Positions 1 to 64,000 of a stretch of DNA of 64,000 nucleotides are shown piece by piece. Below the pieces are notes generated by a model that made no database searches, had not been told where the DNA came from, and saw nothing but the letters and a program-made list of their open reading frames with translations. Every line of letters starts with the position of its first letter. Position 1 is the first letter of the stretch. The translations under genes were made by a program, and so were the position numbers. Origin of the DNA: Eukaryota sp. GEM-RC1 (Eukaryota); the NCBI GenBank assembly GCA_040285855.1, contig JAUFOQ010000002.1:2356001-2420000 (forward strand), given 5' to 3'.

Positions 1-850
1 TGATTGATTGGCGAGTGAAGAAAGATTTTATATAAAATAACTTGGTCACTTCTCGGTTGTTTCAATGTTAGTTATTGAACAACTTATGTTTATTTCTAAA
101 AAAAAAATTAAGATTATATTCAAGCAATATCTTCAAAAATAACTGGAATGACTCGACAAACACATGATATACATCATAGAGGCTCTGGAAATACTCTAGA
201 GAAACACTGGACTCAAAATCTCGTTTAATTCTCTTGTTTAATTAATTCTGTCAAGAGATTCCTGTGGAGTCACATCAAGGAATATAATGCTGTTTCTCTT
301 TCTCATAAAATTAGCCATGTTGTTAAACAAGCGGAGATAGGTTTCGCAGCCATGTTATTCCAAGAGTCCTGAGTCTGAGAGCATTTTGGCAAAGACGGAG
401 TCCTTATAGATTGTTCAGTCTCTAATGGAACCACTGATGGAGCCGAAAGATGCCGAACTGAACGCCAGAAGTGGTCATGGCGAATAAAAATCTGTTGAAT
501 CATGTTTCTCGCCTTCTTTCGCAAAACTATGAAAAGAAGAATCAGAGATTCACGAAAAGTTCAGACGTGAAAGTAAGATAAGAACTTCACCGGATCAGAT
601 ACGCCTTTATTGAGATGAACAGCAGAGTATGTTCTACGAAAAGGATTGAGACCGTCAGGTTCTAGATGAATGTTCCGTGTATGATATAGACATAACAGCA
701 AAACCATAAGAGAGGATGAAAAACTGAAAAACAGAACGGGGAAAATAAATGTTGGGGAAAAGATAAATGGGAGGTTCTTGTACTAGTACTACTAGTAGTA
801 GTTTAATCCAAAACGAAATCCCCAGTAGATTCTTCCCCTTACATATTATT

Positions 851-2511
851 ATGACCAATCCCAAAAAAGGCTCCAAGCTGAACAAACCTAAGCGAGAACC
901 AAGGGAACTAACGGAACATGATCCTTCGTCAATGGATTCTCTCCTTGACGAAGTACGTACTACTGTTGAGTCTTACTTCGAACCTCACAAACTTCGTAAT
1001 GATACATGGCTCCAAAGTCATATGGATGATGAAGGATACGTTCCACTCATCCTTCTTGCTTCCTTTGAAAAGGTCAAGTCTCTCCCTGTTGACACCCCAT
1101 TCATAGAGAAAGCGCTACAGGATTCCGAGCTTCTGATGCTCTCGTACAAAGGAGATTCTGGAAATCCCTTTGTTCGCCTACGTAATCCTCTTCCCGCGGA
1201 TAACGATGAATCCGAACTCTGCGAAATCACTAAAATGTCCGTAGACAGCTCCCTCAACGACATCCGAAGACCTTCACTCTATGAAATCTCAAGACACTCC
1301 CCAAGATTCGACAACGATCTTGTCGCCACCTCCCTACCATCATATGCCCACTTTGACACATCCTACGAAGCTCCTGAATCTTGGAAGCAAGTTACCTCCC
1401 GTCGAGCCTCCGTCCTCTCCGTCAATCCTGAAGATGACGATGATGACCAATTCGACATGGATGATCTCAAAGACCAACTACCAACCATCCAGGAAAAGAT
1501 GATGGCTCCCCCAGTCACTCGTCCCCGTGCTTACTCCGAAGCAGATACCATTAAACAGTCTCTGTACTCCATGGATGCTCTTGACGACGTGGATATCGAC
1601 GACTACTACAATGACCCTAAACTTCAACGTTTGGTTGTTGTTACTCCCAAGAAAAAAGAAGGACAAGGCCGGGCCTTCACGCAGAAGTCACAAGGTTGCT
1701 GATCCTCACTCACGAGGAGCTGCCAAGAAGGATATGATTGACGACATTGAAAGTCAGTTGTACTATTTCTATGACTCTGGTACTGGAAGACCTGAAGTTC
1801 CTCAAAAGCTTGAGATTAAGCCAATGGAAGTGAAGAAACCAGTGGTTGATGAGGTTGCTGACCTACCTGAAGATTGGATTCAGACCAAGGCTAAACCTAT
1901 CAAAGCTTCTAGTCAGGAACGTAGAGATTCTGTCTCTTCTGTTAAGTCTAGCTCGCATGTTTCTCATCAACTCCTAGAACCAGGTGGTTTTGAACAGCAA
2001 ACTTACCTCAAGTTTAGAGCTGATTGTATAAGAGATCGCCAACGTTTAGGTATTTTTTGTCTTTTGTTCACTCACCACAGGACCCGGAAAGAGTAGACAA
2101 ATGAACTCGTATTACCGCTTCCTCTGTTACTATCTCCGTAACCATTTGAACATGAAGATGTACAATGAGTTTAAGAACTTAGCTGTACAAGATTACGCTT
2201 CAGGCTATTCATATGGTCTGCAATGCGTATTCAGATTTGCTAGTTTCTTCTTGGAGAAAAACTTTAGTGATCGTATTTTGAAGGAGTTTATGGATTTAGT
2301 GGAGTATGATTACTTCCAAGGGAACAGTTTGTATGGACTAGAGAAGTTTGTTGCTTTCCTCGTATATAGGAAAGACAAGTATCCAATCAAGTTCAGTCCA
2401 CGTTTCCAAGAGCTGTTAGATCTCTATCCAACGCTTGATTCGTTCCCTTCTGTTCGAATGAAGAAGGAGAAACGTCAGCAAGATTGGCCAACATTGGGTT
2501 CTGTTAATTGA
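851..2511 (+). CDS. LARP1: La-related protein 1-like (La motif plus C-terminal DM15 domain); one frameshift (~1650) and one intron (2050-2080)
   Basis: La motif (VESYFEPHKLRNDTWLQSHMDDEGYVPLILLASFEKVKSL). DM15 repeats (HVSHQLLEPGGFEQQTYLKFR...RQRLG^PGKSRQMNSYYRFL...YGLEKFVAFLVY). The 31-nt GT-AG intron restores frame; an extra A sits in a poly-A run near 1652. Confidence 0.9.
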
Positions 2512-2809
2512 TGAAAGGGTTATTCTTAATGTTGTATATAAGTAGAGCAGTTTTTAATTTTTATGTCATATAATTAATTTAATTTCTTCCTTGTAATCTT
2601 AACTTTCATGAACTTTTAGAATTATAGGTGAGCTCGGTGTCTGCTGATCGAACCATCATATTATACATTCCCTCAATCCTAACTGAAGGGAGATACTGGA
2701 AATTCAACTGAGATGATTGTATAGATCTTACTGAAATCTAGAAGCGTGGTATTTCGGCATTAAATGCACTGAAATCATTTTCAAAAACGATATCAGTAGC
2801 AATCGGACG

Positions 2810-3547
2810 CAGCAATGTAAAATAAATAAATATATTGTACAATAACAATAAATATATTTATTGTTATCTTATTGTGACACTCTCTCTCCGCAATATATTT
2901 ATCTTGAAAACTGAACAATATACGATATATTTCAATAAGATAAGATAAGTCAAGAACTTCCATTTTCTTTCTCTAACCAGATTCTTATCTTTATGTCATT
3001 TTCCAAGCGTCCCGCAGATATTGGTGTTCGACCAAAAACGGTTGCTCTTCACTATTTTACAGCTGTTGTTCCTGCTCCAAATCCTCCCATTGCTCAAATG
3101 AAAGAATGAACAAACGTAAACAGCAACGAACTAATCAAGGCCGAAAATATACAGATTTAAGTTGGATTCCAGCAACTAGCAATGAAGTTGAGAGACTTTT
3201 CAGCAGAGCTAAAAGAACTTTAGGAGACACTAGGCCAAATTTGAGCTCAGAAGCTCTAGAAAAGCAACTGTTCTTATTGTACAATATTCTGATCTGTGGG
3301 ATCAGTCAACTATTGAACAAATTTTAACAAAACATCCTGATGTCGAATCTCAACTTAGTCAGGCGCCAGTTGATGAAATTGATGAAATTTTTGTTCTTAG
3401 TGATTAGTTACTGTCGTTATTGAAGATATATTTATTGTTTTGACTCAAGATAACCTATAAATAAGATAAGATATCAGTCCAGAAAATATATTTATCGTTG
3501 GATGTCAGAAAACAATAAGATAACAATAAGATATTTTTACATTGCTG
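2810..3547 (+). mobile_element. Non-autonomous hAT DNA transposon retaining a transposase C-terminal dimerisation fragment
   Basis: 13-bp TIR CAGCAATGTAAAA at both ends; 8-bp TSD ATCGGACG/ATCGGAGG (7/8). Internal ORF 3106-3327 reads IPATSNEVERLFSRAKRTLGDTRPNLSSEALEKQLFL, the hAT dimerisation motif. Confidence 0.9.
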
Positions 3548-3598
3548 ATCGGAGGAGACATGGCATGGAATCCATTGAGTGGATACAATCTTAGTCTC

Positions 3599-4807
3599 AT
3601 GTTCAAGCTTTTGATTGTGTTATTACTTTTGACGCAAGCACTTGCATCGCCTTTGTCAGAATCTCTTCACCAGTATCTCGGACGTATTCATGAAATACGG
3701 TCTCTTGTTTCTCTTGGTTTGTTAAATGACAACAGCATGGTCTTTGAGCACATCTCCAACATCCTAAAAGAAGCCTCTTCCGTCGCACATCGAGAGTTTC
3801 CAGATGAGGAGTCTCTGATCTATTTCGTTTCACACCAAATGTCCTTCTTCTCGAAACTCAGGAAGTCAATGTCATTCCTGGTTCTCATTCAAGTCACTGC
3901 TTCGATTGCTGCCATCACATCTTTCGCCAAGGTTTTTGCTGCTTACATTTGGCCTCCGATTGTCAAGATTTCTAGCTGGATTGCGTCTGTGTTGCGGCTA
4001 GACATTATGTTTCTCGCTTTAGTACGTGAACTCACAATTCTTGTTCTGTTAGCTTACCATCACATGCCCTTCCTTCTCCATCTCTTCTTACAGTTGTCTC
4101 TTTTCCAAATCGGCTTCTTTTCAACAGGTTCTCTGCTGTTCTCATTGTAGTCCTTCTTCAGAACGGTGCGGCTAGTGCATTTTCAACATCACCTAAATTT
4201 TTCAATTTCCTTGTTGTGACTGCCTCCAGTGTTTACTTCACACTCCGACTGCAATCCATCACTCTCGGTGTCTTCTCTGCCATGTCTCTTGTTTCGTCCC
4301 TTGGCTTTGTTATCCATGCATATAACTTAAGCTATGCACTTGGTTATGAATCGTTGTCAGCTATTAGCACTGGACTTTTCTCAAGTGGTGCAATATTGTT
4401 TTTAAGATGCTTGGTTTTACTTTTCGAGAAGTATGGTAATGAAAGAATCATGGAGTTGTTGTCTGTTGTCAATCCTTCCCTATCTCTTTTTGATGCTGGA
4501 TTTTTCCATGTTATCAACTTCGTTTTTTGCCTATCACTTTTGCTGTATTTATGTCTATCAGATCTGCCCCATTTGTTGCGTTTTCTCATTTTTATTCTCT
4601 ATGTAGGTTTTTTCATTGGTGTTGGTATTTTTGTGTGATGTGACAGCTCTTCAAGGGTACGCCTCTGTGTTTTTTGTTATATTCTGTATTGAAGAGCTCC
4701 TTGTCTCGTGTAAGTTCTCCGAGATTGCGTGGTTCTGCTCTTCTATTATCGTTCTCGGATCCGCTGTTGTGGGTAGACGTTTTCTTTTGGAAAAGATGAC
4801 GTCTTAA
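3599..4807 (+). CDS. Multi-pass membrane protein of unknown function with signal-like N-terminus; probable frameshifts near 4100 and 4635
   Basis: Three consecutive hydrophobic ORFs (3542-4150, 4216-4638, 4616-4807) on the same strand; start MFKLLIVLLLLTQALA. Confidence 0.55.
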
Positions 4808-5510
4808 GACTGTAAGAATAAATGTATGTTGGCTTAGTTCCATTGTTAAGCCTATTTCTTCATACATGTAAGGAGAGTACTTGTTTAATTGGGGATATTA
4901 GTCACAATGATCATATACATCATCACGAACAAATGCCATTCAAAGGCGAACGAACTGAGGAGAGAGTGATAATGTACTAGAAATGTTCGTGATGTACATG
5001 GATGTGAAGTAGAACTACATGGTTTGTTGGTAGTTGGTGATGTGATTCACACAGTCTAAAATTTTGATCGGTCCCTAATATTTTTGAGCATGTCATTCTT
5101 GTTGAAGAGAAACCGGTCATCCACTGTTTTCCTAACTACTAGTACGTTCGCTGGTGACCATGATCTTCTACCTTTGCTGCAACTGTGACCAATCCTCCCC
5201 TCAAGATGAATGGGTGGACAACGCTTGTCCTCGATGTGCTGAGAAACACAAACTATGCACCGAATGCCAGATAACTCAAAGAGTTTGGTAGCTTCCTCCT
5301 CCTCCTTTTTGTGCTCCTCCGTTTATTGTTTGGCACTACGATCCTGTTAATAAAATTAGTCTTTCTTTTGTTCCGCTTCAAACACATGGCCATAGAGTAC
5401 CTGAAGAAGTAGAATTGTCAGTTATGAAACAAACTTCAAAAAAACTGAACTAGAAGTGATCGTAAAATTTGTACTGTTCGTCACCAGTTGCTTACTCTTT
5501 GTACTTACAA

Positions 5511-6465
5511 ATGACACAAGATTACTATGATCTCCTAGGAGTTTCTCGTTCTGCTACTGACAAAGAAATATCAAAAGCATATCGCAAACTTGCTCTTAAA
5601 TACCACCCCGATAAAAATCCAAACAATCCTGAAGCTGAAGATAAATTCAAACAAATAGCTAACGCCTATGATGTTCTTAGTAATCCAGAAAGACGTAGAA
5701 TCTACGATCAATTCGGTGAAGGAGGTTTAAAGGGAGGTGTCCATGATTCTTCCACAGGAACACCTTTCTCTGGTTATTCTTTCAACCCAGACTCTGCCTG
5801 GGACATCTTTGAACAATTCTTTGGTGGTCGATCTCCTTTCTCAAGCTTCTTCTCTGATGATACTTCCCCTTTCTCAGCCTTTGGTGCTGGTGGATTCCAT
5901 CACAAGGGAGGCTTTGACCAACAGAAACCTGATGATGTTATTCATGAGGTCCATGTAGATCTAATAGATCTCTTATACGGACGTAACAAAACGGTCAAAA
6001 TGTCTAATCTATCACGTTTCCGAAGCGATGGAACCATGTATACTGAAGACAAGACCTTTAGAGTTGAAGTTCGTCCAGGGTATAAGGATGGTACTAAGAT
6101 TAGATACAAGGGCGAAGGTCCCCAACAGTTAAACACTCAGCGCTCAGACATTGTCTTTATAGTCAGAGTCAAAGCTCATCCTAATTTTGATAGGGACGGG
6201 GACAATCTCTTGACTACTGTGCATATACCTCTCTCAACTGCTTTGTGTGGTGGTGTAATGAACGTACCAACATTAGACGGCAGGGTTCTCCATCAGTCAA
6301 TTAATGAAATCACTGAACCTGGAGCAGAGAGATTGTTGAAAGGGGGAAGGTATGCCTAATCCTAGAACTGGAATTAGGGGTTCTTTGGTAGTCAAGGTTG
6401 CTGTTGACTTTCCAAAGTATCTTTCGGATCATCAAAAAGCGTCTTTAAAGTCAATTTTGAATTGA
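5511..6465 (+). CDS. DnaJ/Hsp40 class II (DNAJB-type) co-chaperone; one-base insertion in a G run at ~6342
   Basis: J-domain with HPDKN, G/F region and C-terminal domain. Removing one G gives [25 protein letters not shown]...ILN*. Confidence 0.93.
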
Positions 6466-6882
6466 TAATTTGTGTAACTAATTATTGTAAAATATTTAAT
6501 ATCACTCGTACTTTGAAAAATCCAAGTTTGAAGTGAATGCTGACAATTCTCTAAATTTTGTCATCAAAACGAAAAGAAGTGTACTATAAATTTTTGTTAA
6601 TTAGAATATCCTTTCAGTTCTAGTTTTTGGAAATCTAGTTCTAAGTTTGAATCAAGGTTTGTAAATTCAAGTTCTAAACAAGATTGTAGTAGTTGATAAT
6701 TTATTGATTAGTACATCATTAGCTGATCAAATGGCCATGTACAGATCAAAACTGGAAAAAACGACATAAAACTCTTTTGAAAAAAGAAAAGATTATACCA
6801 GAAAAGCCGTTGTTTTGTACAAAAAAAGGGCACGTCCAATAAACTGAACTCTTTACCCTCAAATACTTAAATATTTAAAAAT

Positions 6883-8993
6883 TTACTGTGCAAAGTGTCT
6901 AATAATCGATGCTGCATCATACTGATTCAAATCTTCCAAAAATCCTCCTAACCTAGGCCTAGCATCGTGACCAAGCAATCTCCAATAATCAATGAAAAGG
7001 TCTGTTAAGACACCACGAAAAACTTCAAGAAACTTAGGCTGCATTCGATACTGTTCTTCAATGAAGTTAGCTTTCTCAACGATATCTATACAATCAGGGG
7101 AAAAGAAAGACTTGAAATCTGGTTCATTTACGGATAGTTCCTTCAAACCAGATAGAAGTAGATGTTTTCTTGAAACATCAAGCACCAGAGCGTGTTTGCT
7201 TTCTAATTTTTCCAAAAATTTAGAAATACTCAATTTTGAAATATTGACTTTAATATCAATTTGAATAGTGCTTTTAGTCGCATACATTGATACCATCTCC
7301 TTAATAATTGACAGAGCCGTAACATTGTTACTCTTAGCAGTCAGACTTCCACTACAATAAGAAACACGAAGCACATTATCAGAAAACAATGAATTAGAAA
7401 CAATGTCGACTGTTGCATCAGTACTGTGATGTTCTGGAAAATTTAAAAAAGTTGCGACAGCCACCGATGACATTGAGAGACAGGGAAAGATCCACTAATG
7501 GTCACACTGGAAACCAAATCAAGTTGGGACATATCATCTTCTGACATTGAGATTACCTGGTGGAGAGCAAGAGGTCTGAGTTTAAGACAAGTACGAGTAG
7601 CTGGAGCCCAGGTCAACTGTTTTTCACATATTACGGAAATATTCAAATCTCCCGCTGTTCCCTCAATTGATCTAAACAACACTTCAACAACATTGGTCTT
7701 TGTAGATGGAAGCAAAACAGCTAGGAACTGATTCTCTTTTAAATCCTTACCAGATAAGTTACTTGGGGACTTAATAACAGTAAAAGACGTATCATTTGTA
7801 TCAGAGGGATTAGCAAACAACGAAATACCAATTGAGCAAGTGAGGATCACCTTTGAGATTGATGAGTTACCCTCAATTGAAAGTTTGAATGCAGAGAGCG
7901 AAGAAACTGGAATTAACTTAGTTCTAATGCTGGGGGAATTGTTATTAGAGACGGCAACTGAGGCTGTAGAATCCATCTTGGTTTTTAACTTATTGTATTT
8001 ATTTTGTAAATCAGCGACTTCAGCAGAAATCTGTTTGATTTTGGCAGAATTAACAGAGTTCATGTCATTAATTACTGATGATAAGGAATAAACCTTTCCA
8101 TTAATCGTAATCACCATGAGTGTAATAAATGATTGCAGAAACTTACCAGAAGCCAATCCGGTAATTTTTGATTCAAAATCATGATGATAACACTTTCTAA
8201 ATTCAGGAACTCCATCATCAGAGTCATTGAAATCAACGAAAACGAATAACATCCCTGATTCATGACCCGCAACCAAAACTTTGACAGTAGAATCATCAAG
8301 AAAAGGCATATAAGTATGTATTAATTTAGAAATGGGCGAGGGTGACTTTGATTGAGATGGAATAGTCTCAAGGATCTCCAATCTATCAGCCGTGACGTGG
8401 ATGATGACGATTGAGCCATCCTGGAGTCCAGCTGCCACGTTTACAGAGGCAGTTGGGTCAGAAGAAGGTTCAAGGAAGGCACAATGGTCGTGAGAGAGAT
8501 GAACTAGAGAAGAGGGTGTGGAGGGGAGAGACAGGGAGTATAGGACGGAATCTCGAAGTAAAAAGAATGAAGATTCCTCGTATTTATGAAAAGTTGTGTA
8601 GGTGGAGGCAGTCAAGAGGTGACACGTGTCATCCTGAACGAAAGAGAAGAGAATGGGTTCTGTAAGAGAAGTTTCGAACTTCAGAACTTCAGATCCTTTC
8701 TTTGAGTAGCCACAGAGATTGTTACTATGTGCAACAAAAATAGCATAGGTAGAAGACTTGGATTTTCCACCAATTGAAAGAGAAGAAGGCTCAGAGGTAA
8801 GAGGAACTTCGAAAGAAGGAATGAAGTTCTCCTTCTTATAGGAAAGAACACGAAGTGAAGGAACAGAATCGGTCAGAACAAACTTCTGGCATTTCTTGCC
8901 TTTGGAAGCTTGTTCTGAAGGTAGAGCATGTAGAAATGAATTAAAACCACACTGTGTGTGGAACAGCTCTAGATATTGAAAGGGAAAATCCAT
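6883..8993 (-). CDS. BBS7: Bardet-Biedl syndrome 7 protein (BBSome subunit); one missing T in a homopolymer at ~7447
   Basis: Motifs matching BBS7: QKFVLTD, GYSKKGSEVLKFETSLTEPI, FRSIEGTAGDL, LRPLALHQ and the C-terminal LTDLFIDYWRLLG...YDAASIIRHF. Confidence 0.88.
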
Positions 8994-9209
8994 GGGTTGG
9001 GTATTATTATTAGAATTTCGGATTTGAAAAATACCAGTACAGTGCACCGCTGTGGTTAGTTAAACTTGTGGCTTCCAAAGACAGTAGCTTCAAGTCCAAC
9101 TATGTGAAATTAATTCAAAAACTTATTTAATCAATTTTGAATATTACAGTTTATTGAGCTTTACAATCTACTGAAAGGCTGAATATGGAAGCAACTCTTA
9201 CGATGACAA

Positions 9210-10026
9210 CTACTGATGGGAGTGATTCTTAAGCAAGTTTGATAACAGATGACTGTGATATCTCCAAGGAAATTGGTGTTCCTTTGATAAAGTCGATTGT
9301 TCAGTGGAAACAACTGTTGGTGAGGGAGAATTTGCAAATGAAGTACAAATATCATCAACATTGAATAGAGAACTGGATTTTTGGAGCTTATTATGCTTAC
9401 TGTAGGTGACGATGACTTGATCTCCATCATTTGAGACTACTGTTTCTATGACAAAGCGGTCACGAACACAATGAAGAAGATGAAGGGTGATGGATTCACC
9501 GTCAAGCCGCAAGTCATGGTAGGATTCATACACTTGGCATTCTCGTCCTGATACAGTCTTGGTACTGAGTTTCTCAGCATCACTGGGTGGCAAAAGGTAA
9601 ATCACAAAGAGATTAAAAATTGTCCAGCCATCAAAAGTAACGAAATCGCTCAAATCCTCACATGAGCTTGATCCCTTATCTTTGAAGTAGAACGTCCGCT
9701 GATCTAAATTCATGATCCCTTCCCCATCAGAGTCTTTCATGTATACAATTGTGGCTTCTTGATCAACTGCCAACTCTGTTCCTTGGGGTTCGATAACCGT
9801 ATAGACTCGCCTATGAACGATATCACCAAAGAAGAGCACAAAGACGACCACTGCAGCAAGAACTGTAATCAGAACAGCGGCGGCAATGATTCCAATGAGG
9901 GCACTACTGTTCTTCTTCGGCTGATATTGAGGCTGATGAACGATGATGTGTTGAGGGGACTGTTGGGGGAGGATACAAGGCCGGCTGTGCGTGAACCGGC
10001 TGCACTGAGGGAGCTACAGGAATCAT
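9210..10026 (-). CDS. Type II single-pass membrane protein of unknown function; frameshift in a C/G run at ~9960
   Basis: Pro-rich N-terminus (MIPVAPSVQP...), then RRRTVVPLIGIIAAAVLITVLAAVVVFVLFF (TM), continuous with ORF 9210-9851. Confidence 0.6.
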
Positions 10027-10061
10027 TTTCTGAGATAAGCAATCAAATTCAAACGAACATA

Positions 10062-12608
10062 CTCTAAAACATCTAATACAACGCCACCCCCAAATCCACA
10101 TCTAATAGAAGGCCACCCCCTTCGATCAAAAATATTTGCAATATTTCTCTAAAATTTCATGTGTTTTTGACCCAGTGAATTTTCAAATTTGAATTCTTTA
10201 CGACCTTCACATCTACATTTCTGACCGTCCACTTTCTTCTCTTGCAATTTTGACCTACCACTCCTCCCCTTCCTCTCTCCTCATTTCGTACATCGTCATG
10301 TCTTCTTACGCTGATGTACTTCGGAAGATTATGGTGTATTGGTAACTTTTCAGAAAGTCTTCTCGTTGTACGGCAACTTTGTGTCACTGCGTTCTTCTTT
10401 AGTTTCCCAAGAGGATCTCCCGAATCCTACCATTCTTTCTCAATGTTATCTTCCAATCTCTCTAGATTGACTCTCTCCAGTAGTCAAAGAGAGAAGTCAA
10501 GATACTTGACACTGATTTTTCGATAACGGACCTGCTTCTATCAGATCTTCACCTTTGTGCAAAGTCAGCCTTTTCTTTCACTGAAGATGCACTTGAAGCG
10601 AACTCCTGTTTTGTGACTCTAGGTCTCTAGGATTCATTCAGCAAGAGATCGATTTTGTTCCTGTACGATGAACAGTTTATTTCTGTAGTATATTTCTATA
10701 AAGAATTGTTATGTGCCTGCTCAAGTATAGACTCGGTTTTTACTCGTGATCCTACAACAATGTCTCTCTATACTATAAAAGGTTATCATGATTCCAGTGT
10801 ATAAGAAGCTCCAAGATTAACATAGAAATCGGTACATTACATTGTGATTTATGAAAAGATAGGTTGTTTCCTAAGAGGTTCATAGTCGCATTAGTGCTAC
10901 TCGTACAACTGTAGCTCCTTGTGGTTCTACTTGTAGTAGTACAACGCATTCATAGGACATGATAATGAAAAAGAAATCATAAGTACTGGTATAATAACGA
11001 TGCTTGATTCAGAGTGAACATCTATAGGGTCATCATTCTGGAGAAGGTAGAATCAGAATCAAAACGTTCAGAAACTCATCTCTGAAAGTCAGAGCGAGAA
11101 ATTGTCAGTAGAAGATTTTTCAGATCTGATTATCCGTTCACTCTTATCAACACTACAGTTGTTACTCATGAAAAGTACTACAATTACTATTGTTTATGCT
11201 GTCACTGTCGAATTATATGTTGATATCGTGATTCAAAGAACCCATATTTCGCCAGTCTTATAAATAATGTTGTTTTATACATCATGATCATACAACAATG
11301 TCTCTCTATACTGTAAAAGGCTTTCATAACATCTGATTCCGATGAAATCTGTTCATCCTATGTGTCAAACGTCACATTTGACAACATTTTCTTATCAAAC
11401 TCCAAAACTCCACATGTACTTTGTCGTTCATGAACCGAAATGAATGAACTGTTGCTAGCGATAATACAGTCAAAACTGTTTATAGCGTGAAACTCTATAT
11501 AGCGTCTGGGTGCACTTTTCACGGTCCGACATTTTGCTCCTCTTTTCCCATATGACATCCTGTCTGTCGCCTCTATCAGTAGTTCTCTTTGGTAATAAAC
11601 TGTCGTATTGCTGGCGTTCATTCTGATAACATCTTTTGATCAGCAACTTGAAGGTGTATAACCTTCTTTCTTGACTTCACATATACCGGACATATTTCCT
11701 TTGATACACCTGACATCCCCGTCTTAGCTGCCTCGTCAACATCATCCCTTTCACATCTTGCTCATTTCAGATTATCTTTGGTGTTACAGCTTCTAACAAA
11801 TGTAACTCCTCCATCAAAACCCTGTAGAATGTTGATTGACGTACCACAAGAACTTTTTTATCTAGCAACCCTCCATACTCTCCAAAAGAGTTCCCTAAAA
11901 GAGCATAACACATGGTCTAAACCAACACTATAACGTAGACGGAAGATATATTTATGATAAAAAACCTTATTGAATCGTGTTTATGGGGAGAACCAACAAG
12001 AAACTATACAGAACTACCATGAAGCCAAAGAACAAACCCAAATTGATAGGGAAATAGAAGGGGCGATGGAAGATGTAGATCTCGTAGTATCTGGAGATGT
12101 ATCACTCTAACTACTCAGAGAGGAGGGGTGATACAACGTACCTAGGCAGATGCTTGGAAGATGAATCATGTCATTATAGGTTGAAGCGAGATGATCATGT
12201 CTCTTCTTCACTCTTTCATGTCCAAATAGGGTCAGAATGAAGTTACTCCACCAGAACTTCCGTATCAATATTTCCGTAAGCAATATTTCATAAACCTTTT
12301 CAAGGTGGCATAGAGTGTAAAGAAAGGATGTAGAAGGAGAACAAGGAGGAACGTGAATCACAATGGCGAGATATACGCTAGAACAAGAAGGACATAAGAG
12401 AGAAGAAAGGGAAGGTCATAAATGAGGGTCAATAAAAAGATTGACTGGAGCAAAAGATCAAAAAGAATTTGACTTGTCAAGACGAATTCAGAAATTTCAA
12501 ACCGACGGTCAAAAATCCCAGAAGTCAGCAGACAGGTCATAAATCTAATAGAGCGCCACCCCCTAATTTTTGGGGTTTGGGGGTGGCGTTGTATTAGATG
12601 TTTTAGAG
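10062..12608. mobile_element. TA-flanked TIR element (Tc1/mariner-like, non-autonomous) carrying decayed non-transposase coding sequence
   Basis: Perfect 33-bp inverted termini CTCTAAAACATCTAATACAACGCCACCCCCAAA, each flanked by TA. Subterminal copies of ATCTAATAG..GCCACCCCCT lie near both ends. Confidence 0.85.
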
Positions 12609-15344
12609 TACAGATCTTGAAATTTATGTTTAATGTCCAGAGATTCTTACTTCGCAGAGGAATTCTAGAGCGTCACGTCGACACTTCGATCATTCTTCTT
12701 TCTTTCACTTTTTCGTCACACTTGAACTCCTACATTGTAGTTCTCTAGCACTTCTTCTTCTTCTCTAAAATATCCTTCTAATAAGAGAATCCGAATTTGA
12801 CTCATTGATCTTTTTGAAAAAGGATCGTTTTGTTTGAAGATGATCATTACTGTTTTGTAGACAGCTCAAATAGTCATCGTAAGAGTTCATCGTATCAACC
12901 TGCAACCATCGTCATCGTTCTGTTGATGGATCCTGACGTTGCACAGGTGCCCTTTTCTTAGCAAAAGCTGCTCCAAACATGTTCATTCGTACCACTTTGG
13001 TAAGTTGGAGCGACAACGACAAACAATACGTTGTTTTGTCGTCTGGTTTTACAACATCACATTTGTTGTTTGAGCTCCCCATAAACAGTATATTGCACTA
13101 TAACACAAAATTGTTGACCCTTCTTCTGCAGACAAATTGTTTGTTGTTGATGTAGTGTCAGTGGATGTTGATAAAAAGACATCTTTATAGAATGCTTACT
13201 CTGAAACTTCCCCTTTCTTCATTTCTGAACAAGTCAAACAGGATAAGTACAAGAAACCATTGATGACTTTAAAACATGTAAAACACGTTGAATACGAATT
13301 ATGCCCTTTTGCCGTTTCACTTTACGGACGTTTAGCAAAAGTGCATTTAATTTTTTTAAACGGTTCCGGAAAAATCGTAAAAAATTTAGAATGAACAAAC
13401 GTTTTCGTCATCCGTTATGGTTGAATCGGATCGTTTTAACTGTTTATAGAATAATTCGCCGAATCATCTCCTAAGCTTTATTAGCAGTGAGTTCCTTTCA
13501 TGAGGACAAAGCTGTTGTAAGATTTGATAGCGACGGGTGTTGTTTTAATGATTTCATATTTCAGTTGTTTAGTCTACTAAATTTATAATAAGTAAAGTAA
13601 ATACATGTCGTATTGCTACCTAATTTTAGACCCCAATCAATAATAAGTACAGATCAAATTTCACTAAATATGTGAAGTGATTGACTCACACTGAACACAC
13701 AGTTCAATTCGAATACAAACTACAGTAAAACAAAAGCAACTTCAATCGAGAAAGAAATGTTCAGCAATTGCATCTAGCATACTTCTGTCTACCCTTTAAT
13801 GAAATATATGAAGTACAAACTGCATCAAAAGATGTTGCTGTTTGTGAAACCTTTCTTTGAAAAAGTGTACACCTTCAAGAATTCTGAACAATTAATCTTC
13901 CAAAAGTAGGCACATTTTACAGCACAGAATTATTGCCAATATATTGGTATAGCAACACGAGTTGCAATCGACAAAAGCTATTGCGAATATCAATTAATTG
14001 TCACCAATCCCTACAATAGAGCACAAGCACTCTATTTGACCTTTCGAACTAAATAGACATCTCGAAATGCAGTTATAAATTTACTACATTGTACTATCAG
14101 CAAAGATTCACTTCAGAAGATCGTTACTGTCCCGACTTCATGTGAAGCTGAAACTTGGGTCTTTTTCTTAACAAAAATTGTCTTGGTTGATGAAGGAAAG
14201 AGTAAACATATTTCAATTTCGATAATGTTACCAAAATATTTGAATGTTGTGGTACTACTGACAAAATCAAGATGTTTAGTAAATTGGGGAATCAAATGTT
14301 ATCAAGCGAGCAGGCACATTCAATGTGGCACATTGTTCTCGTAATTTTTACATTCCAGTTTTTAGATTTAATTTATTTACAATCGAACATGAAACGCTAT
14401 CCTTGACTCATTCTGTATTTGTAGCTGTATCCTAACATTGATTTGTATCTGTATTTTGTGCAATTTCTCTCTATTTTCTGAAACATAATATCAGCCAAAT
14501 GGCATTAACAGCTACTTATCCTGATACAAACTAACTAAGATTCTCTATTGATGAGTGACCAACAAGGATAGTTAACGATTAATTTTTCAACTTACTGCAC
14601 GAAAGTGTTATCGTCATCGAAGAACTACTCTTGTGTCATTAAAAGGTCTCTGTCCATTGTTAGAGGTAGTACCTACAGTCAACATTAGATCATAGCGGGA
14701 AAACTCACCTGAAGGAAGACAATTACATGGGCAAAAAGAGATGAACAAAGTACAATTGTATTTAGATTCTCTAGTGAAGGAATTATCAAGTAAGCCAAAA
14801 ACTATCCAAATTTGAACATGATAATGATGAGTGGGGAGAGAAACTGTTTCACATACATCACTTAGCACACGTACTTAAGCTTCACAATATTTTAACAATT
14901 TATCCCATATAAAAATATTATCACTATTTATTGGTTCGAAAAAAAGATTTTAATGTAAAAAAACAATTTTTTCCAATACCTGATGCTTTGGTGATTTAGG
15001 TTAGAAGTCATCGGTGAGCTGACACCATCCAGAACTAAAACTCGAACTTGTATTTCTGAAAGACAAGTCGTTCAGACCAATAGAATTGAAAATAAACAGA
15101 GTCAAAAGTATATTCAAACGGTTATCATGTGTGATAATCGAAGACTAAGAATTGAAATGAAAATCATGTCCAAAGTATTCTTCTACCAATAGACTTGGGC
15201 GATCGAGTAGAGTAGAAGACAAACAGTAAATCATCAATCAATACATACAAGTAACTACGCTAGCGTTTCTGAACCTAACTCAAAACAATATCCAGTAGAT
15301 ACAACAACACATGGCATACCAAAGGTTATGAGATGTCGTTGTTT

Positions 15345-15704
15345 TTAAGAAGCTTGCGAAGATAGTCTTTTACGGGATTTGTCACCTTCATCTGGTGGGA
15401 ATTGTTCATTCAGAGCAGTCAGTAGTTCGCTCTTACGACTAGCGATCAGAATGAGTTTCTCTTCCTCAGGAACATTCTGTTCTGTTAATTCCTTTTCAAA
15501 CTGAGCAAGAGGTAGATACACATTCTCACGTAGAGCTGCACGTCGAGAGGTTTTAGAGGAGTCCTGGATGCCTGATAAACCCTGAAGAGATGTAGATGTA
15601 GATGAAGGAGCAGTACGGGGTTTAAATGCAGATGCTTTGTTTCTCATGACATAGCCAGAGGATCCACTTCCTTTCGACCTTGACATTCCAGTGTTGTTGT
15701 ACAT
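15345..15704 (-). CDS. CWC21: Pre-mRNA splicing factor Cwc21/SRRM2 N-terminal domain protein
   Basis: N-terminus MYNNTGMSRSKGSGSSGYVMRN resembles the cwf21 signature MYNGIGL.T.RGSGTNGYVQRN; followed by a helical cwf21-like segment. Confidence 0.8.
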   Translation of the reverse strand: MYNNTGMSRSKGSGSSGYVMRNKASAFKPRTAPSSTSTSLQGLSGIQDSSKTSRRAALRENVYLPLAQFEKELTEQNVPEEEKLILIASRKSELLTALNEQFPPDEGDKSRKRLSSQAS

Positions 15705-15859
15705 GATGTAAGACTTAGTGGCAAGTGGAATGTCCTAGAAATAAACATTTTCCTATTCTTGTTTAAGTCTATGTTTCTGCAATTTTTTGAACGTACAAAC
15801 AGATATCTGTTTTACTGTTGATGTTAAAGCCATCATGAGCAACATTCATTCTATTTCAT

Positions 15860-17622
15860 ATGCTTTGTCTGCTATTCGTTGTTTCTTTCATCCTAACTGC
15901 TTTCGCTTCATCAGAACTTACTCTATCGAAAACTGCCGATCCCACGACGGTCACTCTTGCGGGTTACGATCTTAAGTCATTCACTCAGGTATGTCTTGGA
16001 ATTGAGGGTTTTGGTAAAGTTTCCGACTCCCCTCCATCTCCTATCCCTAAGTGTGAAAAACCTCTTCACTCTATTTTCCTTGTAGAAGAGTCTAAAGCGA
16101 TTCAGTTCCTTGACCCTCACAAAGAACGTTATGGTGCAATCAAAAGATCCTCAATCAAATGCGTGATGATTGTGACTGGGTGATCATCATTTATTTCGAT
16201 CATCAATCTCATGTTTCTCACAAGCTCTCCCCTACTCAAGCCATTTCCTACATCACCTCCCCACATCACTCTTCTTCAATGGACAGCTCCTTACGAGTAG
16301 GACTTTCTGCTATTCCTTCCGCAATCTCTCGGTTAGGAAGTGCTCCAAGAACAGGTGTTGTGTTTCTTGGAACTGGAATGGGTCAAATATCCACGTCATC
16401 AGTGCCAAAAACCTGGCCTATTTACTCTCTAGCTATTGGTCACTCACAAGGAGCTACTTGGATCAAGAACTTAGAACTCATGTCTCAAGCAACTGGAGGA
16501 AAGTTCTACCAAAAGATCACTGATGTTACTATCAATTACATTAAGGGTCATCTTTGTATACTCTCTACTCCAAAACTTCCACCTCCTCCACCAAAGAAGG
16601 TGTCTTGTCCCTATGATATTGATGTTGTTGATGGTACCTTTTCTAACTGGGTCAATCATAAAGGATTCACTCTTGCCCCTTCTGTCACTGATTATACTGA
16701 GGAAGGGTTTGTAATGAAGTGGAAGAACATTGGGAAAACAGTTGTTGATGGGAAAAAGTGTTTAGTAGAGGGACAAAAGTTGAAATTTGCTTCAAAATCG
16801 AGTCAATTCTCTCTGGAAAATGCCCAATTGACCTTCCACTATCCAAAGTTCACTACAAAGTAGATGGAAAATCATTCACCAAACCCTTTCCTCAAAAATA
16901 CGTCAAAGTAACTGACTCTAAGAAACCTATCACGTGTCCGAGTGAACGTGATGTCCTTGTTCAATTCTACCAAGCAACCAATGGGGATCAATGGGCAGTC
17001 AACAAAGGATGGCTCGAAGGAAGCCCATGTAATGAAGGGAAGTATCCAGAAGAGAAGTGGTTTGGAGTAGAGTGTTCTGATGGGAAAGTTAAGGGACTAA
17101 GACTTCCTGACAATAAGTTGAAGGGCCATTTGGTATCGAATATTGGTTGTCTGGGTTTCTTACAAGACCTGCATCTTCCTCGAAATAGGATCCATGGGTC
17201 TTTGCCTTCTAGTTTGGGAATGCTGACTCATTTACAGTACTTTGATTTGTCTGATAATGAGATTAGTGGGGAGAAAAAAGACTTGCGAAGGGGTTGATAT
17301 TCAGAGCATCCCAGAATCTGTGTGTAAGTTGAAATTTCTAAAGTATTTCTATATTTCAAGGAATCGATTGACTGGAAAACTTCCTAAGTGTGTTGATAAG
17401 TTGGTTGAGCTGATTCAATGGCATACTGATTGTAACAAGTTGACAGGTGAGATCCCCATTGGTTTTAAAGAACTTCCCAAGTTTACAGAACTTCACACCT
17501 TCTGCAATAACCATACCCCTGCTTGTCCTCCTTGGGCTAGCACTATTATTGATAGAGGAGTTATCTTCCCTTGTGAGAACGTAGATTGTGAAGAGAGGTG
17601 TAGGCGTAGTATGAAGAAATAA
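15860..17622 (+). CDS. Secreted protein with degenerate vWA-like domain and plant-type LRR region; several frameshifts
   Basis: Signal peptide; vWA-like segments (VVFLGTG, PIYSLAIG, LELMSQATGGKFY). LRR N-cap (ERDVLVQFYQATNGDQW...WFGVEC) and LxLxxNxLxGxLP repeats across four overlapping ORFs. Confidence 0.7.
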
Positions 17623-17981
17623 ATGTGTTTTTTGACTGTATTGGTGTTGATTAGATTTTGAAAAGATTACCATAATGATAGTCAACAATGTTCTGTTTGT
17701 GATGACAGATCTGTACAGTTGTAGTATTACTTTAATTCACAGTATTGTTGATTAGTGGCAAATTAGTGTTAAAGCCAATTTAAAAGGGTTTTTGTATGGA
17801 AAGTATTTCTAGTCCTTAAAAGGTTGCCAGTGGTTAACCTTTCTTCAGAACAGCATGTTCTCAAATTGGAGTCGTATGACTGAATCACCTTTCAAGACTT
17901 GAAAGGGGTTCTTAGTTTGTATCATGAAGAAACAACATGGCACAAATTAGAGACAACAACACATCTTAAAGATCTAAACTT

Positions 17982-19208
17982 TTATTTATTCTGTCTGACA
18001 GCGTCAATTGTTGGTAATAGATAGTCAATAAATTCATCCTCTGTAAACGTAAAACTCAGATCCTTCCAATGTTCAAAACAACTATGCATTCTCAAATCTA
18101 ATGCTTCTACTTTACTCAGAAAAGGAAACCGATCATTTCTGATTGTATTCACCACGCTAATGTTATACCCATGATTAATCAACCCCAATGTATCAGCAAC
18201 ATAATTATAAACCCAATTAAAGCACTTTGGAGGATATAAACAAACAACTCCAGAATCAGGTTCAAGCCATAGAGAATGTACTAATCCTGCTCCATGTACT
18301 CCTACTAAAATGTCTGTTGAAGCGGCGACTCTAATTTGTTCAGAAATAGTTTGAGTGTTAGTTTTAGAGATTGATAATGTTGCGTTATAGCTCTTTAGCT
18401 TTTCTGCCACAGTTTGTACCCACGATGAGTTCTTTAGGTTGACTATTTGTCGATTGTGAGGATAACGATCCAGAACCGTAATTAGAAGGTGATTAGGATC
18501 AGATTGACTGGGATTTGGATGAAATGATTGTAGAAACTTGGTTTTGATTGATTGGAATCGTGAAGAACAACGGTTTCTGATCTTCGAGTTCAACAGATTT
18601 CCTTTACATCGTAGGTGTTCTCGGTCGATATTAACAATCAAACTCCTGACGTAAACGTGATGCGGGGAATGCAACACCTTCCCAAACAAGTTAAAAAGCA
18701 CGTCATACTTCGCTGGCACGAGTTTCTTAGGATCACAGTAATGAAACAGTATATTTGCTTGTGAAACACCGTCTTGGTTCATTGAATCTTGAAGAGGAAT
18801 CAGTGTATCAAAAATGATATGAAAGATGTTCTTGTAATGTACAACATTAAAGAGATAAAGAGGTTCTGTAAAAGATGTCTTTTCTACTGGAAAAGGAGTT
18901 GAGTTGTAGGTGACAGTGATCGGGGAAATGGGAATACCTCTACGGGAACAGCAACCAGTACTAGCTTGGTCTAGGAGTGTAGTGTTGACGGGAGAAGAGG
19001 AACTTGGGGTGTGGTAAATGATGGAGTATTTGTGAAGTTTGGGGTTGTACAGAAGCTGTACATTAGTGAGTTTGATACGAAAAGAAGAACACAGATTTCG
19101 TTGGGAAACAGAAGAAGGGTGGATGTACTCGATTGAAGAGTATGCAGGTTGATTATGTGAGTAGGACAAGGAAACACATAGAATCACAATGATGACACAG
19201 AGAAGCAT
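17982..19208 (-). CDS. Glycosyltransferase family 61 (EOGT/POMGNT2/xylosyltransferase-like), type II membrane
   Basis: N-terminal TM segment, NIFHIIFD motif and the GT61 signature EQIRVAASTDILVGVHGAGLVHSLWL. Confidence 0.88.
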   Translation of the reverse strand: MLLCVIIVILCVSLSYSHNQPAYSSIEYIHPSSVSQRNLCSSFRIKLTNVQLLYNPKLHKYSIIYHTPSSSSPVNTTLLDQASTGCCSRRGIPISPITVTYNSTPFPVEKTSFTEPLYLFNVVHYKNIFHIIFDTLIPLQDSMNQDGVSQANILFHYCDPKKLVPAKYDVLFNLFGKVLHSPHHVYVRSLIVNIDREHLRCKGNLLNSKIRNRCSSRFQSIKTKFLQSFHPNPSQSDPNHLLITVLDRYPHNRQIVNLKNSSWVQTVAEKLKSYNATLSISKTNTQTISEQIRVAASTDILVGVHGAGLVHSLWLEPDSGVVCLYPPKCFNWVYNYVADTLGLINHGYNISVVNTIRNDRFPFLSKVEALDLRMHSCFEHWKDLSFTFTEDEFIDYLLPTIDAVRQNK

Positions 19209-19244
19209 AAACGTTAGTTTAGGTCTTGAAAGCCACAAGATATC

Positions 19245-19499
19245 CTACTCCTTTATTCGGAATTCCTGTCTACAGAGAGGACATTCGATCTTTTCATCAA
19301 GCCATCGAAGGATGCAGTGCATGTGAAAAGGATGTGTGCATTCACCCCAAAGAAGAGGACAATTATCACCAGGTAGCTCGCATTTTGGACAAGGAGCATC
19401 AAAAGAATTGTGGCAGATACCACAACAATCTCTATCTTTGGTATCCCATTGCCAGAAAGCTATACCATTATACTGTAGAAGTTCAAGATTGAATGTCAT
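19245..19499 (-). CDS. APC11: Anaphase-promoting complex subunit 11 (RING-H2)
   Basis: NGIAFWQW...CGICHNSFDAPCPKCELPGDNCPLLWGECTHPFHMHCILRWL...CPLCRQEF; the PGD.CPL.WG motif favours APC11 over RBX1. Confidence 0.9.
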   Translation of the reverse strand: MTFNLELLQYNGIAFWQWDTKDRDCCGICHNSFDAPCPKCELPGDNCPLLWGECTHPFHMHCILRWLDEKIECPLCRQEFRIKE

Positions 19500-19826
19500 C
19501 AAAAGAATTGTTTAAGAAATGTCCTTTAAATTCCTACTATTAGCGCTTATTTCAATACTTATTTTAGAACTGATATGATTGAGAGTAACGAAGGAGTAAC
19601 TACAAACAATATATGAGTGCAAAAGGTCGATGTTATAAATCTTGACCCGTCAGTGTTGCTACAATATTATTGTCTTTCGTTGATAATTGTTAACTAGTTG
19701 ATGAGCTATGGTTGGAACTTATAAAGAGAAAAGTGACTCTTTGTTTTAATTGTCGTTTTTGAAAATCCTTATTTTTCTCAACCTGTCCTTGCTTCTCTGT
19801 ATCTCTTTACTTCTTCTCAACTTAAC

Positions 19827-21634
19827 ATGTCTCAACTACGGAAACTACTTAGTATGCTCTCTCATGCTCCTTATCTTAGACGAAATTGAGCGTACTCTTA
19901 AAAAGGTCGACGAAGGCATTGATGAATTCGAAGACATCTGGGACCGTGTCCATGACGCTGCTTCTCAAACTCAGCGTGAAAAACATGAAGCAGAACTGAA
20001 GAAAACTATCAAGAAACTTCAGCGTTACAGAGACCAAATCCGAACATGGATAAGTTCCTCTGAAATCAAAGATAAAAGGAACCTTGAGGACTCTCGTAGA
20101 CGCATTGAAACACTTATGGAACGGTTCAAAGTTATTGAGCGTCAATCCAAAACAAAAGCTTACTCCCGTGAAGGTCTAGCTCAGTCAAGTATGGAGGATG
20201 AGGACACTGTCAGAATTAACCAGGCTGTTGAATGGATTCAGCGTATGATTAGTGAGTTGGAATCTCAAATTGACCAACAAGAAGCTATTGCTGAAGCTAT
20301 ATCCGTTAAAAAATCTAAATCTCGTAAGGTCAAACAAGAAGAACAGGAGGATATGGCCAACTGTGAGTTTAAAATTGAAAGACATCGGTTCCACATACAG
20401 CAACTGGAACTTGTAATGAGACTCTTAATTAATGTAGAGATGGATGTTGATATGGTTGATATTATTAAGGATTCTGTAGAATATTATGTGGATTGTAATG
20501 ATGATCCTGAATTCTTTGAAGATATGGAACTTTATGACCAATTAGAACTAGAAGAGTATACTCATGGAGATTTGGAAAATGTTGGAATTTTAGCTTCTAC
20601 AGAAGAACGAAAAGCGGAAGAAAAAAGGAAGAAGAAAAAACCTGTTGAAAAGGAAAAACGACCATCGAGCAGTCTGTCTCACTCTGATAGTGGTAATCGT
20701 AAGGAGAGACCCCCACCAGAACGAAAACGTGAAGTGAAGACTCCACAAGTCAAAAGGGAATCATCACAATCCAAGATTGAACCTCAGAAAAAGCCCTTTC
20801 CCACTCCAGTTCCCCCAAAGAGAGAAGACTTCAAGAGAGCTACTCCAAATGGTCCATCAATGGCAGAAGTTCTTGCTGGCCGCATATCTCGTCCATCATC
20901 AGCTTCTGTAAAGAAGGAACCTTCTCCTAGCCTTGAAAAGGTTGAATCACAGATGTCCAAGGTAGAGGTGTCGGTACCAACTCCTGTGCCTTCATCCAAA
21001 CCCTCCACCCCTGTTCCACCACCAGTTCAGCATCCCTCCCCTGTGCATCCACCTGCACCTGTCCAACCAGTCGTCACTACTACTCCAGTACCTGCTGAGT
21101 TCGAAGCCTTAGGCGCTCTCCTCCCTGATCCAGCACCCAGTCTCTTCGATACTAATCCAATAACACTGCCGTCGTCCAATGAGTATTCGTATTCTCAGAC
21201 AATGGTCCTACTGGAAGCTAGTTGTCACTACATCCCAACCGCATACGACTCTCGACCTCCCTACAAATATCTTCCAGGAACTCCAGCCGAAACACCCTCA
21301 TTCTTCCCTCAGTGTCCGTTGAACATCTTTCCAAAACCCACAGTTTTATTCGAAGCTAGCAGATGTTGATACTCTGTTTTACATGTTCTTTTTCTGTCAG
21401 GGTTCAGTGCAACAATACCTGGCAGCAAAGGAACTCAAACGACAGAATTGGAGATATCATAAGAAGTTTCTGACGTTTTTTCAACGACATTCAGAGCCAA
21501 AGAAGTCTACAGATGAGTTCGAGGAAGGATCGTATATCTATTTTGATTATGAAAGTGATTGGACGCAACGTGTAAAGAACGAATTCCGATTCAGTTACGA
21601 GTTTCTAGAAGATGAGCTACCGATACATCAGTAG
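19827..21634 (+). CDS. CNOT3: CCR4-NOT subunit 3/5; intron 19852-19879 and an extra T at ~21345
   Basis: Spliced start MSQLRKLL^[38 protein letters not shown], and C-terminal NOT-box [29 protein letters not shown]. Confidence 0.95.
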
Positions 21635-22021
21635 GGAACTACGGTGTTAGTTTTTTGTGTTATATAAATACTCTATTTAGACATGTTACTGATGAATGTT
21701 TGAATTTTATTCATTGCCATGGCGTGTACTAAACTATTAACTTTACGCCAAACTTGTACGGTTTGATTTCTGAACGAGAGAATCAGAGATTATAGACCGT
21801 AACTTCCTTTTAGCTCTTCAAAATCCTTGAAAAGTTGTTCACCTGCATAACTAATCGACCCAATAAGAAAAAAAACGTTAACTCCACTTTCAAGGTCGAG
21901 AAATTTAGTCGAAATAAAAAACAATATCAGTCCTACATCCATACCTGTAAGACAAGTGAAACTTATAATAACAATAATGCATGATGAAAAAGCGTCCCAG
22001 GAGATTGCAAAAATTGAAAGA

Positions 22022-24528
22022 TTAAGTTGAAAATCTATTTGCTTTACACAACCCTCTTCGTTTCAATTTGTCAATAGTCTCACATCCATCAAACTCCTTT
22101 TTCTTTCCTTCCCAATATCTTGCCTTGTCTAAATCAACATCAGTACCTAACCCATTCCTATAAAACTTAATCAACTGGGAAATTCCGCTTCCATTATTAA
22201 GCTCTGCTGATTTCTTAAACAACTCAAAAGCCTTTTGATAGTTCTGACTGTCTCCAGTTTTTTCATACACATTAGTCCATAATTGGTCATTCCAACGGAA
22301 CTTCCTGATTCAGCAGCCATTTGATAATACTTGATGCCTTCATCAATGTCCTTTTCCACTCCATCACCTCTATAATATTGATATCCCAATTGAGCCATTG
22401 CACCAGCATTTCCTAATTCACAAGCAATCCTCAACAATCTGATACTTTCTTCCAGGTTTTTTCCACTCCATATCCATCTCTATAACAGACGATGAGCCAA
22501 AATAGGCCTTCAGAATTTAAATCTGCAGACTTTTTGAACCAATTAAATGCATGTTGAGGAGATTTGTAGATACCTTTACCACTGTAATAACAATGCCCTA
22601 AATTAACCATACCAAAAACGTGTCCCAATTCTGCAGATTTTTTAAAATATTGAAAAGCAGTTTCAAAATTCTGCTCAACCCCCAAACCCAAATAATAGCA
22701 AATTCCTAATTTGAAAATTGATTCCAAATGATTGGCATCAGCAGTTTTCTTAAATAAAACAAAAGCAGTTTCATAGTTTTGAGTAACATTTGTTCCATGG
22801 AAAAAGTCTAAAGCAGTTGAAAAAGAGCTTGGCAGACTTCTTTCATCGGGTCAACAAGATTCCTCCAGACTGTGAGCTCTTTTTCACGTGATGACAAGAG
22901 TTCAAGAGAATTCTTTGAGACAAATGAATTGATGAATGGTTCCAGTACTTCGTCAGTATTTAACTCTGCTATAATATTTAAAAATTGGCATTTGTTAGCA
23001 TCTGCTACCGGAATAGACTTTAAACATTTGACAAAAGAATCTATTGTCCATGAATCATTGAATTCTGTAGATTTCTTCCAGGAATTCACAAGGCTTCTCG
23101 CTAGCCATAAACAATAATCACTGGTAAGTTTTGAACAGAAAAGGTCCATGCAAATAGATGAACATGAAAAATTGGTTTCATATTTCAAATATTCAGAAGT
23201 AAGTACCAAAGGAAACATATTCACTAGAAATTTCAAATATTTGGAATAAAGTGGGCTTCCATCAACATGACATAACGTTACAAGAAACCAGGAGGGTGGA
23301 ATATTAGCAAAATTTTCCACATTTTTAAATATTCCGACTGTCCATTCAACTAAAACCGAAGTGAACTGACTATCGTGAAACAATAATTCAATAATTTCAT
23401 ATAACGCAAATAATGCAAATTCACGAACGGCCGCAGCAGTCAGTATTGGCTGTAATTCAGTAGCTAGAAACCCGTCTGATTTGTAAAGTTTCATTAAACA
23501 ATTAAACAACCAATAGAAATCAATATAAGGAAGTAAAAACTTAGTAAAAGAAACACTTAAAGGAATAGGTTCATGAGAAATACTTGAAGGAATTTTAAAT
23601 ATCTGAATATTATCAACTAAGAAGTTGAATTGATTTCGTTCATTGGAAATTTGAAGTAAATAGACCAACTCGTGTTCTGAAAACGAATTATAAGAAAGAA
23701 ACTCTTTACAAGCTAATTTCAGTTCATCTACTTGGAAATATACTGATAGTTGAAAGAAATCGAGAATATTTGAAATATTGAATTCAATAGACTCACAGTA
23801 GAATAATTGAAAAACTGGGAGAATACTTCGTCTGCAACACCCGGGAATTCAGTAGAATATTCAAATTTACGTATATTGGAGTCTGCAAATTCCGAAGTGA
23901 AAGAAGTGAAGAAGTGGTGTGAAACAAAAACAGAGTTTAATGTAATATCAGTGTTTTTGTAAGAAACGCGTACATCTGAGACACAAGATTCCACTATTTT
24001 TGAAGCTAAAACATCTGGTCTGAGCTGAAACTTGTTATCATCAAAGTTATCTAAACCTTTAGATATTCTCTCAGTAACAAACTTAGTTAGCTCCTGAAAT
24101 TGAGGAATAGAAGCAATAATAGAAAGGATCGAGAAAGATTGAGAGGTAACTGGAAGAGGTTGGCCGTAGAGAGTTGATAGAACCATAAAGAAAAGGTCAG
24201 GATCTGAAAGGAAAGGAAGAGAAGGAAACTCTACTGAAGACGATCGGAACAGCTGTTCTTTAAGATAAGAACTGAAGGAACTAACGACGAAAGAATGGCA
24301 GTGGAAGGGGAGATCATCGTAGAGAATTGCAGTGTCTGTAAGAAGATTCTTTTCTGAAAAGAGTGGAGCTTGGTGCAGAAAGAAGTCGAGGGTGAAGGAG
24401 AAAGTACCAGATAAAAAACTGGTTTCATCATGTGTATTAGAACTAGATGGTACATGCATATCGACAAGATCATCTTCCAGTGATTCTAGCTGTGGTGCTA
24501 GGCTCTGCGTCAAATCGGTTGGTAACAT
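22022..24528 (-). CDS. Tandem BTB/POZ-domain protein with C-terminal Sel1-like repeats; at least 4 frameshifts (error-broken gene or pseudogene)
   Basis: BTB-like FHCHSFVVSSFSSYLK and a second BTB (FTSEFADS...YFQVDELK). Sel1 repeats LGICYYLGLGVEQNFETAFQYFKKSAELG and LGYQYYRGDGVEKDIDEGIKYYQMAAE. Confidence 0.8.
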
Positions 24529-24938
24529 AGAAAATTTGAATTTGACTGTTAATGCTACTGCTACATCAGTTCAGTCGTAAACGTTACGTATAAAAACTTC
24601 ATAGTGGCAACTACTATGACTGTAGAAGTCAAATAGTAAGAAAAGGCAAAAATTATAGTGTATTGTAGTTTCACATATAGATATTTGTTGAGTCAAAAGT
24701 TTGAATTGATCACTTCTTTGAGGTTAACAAGAAATTGATATAGAATGTTTCAGTCTGAAAGGTGATACAGATTCAGATTGTTCTACTACTAGTACACGTA
24801 TTTTTACAAATGCTCTCATTGAGCTAAGTCTGTACGGATTTCTCATCAGTAACTGATTGGAGTTAGTCTCACTGAGACTATTTTCTATGGGATTGATCGA
24901 AATAATCGAGTAGACAGAGAGATTAAATCAACTCTGCA

Positions 24939-25672
24939 ATGGTCAAATCGTTACAAGAGCTTACTGAGCATTTAGCCCAGCTACTCCCCCCCTGATGCAC
25001 CTATTCCATCTGCTTCTGATCCATATCTGTTACACTACTTTCTCATTACTCAAACTCAAATCTCCCAACTTCATCAAAGTTTGAACGAAATCAGACAGCA
25101 GCTTAATTTTCTTCTCAGTACTAAAACACAGAAACTGCCAAGTGAGAAGTGTATCAACTGTGAAAATCTACAACCCAAAGAAGTCAGTTCTGTCAGCACC
25201 GAGACAAGCTTTGTGAAAACTAGTTCCTCGTCTGTTTCCTCTCAGACTGAACAACTATCATCTAATAGTTTACCACATCCTCCGCCAACAGAACAGCCCC
25301 TGGTTTCTTCTTCAAATACTTTCCAACCCGTTGAATCCTCTTCTACACCCTCTCCTTCACCTCAACCTCGAGTTTCAGACTCTTCTCCTCCTCAATCCAG
25401 GGTTTCACACTCTCGATCTTCTTACTCTCAAGTTTCAGACCCTTCTCCTCCTCAAACAAAGAACTCACACTCTCGATCTTCTTACTCTCAAGTTTCCCAC
25501 TCTCGATCTCCTTCTCTATCACCAGGAAGTTCGACGATGTTGGCCGTCGAGCCAATGGAACCAACGTTCCTTTTGGACAATACTAAAACAATGTATTCTC
25601 GTGACCGGTATTTCCCGTAAAACTGAGGTATTATTCAACAAAGGTATCTGTAAATTGTTTATAACTGAATGA
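24939..25672 (+). CDS. Hypothetical Ser/Pro-rich protein with short coiled coil; frameshift in a C run at ~24988; stop at 25620 or 25672
   Basis: ATG 24939 joins ORF 25081-25620 after removing one C from a C homopolymer; contains an internal tandem repeat. Confidence 0.5.
25371..25510 (+). repeat. Coding tandem repeat, 60-bp unit (~2.3 copies)
   Basis: AGTTTCAGAC.CTTCTCCTCCTCAA...TCACACTCTCGATCTTCTTACTCTCA repeated at 60-bp spacing. Confidence 0.85.
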
Positions 25673-26160
25673 TTCTACTGATTCCTTTTTTTCTAAGGGT
25701 TTTCTTCGAAAAATCCAATTCGTCAGTAGCATTATAATTTATTCTGTTCTTTGACTCTTTTATTGTTGATGAACTTTGTTTTTTTGTTCCATTTTTGTGT
25801 TGTAAATACCAAAGAAGTCTCTAGGTCATGTAGTTTTTAGTTTGAATTGTAGTTTTAAATACTGTCAATCATGATCGACATGTGGACAGCTTTGTGTATC
25901 AATAAATTGATGACGTGGCAAGTCCAATACAATCCACTTTAAACACTATACAAGAATACCCTTCATTATGATTGATTGGAGTTCTTTAAATATCTTTTCA
26001 AATATTCAAGACACGAGCACCAACATTAGATTGGAAGTCAATTACTGTCAATCAGTAATCTTAAAAACATCCCAATCAAACGATAACATTTACATCTAAA
26101 CAAAATACACACTAAAACATGACTGGGTCATTAATTTCTTGATCAAACATGGGTTTAAAC

Positions 26161-26523
26161 CATAGCTTGAAATTATGAACTGGAAAAATAATTATTATTA
26201 TTATTATTATGATTATTATTATTACAAGCATAATTCCATAATGTTGATAATTATGGCAATGATAGACCAAACAGAATTTTGTAATGGAAAACAGTCGAAA
26301 CTCATCTACATGTACGTTTACTAGTGGTAATAATGAGGTTTTTCTACTTCTTTGAGATCAGAATGCTCTGAAACGTTCTAACTTGCAATACATAGCAAGA
26401 CACAAGACAATAGTAGGCATGTAATTTCGACAAATATGGTGAAAAAAGATTATTATTATTATTATAGAAATTATTATTATTATAACAAATTATTATGGAA
26501 AAATTATATAATTTCAAGCTATG
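26161..26523. mobile_element. hAT-type MITE (363 bp)
   Basis: Perfect 16-bp TIR CATAGCTTGAAATTAT; perfect 8-bp TSD GTTTAAAC; subterminal (ATT)n arrays. Confidence 0.92.
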
Positions 26524-26814
26524 GTTTAAACCTCCCTAATTATGGACCACCTTTAAACCAAACTCTTCCCTGATGCTAATTGTGTCTATAGAACAAATAT
26601 AATTGGCGTACAACTCTTTTCTTCTTCATTTTATCACTGTTTCCTAGAACTTTTGTTACTTTTGCGTTACAGACTGGTCCATCAGGTGTTTCCAGTAATC
26701 TTTAGGATTATAAGATTTACTGTCCAACTTGCAATTAAAATCTATGAAAAATGCAAATATTGCTCAATTGAAACCAGTAAATTCTAGAAGTCTGTGAAAC
26801 TAGTATATTAAGGT

Positions 26815-26886
26815 AAACAATACAAGCATAGCATACCCTCTTCTATGCTTGGATTGGATCATAGCTATAATAGGTCCTCAACGATA
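26815..26886. mobile_element. Degenerate solo right end of the TIR family at 43290-44902
   Basis: AAACAATACAAGCAT...ACCCTCT.CTATGCTTG...TAGGTCCTCAACGATA resembles 44820-44904. Confidence 0.6.
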
Positions 26887-26946
26887 GATGAATTCTTCAT
26901 ACAGAAGAAATAATAAACGTGCGATAATTTTCCTGCAGTATTTCTA

Positions 26947-27981
26947 ATGGAGGCTTACACCTCTCAACTTGCAAAGATTGTTGTTCTGCAATTTCTCCAT
27001 GCTGCTGGAATCAATCATTGTAGCCAATCTGTGGTTGACACTCTTGCCATGGTCTGCTGTAACTGTCAGTGATTTCAATAAGCGCATCTCATCACAGACA
27101 TTAAAGAAATCGGTATACGAACAAAAACACTGACTAACCATGCTGAACGAACTGACTCTAACTTCCATGACATAATGGGAGCTCTTTCTACCTTTGGCTT
27201 AGGACCCAAACACCTTCTTAACTATACTCAATCAACAGAACCTCTTCATTTCATCAAATCTGTTCCAACAATTCCACTTCCATCTCCAGTTTATCTTGAA
27301 TACCCCATATATCCAGCTTCTCGAGCTGTTTGGACAGCTGATGTTAGTCTTCCAACCATTCATCAAGAACCCCTTTCCTTTACTCCTCCTCCATCACCTT
27401 CAGAAGAAGAGGAAGAACCGATCGAAGAAGACCAACACATTTCTAGCTATGTCCCAACATGGCTACCATCCTTCCCCCCTGATTTCACTTACGTAGAAAG
27501 CAATCTCTACGGAATCCCAGTAATAGACCAAGTTGAAGCAAGAAGACACCAATTAGAAGAAAGCCAAAAGATCCACGCCGCCCTAAAGAATCTCTCTAGC
27601 TACGACTCTAAGTTCTCCTTTCTGTTTAAACAAGACAATCCTATGGATCATCTTACTGAAAGAGAGACTAATCCGAGAGTGTTTGAAGTGGCTCCTGAGT
27701 TGAAGAACTGGCTGCAGCTACCTATCTATACTGATGATAATCCTAGTATTGTTCCAGTTGAGTCGGAGTTTCCTGGAGCAGAGATCTTTTGTTTCATGTC
27801 TGTTAAATATTCTCCGCTTGATGACTTTAATGTGTTTGATGAGCTGGAATATATGCCGATACCTGTTCCAGTAGTGCAGATTCCTCCACCAGTCCCACCT
27901 AATGAAAGTGGAGATATCACTAGGAAAAGGAATATGTTGGTGACGATAGAGAATGCTACTGAAGATACTCCGATTGATTAA
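26947..27981 (+). CDS. TAF8: TFIID subunit 8; intron 27065-27097
   Basis: Spliced BTP/histone-fold DTLAMVCCN^YIKEIGIRTKTLTNHAERTDSNFHDI and TAF8_C motif YVPTWLPSFPPDFTYVES. Exon 1 is missing from the ORF track. Confidence 0.85.
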
Positions 27982-28112
27982 TTATTTTTGATTGAGTGTG
28001 GAAGAGATTGATTTTTCAATCTCTAGCGTCAATCTAATTTAAGTGTTTGTATATACTATTAGATTGAGTTTTGTTTAAATTATTGAAAAACTACGACGAT
28101 CGTAAATTATGT

Positions 28113-29584
28113 TTACCTTTTTTTGACGGATTTCTGCAATTCTAAACATTTATCCATTACACTTCCCCTATACAGACCCTCTTTGCTCAACTTCCCACTG
28201 ATCCCAGAGTGGATTCTAGGGGAATTCTTTGCTTTAGATATAGATAACTTTACACTTTGTAATAGGGGAGTTTTGACTGCTGCTGATCTTGGTGTGGACC
28301 GCACTGATGATTGAGTGCCAATCAAATCACTAATGGAGATCATTTCATCAGATTCAGATGAATCAAGATCATTCAAATCAAATTTGAATAATGATTCATT
28401 ACCAACACCAATGCAACTTGTAACATGGCAATGAGGATAGCCATTATTAAATATTTGGGAGATATTCCTAAATCTTCTAGTTCCAAAATCAGAAATATAA
28501 GTTATTGAATCAAAAGGCTATTATAAAAGTACACCAAATCTTTTTCTGATACAGACTTACTCCATGTAAGACCAAGTTTGACCAAAGAGAAACAGAAAGA
28601 ATTAAATGAAACACCTTGGCCTAAAACACGTTCAAATGAATCAATTTTCCAATCGGTTTCTACAATTTTGGATATTATTGAGTTGTAAGTTTTAGGATCT
28701 CCGGCTAAAGATTGAGGTAGCAGAGCCTTGGCAATTTTTAAATTGAGTAAAAAATACAAATCTCTCGATAATAGATTTTTGGACTTTGATTTTGACCCCA
28801 ATAATAACTCCCATAAATCATAGAAATACCTCTGAATTACTGTCCTTTTAAAAGAATCTTCACACAATGAGGATACACTACTTGCTGGGATTTGAGAATT
28901 ACCACGTGGATGCCAAAAGGGAAACCCAATGGCAGCAGCCTTAATATGACGAGACCTGATTGTCGCAAGAGAGATATGTGAAGAATCACAGTTAACAACG
29001 TGTGAAATTAGATCTAAATGACGTAGAGTGTGGGCTTTGAAGAGGACTTGATAGAGAGGCATAGGAGGAGATCCATCTAGAGAGAAAGCGACTCCATAGT
29101 TTCCTAGAGCAGAGGGTGTTGGAGAGTGTGAAAGTCTTGAGGAAGATAAAGGTAACACAAATGACTGTTTAGATTTGCATCTGGATGACACTGGGCGATG
29201 AGTTTGTGCAGATCTACTTGATGGCAGTATTCGTGAAGTTTGAGGTCTGGATGTCAGATTAGATGATAACTTTTGAGAGATGGACGACATTTTCAAGAGT
29301 GGGACAGCAGGGGAGCTAGCTGGTCTGGATCTTTTCACATGAGAATCAGAAGTAGTAGTATTTTGAGAAGAATTACACTGTTGTTCATCACTATAAGCAG
29401 ACTCTAGAATGTCAGAGAGACGTTGTTTAGTGTTTGAGAGGTACTTAGAATGTCGCTTAAAAGAACGTTTTGTCTCTGTAAGAGAGAAAGATGTCAGGAC
29501 TAATGACCTAGATAACTCCTTAATGGTACTCTTATCGTGTCGTAAACGAGCGATTTCAGCTTGAACTTGGGAGGATTGCGGCAT
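28113..29584 (-). CDS. Hypothetical protein (Ser-rich region plus helical domain KIAKALL...DW..D...F...L..W); missing T at ~28515
   Basis: A 360-aa ORF joins ORF 28113-28376 after a one-base correction in a T run. Confidence 0.65.
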
Positions 29585-29803
29585 CAGTAACTAAAAATAT
29601 ATAGAAATCGAGTCAAGCCAATTTTTCGTTTCACAGTCAACAATTCAGGTTTAGTTAGGGCTCTTCATAAATATATTTAACTCAATATATTGCAATAAAT
29701 AATGTATCAATAATTTATTGATCTCCAAAATCAATACCAATATATTTCAATATATAGAAATATAATGATACTACTTGTTTTGTGACTGCAGATCCCGTAT
29801 CAG

Positions 29804-30436
29804 CAGGGCTCCTCATAAATAAATATAAATTCTATTTATTTCTATTTATTTCTATTTATATTTATTTTTGAGCCTTTTTGGCGATCGTGCAAATAAAACA
29901 AAATAAAACAAAATATAAATAAATATAAATAAAATGTCAGAAAGTAAACTTCATTGATCTATATAATACATGAGTTTATTTTAGTGCTCAAGGTTGTTGA
30001 TTGACTTGAAACATGATGTGTGAAATACTCAAGCTCAGACAAAAATTAGGGTTGATACATTTTTCCTCATACTTTGCCATTTTAACACAGGTAAAGCCAA
30101 TCCAACGACTATACCCGGGCATATGATCATTGAACGTTTTTCTCATGGTCATTTACGATGCTGAACATTGAACTAATATTGAAGATCCACAGATGTCTAT
30201 GGAATGACGACACAGTTAGAGCAATTGTACGAAGCAGAAAGTCAACTAACCAATTTCGACAAGAAAGGGATGATGAAATGGATGGTGTATTCAGCAATAG
30301 TGACTCAGATTAGATGTATAATAAAATATTTTGTTTTTATTTGGGTTTTATTTTGTTTTAATTATATTTATTTCACATTTATTTTTGGCACTTTTGGGTG
30401 TTCAAATTATTTTAAATTATCTTATGAGAGGGCCTG
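29804..30436. mobile_element. hAT-type MITE (633 bp), nested
   Basis: TIR CAGGGCTCCTCATAA / TTATGAGAGGGCCTG (12/15); perfect 8-bp TSD CGTATCAG. Confidence 0.88.
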
Positions 30437-30459
30437 CGTATCAGTAGAATTACTCTCAG

Positions 30460-31385
30460 CAGGGATGCCGAAAAATATATTGTAGTACAATATATTGTAA
30501 TAAATATTATTGCAATACATATTGTGTCTGTTCAACTAGTACAATATATTTATTGCGAGGCTGGAGTTATTGCAATATATTGACAATATATTGACAATAT
30601 ATTGCAATATTTGAACTTTCGTCAAATTCACAGAACAAGTTGGTTAGAATATGAGAATGTACCAACTTGCGAAGATCCAAATTGACGTGATGATTTCATG
30701 GCAGAACATCAGTACAAAAGTATATATGATCCCTTTTTTGTATGGGAACCCCCCCCCTTCGGCTTACGGGTAACGTTGAAGGTGACGTCGCTTATTTCCG
30801 AATCTTTGGAAGGTGAGCTCTTACTGCTTTACAACTACAACAAACAACATTGATGATACTTGTTGGTGCCAGAAAATAAGGAATTCATGTTTATAAACCT
30901 CAATAGATATAAAGAACTATTCTAAAACCTTTGGCTAACATTGAGACGAGAACACCAACAAATCTGTCAATCGATATCGTTCTTTAAATTCAAATTGTTG
31001 CAAAAACTGACAATGATTCGGAGTTGAAACACGTGATCTGTTTCTGTTTTGTTGTAGTAATTTGTTTGTAGATTATTCTTGCTTCATAAGAAGATCAGCT
31101 TCGCCCTAATATCTGCTTCCACCAACAATAAAGCTTTCTGCTTAGAAAAAACATAAAATCTCCCTCAAGTTACCTACAAGAACAAATAAGGTTACGTGCG
31201 GTACCTTGTAGAACAATTTATAATCTCTGTAGAGTTATATGGGAATATTGCAATATATTGCAATATATTTATTGTAACGGGCTGCAATATCTATATATTT
31301 ATTGCAATATTCGCAAACCACGATATATTTATTGCATTATTGAAAACGTACAATAATTATTGCAATATATTTTTCGGCATCCCTG
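30460..31385. mobile_element. hAT-type MITE (926 bp), nested
   Basis: Perfect 23-bp TIR CAGGGATGCCGAAAAATATATTG; perfect TSD ACTCTCAG; subterminal ATATTG/CAATAT arrays. Confidence 0.93.
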
Positions 31386-32213
31386 ACTCTCAGTTGAGCA
31401 ACAACTCTCAAAACATGACCTGTTGTTGTCAACAAAATGTAAACTGAACTGATACTTGACATTGTATAAACGCATAATATTGTTGTCAATTTGTTTTAAT
31501 ATGTGAACCGCAGAACCAAAACAATTAGGATGCTGGAAAGAACAGAAAGTTTGATGAAGGAGTAAAAGAGTTAGAAGAAGAACGAAAACAGAGTGGATTC
31601 TATCAGGGAACAAAAAACGCCTTTATTTTAGTCTTACAAATACACACTATCATCAATATTCACAAATGAGATACAAATACCTCTAAAAGGACCTTGATCG
31701 ATTGAAATACTTAATACTCGTGGAAGAAGAAAACCAAGAAGATGTACATAAAGACTAGTGTATTACTATTTTGTTAACTATTGAAGTTGTTATACAGTGG
31801 TTCAATGCAGAACATATATATTTATGAACTCGGGAGAATGACACAGTGAATTACACCGATAATTAGCATCGTCATCTCAAATCAATATATGCAATATATT
31901 GATCAATATCAATAATTTATTGAAGGTCGAAAATCAATACCAATATATTGCAATACCAATAATGGAAAGCCCTGGGTGGAATTGATCCAAATAGTAGATA
32001 TTTCTATAATACTTACAGGTTTCTGCATTCTACAATAACATAAAAAGAAACACTCTCTTTTCAGTTCTTACGTTGCACGATGAAATAATTGTTCGTCCAC
32101 AAATGTCCAAATTTATGTAAAGTGATGGTATGAAACAATCGGTTTGTGACTTCATTTTTCATTTAAATATGTATTAAAATGATAACCAATGAACAATCAA
32201 ACAATCTTGTCAT

Positions 32214-32766
32214 CATAGTTGCGAATCACAAAATCATAAAGGTATACATTTGTGATGGGGAATTGTGAATGTTGGGATATCCAATATCACAAAGTAAAAC
32301 ATTTGTGATTTTGCGGTGTGATTGTTGTGGTACGTAATTCTTCAGATTATACATTACCATGTGTTTATTATAAACAATGTTAAGTACAAGAATTTGGTTC
32401 AGCAACTGATGAGACAGAGGTAAGTTTCACATCAGAACTGAAAGAAGCAATTAATTTATGTTTGTTGATTTCAAAAATTAATGATTGGAGAGTTACGAAA
32501 TCTGATAGCACATTTGGAAAGTCAACAAAGTGAAGCGCTTTGGTTTTATTACTCAAAGGTCGGATTTGGAATAATATTGGACCTTACTACTAAAAACTCC
32601 AAAAGTCTTCCACAGCGTGAAATTAAAAGTAAGAACAAGACGCTTACTTCAGTTGTTGCATTTCATTAACTTTCCAGAATCAATTTTGATCAATCGTTGT
32701 GATGTTGTGATGTGATTGTTGTGACTCACAAAATCACAAAGTCAAATTTTGTGAATTGCAACTATG
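32214..32766. mobile_element. hAT-type MITE (553 bp)
   Basis: TIR CATAGTTGCGAATCACAAAAT / ATTTTGTGAATTGCAACTATG; TSD CTTGTCAT/CTTATCAT (7/8); TCACAA/TTGTGA subterminal motifs. Confidence 0.85.
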
Positions 32767-33000
32767 CTTATCATTCATAATTGTATGAGAAAAAGCACAC
32801 AAAATTGTGTAGATTTTCCTATTAAAACCATCGAAGAAGCAATTGATCATAGTGTTGGTTACTTAAATTTAAGGTATTATGGTAGGAAAGTATCAGGTGA
32901 AATTAGGTTATCTACTGATGAAACAGACCAATACTTTCCGTAAAATCGTTCCAAAACAGTTCTGATTTAGATATATATTACATACTAGTTCAGTACACAT

Positions 33001-33498
33001 CAGTGTTTGAAATTTCTTATGTGTGATTTTAAAAAAGACACCTTGTTGGTGTTAACCCGCGTGTCCACACGGTGTCTGTGATGCAGGCTTGTCAGTTAAT
33101 AAAAAACGATGTTTTCTATTATCATCAACGTTTTCTATTTTCTGGATTGACACAAAAAGCACAACGTTCTACTCCATTTTTGTCTTATTTTGACAGGTGT
33201 TATCTCACATATGTTGTTTCTGACCAAGCAAGTCTGAAACAAGGCGAGAGTATTTGTTGGTGACACTATTACTGGTGCACTGTATGCTCTTTGGTTCTGT
33301 ATCTGAGTGAAACAACCTTCTGGTACACTGGAACAGTGTTCTTGTTACACGTGGAAAGTTGAAAAAGTTGATCTGCCCTTTTTGAACGCTTTGTATTAAT
33401 TTCGAAAAAGACGTAAAAACGATAAAAACGTTTTTTACGGGCCTGCTTTGATGTGTCTTGTGCGTGTTTTTGCGTGTTTTTTTGAAAAATAGTTTCTG
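33001..33498 (+). mobile_element. Diverged member of the CAGTGTTCGAA MITE family (see 53492, 56943)
   Basis: The first ~75 bp align with 53492-53570 (CAGTGTT.GAAATTTC...AAAGACACC...GGTGTTAAC.CGCGTGTCCACAC); GCGTGTTTTT repeats near 33470. The right terminus and TSD are eroded. Confidence 0.65.
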
Positions 33499-34168
33499 AT
33501 TCGCAGTGACGAGTTTGATTTTATGAACAAACCATGTGTACTACACATGCAAATCTATAATTAATTGATAATAGATAAATTGTAACTACTTTTGATCCCG
33601 AAAAATACTACATGTAAGGGCAGTTGTTTGGTCTAAAAACGGGTGAAAATCGATCAGTTATTGTATAACAAATAGACGGAACGAATACACATTCTGTAGT
33701 ACAATAGTGAACCTTTTCTAGTGGTAGTTGAACAGTACATGATGTCTTGTTGGTTCCGAAAACCACACACAAAAACTTGATGAACAATGTGAATATATTG
33801 ATAGTACATCTGTTCAATTCAATTCTGAAGAAGTGATATTTCTCTAATTGAAGGAAGTGTTTCAAGAGCGTTCTTCAAGTTTTACATTTTTTAGCAGTTA
33901 TATGTAGAGTAATTTGTACTTACATTGCTGTTATACCCGCAGTCAAATCGTTGCTATTGCTTTATGGAAAATTCATGGGACTGCTTGACTGTAAGATTGC
34001 TGTATATCAGACAGAGTCATTTATTAGGTTTTTAGGTCAATTTTGTTTTCTTGTGGAAGCTACGGTGATTTTACGTAGTACTGAACATTGAGCAGTGACA
34101 TTTGACACGTGTTGACCTCTTTCAACAAGTTCAATTTTTCTGTAACTATTTTTGCTATCTTCTTCACC

Positions 34169-34979
34169 ATGTCAAACACCTCAATTGTTCGTTTCACTTT
34201 CGGTAAATCCACTTTCGAAATATTGACAAAACCTGGATCTATTTCTCAATATCGTAAAGGTCAACTGGGTCTTTCCAATTGTCTTGTAGGCGATGAAGTC
34301 TTTAAGAATGCTTCTTCTGGTGATCGTCCCAGTGATGCTGAGCTCATCGAAGCTTTTGGCACTGCCGATCAGTTCAAGGTGATCGAGAAGATTGCCAATG
34401 AGGGAGAAGTGCAGTTAACTGCATCTGAGCGTCGGGAACTCGTTGCAGCCAAACGAAGAGCCATGATTGCATACATTCACAAAAACTTCACAGACCCAAA
34501 GTCTGGACTGTATGTTTTCCATACTTGTGCTCTTATCTTAGTCCTATTCCTGTGACACGGATCGAAAATGCATTTGACCAAATTCATCTACGTATTGATC
34601 CATTCCAACCTGCTGAACGTCAAGTCCAGGAGCAGGTCATGAAACCAATCGTTTCCCTCATTCCCATGAAAAAATCGGAAATCGAAGGAACGGTATTCAT
34701 CCCTCATTCTGTATTGGGTTTGTCCATTTATTTATAATCTTTCTAATCTTAGGAAAGTGTTTATCTATTATCCATCAATATGCCAATGTCAACAAAGAAA
34801 ACTATACTGGAGAGGGTTGTGAGCTTCATGTAACTTTAGCCCCTGGTGACTATGATCAATTTAACAGGGAGCTTTCTGCTGCCTCTAAAGGTGAGGTGTC
34901 GATCAATATTGGTGGGACATCAGAACCTGCTGCTGATACAACGCAGTCAAAGAAGAAGGGTAAAGGAAGGAAGAAGTAG
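34169..34979 (+). CDS. SBDS/Sdo1-family ribosome maturation protein (archaeal-like sequence type); introns 34510-34541 and 34718-34752
   Basis: FEIL, VFKNASSGDRPS...AFGT, GEVQLTASERRELV...DPKSGL^PIPVTRIENA...IDPFQPAERQV, and domain III with PGDY...SKGE. Both introns restore frame. Confidence 0.92.
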
Positions 34980-35957
34980 ATCCGTTGCATCTGTTACTCT
35001 TAACATGTAAATAAATCACGCACGTTAAATAGTAATGGATATAAATGACATTTGTTGAAGAACAAGCTGTATGGTTAAGATGATGTTTCAGGAAGAACAA
35101 AGTATCTTCAGAAGATCACATCATTAACACAATATTTGAATCATGAAACTATCAGGACAGCATTGTGTTTGAACTGTGTGGACTCTCAGATTCAGATAAG
35201 TTTTCTTGACACAAAATGTGGAGAAAAACTGAAAATCTTTTGAAGAGTTTGTTTCAGTCAGTGCTTTACAAAATTAATGCATATCATATTCATATCCATT
35301 TTTATGGATTCTCTCCCTCCATCCCTTTTCTCCTTTCAATGACAAAAAAAGTAGGGCATAAGCCTCAGAAACCAAAAAAATGGAGATGAATATGGAAATG
35401 AGAAGTATGAATATGATTATGAAAAATATCCATTTTTTTTGTAAAGCACTGGTTGTTGTCAAATTTTTTTCTCAATAACAAGTTTTATTGACAACAACAC
35501 TACAGTGTACTTACATCTAATAATCAATATCCTCAAAGTCCAGATTGCCTAACTGGAATTTTCACCTACCTTATCCTCATAATGTCTGCCAAGAGGTAAT
35601 AAAGCGCTAGATACAGAAGTCACCATACCTTTAAAGATAAGTTGTTGTCAAATGCGCACTTTTTCCAGAAATGAAATGCGTCAAAATGCGTAAAATGCAC
35701 GCATTTGGCGCATTTCTCAAAATTGATAACACTGGTTTGTTTGATCAAGTTGTCTCAATTTTTGAAAATATGCCCAGCTTACGCCTTTTGAGGAAGTTCT
35801 TACATTTTTGAACTTGACGGCCAGCGCATTTTGATTTAGACATTTATTTGGAAAAATGTTTTGTACTGATTATGAATGTAGTATCGGTAAAGCCAAACAG
35901 CAGTCGTTCAAGCCAATTCTGAATCAAAAATTCTTCAATTTTTTACTTACTCCAAAA

Positions 35958-37460
35958 ATGACCTCACTAACAAAGCTTTACGAATACTTGGATGCAATCA
36001 AAAGCTGTACTTCTGCAGAAGCTGATATTAAAGTACCTGATGAAGTGCTGGAAACTTTTGATCTTCTACAAGAGCTCTCCGATTCTGATGAAGATGAAGA
36101 AACAACCAAAATACTGGAGATGATATTCAAGTCTAGCGAAGATGCTCTCAATGTCTTTCAGCTTATTCAATCTGTGAAAGAATCTCCCTGTTGTCTTTCC
36201 ACTGCTGCCATCATTACATCAACGATAGCTGCAGCTGCTTCTGAGTATTTGGCAAACCGAACCGAGTCTTCCGATGCATCACCTGACATTGCGTCTCTTG
36301 TTGAATCACTTAATCCAGAAAATCCTTCAGTCTTTGGTCTCCTATACATTTCAAAACGTTTAATGATCAACAAGAGCTACTCAATGTCTCAAATCCAGCC
36401 TCTTCTTTCCTTTCTGGAACCCCTCCTACTTCGATTTTCCCAACTGACACTTGAGCAAGCAGAATCTCTCAGAGATTTGATCTGTGCTCTTGAAACCTTC
36501 ATCATTCCACCACAACAACACGACCACCTCTTCACATCGTGGTTCCGTATCATTATTGACCAACTAGATTCTATACCAGAAGAATTTGAGGATGTACTTT
36601 CTGATACTTTAGATACTTTCTGTGGAGCTCTCGTGGCTGAGGGCGAAACTCTTCCCTCTCTGTTATCATCGCTCAAAGAAAAAGCTCATATATCAAAACC
36701 TCAGGTCTTCGCAATGGCAATGAAAGTCTTTACTCTATTCGCTGAGTATTTTGCTTCAATTCCTGATTATGATTTGTTTATACTCTCCGTCTTAAGATCC
36801 AAGGATATCCATTCAGATCCTGACCGTGATATCTTTGGATCTACGGTCGGTTTGTTAGGTACAATAAGTGATTCTCTACCTGATCCCTTGGATTCTAAGG
36901 CTTTTAAAGAGTTTTATCAAGATACCGAGTCAATATCATTCGAGGATGAAGCTGCACGCGGTGTTATAGCTTTTGCATTTGATGGGTTGGATCTTCAGGA
37001 GTTTAAGGTTATTGCTGATAGGATAATTTCAAATATTTCATCAAATTTGGCAATTTCTCTTCTTGGGCGTAGTTCTATAGCTGCGGGTTTCGCTAGACGA
37101 GGAGCTTCTGTGTCGATGTTAAACGACATTCTTTCCGCTATGATTCCGGAAATTCCAAGATTTGATTCTTCTGGGACATTTGATTCATCTCCTGGGTCTT
37201 TTGAATTCTTTGGAATTATGATTTGTAATGTATTGAGTCAGCAAAAGAGTATTGTTTCATCATTGAAGAAGAATGTTTTCCAGTTAGTGAAGTCATTGCG
37301 TAAACTCTATGATGCTTGTATGGCGGAAGAAGTGGCTTCAGCAATTAATTACATTGTTGATAATTTAGAACAGAGAATTGATCTACCAGAATCCATTTTG
37401 AGGCTGAAAGTGTCGGACGAAGAATCAGAATTATCTGAAGAGGAGGAAGAAGAAGATTAG
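35958..37460 (+). CDS. Hypothetical acidic alpha-helical (ARM/HEAT-like) protein
   Basis: Uninterrupted ~500-codon ORF, Leu/Ser/Glu-rich, with an acidic tail; no family motif recognised. Confidence 0.7.
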   Translation: MTSLTKLYEYLDAIKSCTSAEADIKVPDEVLETFDLLQELSDSDEDEETTKILEMIFKSSEDALNVFQLIQSVKESPCCLSTAAIITSTIAAAASEYLANRTESSDASPDIASLVESLNPENPSVFGLLYISKRLMINKSYSMSQIQPLLSFLEPLLLRFSQLTLEQAESLRDLICALETFIIPPQQHDHLFTSWFRIIIDQLDSIPEEFEDVLSDTLDTFCGALVAEGETLPSLLSSLKEKAHISKPQVFAMAMKVFTLFAEYFASIPDYDLFILSVLRSKDIHSDPDRDIFGSTVGLLGTISDSLPDPLDSKAFKEFYQDTESISFEDEAARGVIAFAFDGLDLQEFKVIADRIISNISSNLAISLLGRSSIAAGFARRGASVSMLNDILSAMIPEIPRFDSSGTFDSSPGSFEFFGIMICNVLSQQKSIVSSLKKNVFQLVKSLRKLYDACMAEEVASAINYIVDNLEQRIDLPESILRLKVSDEESELSEEEEEED

Positions 37461-37754
37461 TGTGTTTGATGTGTATTGTTTATGTGGGTAAAAATGTTTG
37501 TCTATAGCATGTTTATGAATGATGTTATACGTGAAAAAAGTGATCATGTCATTGGAATAAATAAGAATGATACTCATCGATTTTCCCTCATCAATAGGAT
37601 CAAGTAGTGATGGTGTGTTTGTCACCACATCAGTGGTGAACACTAATGATGAGTCATCAACAGTCATCAATGCTGACAACGATTGACTTCTTCGGAAGTA
37701 TTTTGACCGGCCAACATAAGATCAATCTTCCTTCCCCAACATAATTTCTATCAA

Positions 37755-39022
37755 ATGGCATCCGAACAAGCTAAACAAGAAATCCTCGCTTTGATCGAAG
37801 AACTCAAAACAGTGAAACACGAGCTTTATCAAGGTGACTATCTTCGTACTTGGGATCTTTCCGATGACACTATCAGAGCAGTCGTCCTTACTTCCCAAAT
37901 TTTGAAGAAGATGTGGGACAACAACATTTCAGCCAATGTCTTCACCTCTGGACTTGCTGTATCTCAATTCCGTGACAACAGTACCAGAACCAGATTTTCT
38001 TTTGCTTCTGCTGCTTCTCTCTTAGGGCTCAATGTACAAGATCTTGACGAGGAGAAGTCTCAAATTTCTCATGGAGAAACTGTCCGAGAAGTATGTGTCC
38101 TTATTCATGCTCACACCAGACTGCCAACATGATCTCTTTCTTGACTGAAGTGATCGGTATCAGAGACGACAAGTTCCTTGGTGCTGGACACACCTACCAA
38201 GTTGAAGTTGCCAAGGCTCTCGATGCCGGTGTTAAGGAAGGAGTCCTTCCCCAACGACCATGTATTGTTAACTTGCAATGTGATGAAGATCATCCCACCC
38301 AATCAATGTCCGATTTACTTCACTTAGTTGATCACTTTGGTGGTGTTGAGAACCTCAAGGGAAAGAAACTTGCTTTCACCTGGGCCTATTCTCCTTCGTA
38401 TGCATATTTCTCATGAATTCACCTCAGCTATGGCAAACCCTTGTCTGTCCCTCAAGGTGTTATTGGTCTTATGTCTAGATTTGGAATGGATATCCATCTA
38501 GCACATCCCGAAGGTTATGATCTCATTCCTGAAATCGTTGACTTAACCAAGGAACAATGTGAAAAGTCTGGAGGTAAGTTCACCCACGGAAATAGCATGG
38601 AAGAAGCTTTCAAGGATGCCGACATCATCTACCCCAAGTCATGGTGCCCCTTCCACATTATGGGAGAAAGAACCAAGTGTCTCAGAGCTGGTGATAAGGA
38701 TGGTCTCAACAAGCTAGAACAACAAGCCTTGAACCAGAACAAGAATCACATGGACTGGACCGTCACTGAAGATATGGTCAAGCTCACCAAGAACGCCGAC
38801 CCATTGTATCTACATTGTTTACCTGCAGATCTTTCCGGTGTTTCTTGTGAACACGGTGAAATTGATGGTGAAATCTTTGAACGTTTCCGTGTTGATACCT
38901 ACAAGGAAGCTTCTCACAAGCCTCATGTTATCTCATCTGCTGTTCTTCTTTCCAGATTCGAGGAAGCACCCAGAATCTTGAAGGAGTTAGTTGAAGAAAA
39001 CAAACCTCATAGAAGAGTTTAA
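37755..39022 (+). CDS. ygeW: YgeW-family (knotted) carbamoyltransferase, bacterial type; introns 38091-38119 and 38398-38427; 402 aa
   Basis: Diagnostic motifs [18 protein letters not shown]^[31 protein letters not shown]^[27 protein letters not shown] and TYKEAS. Both introns interrupt conserved motifs and restore them exactly. Confidence 0.96.
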
Positions 39023-39652
39023 GTTAGTTATTTGGTCTGATAAATTGGTGTGATGTTGAGCTGTTTTTATTACTTTACAGTATATCTCACGTGATGGTGA
39101 CTATATGTAGATAGTGGCTGGCATAATTCATGTGGCTTTTAAAGAAATCGAATTGCAAAGTACACCGTAGTTTCAATTTTTTATGTAGTCTCACTATCTC
39201 TAATTCTGATGTGGCACTGGCGAAAATTAACCGCTTGGAATTAGTCTATGTGAGACTTTTTCCAAGAATGGTAACTGTATACAATTTCTTGATAATTGAT
39301 TTGATAATCTTAGGCATTGATTGGAACAGAGAAAAAAGCAAATGGTTATTCCAAATTGATAAGTTTAATCTCTCATTCTGAGACTTACACAAAGATCCAA
39401 AATCAGTTAAAAAATGAGAAGACATTTCATCAATACTACCAAAAAAAATAGAATTAGCAAATGGATCAAGTAGTTACATCTTTGAAATACAAATCAGTTT
39501 TGCGTTTTTCAGTTACGTACTAGTATTATCCCAGTCTTTTATTCTGGGAAGTATATTACCATATATTCTCCGATATCCCTGAGCGGAGTAGCAATGATAC
39601 ATTAGGTTTATCCTTTACATGTAGGAAAGATAGAAAGAACATTTGATCTAAA

Positions 39653-40857
39653 ATGTCTCTTAACCTCAAAGATATCCAGCATGAAATCTCTCAACTAGTT
39701 AAGACCAGTGATATCACTAAACTGACTCTCAAGTCAATCAAGCAACACCTACGTCTTCGCTTTGGTGAACAAGTTGATGCTTTCAAAGTTCAAATCAAAG
39801 CTCTAGTCATTGAAGCTTGCAAAACCTCCATACCACCTCCACCCTCCATTCAAAACCCTCGCCATCAATTCCACAACACTCCTTTCTCTCCTAAATCTAC
39901 TCCTGAAAAGAGAAGAAACATTGCTTCTACTAGAAAAGCTCTCCTAGAGATCAGACCACTTATTCTTTCTCTAATGTGTTTCTCTGAGCACAAAGTCCTG
40001 GCTCTTCTTCTTCTAGACAAACAGTCCAATGGCTGCTTCTGGCCCTCCTCCAATACTCTCATCTCTTCGGAATCTCTCTCTGAACCTAACTCCTTGGATT
40101 ATGACTCTTTCTCCGACGACCCTGATGAAGATATTCCTCCAATCAAACAAACGGATACAATGGAATTGTCAAGACTTTTAGAAAGAGATGACGATGATAG
40201 TTATCGGTCTGAAGAGTTGAGAGGAGTTTTATTGAAATTGATTAAGTCAAAATTAAGTAAATTTAAAATTAACGAATATTTGCAAGGTATAGACCCTACT
40301 GGGCATCTACGTCGTCAATATTTACATAATTTATTAGAAGTTTTAATTGATCCTATTTTATCTTTCGCAATCACACTCATTAATCAGTTTCTGACACTTT
40401 CCTCTTTGGATGCCAGTCAATCACAATCAGCCGATGAATTACTAACCCAGTCAGAAACTTCAACTTCTTTCCATTTACGGGGTGACTTTGCTACCGTTTT
40501 GAATTCTCTCATGGTTTTATCTCATTTCTCGGTGCCATCGTGTCCTTTTACTTCTGCTGCTGATGTCCTGAAGAACTGTAGACCGCCAGTAGTGCACGAT
40601 GATGAGCAGCAAAGCTGTGAAACGTTCTTTTTTCTGAGAGGGAAGGTGTTGACGTCTGGGGAGTTAATATACGTGAGCTCTATATGTCATCATTATCGAG
40701 GCTGAATGTGATTATGGGTAAATTGAAGAATTTTTCGTCTGTTTTTGATAATGATTTGTTAGATGACGTTTTTGATGTCGATGATTGTGTGGGTGATTGT
40801 CCAATGTCTTTAAGATTGGCAAGAGTTCACAAAATCGTCAATCACAGATCATCATGA
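39653..40857 (+). CDS. Protein with N-terminal DEK-C-like domain; probable frameshift in a T run at ~40630
   Basis: ISQLVKTSDITKLTLKSIKQHLRLRFG...KVQIKALV matches the DEK-C pattern; the alternative frame after the T run stays open to 40857. Confidence 0.6.
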
Positions 40858-41614
40858 GTGTATTTTTTCTGGGACTTTGCCTTCCTAAATTGAGGTTTTG
40901 TGTTAGAAAATGACATTTGATGTTTGTTTCTAAAACAAATGTTCTTTTTTGTGTTGAACTAGTCCGCCAACAAATGACTTTTCCAATCAAACTGTGATTG
41001 TATACGCCACTATTGATTGATTTAATCAAATTATCCCTACTTCTAGAGAATTATTCTATGTACATAGTATTTCTAGTGAACTGATTTTGATTGATTTTCA
41101 AGAGAATATTACACAGCGATCTTTTTTCATTTCTTTTTCTGCTATTGGACACTTGTCTTCTTTATTAATTTAGAAATTAATTACAAGAGTGGTTCAAATC
41201 CAGTCTAGGTGTTTCGAATTCTATAATCAAAAGAAAATAGTCTGAAAAACTATTAAATATTATTAAATAATTATTTTTCCGTGATGTCTTTTTAGTTTAA
41301 TGTTTATACATGATAACGGCAAAAACAAATACACCCCGATTACTTCTTTGGAAACAATAGAGATCAGAGTTTCCCAATCAAATTGCTGTAGTTTTTGGAC
41401 TAATTTAATTGACTTCAATTTCCACAATTTTGTTTCAAATTTGGCAAAAGGAAGACAGATCATTCTGGAAGAGTAGATTCGCTTTTGAACTCAACGAATG
41501 TTCTTATCGATAGCTTTTGTTGTATAAATTTACTTGTGTAGTAAACTCACGTTCAACTTAATTATAATACAAACAAGGTATGTTCTAAGTCACTACATTG
41601 GAAGTTACTCAACT

Positions 41615-42964
41615 TTATTCAACGATTTCAAGCACATGATTAACATAATACAAACAAGCAAATGGATAATAATTACCACTACTTAGTCTGGGTAGAGTTC
41701 CAGTAAGATAAGTAGATGAATTGCCCACAGATTTGACTGTTAAAGTGAAATCAATGAGATTTGCATTAATTTCCAGTAATTCTCCAGGTTTCCACTGAAT
41801 TTTAAATCCTGAGAGACACCCAAATCCTTTATCTTCACAACTAAAGCAACAATGAGCAGATTCATAACAATCACCGTCAATATTGAACTCCGCCTCATCA
41901 ATTACACCAATACAGAGGTCACTGTGGCAACCTTGGTACCACATCTTCCAAGTATAATCATTACCTGGAAGAAGAGGATTTTCTCCCAAGATATAACGAT
42001 ATTTTGGGTCGCCAGAAGCAAGAACAACTCTTTTATTGTCATTGCTAACTGACAATTGAGAGTGTTTCTTAGTTTGTGAGAAACTAATGACTTTTGATTG
42101 AACTTGTGTAGCAATTTGTCTTAATTTTTCTATTTCACATTTTAAATTATCAATATCTGATACTAATTCAGAATTTCCCTTCGACAATGAGTCAATACAC
42201 CGATCTTTAACTTTGGAAAATGAAAACTTGATCAGATCAGCTTCCAATTCTGTTAAATGTTTTAAAGGAATAAACAAAAACTCATTCCATTGTTGTAAAG
42301 AGAGGACTTCAACTGAACAAGAATTTAAAATATTTAAAAATTGATCCAAATCGAAATTTCCTTTGAGAATTGAGTTCACCATTGATTTAACAAACCATGA
42401 CAGTGATTGAGCGGAAGTGCAATACTGGGAAAGTACTTTAAATCCTTCAGTAGTGATTGCCATCACGTCATCAATCAGAAGGTCGTCAATCTTGGAAAAG
42501 AAGGGACCAACGAAGTCCAGAGCTCTCAAGTCATTTCCTTCATCTGCTTCTTTAATGAATGGTTTTAACCAAGCCCAGGTTACTAGATGAGTGTTTAGGT
42601 GGTTTTCAAACTGGTCAATGAGTTTATCTACTTGGAAGTAGTGGAGTAGATAGTAAAGATGGTAAACATTGCTCTCGTTAAGAGTAAATGACTTTCCATA
42701 GAACGATCTAATGAAAGAAAAGAAAGTGTCCGAAGTAACGGGAAGATGAGAGAAGTCAATGGGGTTCTCATTTTTATCTCCAAACTCCAAGAACCAGAGA
42801 GATCGGAAGTATGAAGAACAAGCCGCAAGAACAGATTTGTTTACTTCCATGGACTCTTCACCAAATGAAATGGTTTGATTAGAGAAGGAGGATTCATTGA
42901 GAATGATACTGAGAGTTTCAGCCGGGACAAGAGTTGTCAGTTTAGATACTGAGAGTTTCAGCAC
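41615..42964 (-). CDS. BTB/POZ plus SPRY/B30.2-like domain protein; start codon uncertain
   Basis: BTB: VNKSVLAACSSYFRSLW...YFQVDKL. Coiled-coil linker, then SPRY-like LSVSNDNKRV...YTWKMWY...CIGV...YYPFACL. Confidence 0.82.
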   Translation of the reverse strand: MLKLSVSKLTTLVPAETLSIILNESSFSNQTISFGEESMEVNKSVLAACSSYFRSLWFLEFGDKNENPIDFSHLPVTSDTFFSFIRSFYGKSFTLNESNVYHLYYLLHYFQVDKLIDQFENHLNTHLVTWAWLKPFIKEADEGNDLRALDFVGPFFSKIDDLLIDDVMAITTEGFKVLSQYCTSAQSLSWFVKSMVNSILKGNFDLDQFLNILNSCSVEVLSLQQWNEFLFIPLKHLTELEADLIKFSFSKVKDRCIDSLSKGNSELVSDIDNLKCEIEKLRQIATQVQSKVISFSQTKKHSQLSVSNDNKRVVLASGDPKYRYILGENPLLPGNDYTWKMWYQGCHSDLCIGVIDEAEFNIDGDCYESAHCCFSCEDKGFGCLSGFKIQWKPGELLEINANLIDFTLTVKSVGNSSTYLTGTLPRLSSGNYYPFACLYYVNHVLEIVE

Positions 42965-43289
42965 CTAAACTTGACTGATGAGTAATGAGTCTGACTTGAG
43001 CTGACTGATTCAAAACTCAGTGAGTCACCTTGACTCACAATTACAATCCTAGATGTTGTTGACTGATGTGAACATTTGTGTCACTCTCACTTGACACAAA
43101 TTTTCAACATAAGAATAGGTGAACTATATCTTGAAAAACTCTGTTAGTGCTCACTTTGAGAACAACGATATTTGATTGACAAATCTAGGTTAACTCAGAT
43201 TCCTGATTGTCTACACCAAAGGTCATACTTCAATGTAGTATAGTTCCAAACTGGAAAGATTTACTTGTTTGGTATTATCACCATACATA

Positions 43290-44902
43290 TCGTCGAGGTC
43301 CCAATACAAGCAACCTTAAAAACTACCCATTACTATGCTTGTATTGGAACCTTGCTTGTATTAGGGTCCTTTAAAACTTACTTTTTACTGAACAACTATT
43401 GATCACGATAAGTGGATTAACATTGAAGTTGAAACCACTTTCTGTCATACTTGTAAAATCCAAAAATCTGTATTTTACGTATTTTACATATTTTATGTAC
43501 TGTATTTTTCAAAGAGTGTGATTTAAAATACAAACTGTATTTTACGTATTTTACATATTTTATGTACTGTATTTTTCAAAAGTGTGATTTAAAATACAAA
43601 CTGTATTTTACTGTATTTTTCCAATATGCTGAACAAGTGCTGTCCGCTCATTTTTGTACACTATAATGATATCAAGTATTAGTTTTAGATGCAGTCATTC
43701 TTTGGTTCAGATCTTCCAGACCATTTGGTTAAGATTTACTTGCATTTGCCAAACTCAATCTGTGAAAATGAACAAATTTTGTTCATCAACCTCTCTGTGA
43801 TGTACTAGTAGTCTCTTCCTCAATTCATCCTAACAATCCAAGAAGTAACTCCTGGAACATAAGAAAGAGGACGTGGGCCATGACGCAGATGCTGGAATCA
43901 GTGAATTAGTGGAGATCAACCTTGCATTATTGCTGGACATCGTTGTTACCACCTGCAGGAAATGGAATCGAATACAATCTTATACTGCACCGTTATCGTT
44001 GTTTACTCGTTGAAGAAGATTAGCAGACTGTTATGTTTGTATTTTTCTTTGTATTTTAGCGTATTCTATGTATTTTTCAAATGAAAACTCGTGTATTTTA
44101 CAAGTATGCTTTCTGTCATTCAATCCTAGTCCATCTTGATCGTCTAATTCTAAACAAAAGGTGAACAAAAGTGTGTCTCCGTCGTCAATTTCTTGATCAT
44201 TCAAGTGTCTTTATAAAAAGCATCTGTTATTGTGCTGCCAATTGAGATTATTTCCATCATTTCTTTGAACTCTAATAAATCTTCGGCAACAAACTGGTCC
44301 CTCAGGAATTCTTCTTACTTTTGCAATTATTCATCATAGTCAACTCTCTAATAATACACATGAATCTAGTTAATATATTTTGGAAACAAAGACTCTTGGA
44401 AACCATGAAAGAGATTTGATTTCTGAGGATGTCATGTACACGATTTATTTGTAAAGTAATTGTTTCTCAACAACGACTGTATTCGACAAAATACGAAATA
44501 TACTGGTGTAACAAATTGAGTCAAGAGCACTAAACAACAAAGAGTAACAGAGTTCGTTCAACAATAGTTTTATAGACGAACATGTTCTAATATTTTGGTC
44601 ACGTGTTTGTTAATAGATACATGTACAATGTACAACAAGTTATTTGACACAAAGTGACATATCTAATTAACGCGAACGAATTGTGTAAAATTATAAGAGT
44701 TTAATGTAGTACCAGTACTTGTACCGGTAGGTGAAATCAATAAAAGCTTCCAATGTAGCCCATTGATGTTGTATATAAATGTTCTGAGCTTTTGAAGAAA
44801 CATTAGAGTTTATTAAGCGAAACAATACAAGCATACCCTCTACTATGCTTGTATTAGTACATTGTTTGTATTGGAACCTTGCTTGTATTAGGACCTCGAC
44901 GA
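43290..44902. mobile_element. TA-flanked Tc1/mariner(pogo)-like non-autonomous element
   Basis: TIR TCGTCGAGGTCC(C/T)AATACAAGCAA with TA on both sides; repeated TGCTTGTATT/AATACAAGCA subterminal sites. Confidence 0.85.
43446..44108. mobile_element. hAT-type MITE (663 bp) nested in the TA-flanked element
   Basis: 14-bp TIR CATACTTGTAAAAT; perfect TSD CTTTCTGT; ~65-bp tandem duplication at 43468-43610. A weak hAT-like peptide LVKIYLHLPNSICENEQI lies at ~43725. Confidence 0.9.
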
Positions 44903-44978
44903 TATATACATGTATATCGCCTTCTTAATCTGTTACATTTTTGAAATAGTGAAAAATAAATTTATTGAATGTGCAAAC

Positions 44979-46123
<1,145 letters not shown>

Positions 46124-46561
46124 GTTATCTAATGTTTTGAAGAACTTAAGATTTAAATTGTGAAATCTTCTTTCCAGATCATCATTAGTAGACATCTTTC
46201 TTGTTAGGAAATCTTGGACTAAACACACCCTTTAAATTGAACTCAGCTCTCGACAAGATATTTCTTGTCATGGTGTTATTGATCTTAATGTAATTGTGGA
46301 CGTAATATTGGCATGAGTACCTTTGATCACCATTACAGAAAGATAAGTACCACTAGAATGTCTAAAAGCAACATTGACCAATTCGGAGGCATTGACCTTT
46401 GATTGGTCGTCACTCCTTTAGTGATTATTGTCTTTACTCTGACATGTAGACTGTGTTTCGTCTATTTAGTTTATTTTTGAAGACTGTAAGTAAAAGACTG
46501 CTGCCAAATTCATGTACTGATTTACCAAACAGTTCTAGTTGTATTATATCAACGTTTTTAT

Positions 46562-49500
46562 TTATGTCTTTAAAGACAACAAACGAAACACTTCTACCGG
46601 TTTCAACTTAACTTTTGCTGTTGTGTATAATCGATTCAATGCACTGTCGACAATATCTTTTGATTCCTGCAAATGACGACAATAAAAATTAGTATTAATA
46701 ACGTTCAAATTACACTGTTTGTCAACTGCTTCGAGCAGTAGAAGAGCATCAGCTTCACCGTTCTCAATTGCTTGTTTAAGATGACGAATGGCATTGACAA
46801 CACTGAGACTAAGCAGCCCACTGCATTGCAAAGCCTGAATGAAGTGCTTGTTATTATGACGCTGTTCAGTTGATCGAGTCTGTGGTCTACATTTGATGAC
46901 TTGATCACGTGGCCTAAAAGAGAGTGGCTTCTGAATGTGTGTGATTGCTGATGGTTCTTGACTAACTCCACAAGTTCTAATGACAGAAGCAAGAGTATCA
47001 ATCCAATACTGAACTAGTTTACCATGAGTTTGGTTAATGAATTCTAGTGGTAATTCATCAAACAAGAACTTAGCTAGAGATATACGAGGCTTATCTGAAA
47101 TACCTTTAGCGTAACAGAAAGATGTACAACATGTGATGCAGTCCCGGTCAGAAGTAGTAAGAGTCTGACTTTGATTAAGCAAGAGTAGACTTTGAAGAGG
47201 ATTTGCTGAGGTGAAGGCATTGGACAATAAGACAAAGAGATTCTTACTCGAAACACTCTGCAAGTGAAAAAGAGAGACGAATTCTAACCATTCTTTCTCT
47301 AGAATGGTCAAAGAATTTTTAAATTTGTCCCATAATGACTGAAAATGATAGTCGAGTTGATTGATAAGCTTTTTTAGTCCAAAACGCCAACTCTGAATGT
47401 TCCTATTTACTTCGTTGGGAAGAAGTCTCACAAAGTCAAAAGTAATCACTTTTGATTGAGATTGAAGTGACCGTGATTTCTCCAAAAGCTCTGACTTACA
47501 CTTCCACCAATCTGTAAGTTCCTTAGTCACTTCCTCTTTCCAGAAAGAGGCAATGACATTAGACTCTTGTTCTAAAGGTGACAACAACTGATAGTACTTG
47601 CCAGCTTCTAAGTAGTCTTGTGAAGTTCCTAATCCTTTGAGACAGCAAAAGGCTAAAAGACTGTGAAGAATTTCCTTTGTTTGATGAGATTGAACTGACC
47701 AAAGACGGTGAGTTAGATTCAATAAAGATTGCATGCCATCAACCAAAACATCAAAGAGGGAAGTGCCATTAACAGGAGAAAGTATAACTGTCTTTAAAGA
47801 ATCTACCATGTTTTTAGCATTGTCTAATTCTTGATGAATCTTGTTTAGTTCATGGATGTCTTGGTGCTTCTGTAACAAATTTCTATGTCGAAACTTAAGT
47901 TGAATAATGTTATAGTTGGATCGAATCTCATTCCAATGGCAATCTGGCAGATAATTAACCAAGGTAGAAGGAATTGAAACAAGAGCAGATTCAAAAGAAG
48001 ATGAAGATTGTTTGAAAGAACTACACAGATAAGATGTTTTCTGACACGTGTACATGGTAACTTCATTAATCCAAAAAGAGATCAATTCATTATCTTGATT
48101 AGGAAAGTGATTAATCAATGACACGTCATCAAGAGCTCTATAGACATTTTCAATTGATGGAGAACTGGCCAAATTGTGAGCATAGCAAAAAGCAGTAAAT
48201 AATTTAAGAACTGATTGGTGATGATTATTTGAATTACACTCATTGTTCAAAGTGACTAGATTAAAAACTGAAGATTTGAGGAAGCTCAAAAGATCTTCAA
48301 ATTTACTGGTAACTAACTTAATAGAAGACAAAAAGTCCAAATGACGTTGAATTCCTTCCCAAATACCTTGACATTCTGATAGAAGAGCATTAGAGGGTTC
48401 AGAATCAAGATTCTGGGAATCAATCAAGGCCAACTTGTCTGCAACTATCTTGATCTCTTCTTTAATCTTATTGGGGAGAAGAGGAACAATGGTAGAACTC
48501 AAAGTAACTCCATCAATAAGAGCTCGATAGGTAGTTGATAGATCTTCTTTCTTAGAAGAAAACCATGAGTGAACTTCCTTGTACCAATAAATTGACATCA
48601 CATTCTTTTCATTTTCAATTCCTTCAATTTTGTTGTAATAACTAGTAGCCTTTCCTTCATTCTTCTCACATCCAATTCCCTTCAAATAACAATAGCTTAG
48701 ACAGGCTCTGTAAATATTTAAATTTGAACTACTTGACCATAACAAATCATCAACAGTTAGAAAAGAATTAGAAAAGAAAGTTAGAACCCGTGTTTCTTTC
48801 AAGGCAGTAATACAATGACTAAACAAATCTCCTTGAAGTTCGTCCAATAGAATCTCGATCATTAATGAATTATTTTGATCCAGCAAAGTTTCACAAGATT
48901 CGATTTTGGTTAATCTTAAATTCAAAACTTCTCGAGGTAACAACTCCTTAACTTCTAGTGGAAGTGAATCGAGCTCTATTTTGTACTTCAAAAGATTCGA
49001 ATTAGGAAGGTTTTGAGTACAATCTAAAACTTGAGTAGTTTCCAGTGATTGATCCTTTGAGATCGTATCTTGACTGTTACAACGTGATACTTTCCTAAAA
49101 GAGTCACTGGTAGTGACAGGACTAAAGACTCTGGTTATACTGGAAGTTCCATTTTTAGGTTGTTGTTTAGTTACTGTACGAGATAAATTTGGAGATTCCA
49201 GTCCTTGATTAATCAAGTTTTTAGAATTAGAAAGTGATTGTTTAATAGAGATCACTGATTCTTCTTGTTTAGGCAATAACTGTACACCCGAAGAATTCTT
49301 TTGTTTCTCCAAATTCTTTACGTTCAACTTCTTAGCAAAGTCAGTCAGAGAGTTCATCTTCTTTCCACAAGCAAGTGAAATGCATCCACCAAGGGCAATT
49401 TCTTCAAAAGCATTTAATGTTCGTTCAAACTGATTGCTTTGAAGATGGCCAAAATGAGACTTGATTGTGGTCTCAATTACAGGTACATAGGAAAAACCAC

Positions 49501-50427
49501 CAAGTAGAACAACTTTACTCAACTTTAATGAGTTTTTTACAAGGAATTGGTAAACTTTAGTCAACAGATTACCAAGTTGCATTAAATGTCCCTCAAGTCT
49601 AGCTTCAAAATCTCTTCTATTAACATCAATTTCAAAGTCATCTCCATCAATAAATGAACCAATTTCGAGCTCAACTTCAGGACAAGAAGACAGATTAACT
49701 CTAGTTTTTTTGATTTCTTGGTACAGCCTAAACATTGCCTTCTTGTTTTTAGTTACATCTTGGTCGAAAAGTTGGTTCGTTTTACCCACGCAAAGTTGTA
49801 ACAACTCATGATCAAGAAGTTGTCCTCGAAACGAAGTAGAAGACTTTGACAGAAGAATTTTTGCAGATTCATTGTTCATTTGAACTACTCCAATGTCTGT
49901 ACACATATAGCCAATGTCAAGAAATAGAACTACTTCAAGCTGGGTAGTCAATCGTGAGTTCATTTTGTAGAGGTAGCTCCAAGATAAGCAATAGAGGGGA
50001 TCTGTTCTGACAAGAGGTTGAGGAAAAAGATTCACAAACAGAGTACTAGTGGATTCAAGACATTTAGGTAAAGAAATGAAGACACTTCTTGGAGGTGATC
50101 CATTTTCAGACGAAAGATAGTCTAATAGTTGGTCAATGAAAGACTTTGATTGGATGGAGATATCAAAGTCTGCCTCGCTTACATCAGGAACAAAGGGAAA
50201 GAAGCAATCATCTGGAGTGGCAAGTAACAGTGGCAAATTCCAACATGAACCAGGTAAATTAAACTCCAACTGTTCGTCAGCAGAAGATCCAAAGAGACTA
50301 AGACGAGGAATTACTGCAAAGGGAAGAAACGGGAGTCATCATCTGACAGTGCTATACTGAAACTGTTCTCGAAAACAGCACCAACAATCCATTTTGAAGA
50401 ACCTACATCGATAACTAGATCGTACAT
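46562..50427 (-). CDS. Divergent Hsp70-like nucleotide-binding domain fused to a long helical region with isolated Sel1-like motifs; frameshift at ~50328
   Basis: Reconstructed start MYDLVIDVGSSKW...DDDSRFLP. Also VLFLDIGYMCTD, FRGQLLDHEL, KKAMFRLYQEIKKTRVNLS, DGDDFEIDVNRRDFE, VVLLGGFSYVP and EEIALG. Confidence 0.8.
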
Positions 50428-51326
50428 GGAATGACTGTAGAGAAGTTGTCACAGGTGGTCATCGTTGTTTGATTCTTGTCAATCTCGTGTTGATTGATTA
50501 ACATCTTCGACATGACGATGACCTTTATTCAATTCACTAAGACATAAGAAAGAATGTCAAGTAGGCTCTACAGCTGTAGCAATCATGAATGATTTAGTCA
50601 TGTAATGACATGTTTTGTTACAAGATACGCTGGTTGTCTAAATGGTATTTGGTTATCAATAAGTCCATTTGACCAGTAGTTCACATAATGATTATCTATG
50701 ACTGTGATTGTGGGAATGCTCAGTGAATATCTGAAGTAAAACGAGCACCGTTATGAGTCTCAACTTATGACCCAATAAAGCAAGTAAGACTTACTACTGT
50801 AGTATTAGAGTAAAAACAATGGACTGTCAACTAATTATGTACATGACAGAGTTATGTACATACTGTAATACAACAGTATAGCTCTCTAACTTTTGGAAAA
50901 CGAGAACATGATCCGTCAATAAGTTTTGAATCGTTTCAAAATCTAACGACGATTATGTAATACGGTGTTGCGATATTCCAGCCACCGGAATTGTTCTTTT
51001 GAACAGGAATAGCCGACATAGATAACGACTGATTTTAGATAAATAGCACAAGGAACACCAAGAATTCAAATTAAACTGGTAAGTCTTTAGATCGTTACGC
51101 CACGAAATAATCTCAATAAAAAGGATCACACGTTCTTTGATTGTTGCTTACAAATATATTGGAGTAAACAGCGAATCCAGATGTGCAGTAATGTAATACT
51201 CATTTCTCTCTTACAATACTGTCTTGCAGTAATAGTACAAGTTCAATTGTTGTCTAAAAGTTTCTGTTTTCTGACGTCTACATTGTAGTAATTTGAAGTA
51301 AAAAGTGAATTTGTCCGCCTAATCCC

Positions 51327-52880
51327 ATGTCTTCTCAAGATCTTATTGAGCTTCAACGGCGTTATCATCTCTTAGAAGCTGACCGTCGTGCTTTTTATGA
51401 AACTTCTCAACACACAATTTCTCAAAACAAGGAAACTATTTCTCTACTCAAAGACCAAGTCAAACAACTTCGCCAAGATCTTCTACACCTTCAAAAAGCA
51501 AGAGGAACTGCCGACTCTGCTTCTGCTGCTCTTGAACGTGAAATCAGAGATGCAGAACAATGTGTCCACAAGCAAAAATCTCGTAAAGATCTTCTGCAAC
51601 ACGAAATCCAACGCAAAGAAGCCATTCTCCTATCAATTCAAGATAACCTAAACGACATTCAACGCGAAATCATCGGAGCCACCCCGTCCTCCGACGACCC
51701 TCTACAGAAGAGAATTCTAGACCTAGAAGCCTCTCTGGACAAGGTTACTATCAAATTCAATGAAGCTCAGGGTATCAAAAATACTTATGATCAAATTGTG
51801 AAGAGGCTTACAGAGGAAAACATGGGTTACCAGAATGAAATAACTGAACATGAAACTTTAATTAAACAAAAAGACGAGGACATTGATGAAGTTCAAACAA
51901 TTCTCCGTGACGCTCGTCATGCTAAGCAACTAGTCAAGTATGAACTAGATCAAGTTCAAGCTAAGTTTGACGCTCAGAGGGAAGCCAGGGAAGCAGCTAT
52001 TCTTGACAAGCGAATGCAGTTAGAGAAGAAGATGCAGTTGGCCAATAGGTTGGAAGAAAAGCATGTTAGAGAATCTAAAAGTCCAGTGTTTGAGCAGAAA
52101 CAGGAAGCTAGTCAAGAAGTTAGTGCTCCTACTATGGTTGATGCTGATTATGAACAGATTTCTTCATATGAAGAGGCTTTTGCCAAGCTGAAGGAAGTTA
52201 CCGGATTGTCGAGTGCCAATGAAATTATTGAAAAATTCAATAGTCAACATAGCACTCAAGAGAATCTATCAAATTTGATTAAAGACGCAGAAGACAAAAT
52301 CAAGGTTTTAGAAGAGGAGAAGGCAACTCTTTCATCACGTCTTGATGAGTTACGCTTTGCTGGCAGTGGAGGTCACAAAACTTCTCTATCTACCGTGGAA
52401 AGTTATGAACAGAAGTTTGAAGAAGCCAAAACTAAGTATAACACACTATCAGAACAGTACCAAGAAGTCTTCAAGGTCGTTGCTGCTATCAAAGTGGCAA
52501 TCGAGAATCTCGTTGACCGATTACGTGTCGTTAAGATCCCATCATCCGGCTTACCTCCACTTCGAAACGAAGCTTTAACTGATACGATGGTCGCCTCAGT
52601 CTTTGAGGATGTTGTTGTACGATTAAACAAACTGGTACAACGTCTAGTTGATGAGGGGGTGGAAAAGGAAACCATTGGAAACAGTGGGTTGACTAACTTG
52701 GCTGACATGAGCACGTCATTGAGGATGCCAGTGATTGAAGATGACGAGTTACTTAGTGAAGATGATGATGATGATACTGTGGAGAAGGTTTTGGATAGGA
52801 AGACGTTGAAGCAGAGGAGTGAAGAGTTAGGTAGTACAGTTAAGGGTTTGGCATCGCAAGGAAGTATAAGCAAAGTGTAA
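51327..52880 (+). CDS. CCDC151: Outer dynein arm docking complex coiled-coil subunit (CCDC151/ODAD3 family)
   Basis: LQRRYHLLEADRRAFYETSQ..I.QNKETISLL, LDKVTIKFNEAQGIKNTYDQIVKRL and YEEAFAKLKEVTG. Confidence 0.85.
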   Translation: MSSQDLIELQRRYHLLEADRRAFYETSQHTISQNKETISLLKDQVKQLRQDLLHLQKARGTADSASAALEREIRDAEQCVHKQKSRKDLLQHEIQRKEAILLSIQDNLNDIQREIIGATPSSDDPLQKRILDLEASLDKVTIKFNEAQGIKNTYDQIVKRLTEENMGYQNEITEHETLIKQKDEDIDEVQTILRDARHAKQLVKYELDQVQAKFDAQREAREAAILDKRMQLEKKMQLANRLEEKHVRESKSPVFEQKQEASQEVSAPTMVDADYEQISSYEEAFAKLKEVTGLSSANEIIEKFNSQHSTQENLSNLIKDAEDKIKVLEEEKATLSSRLDELRFAGSGGHKTSLSTVESYEQKFEEAKTKYNTLSEQYQEVFKVVAAIKVAIENLVDRLRVVKIPSSGLPPLRNEALTDTMVASVFEDVVVRLNKLVQRLVDEGVEKETIGNSGLTNLADMSTSLRMPVIEDDELLSEDDDDDTVEKVLDRKTLKQRSEELGSTVKGLASQGSISKV

Positions 52881-53425
52881 TAATTAAATTTATTTAATTT
52901 GGAATTTAATAAATTCGTTGTATTCTTATTAATGTTGTTAATTTGTGGTTGGTCTTGCCCCGATTTCTTGTTAGTGGTAGTATTTGATGATTCTTTGGTC
53001 TGAGTTGGATTTGAAATCATAAATCAAACAGCAGAAATTAACAGTCTACCCTCGAACTGGTTTAATGAAAGAGTATCGAGTTAAGATGTAGTGAGGTTGT
53101 TTAGTGTGATCGAATTCCACTTCAATATAAGGCAAAAATTATGATGTATTCATTTCAATTCTATTCACGTGAGCTTTGTTATTCCACAAACACATTGATT
53201 TAACAGCTCAATGCTTTGCTTCAGTCTGTAGGTCGTCGACTCGAGTTCAAGAGATACCAAGACCGTGTACAAAGTAAAACATTACGTCGTTTGAATGTGA
53301 CAACTAACTAACACTTAAATTTGGGGTTTATGTTCAATCTGTGAAATAAATGGTTTTGAAAAAAACTAACACATGTACTATAGGCTATGTAATTGGCTGT
53401 ACTAGTGGAGTTGAACTACATTGTA

Positions 53426-53491
53426 CAGTCTACCCTCTGAATAGTGACACCTCTGCGGCAGTCACTATATAGAGGGTGTCACTATTCAGAG
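53426..53491. mobile_element. Tiny hairpin TIR element (CAGTCTACCCTC family), right end interrupted by a hAT MITE
   Basis: TA|CAGTCTACCCTCTGAATAGTGACACC...GGTGTCACTATTCAGAG, with a 17-bp perfect inverted arm. Confidence 0.7.
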
Positions 53492-53998
53492 CAGTGTTCG
53501 AAATTTCCCACGTGTTTTTTTAAAAGACACCGTGTCGGTGTTAACACGCGTGTCCACACAGTGTCTTTGATGTGTCTTTTGGGTGTTTTTTCGAAAAAAA
53601 AATTTCTCGTCAACTATACAGAGTTTGACTATCAATACATTCTTTTGGGCCAATTCTTGCCTATATCTGACATCCCATCACGGAATCTTGGATTCTGTGG
53701 TTCTGTTGAGTTGAATTGTGTTCTAGGTTTGTTTGACAACGCATCATGTCAGTATTTTGTCCACTTTCTGTTGGCATTACAGTCTATTGTGTTATAACAT
53801 ATAGAAAAACATTCAAGTCGAACAATATTGAGGGAAATTAAAGGGTACTTTCGAAGTTTTCTAGATTTTTTCGCAGAAAAACACGTGCACACGCGGTGTC
53901 TTTTTGCGTGTCTTTTTGCGTGTTTTTGAAAAAACACCGTGTCCGTGTCCAAACGTGTCTGCGTGTCCAAACGTGTCCACGCGTGTCTTCGAACACTG
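53492..53998 (+). mobile_element. hAT-type MITE (507 bp), CAGTGTTCGAA family copy 1
   Basis: 11-bp TIR CAGTGTTCGAA; perfect TSD ATTCAGAG; GTGTC/GACAC subterminal arrays. Confidence 0.95.
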
Positions 53999-54220
53999 AT
54001 TCAGAGTGACTAGCGTTCAAGCCCTAAATATAATTCATTATTAATAATTTATTATAATTCACTTATCTCTGTTCAATGTGAAATGGGAGCATTTCGATTA
54101 GGCTAATGTTCAGATTCTGTTGGATAACATGCCTTTATGTACTACATATTTGTATATTTTTGTCTTTTTCATTCAAAAACTTTTAACTAAGAACAATAAG
54201 TTTATTGAATATGTACAAAC

Positions 54221-54989
<769 letters not shown>

Positions 54990-55688
54990 TTAGACGACTA
55001 TCCTCTTGTTTAGAAGGACTTGATGACCTTACTTAGGTTGTGTTGTATGTCACGAGTGTCTAGATAATCTTGATCCAGTCATCATCTATGAGTGTATGTA
55101 TCTATCAGCTGATTCAGACAACATAAAGTCTGCTTAAGTCAACTAAATAGTAACTCATTATTTATTATCAAACAGACCTACCAGTACTTGAGGAATTTTC
55201 TTTACGATCTGCTAAATTAAAACGCACAGTACACCGCTGACTCAAAATACATATTGACAATATAGCTCTTCAACAACAGGAGTCGAATGGTAAATTTCTC
55301 AACAACAACTATAATATTGAATATGAAAGTCATCCAAAATACACAAAACACACTGGTCACAGTATTTACTCGAAGTTTAGAATTAGTCTCACTGAGACTA
55401 ATTGTTGTGACTAGTGTAGATAACGTCTATATAAATGGTAAGGTAAAACAACTGTATTTCGATTATCAAGCAAGAAACATGATGATGTATTTGAACGTGC
55501 AATTGGTGTTGGAACTACTATTATTGTCACTTGCGACTTGAACTACAAACTGCATCTAACTCAAAAATCAGACTTCTAGTGACAGTTGAGGAACAAACTC
55601 GAATGAGCATCAACACAGCCATTGAAGCCTTGAAAACAAAACAATATATACAAGCAGATACGCAAATACAATACATACAAATGCAAAT

Positions 55689-56853
55689 TCATCCAAATTC
55701 CTTCTTCAAAACCATATCAACATCAACTTCCTCTACTTCAAATACCTTCAACCACGGAGGAACATCCAATCCCCTCGAAAGGAACTTAGTTCTAACTGCC
55801 ATCGGATCCAGTCTAGAGTTGGGAACAAATAGAATACAATTAATTAAAGCCAAACTAAGTTCATCAGAAAACACAGTTTTTGGAATTGAATCCAAAAGAT
55901 CAAAAAATCCGTTCAGGGGCAATATCTGAATCACTTGCGATTGAACACTTGACTTCTTCAATCACATCACATAAATGTCTGTTGACATCCAACGACTTTC
56001 TCTGACAGTGATTGAGTAGTTGGCATATTTTCTGCCACGTAGGCGACCACGCCAGATTAGTTTTGAAAACTTTCTCATCAACTCTGCTAGAATGTCGCTC
56101 TAAATGCTTAAAACCGCCACAAGACCAACTTTTCAGTTTAACATTATGTAGCAACCAGTGTAAGTTTTCTTGTTTCAATTTTTGTTTAATTGATCGAGTT
56201 TTTAATTCTGTTGCTAAAAGCTCAGAATTTTTAGATTTTAAATGGTCAAGAGATTTCTTCCGATGTTTTGGAGAATCAAAAAGTCCACTTGGAATTTTTG
56301 AAAGATGAGATAACTCTGGTAAAACTGGTAATTTAATAGTGACATCTTTTTCACTCAAATGAAACCGTGACGACATTTCATTTAAAATTGGTAACATGTC
56401 GGGGTACTGGTAGCAGGATTCATTGATCCAACCCAACGACCTATCTTGTTTTGATCGACAAGCCAAAGATCTTTTCCTCATCACACGTCTTGCTCTGGGA
56501 AAGGAAGAAGGAGGTGGGGTATCTGAAGGAATGGGGATTGTAGAGGTAGAGATGAGGTCAGTGGGTCCAAAAGAACAAGCATATTCACGAATTGATGATT
56601 GGGGAATACTGGATGAAGAGGTATTGTTGGTTTCAGTGATGAAGAAGGAAGACGAGTCTTGTTCAGTATCGGAAGGAGAATTGGCACAGACTTTTGAGCA
56701 CTTCGATCTTGCAACACGAGCTGATGAAGATTTTATAGCGTGGTTAAGAAGACCAAAGGAGCGATCACGACGAGTAGACAGGGAACCGAAAATGGAACTG
56801 GTGGTAGGTCTAAGAGTGTCATGTAAGGGTAATGGAGGTATAGAAGGGGGCAT
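55689..56853 (-). CDS. Hypothetical Ser/Pro-rich protein; probable frameshift at ~55960
   Basis: A 317-aa ORF overlaps a 90-aa ORF on the same strand; no family recognised. Confidence 0.55.
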
Positions 56854-56942
56854 AACTCAAGTAAGAGCAGTCCCTACTCGGTTTAAAGACTATATTGTGT
56901 AGTGGATTTATTGAACAGACAACTCTTAGTATCTATTCGGAT

Positions 56943-57456
56943 CAGTGTTCGAAGACACGCGTGGACACGTTTGGACACGCAGACACGTTTGGACACGGAC
57001 ACGGTGTCTTTTGAAAAACACGCAGAAAAACACGCAAAAAGACACCGCGTGTGTACGTGTTTTTCTGCAAAAAAACCTAGAAAACTTCGAAAGTACCCTT
57101 TTATTTCCCTCAACACTGTTTGACTTGAATGTTTTTCTATATGTTATGCCACAATAGACCGCAATGCCAACAGAAAGTGGCCAAAATACTGACATGATGC
57201 GTTGTCAAACAGACCTAGAACACAATTCAACTCAACAGAACCACAGAATCCCAGATTCAGTGATGGGATGTCAGATAAAGGCAAGAATTGGCCCAAAAGT
57301 ATGTTTTGATAGTCAAACTCTATATAGTTGATGAGAAATTTTTTCCGAAAAAACACGCAAAAACACCCAAAAGACACATCAAAGACACCGTGTGGACACG
57401 CGTGTTAACACCGACACGGTGTCTTTTGAAAAACACGTGGGAAATTTCGAACACTG
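56943..57456 (-). mobile_element. hAT-type MITE (514 bp), CAGTGTTCGAA family copy 2, inverted relative to copy 1
   Basis: Same TIR; perfect TSD ATTCGGAT; full-length similarity to the reverse complement of 53492-53998. Confidence 0.95.
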
Positions 57457-57467
57457 ATTCGGATGTA

Positions 57468-57525
57468 CAGTCTACCCTCCCATCAAGTCTGGTCCGACAC
57501 CTGGTCATATTGGGAGGATAGACTG
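57468..57525. mobile_element. 58-bp TA-flanked mini-element (CAGTCTACCCTC family)
   Basis: TA|CAGTCTACCCTCCCA...TGGGAGGATAGACTG|TA, 14/15 inverted match. Confidence 0.75.
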
Positions 57526-58067
57526 TATTTAGAGCTGCTTGTTACATTATACTCATTACTTATTAACGCTATTTATGTCTATTAGGTTTAAGCTAGTATC
57601 GTATACTATTTCGATCTACATTGTCCACAAGTTCGTTTATTGATTCCAATTCATTCCATTAATCCACTCATTACCTTGTGTCTTTTCCTGAATGTTGTAT
57701 TTTATACTTCAGAAAGAGCAAGTTGTACATGAAGATGATGGTATCAGTGCACTAATGTTGGATGCAGTATCACCAACTACAGGAAAGCGCAAACAAAGAC
57801 AACAATCGACGGTACCGTTGTCGTTGAGTCGTTGAAGATGGAACACGTTGATATTTTTCTGTGTATTTTATGTACTTCTTCAACTGAAAGATCGTGTATT
57901 ATGCAAGTATGTACGCTATGAATGGCAGCCTTCAAGTAACAAAAGGGCAAAATCGTTAAACTGTTTTTAACTTGATGGACTAATATTTGAAAACTTGATC
58001 TAGAAGCTCTTGATAAAACTTCAAAATTCATAGCTGTCGGTAGTTTACAGTAAGTATATCCTACAGC

Positions 58068-59620
58068 ATGGCCTTCTCTATTGGAATAGATCTAGGAACT
58101 ACTTACTCCTCAATATGCGTCTTCCGTAACAATGTGTTTGCCGTAATCATTCCTATTCTGACTTCAGACCGGATATGATTCAAAACGAACATGGTAGATA
58201 TCGAACACCATCAGTTGTTGCCTACACTTCTGACGGTATCGTTGTAGGAGAAGATGCATTGTCTCTTGTAAAGAAACCTCATTCAGCACATAATGTCATA
58301 CACAACTCTAAGCGTTTTATTGGCAAGAACTTCTCTGATCTCTCCGTCCCTGGTGATTCCCTTCAAGCTGATCTTGACAGCTTTTCTTTCCATGTTATAG
58401 AAGGTCCCAATGATTCTATTCTTTTCCAACTTGATGTGGATGGTCAAATCTCAACTGTTTCCCCTATAGCAGTTGCTTCAGAAATCCTCAAATACCTCAA
58501 AAGGTGCGCTGAACTCTATCTCAATGCTACTGTCAGTGATGTGGTCATCACAGTTCCGGCTTCATTTGGTTCCATTCAACGAAGAGATACGAGGGAAGCT
58601 GCTCAGAGAGCCGGCCTGAATGTTCTCAGAATGCCTGCTGAACCTACTGCTGCTGCCATTTGCTGGAAAGAACGTAACCCTATCTCTGAGCCTGACATTG
58701 ATCTCTTGGTTTACGACTTAGGTGGTGGTACTTTTGATGCTTCCCTTGTCAACGTTCTTGATGGAAATATCTCCATTCAAGCAGTGTCAGGACATCCATA
58801 TCTTGGTGGTGCAGACTTTGATAACGCCCTAGCTCAACACTTCTTGAAGAAGTTCTGTGAGGACAATGAACTTGATGGAATCCCAGAACTCCAAAAGTCT
58901 AGGCTTATAGAGGAGTGTAGAAAGGTTAAGCATCAATTGACAGAAATGATGGCGACCTCTATTGAAGTTGATGCGTTATATCACGGATGCGACCTTGAGA
59001 AAATCAGAATTACTAGAGCACAATTTGAAAAATTGATTAACACAAGCATAGACACATCAATAGCGGAAGTTGAGAAGTTGTTGACACGTGCACACATCGA
59101 AAAACAGTCTCTTTACAAAGTTCTCTTGGTTGGTGGTAGTACCAGAGTTCCTGCTGTACATGCTAGACTTAAAAACTACTTTGGGAATGATCAGGTGTTT
59201 TCTCCAGTGCAACCTGACTTCGCTGTGGCTCAAGGAGCTGCAATGCTTGCGACCAAACCTGTTGTTGACATTCTACCTTATGATATTGGCCTCAGAGTTA
59301 ACAACACTGACGTTGACTGTTTGTTCCCCAGGTTTACTCGATTTGGTAGTCACTGCACAAAGTCTTACTATACTACTTACCATAATCAAGAAACGATTGA
59401 CCATCATGTAGTTGAAGGAGAGATACCATCAGATCGATTAGGCTCAGTAATGGGGACGAAGTTATTAGGCCAGTTTCCACTGTCTGGAATTCAACCACAT
59501 CCCAAAGGGTACCAGGTAGAAGTTACATGTTCTATTACTGAAAATCATGGCTTTGAGTGTTCTTCCAGGGATCCACTAAATCCAACGAATTCTGCTTCAA
59601 TCTGTATAGATTTGTTTTAG
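58068..59620 (+). CDS. Atypical Hsp70 (NBD plus divergent beta-sandwich, no helical lid or EEVD); intron 58136-58167
   Basis: IGIDLGTTYS, RTPSVVAY, VITVPASF, AEPTAAA, YDLGGGTFD, LGGADFD, LVGGSTRVP and AVAQGAA. The 32-nt intron joins exon 1 in frame (FRNNV^PDMIQNEHG). Confidence 0.93.
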
Positions 59621-60756
59621 TTGTAAATATAACAGTGTGGTTCCATAGTAGCAAAATTTTCAAACGACACACATACATAAAGCTGTTACAAAACTATGAC
59701 TATGATCAAATAATATATGTGCTTGTCAGCAATTGCCAATCCTTGTTTTACTTGAACCCATTATTGTTAAAAGAAGTGGCTGTGGAAGTGTTGGTTATAT
59801 TTATAACAAATAGGTTTGTCGTTGAACCTGGACAATTGTTGATTAATTGGTAGATCCAAACAAGAATTCTATATTAATGGGGTGCACATTCCATTTATTA
59901 ATTGTGTCGAAGATGCATTCCGTTTTTATGATGATCGGAAAGGTCCCCAGTATTTCTCATAAATTCCTTCGTTTGCCGGAAAAATTGGTAGAACTCGCTA
60001 CCACTTCTGCGTATGCCATTGACAAGTATATCAAGTTTTTAACATATTTTTGAAATCTACAGTTCTCTCAAATTCTCTAGTTTTTGTAGATCTTCTAACG
60101 ATGCCTATACGTCATTTGTTTACTTCTGCTCATTTTGGTGGTACTGAGATTCTGTTTTTTGGTGGTGGATTTTTATTGCTGAGTTTGTGATGGTATTTAT
60201 CCTTGGCAGTTCATATATATTTGATTTTAACCCATCATTGTACAATTCAGTTTGACGTTTGGTCTGAATATTTCCCAGAATGTGTATCTGAAATTCCTTT
60301 AAGACGTTTGACAGTTCTTCAGTTTTGTCTAAAAATATTCAACCTAAACTAACAAGTATTTTCCGAAGTCTGGATTATAATGTAAGACTTGGCCTTCAAA
60401 TGCATAGACATTACACATCTGAAAAATACGATTAAATCTTTGTGTCGGATAACTCAGGGCCTTCATGTATACGGATTCTTTCTTGATGACAATTCTTGGT
60501 CATTAATTCTTTTAGAAGTACGTTTCATGATTTAGTAGTGCAATATACAATTTCAATCCTTTGCAAAAAGAAGATTAAAGGATTGTGTTGTTAGAAATAT
60601 ATATGATTTTGGCCATGGTTTTCACTATAAAGATGCGACAAGTATGATGTCAATTTAATTTTTGTTCTAGACACGTGTAAAAACAAAGTGAATTTACGGT
60701 GAAATACGACTCCTAATTGCAATTATTTACGGAAAATAATTTTCGTGCCGTAAAAT

Positions 60757-61441
60757 CAGGGAGGACTAATAAATATTTAAATAAATATGATATGGGGATT
60801 CAATGAAAATATATAATTATTCAGACTCCATGTTTTGCAATCAATATTGTAATATTAAAATAATTAGGGATCTTAGTTGTGATGCCATTTATGAAGACAA
60901 AAACACTAATTGACACAAACTTACTCATCAACATCAATGTCTACGACTTCACCATCACCGCCTTTAGCTCTTCTTGTGTTAACAATGTATTCAGCTAAAG
61001 GAAAGTCCCAATACTCATGGTTTTCATGGAGAAACAGATGTTTATGAAGACTGTCTGGCTTAACAAAAGGACGACGATGGATTTTTAGCTTTGTTCAGCC
61101 TAACTAAACAGTCACGTGGCTGTCACAGTTTCATGGTAAGATTTATGGAAATAAAGTCCATATACTTGTTGTTTTACCTGACTTCTTGTTGTTTTTTGCT
61201 GACAGCGATGTGATATTGAAACAATTGATAAATAAGGAACAACTTAATGTCGCTGAACAACGGCATTTCAGTCCAATTGTGTGTGTATTGTGATCACCTC
61301 TAAGTGTTTGACTTCAATCTTATTTATTTAAATATTGCAATATCAAGCAATAAATATTGCACTTCCGAAACAGTCGAAAATATGTTTTTTTTGCAATATT
61401 TATTAAAATATTGCAATATAAATATTTATTAGTCCTCTCTG
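60757..61441. mobile_element. hAT-type MITE (685 bp) inserted in a remnant rich in CGTAAAAT/TTACGG motifs
   Basis: TIR CAG(G/A)GAGGACTAATAAATATTTA (22/23); TSD CGTAAAAT/CGTAGAAT (7/8). Confidence 0.88.
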
Positions 61442-61656
61442 CGTAGAATATAACGTGCCGTAAAATACGAAAATTACTTACGGAGCCGTCTGAAAAGTTG
61501 ACGATTTTATGAGTTCTTTGTTTTGACCATCACTGGTCAAAATACAGAAATTAACACAATTTGTGGCAGAAGTCAGTGAGATGGTGTTATCCATCCACAT
61601 CCATATCTAGATTGAACAACATAAATTTGCATTCTAACTTCGACCAACATCTTCAG

Positions 61657-64000
61657 ATGAATACCTTAATTGAGGCTCTTTCCTCTCGAGTGCAACAGTA
61701 CTCTTCTGTTGACAAGGAGAATGCTCATTATCTAGATGTTCTCCGTTCAGTAATCACCAATCTTCGGTCTACCAATGCCAATCTTGAAGACAAGTTGTCC
61801 AAACAATCGTTTCAGATACATGAACTTACATCCCAACTTCACACTTTTCACTCAATCGACTCCTATCCTACAGTTACTCAGGCTACTTCCACAATAGACT
61901 CTTCTGATGAACTTCAACATCAACTTCTTCTAGTCACCCAACAACTTAAAGAAGCCGAGGCCAGAGCACAGGAAGCTGAATCTCAGCTTTCCCACCCCCC
62001 TTCCCCCCTCTTCCTCTTCATCTACTGACGTTCCAGCGGAACTCCTTTCCTTAAGGGACGAGAATTCCAGACTCCGGTATGATATTAAGAAGCTTGAATC
62101 CGATGCTCTGTTGTTGTTAGACAAGACTGATACTATTGAGGATCTTTCAAGGCAGGAAAGTAAGATGTTACGGGATAAGATATCTTCACTCGAAATGGAG
62201 CTCAATTCATCCCAATCAACTGTTGATAGACTACGTTCTCTTACTAAGACTCAAGAAGATACAATCATGACTCTTGAAGAACGATTGTCAGAAGAATTAC
62301 GATCATGTAGTCAAAATGAACGTGATAGTGAATCAAAAATGAGTGATTTGACACGTAGTTATGATCAAAGTATACGGGAATGGAAGGAGAAAATGATTGA
62401 GCAATCAAAGTTGATTGATGAGCTGAAGAATGAGGCAAGAGAGTTGCGAAGTGATAGAGATGGATTAGTCTCCAATTTTAGTCATCAAGTTCGAAATTTT
62501 TATAATTATTTAAAAGTTTGTGATGGTGATAGTCAAGTTTTAGAAAATTTAATGTCTTCTTTGAAGGTCAAAATCGGATCATATCAACGACAGTTTTTAA
62601 CTCTCTGTCACAAAGACTCTTGCCAATTCTGCCGAAATTTAAATTATTCTGATTTAGATATCTCAAAAACTTCCATTTGTGACCTTTTCTCTGAGAATCC
62701 TCAGGACCTTGTAGAGGACTCCCTTGAATCTTTCCAGGATTCTCATCAACCCCTCCCAGTTTCTATTGAAGATGCTGCAGAACAAAGTTCTCCTTTTGTT
62801 AAGCAAAACTCTTCAATTGATTCTGTAATGGATCGAATTTCCCTGTTGTCTGTTACGTTTACAAATGTCCATCGTCGTGCGAATATTTTAAAAAATCTTG
62901 TTTACGACAGTGTAGATGCCTGCTCCTTACCAGATTCCGCTAAAGTCAAAACCAAACGCTCCGTGGCTTCCCTTTGTACAGATGTTGCTGATTTGAAAAC
63001 CTTAATGGCCGATTTAAAACCAGAATTATCTCTAATTATTGATAAGTTTGACAATACTCTTACTACTTCCGAAGATTTGCTTTCCCACAATGAAGAAATG
63101 ACTACGGCATTGACTTCCACTCTTGAAACTGCGGATAGCGAACAGTCTCGGCTTAGTAGTATGGTTGAAGACCAAAAAGCTGAGATCTCACGTTTATCAC
63201 AGACAATCAAGACTCTGGAAGACCGACACTGTAAGGAACTTGAAACCTCAACTGTTTTTGTTGAGAAGAAATACAATGAATCCTTGAAAACGGCTCAATC
63301 CAACGAAATCTATGCCAAAGAGATCACTCAACTGTTGAAGGAAGAGAAACAAGCAGCTGAGGAGGAATGCCAAGAGTTAATGAAGAAGGTGATTACTCTG
63401 GAACAACGACTTCAGAACGTCCAGTCTCAGAATCAGAGTTTACAACCCCTTGATGACGAGGTGATTAGTTTGAAACAGTCAAGGATGAAATTGGAAGATG
63501 AGGTCAAATTGATTTCTGAGGAGCTTTCTGTTATGAAGGTTGAAAACGAGAGATTGAGCTCTACTCTCAATCAAACACGTGATGAGCTCAACTCTACACG
63601 TCACGGAGGCAATCATCAAGTGAACAAACTGAAAGAAGAGCTCAACAAGACTCATACAATGTATCAGAATCTCAAAGTTGAACTCGATCACACTAGGAAA
63701 GTATCACATGATTTAGAGATCAAATCGAAATCTTTGGAAATGACCAAAAGTTCTCTAGAGAATGATTTAAAAGCTAGCGAGGAATCTAAAACCCAACTCC
63801 TGTCTCGATCTTTATTAAGAGAGCCAGCAGTTTCCGACTCACCGCCTCAAGAACCCACCGCACTGACTTCAATGTCACGGCTACTTCAAAGTGTTTCTAG
63901 AAAGCAGATGAGTGCGTCGTTGATTGGAGCTAGAACGTCACCAATGATGAAGAGACGTGATGATTTGATTAGTGATGAAGTGAGCTCTACTCCAATGATG
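61657..64000 (+). CDS. Long coiled-coil protein, 3'-truncated by the window edge; frameshift in a C run at ~61995
   Basis: Starts MNTLIEALSS...; after the C homopolymer the frame ELLSLRDENSRLRYDIKKLE... appears open to the window end with heptad E/K/L composition. Confidence 0.75.

What the first reader, a model, noticed from the sequence alone, without database searches (positions are those of the whole stretch)
37755..39022. Bacterial YgeW carbamoyltransferase domesticated in a eukaryote (two spliceosomal introns): possible anaerobic purine-to-ATP pathway
Seen: a complete 402-aa protein with every YgeW hallmark ([57 protein letters not shown]). It is split by 29- and 30-nt introns of the host type, sits between eukaryotic genes and has no obvious targeting presequence, so contamination is unlikely. 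Established: this is not the ordinary OTC/ATC type. YgeW belongs to the bacterial ygeW-ygeX-ygeY-hyuA-carbamate kinase/ssnA/ygfK locus used for anaerobic uric acid/purine breakdown, where carbamoyl phosphate released from a ureido intermediate feeds carbamate kinase. Inference: lateral transfer gave this flagellate a cytosolic substrate-level-phosphorylation route from purines, analogous to the arginine dihydrolase pathway. The partner genes are not in this window.
Basis: partly seen in the sequence, partly recalled or inferred. Interest (0 to 1): 0.9.

Follow-up and report, generated by a model that had tools for sequence, protein, structure and literature searches.

The report
Bacterial urate-breakdown enzyme in anaerobic protists
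An oxygen-avoiding single-celled eukaryote carries an intron-containing gene for YgeW, the enzyme with which gut bacteria turn uric-acid breakdown into ATP, and because several related protists carry this gene or a likely partner enzyme, they likely run a version of a pathway so far described only in bacteria.

Summary
Real. Removing introns 38091-38119 and 38398-38427 gives a 402-aa protein identical to GEMRC1_003638 of Skoliomonas sp. GEM-RC, a free-living anaerobic metamonad. It is YgeW (623 bits, cut-off 453; OTC 117 against 281), keeps 8 of 8 substrate-site residues and folds like the E. coli enzyme. The gene is not peculiar to this flagellate: two other Skoliomonas, Barthelona PCE and the jakobid Stygiella have it, and a Trichomonas copy was noted in 2015, function unknown. 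A long YgeY-like hydrolase, fused to YgeW in Stygiella and adjacent to a YgeW-like gene in bacteria, occurs in Skoliomonas RCL, Barthelona, Trimastix and Paratrimastix on a tree matching the hosts. A published orthogroup table shows it in 17 of 19 metamonads, beside SsnA-labelled, xanthine-dehydrogenase and second 'OTC' groups, all absent from Giardia and Spironucleus. Best reading (0.6): an old, unrecognised metamonad version of the reductive urate pathway solved in 2025. Not shown: partners or carbamate kinase in GEM-RC itself, splicing in reads, activity, donor. Earlier scan notes cover only bacterial versions; my paper searches listed no link to protists.

The parts
37755..38090 (+). ygeW exon 1 (aa 1-112; carbamoyl-phosphate motif [10 protein letters not shown]103 = E. 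coli Q98)
   Evidence: (NF005538 138 bits, profile 3-107)
38091..38119 (+). intron 1, 29 nt, GTATG..CAG, phase 0; retention shifts the frame
   Evidence: spliced product = P0001
38120..38397 (+). ygeW exon 2 (aa 113-205; D129, Q165, HPTQ, start of the proline-rich loop)
   Evidence: (154 bits)
38398..38427 (+). intron 2, 30 nt, GTATG..CAG, phase 2, holds an in-frame TGA
38428..39022 (+). ygeW exon 3 (aa 205-402; K208, K275, HCLPAD with D339, E349; stop)
   Evidence: (288 bits)
34169..34979 (+). neighbouring host SBDS gene with 32- and 35-nt introns (34510-34541, 34718-34752); used only as a host-intron control

Best explanation
The gene encodes a YgeW-family carbamoyltransferase that likely splits one ureido group off 2,3-diureidopropionate with phosphate, so that carbamate kinase would turn the carbamoyl phosphate into ATP, as the energy step of a likely metamonad version of the reductive urate (2,8-dioxopurine) pathway. 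Shown here: the gene structure, family membership, the fold, and YgeW in four BaSk genomes and Stygiella; a long YgeY-like hydrolase in BaSk, Preaxostyla and Stygiella. Known from bacteria: the reaction and its coupling to ATP. Inferred: purines from digested bacteria go by xanthine dehydrogenase to urate; a molybdenum enzyme, a dihydropyrimidine-dehydrogenase-like reductase (as UacX in C. difficile), an SsnA-like and a hydantoinase-like enzyme give diureidopropionate; YgeW acts; long YgeY removes the second ureido group; a threonine-synthase-like PLP enzyme, not YgeX, would release pyruvate for PFO and ACS. The module was probably present in the common ancestor of metamonads and lost in Giardia and Spironucleus.
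For: YgeW HMMs pass curated cut-offs for 3 of 3 Skoliomonas proteins; 8 of 8 second-substrate residues of Shi et al. kept; model pLDDT 95, TM 0.92-0.94 to 3q98/2yfk against at most 0.69 to other transcarbamylases listed. E. coli YgeW + YqeA make ATP from diureidopropionate (one search agrees on the substrate). Partner: long YgeY in Skoliomonas RCL (RCL1_004417, contig of the same length as that of its ygeW), Barthelona PAP020, Paratrimastix, Trimastix; fused to YgeW in Stygiella and in unnamed P0135; next to a YgeW-like gene in 5 of 6 bacterial regions, with carbamate kinase, YgfK-like, XdhD-like or PLP genes beside. Its tree follows the hosts: BaSk pair 100/97, Preaxostyla 100/98, together 99/94; all eukaryote rows plus 2 unnamed against 26 others 97/94. 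SsnA-YgeW fusions exist in 2 unnamed proteins. Orthogroups over 19 metamonads (Novak 2023, counted in 117): long YgeY 17, SsnA-labelled 16, XDH 16, DPD 14, ThrC-like 14, second 'OTC' 13, dihydropyrimidinase 9, YqeB 8, carbamate kinase 17; all 13 taxa with the second 'OTC' also have long YgeY, XDH and ThrC-like. No uricase, urate oxidase or allantoinase label in those supplements. P. pyriformis keeps carbamate kinase without ADI.
Against: No partner and no carbamate kinase is shown for GEM-RC: none in the window, no genome; the long-YgeY list showed RCL but neither GEM-RC nor S. litria among the 120 rows listed of 1378. Long YgeY scores 190-208 bits against a cut-off of 321, and its activity is unknown; in Planctomycetota it goes with a divergent YgeW type (6 of 6), not with the canonical type the protists have (0 of 12). 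The orthogroups are labels, not sequences I tested: only long YgeY is anchored by a sequence (Trimastix 538 = P0498); second 'OTC' = YgeW rests on elimination among the five Trichomonas entries; the SsnA-labelled group may hold deaminase paralogues; XDH and DPD have eukaryote-type best hits and have ordinary roles. Giardia and Spironucleus lack many genes, so joint absence is weak. One origin of eukaryote YgeW is unresolved, not rejected (AU p 0.43), and not recovered in a rooted quick tree. 'carbam' has no hit in the RNA top-100 tables, so the gene is not labelled among the most expressed.
Confidence: 0.6

Rival explanations
1. YgeW and long YgeY finish reductive pyrimidine breakdown instead: DPD and dihydropyrimidinase give 3-ureidopropionate, which YgeW would split with phosphate to beta-alanine and carbamoyl phosphate for ATP.
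For: DPD has eukaryote-type best hits and co-occurs with the second 'OTC' in 12 of 13 taxa. Beta-ureidopropionase is listed for Trimastix and Paratrimastix but for none of 3 oxymonads, which keep DPD and dihydropyrimidinase. 3-ureidopropionate resembles the 3-ureido end that Liu et al. say YgeW cleaves (the resemblance is my inference).
Against: Does not explain SsnA-YgeW fusions, YqeB/YqeC accessory genes, the ThrC-like group, or a need for a second ureido hydrolase; the substrate-site residues equal those of the E. coli enzyme.
Confidence: 0.17
2. In Skoliomonas only the lower module survives: YgeW and long YgeY scavenge ureido compounds that come with prey or from neighbouring bacteria, with no urate reduction in the cell.
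For: Only YgeW (3 species) and long YgeY (1 species) are shown for Skoliomonas. Earlier scan notes describe stand-alone bacterial trios of carbamate kinase, YgeW and YgeY (unchecked).
Against: Other metamonads with the second 'OTC' nearly always keep the upstream labels too; free diureidopropionate is an unlikely food (inference).
Confidence: 0.15
3. The protein has been repurposed as a catabolic citrulline or peptidyl-citrulline transcarbamylase in arginine breakdown, or supplies carbamoyl phosphate for another use.
For: Members of the second 'OTC' group are annotated as OTC; Shi et al. raised citrulline peptides as possible substrates before 2025.
Against: OTC score 117 against a cut-off of 281; separate from OTC/ATC at 99; most metamonads keep a true OTC as well (16 of 19); active site unchanged.
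Confidence: 0.07
4. Bacterial contamination or a dead gene.
For: Best bacterial identity 63-65%; splicing not seen in reads.
Against: Two host-type introns whose removal restores conserved motifs, eukaryotic neighbours, 3.7-Mb contig, orthologues 76-77% identical in two sister species forming a 100/100 clade.
Confidence: 0.01

Closest known systems
E. coli YgeW (YTCase, PDB 3q98; E. faecalis 2yfk) in the reductive urate / 2,8-dioxopurine pathway (Liu et al. 2025, bioRxiv 10.1101/2025.04.24.650524; Li et al. 2025, PMC12507026)
   Same: Family HMM, motifs, 8 of 8 substrate-site residues, fold (TM 0.92-0.94).
   Different: Nuclear gene with two spliceosomal introns, no operon; partner is the long YgeY sister subfamily; no YgeX label in the tables searched; fusions YgeW-long YgeY and SsnA-YgeW in other proteins. 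Percudani 2025 describes the pathway as restricted to anaerobic bacteria.
Trichomonas vaginalis YTCase XP_001326968 (Shi, Allewell, Tuchman 2015, PMC4581275); split second copy listed as a lateral transfer by Alsmark et al. 2013 (PMC4053834)
   Same: YgeW in a metamonad, seen as bacterial in origin.
   Different: Noted before the function was known and not linked to purines or partners in the passages read. I could not obtain the sequence, so its kinship to the Skoliomonas gene is untested.
Environmental bacterial variants: carbamate kinase - divergent YgeW - long YgeY, with ThrC/CysK-like PLP enzymes in place of YgeX
   Same: Long YgeY 54-57% identical to the Skoliomonas RCL protein; same neighbours as the labels shared by metamonads.
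   Different: Their YgeW is a divergent type (39-44% to P0001), whereas the protists carry the canonical type; uncharacterised.
Arginine deiminase pathway of metamonads (Novak et al. 2016, PMC5052871)
   Same: Catabolic transcarbamylase plus carbamate kinase gives one ATP; old acquisition in Metamonada.
   Different: Another enzyme family (unknotted OTC) and substrate; the two would share carbamate kinase (inferred).

Membership tests
YgeW / YTCase | Score above curated cut-off of NF005538 and TIGR03316 | tested here: met
   623 vs 453 and 606 vs 500 bits
YgeW / YTCase | Carbamoyl-phosphate motifs FxxxSxRT, HPxQ, HxLP (Shi 2015) | tested here: met
YgeW / YTCase | Second-substrate residues Q98, D124, Q160, S200, K203, K270, D334, E344 | tested here: met
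   8 of 8; also kept in the 4 divergent bacterial rows, so they do not fix the substrate
YgeW / YTCase | YTCase fold with proline-rich loop and extra terminal and 240s-loop helices | tested here: met
   AlphaFold2 model, TM 0.92-0.94, rmsd 0.9-1.4 to 2yfk and 3q98; the knot itself was not computed
YgeW / YTCase | Phosphorolysis of 2,3-diureidopropionate | not testable with these tools
   shown only for the E. coli enzyme
Canonical OTC | TIGR00658 cut-off; branching with OTC | tested here: not met
   117.5 vs 280.85 bits; 16 YgeW rows apart from 7 OTC/ATC rows at 99
AOTC and putrescine transcarbamylase | NF003384 and TIGR04384 cut-offs | tested here: not met
   110 vs 288; 102 vs 500 bits; not placed in a tree
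Reductive urate (2,8-dioxopurine) pathway | YgeY ureido hydrolase | tested here: inconclusive
   long sister subfamily, best model YgeY but under cut-off; found in RCL and Barthelona PAP020, not among listed rows for GEM-RC
Reductive urate (2,8-dioxopurine) pathway | SsnA ring-opening amidohydrolase | tested here: inconclusive
   bait search listed no named eukaryote in 120 of 2950 rows, bait only 37-45% to any row; SsnA-YgeW fusions; SsnA-labelled group in 16 of 19 other metamonads
Reductive urate (2,8-dioxopurine) pathway | XdhD/XdhAC, YgfK or UacX, HyuA | not testable with these tools
   no genome; none in window; only labels in other metamonads
Reductive urate (2,8-dioxopurine) pathway | YgeX diaminopropionate ammonia-lyase | not testable with these tools
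   no genome; 'diaminopropionate' 0 hits in the Preaxostyla supplements, one file cut when stored, and in 12 of 16 Alsmark files
Reductive urate (2,8-dioxopurine) pathway | Carbamate kinase | not testable with these tools
   not shown for any Skoliomonas; 17 of 19 other metamonads have it
Reductive urate (2,8-dioxopurine) pathway | Genes clustered at one locus | tested here: not met
   ORFs of 80 bacterial ygeW loci hit only ygeW in the 64-kb window; expected of a eukaryote

The most novel reading that the evidence does not exclude
The common ancestor of Metamonada already ran a complete reductive purine-to-pyruvate pathway with an ATP step, shared with the jakobid Stygiella and other anaerobic protists (some as SsnA-YgeW or YgeW-YgeY fusions), kept today in Skoliomonas, oxymonads, Trichomonas and Histomonas under wrong labels (OTC, threonine synthase, peptidase T), and lost in Giardia and Spironucleus. 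The 'gut-bacterial' urate pathway would then be ancient and eukaryotic too, and gut protists would be candidate urate consumers.
Probability: 0.45. Interest if true: 0.88.

Novelty: new variant of a known kind. Interest (0 to 1): 0.72.

Why it matters
The pathway was solved in 2025 and is described as restricted to anaerobic bacteria, with its age named as an open question and a recent gut origin favoured (Percudani 2025). An intron-bearing YgeW in free-living soda-lake flagellates, and a partner whose tree follows the metamonad hosts, argue for great age and make the question testable with existing genomes. It would add an ATP source to organisms with reduced or lost mitochondria, where only PFO/ACS was reconstructed, would give a use for xanthine dehydrogenase without uricase and for carbamate kinase without ADI, and would re-label a set of genes in Trichomonas, Histomonas and oxymonads that live in urate-rich guts.

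Tried and rejected
No whole genome or relatives held, so GEM-RC could not be searched for partners. RNA runs: no RNA holder listed; no reads laid. A pattern for ygeW with an intron at position 1 found 0 stretches in JGI metagenomes; a locus search with long YgeY found 20 pattern hits, none confirmed. The SsnA bait search was uninformative. Donor search: 40-row tree gives no sister group; Ca. Muiribacterium is the best tblastn hit but is not sister. The tree was the quick one in place of an unfinished careful run; one search had P0407 trimmed wrongly and was redone. In one search long branches met (P0145 with the divergent type) and were left out of the AU test together with Barthelona. The first intron coordinates typed were off; the enumeration in the same call gave the right ones. 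ESM Atlas: only YgeW-type clusters, nothing on range. Li et al. 2011 (PMC3115391) and the journal version of Liu et al. (PMC12666987) are not held. Contamination, canonical OTC, AOTC and putrescine transcarbamylase rejected.

Full report
Observation. The gene runs from 37755 to 39022 on the + strand. Of the GT..AG pairs around the two breaks, 4 combinations give an open frame and one restores the conserved motifs: introns 38091-38119 (29 nt) and 38398-38427 (30 nt, with an in-frame stop), giving 402 aa. That product is identical to P0001, GenBank GEMRC1_003638 of Eukaryota sp. GEM-RC1 on a 3.72-Mb contig, the Skoliomonas sp. GEMRC of Williams et al. 2024 (matching of the names GEM-RC1, TZLM3-RCL and TZLM1-RC to Skoliomonas GEMRC, RCL and S. 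litria is partly recalled; the paper's sections name the species). Neighbours are eukaryotic, the SBDS gene next door has 32- and 35-nt introns, and codon usage is nearer host genes than 4 of 5 bacterial ygeW genes. No RNA run was available to see splicing.

Identity. P0001 passes both YgeW cut-offs (623/453, 606/500) and fails OTC, AOTC and putrescine models. It keeps the three carbamoyl-phosphate motifs and 8 of 8 second-substrate residues named by Shi et al. 2015. The AlphaFold2 model (49-row alignment, pLDDT 95) matches 2yfk and 3q98 at TM 0.92-0.94, other listed transcarbamylases at 0.69 or less. In a 23-row quick tree the 16 YgeW-type rows stand apart from 7 OTC/ATC rows at 99.

Known function. 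Liu et al. (preprint, passages) show that E. coli YgeW cleaves 2,3-diureidopropionate and, with carbamate kinase YqeA, makes ATP; Li et al. (passages) agree on the substrate and differ on which ureido group goes first; in C. difficile a DPD-like UacX replaces YgfK. Percudani (whole text) calls the route restricted to anaerobic bacteria and leaves its age open.

Range in eukaryotes. The top three hits of exon 3, of 7981 passing, are the three Skoliomonas proteins; they are 76-77% identical, 63-68% to the best bacteria, and form a 100/100 clade with no resolved sister among 37 bacterial rows. A profile search of 50% representatives (150 listed of 2330) added Barthelona sp. PCE PCE1_000452 (divergent, 375 bits, under the cut-off), an unnamed YgeW + YgeY-like fusion (P0135) and two unnamed SsnA + YgeW fusions (P0145, P0246) (10 of the 150 were looked up). 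Shi et al. 2015 (section 3 and passages) already name a YTCase in Trichomonas vaginalis, and Alsmark et al. 2013 (supplement file 10) list its split copy, a D-hydantoinase, an M20 enzyme, a chlorohydrolase/aminohydrolase, YqeC and cysteine- and threonine-synthase-like proteins as separate transfers. So a eukaryotic YgeW as such is in print.

Partner. Using the M20 domain of P0135 as bait, the 120 rows listed of 1378 held Skoliomonas RCL RCL1_004417, Barthelona PAP020, Paratrimastix, Trimastix, and a fusion whose cluster holds a Stygiella incarcerata transcript product of 888 aa. GEM-RC and S. litria were not among the listed rows. These ~510-aa proteins hit YgeY best but at 190-208 bits against 321: a sister subfamily. 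In 301 genomes of the phylum of G006, 6 hold it; in 5 of 6 regions it lies next to a YgeW-like gene, with carbamate kinase, YgfK-like, XdhD-like or PLP genes nearby. Those 6 genomes are the 6 with a divergent YgeW type, while 12 with canonical YgeW lack it; the protist pair, canonical YgeW with long YgeY, is thus a combination not seen in this sample. A careful tree of 34 rows (26 of 34 non-redundant non-named hits were used, plus 2 genome rows) groups Skoliomonas with Barthelona (100/97), Trimastix with Paratrimastix and unnamed P0464 (100/98), these together (99/94), and all eukaryote rows plus P0464 and P0407 against 26 others (97/94). That is the host tree, and points to inheritance from the metamonad ancestor; the tree has no true root.

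Origin of YgeW. Eight of 8 eukaryote or eukaryote-like rows that cover position 31 have Arg there, against 2 of 22 typical and 0 of 4 divergent bacterial rows. In the careful 35-row tree 19 typical bacterial rows form one side (94/93); the eukaryote rows, 3 Planctomycetota rows and the divergent type lie unresolved on the other. One clade of 7 eukaryote-like rows is not rejected (AU p 0.43; Barthelona, P0145 and the divergent type left out), but the rooted LG+G4 quick tree places Skoliomonas next to typical bacteria (87) and the others as a grade. Transfer from bacteria is likely from the distribution; donor, number of events and even direction are not shown.

Rest of the pathway. None lies in the window. 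For other metamonads I read orthogroup rows of Novak et al. 2023 (supplement files 2, 3 and 5; file 3 was cut when stored; BaSk not included) and counted by hand, of 19 taxa: long YgeY 17 (anchored by Trimastix 538 = P0498), SsnA-labelled 16, XDH 16, DPD 14, ThrC-like with bacterial best hits 14, second 'OTC' 13, dihydropyrimidinase 9, YqeB 8, carbamate kinase 17, canonical OTC 16. The first eight are all empty in Giardia and Spironucleus. The second 'OTC' group holds two Trichomonas genes other than the two that group with Giardia OTC, hence YgeW by elimination (inference). I chose these groups by label, many columns are transcriptomes, and the two parasites are reduced, so this is a lead, not a test. 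No uricase, urate oxidase, allantoinase or diaminopropionate label was found; beta-ureidopropionase is listed for 2 of 5 Preaxostyla, which feeds the pyrimidine rival. The idea of looking for a ThrC-like enzyme came from earlier scan notes.

Prior art. Williams et al. 2024: 'carbam', 'arginine', 'purine', 'uric' have 0 hits in the main text and six terms have 0 hits in 5 of 6 held supplements; the main supplementary PDF was too large to read and may bear on this; sections on genomes, ATP and methods read, first part of the expression table seen. Novak 2023 main text: 'purine' and 'uric' 0 hits, amino-acid section read. Xu et al. 2016 read Trepomonas XDH, DPD and dihydropyrimidinase as salvage (passages). 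Wisniewska 2024, Leger 2016, Novak 2016, the 2026 ciliate paper and the 2026 urate review: passages, no such link. Ten listings showed no paper joining protists with ygeW or the 2,8-dioxopurine route; the library lacks most subscription papers. Earlier scan notes are all bacterial; none for this genome or for eukaryotes.

Verdict. The most likely reading (0.6) is that it is the ATP-yielding step of an old metamonad version of reductive purine breakdown; rivals are a pyrimidine route (0.17), a lower-half scavenging module (0.15), repurposing (0.07) and contamination (0.01). New variant of a known pathway; interest 0.72, 0.88 if the whole route proves ancestral and active.

Noticed in passing
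P0145, P0246 (unnamed): Two SsnA-YgeW fusion proteins in unnamed Logan and ENA contigs; they fall with the eukaryote-like rows but their organisms are unknown.
   Followed up: partly
P0529 / P0413: Stygiella incarcerata has a YgeW + long YgeY fusion of 888 aa; its predicted proteins also include a xanthine dehydrogenase and an amidohydrolase matched by the SsnA-labelled group.
   Followed up: partly
Novak 2023 supplements, orthogroup q2001822: Its members are annotated as OTC EC 2.1.3.3, probably wrongly; the Paratrimastix member PAPYR_676 has a predicted mitochondrial targeting signal, so YgeW may not be cytosolic everywhere.
   Followed up: partly
P0407: Unnamed long YgeY that groups with Stygiella and has an N-terminal stretch rich in Arg, Leu and Ser that looks like an organelle-targeting peptide.
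   Followed up: no
P0144, Barthelona PCE1_000452: Very long branch (3.75), under the family cut-off, STRTK in place of STRTR, yet all 8 substrate-site residues kept.
   Followed up: partly
Alsmark 2013 supplement file 10: T. vaginalis transfers listed one by one (YgeW halves, D-hydantoinase, M20, aminohydrolase, YqeC, two cysteine-synthase-like, threonine synthase) read together like the environmental urate operon.
   Followed up: partly
window 46562-50335 (-): 1257-aa ORF with a divergent HSP70 domain and weak Sel1 repeats; another BTB/Sel1 gene lies at 22431-24570 (-).
   Followed up: no
window 44979-45989 and 54221-54989 (-): Two polyubiquitin arrays about 9 kb apart, each seemingly broken into more than one ORF.
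   Followed up: no
window 34718-34752: The second SBDS intron starts GTTTG rather than GTATG.
   Followed up: no
L042 (G008, 0.6 Mb): A very small bacterial genome with adjacent YgeW (with the Arg of the eukaryote-like motif), a carbamate-kinase-like and an OTC-like ORF; not included in the trees.
   Followed up: no
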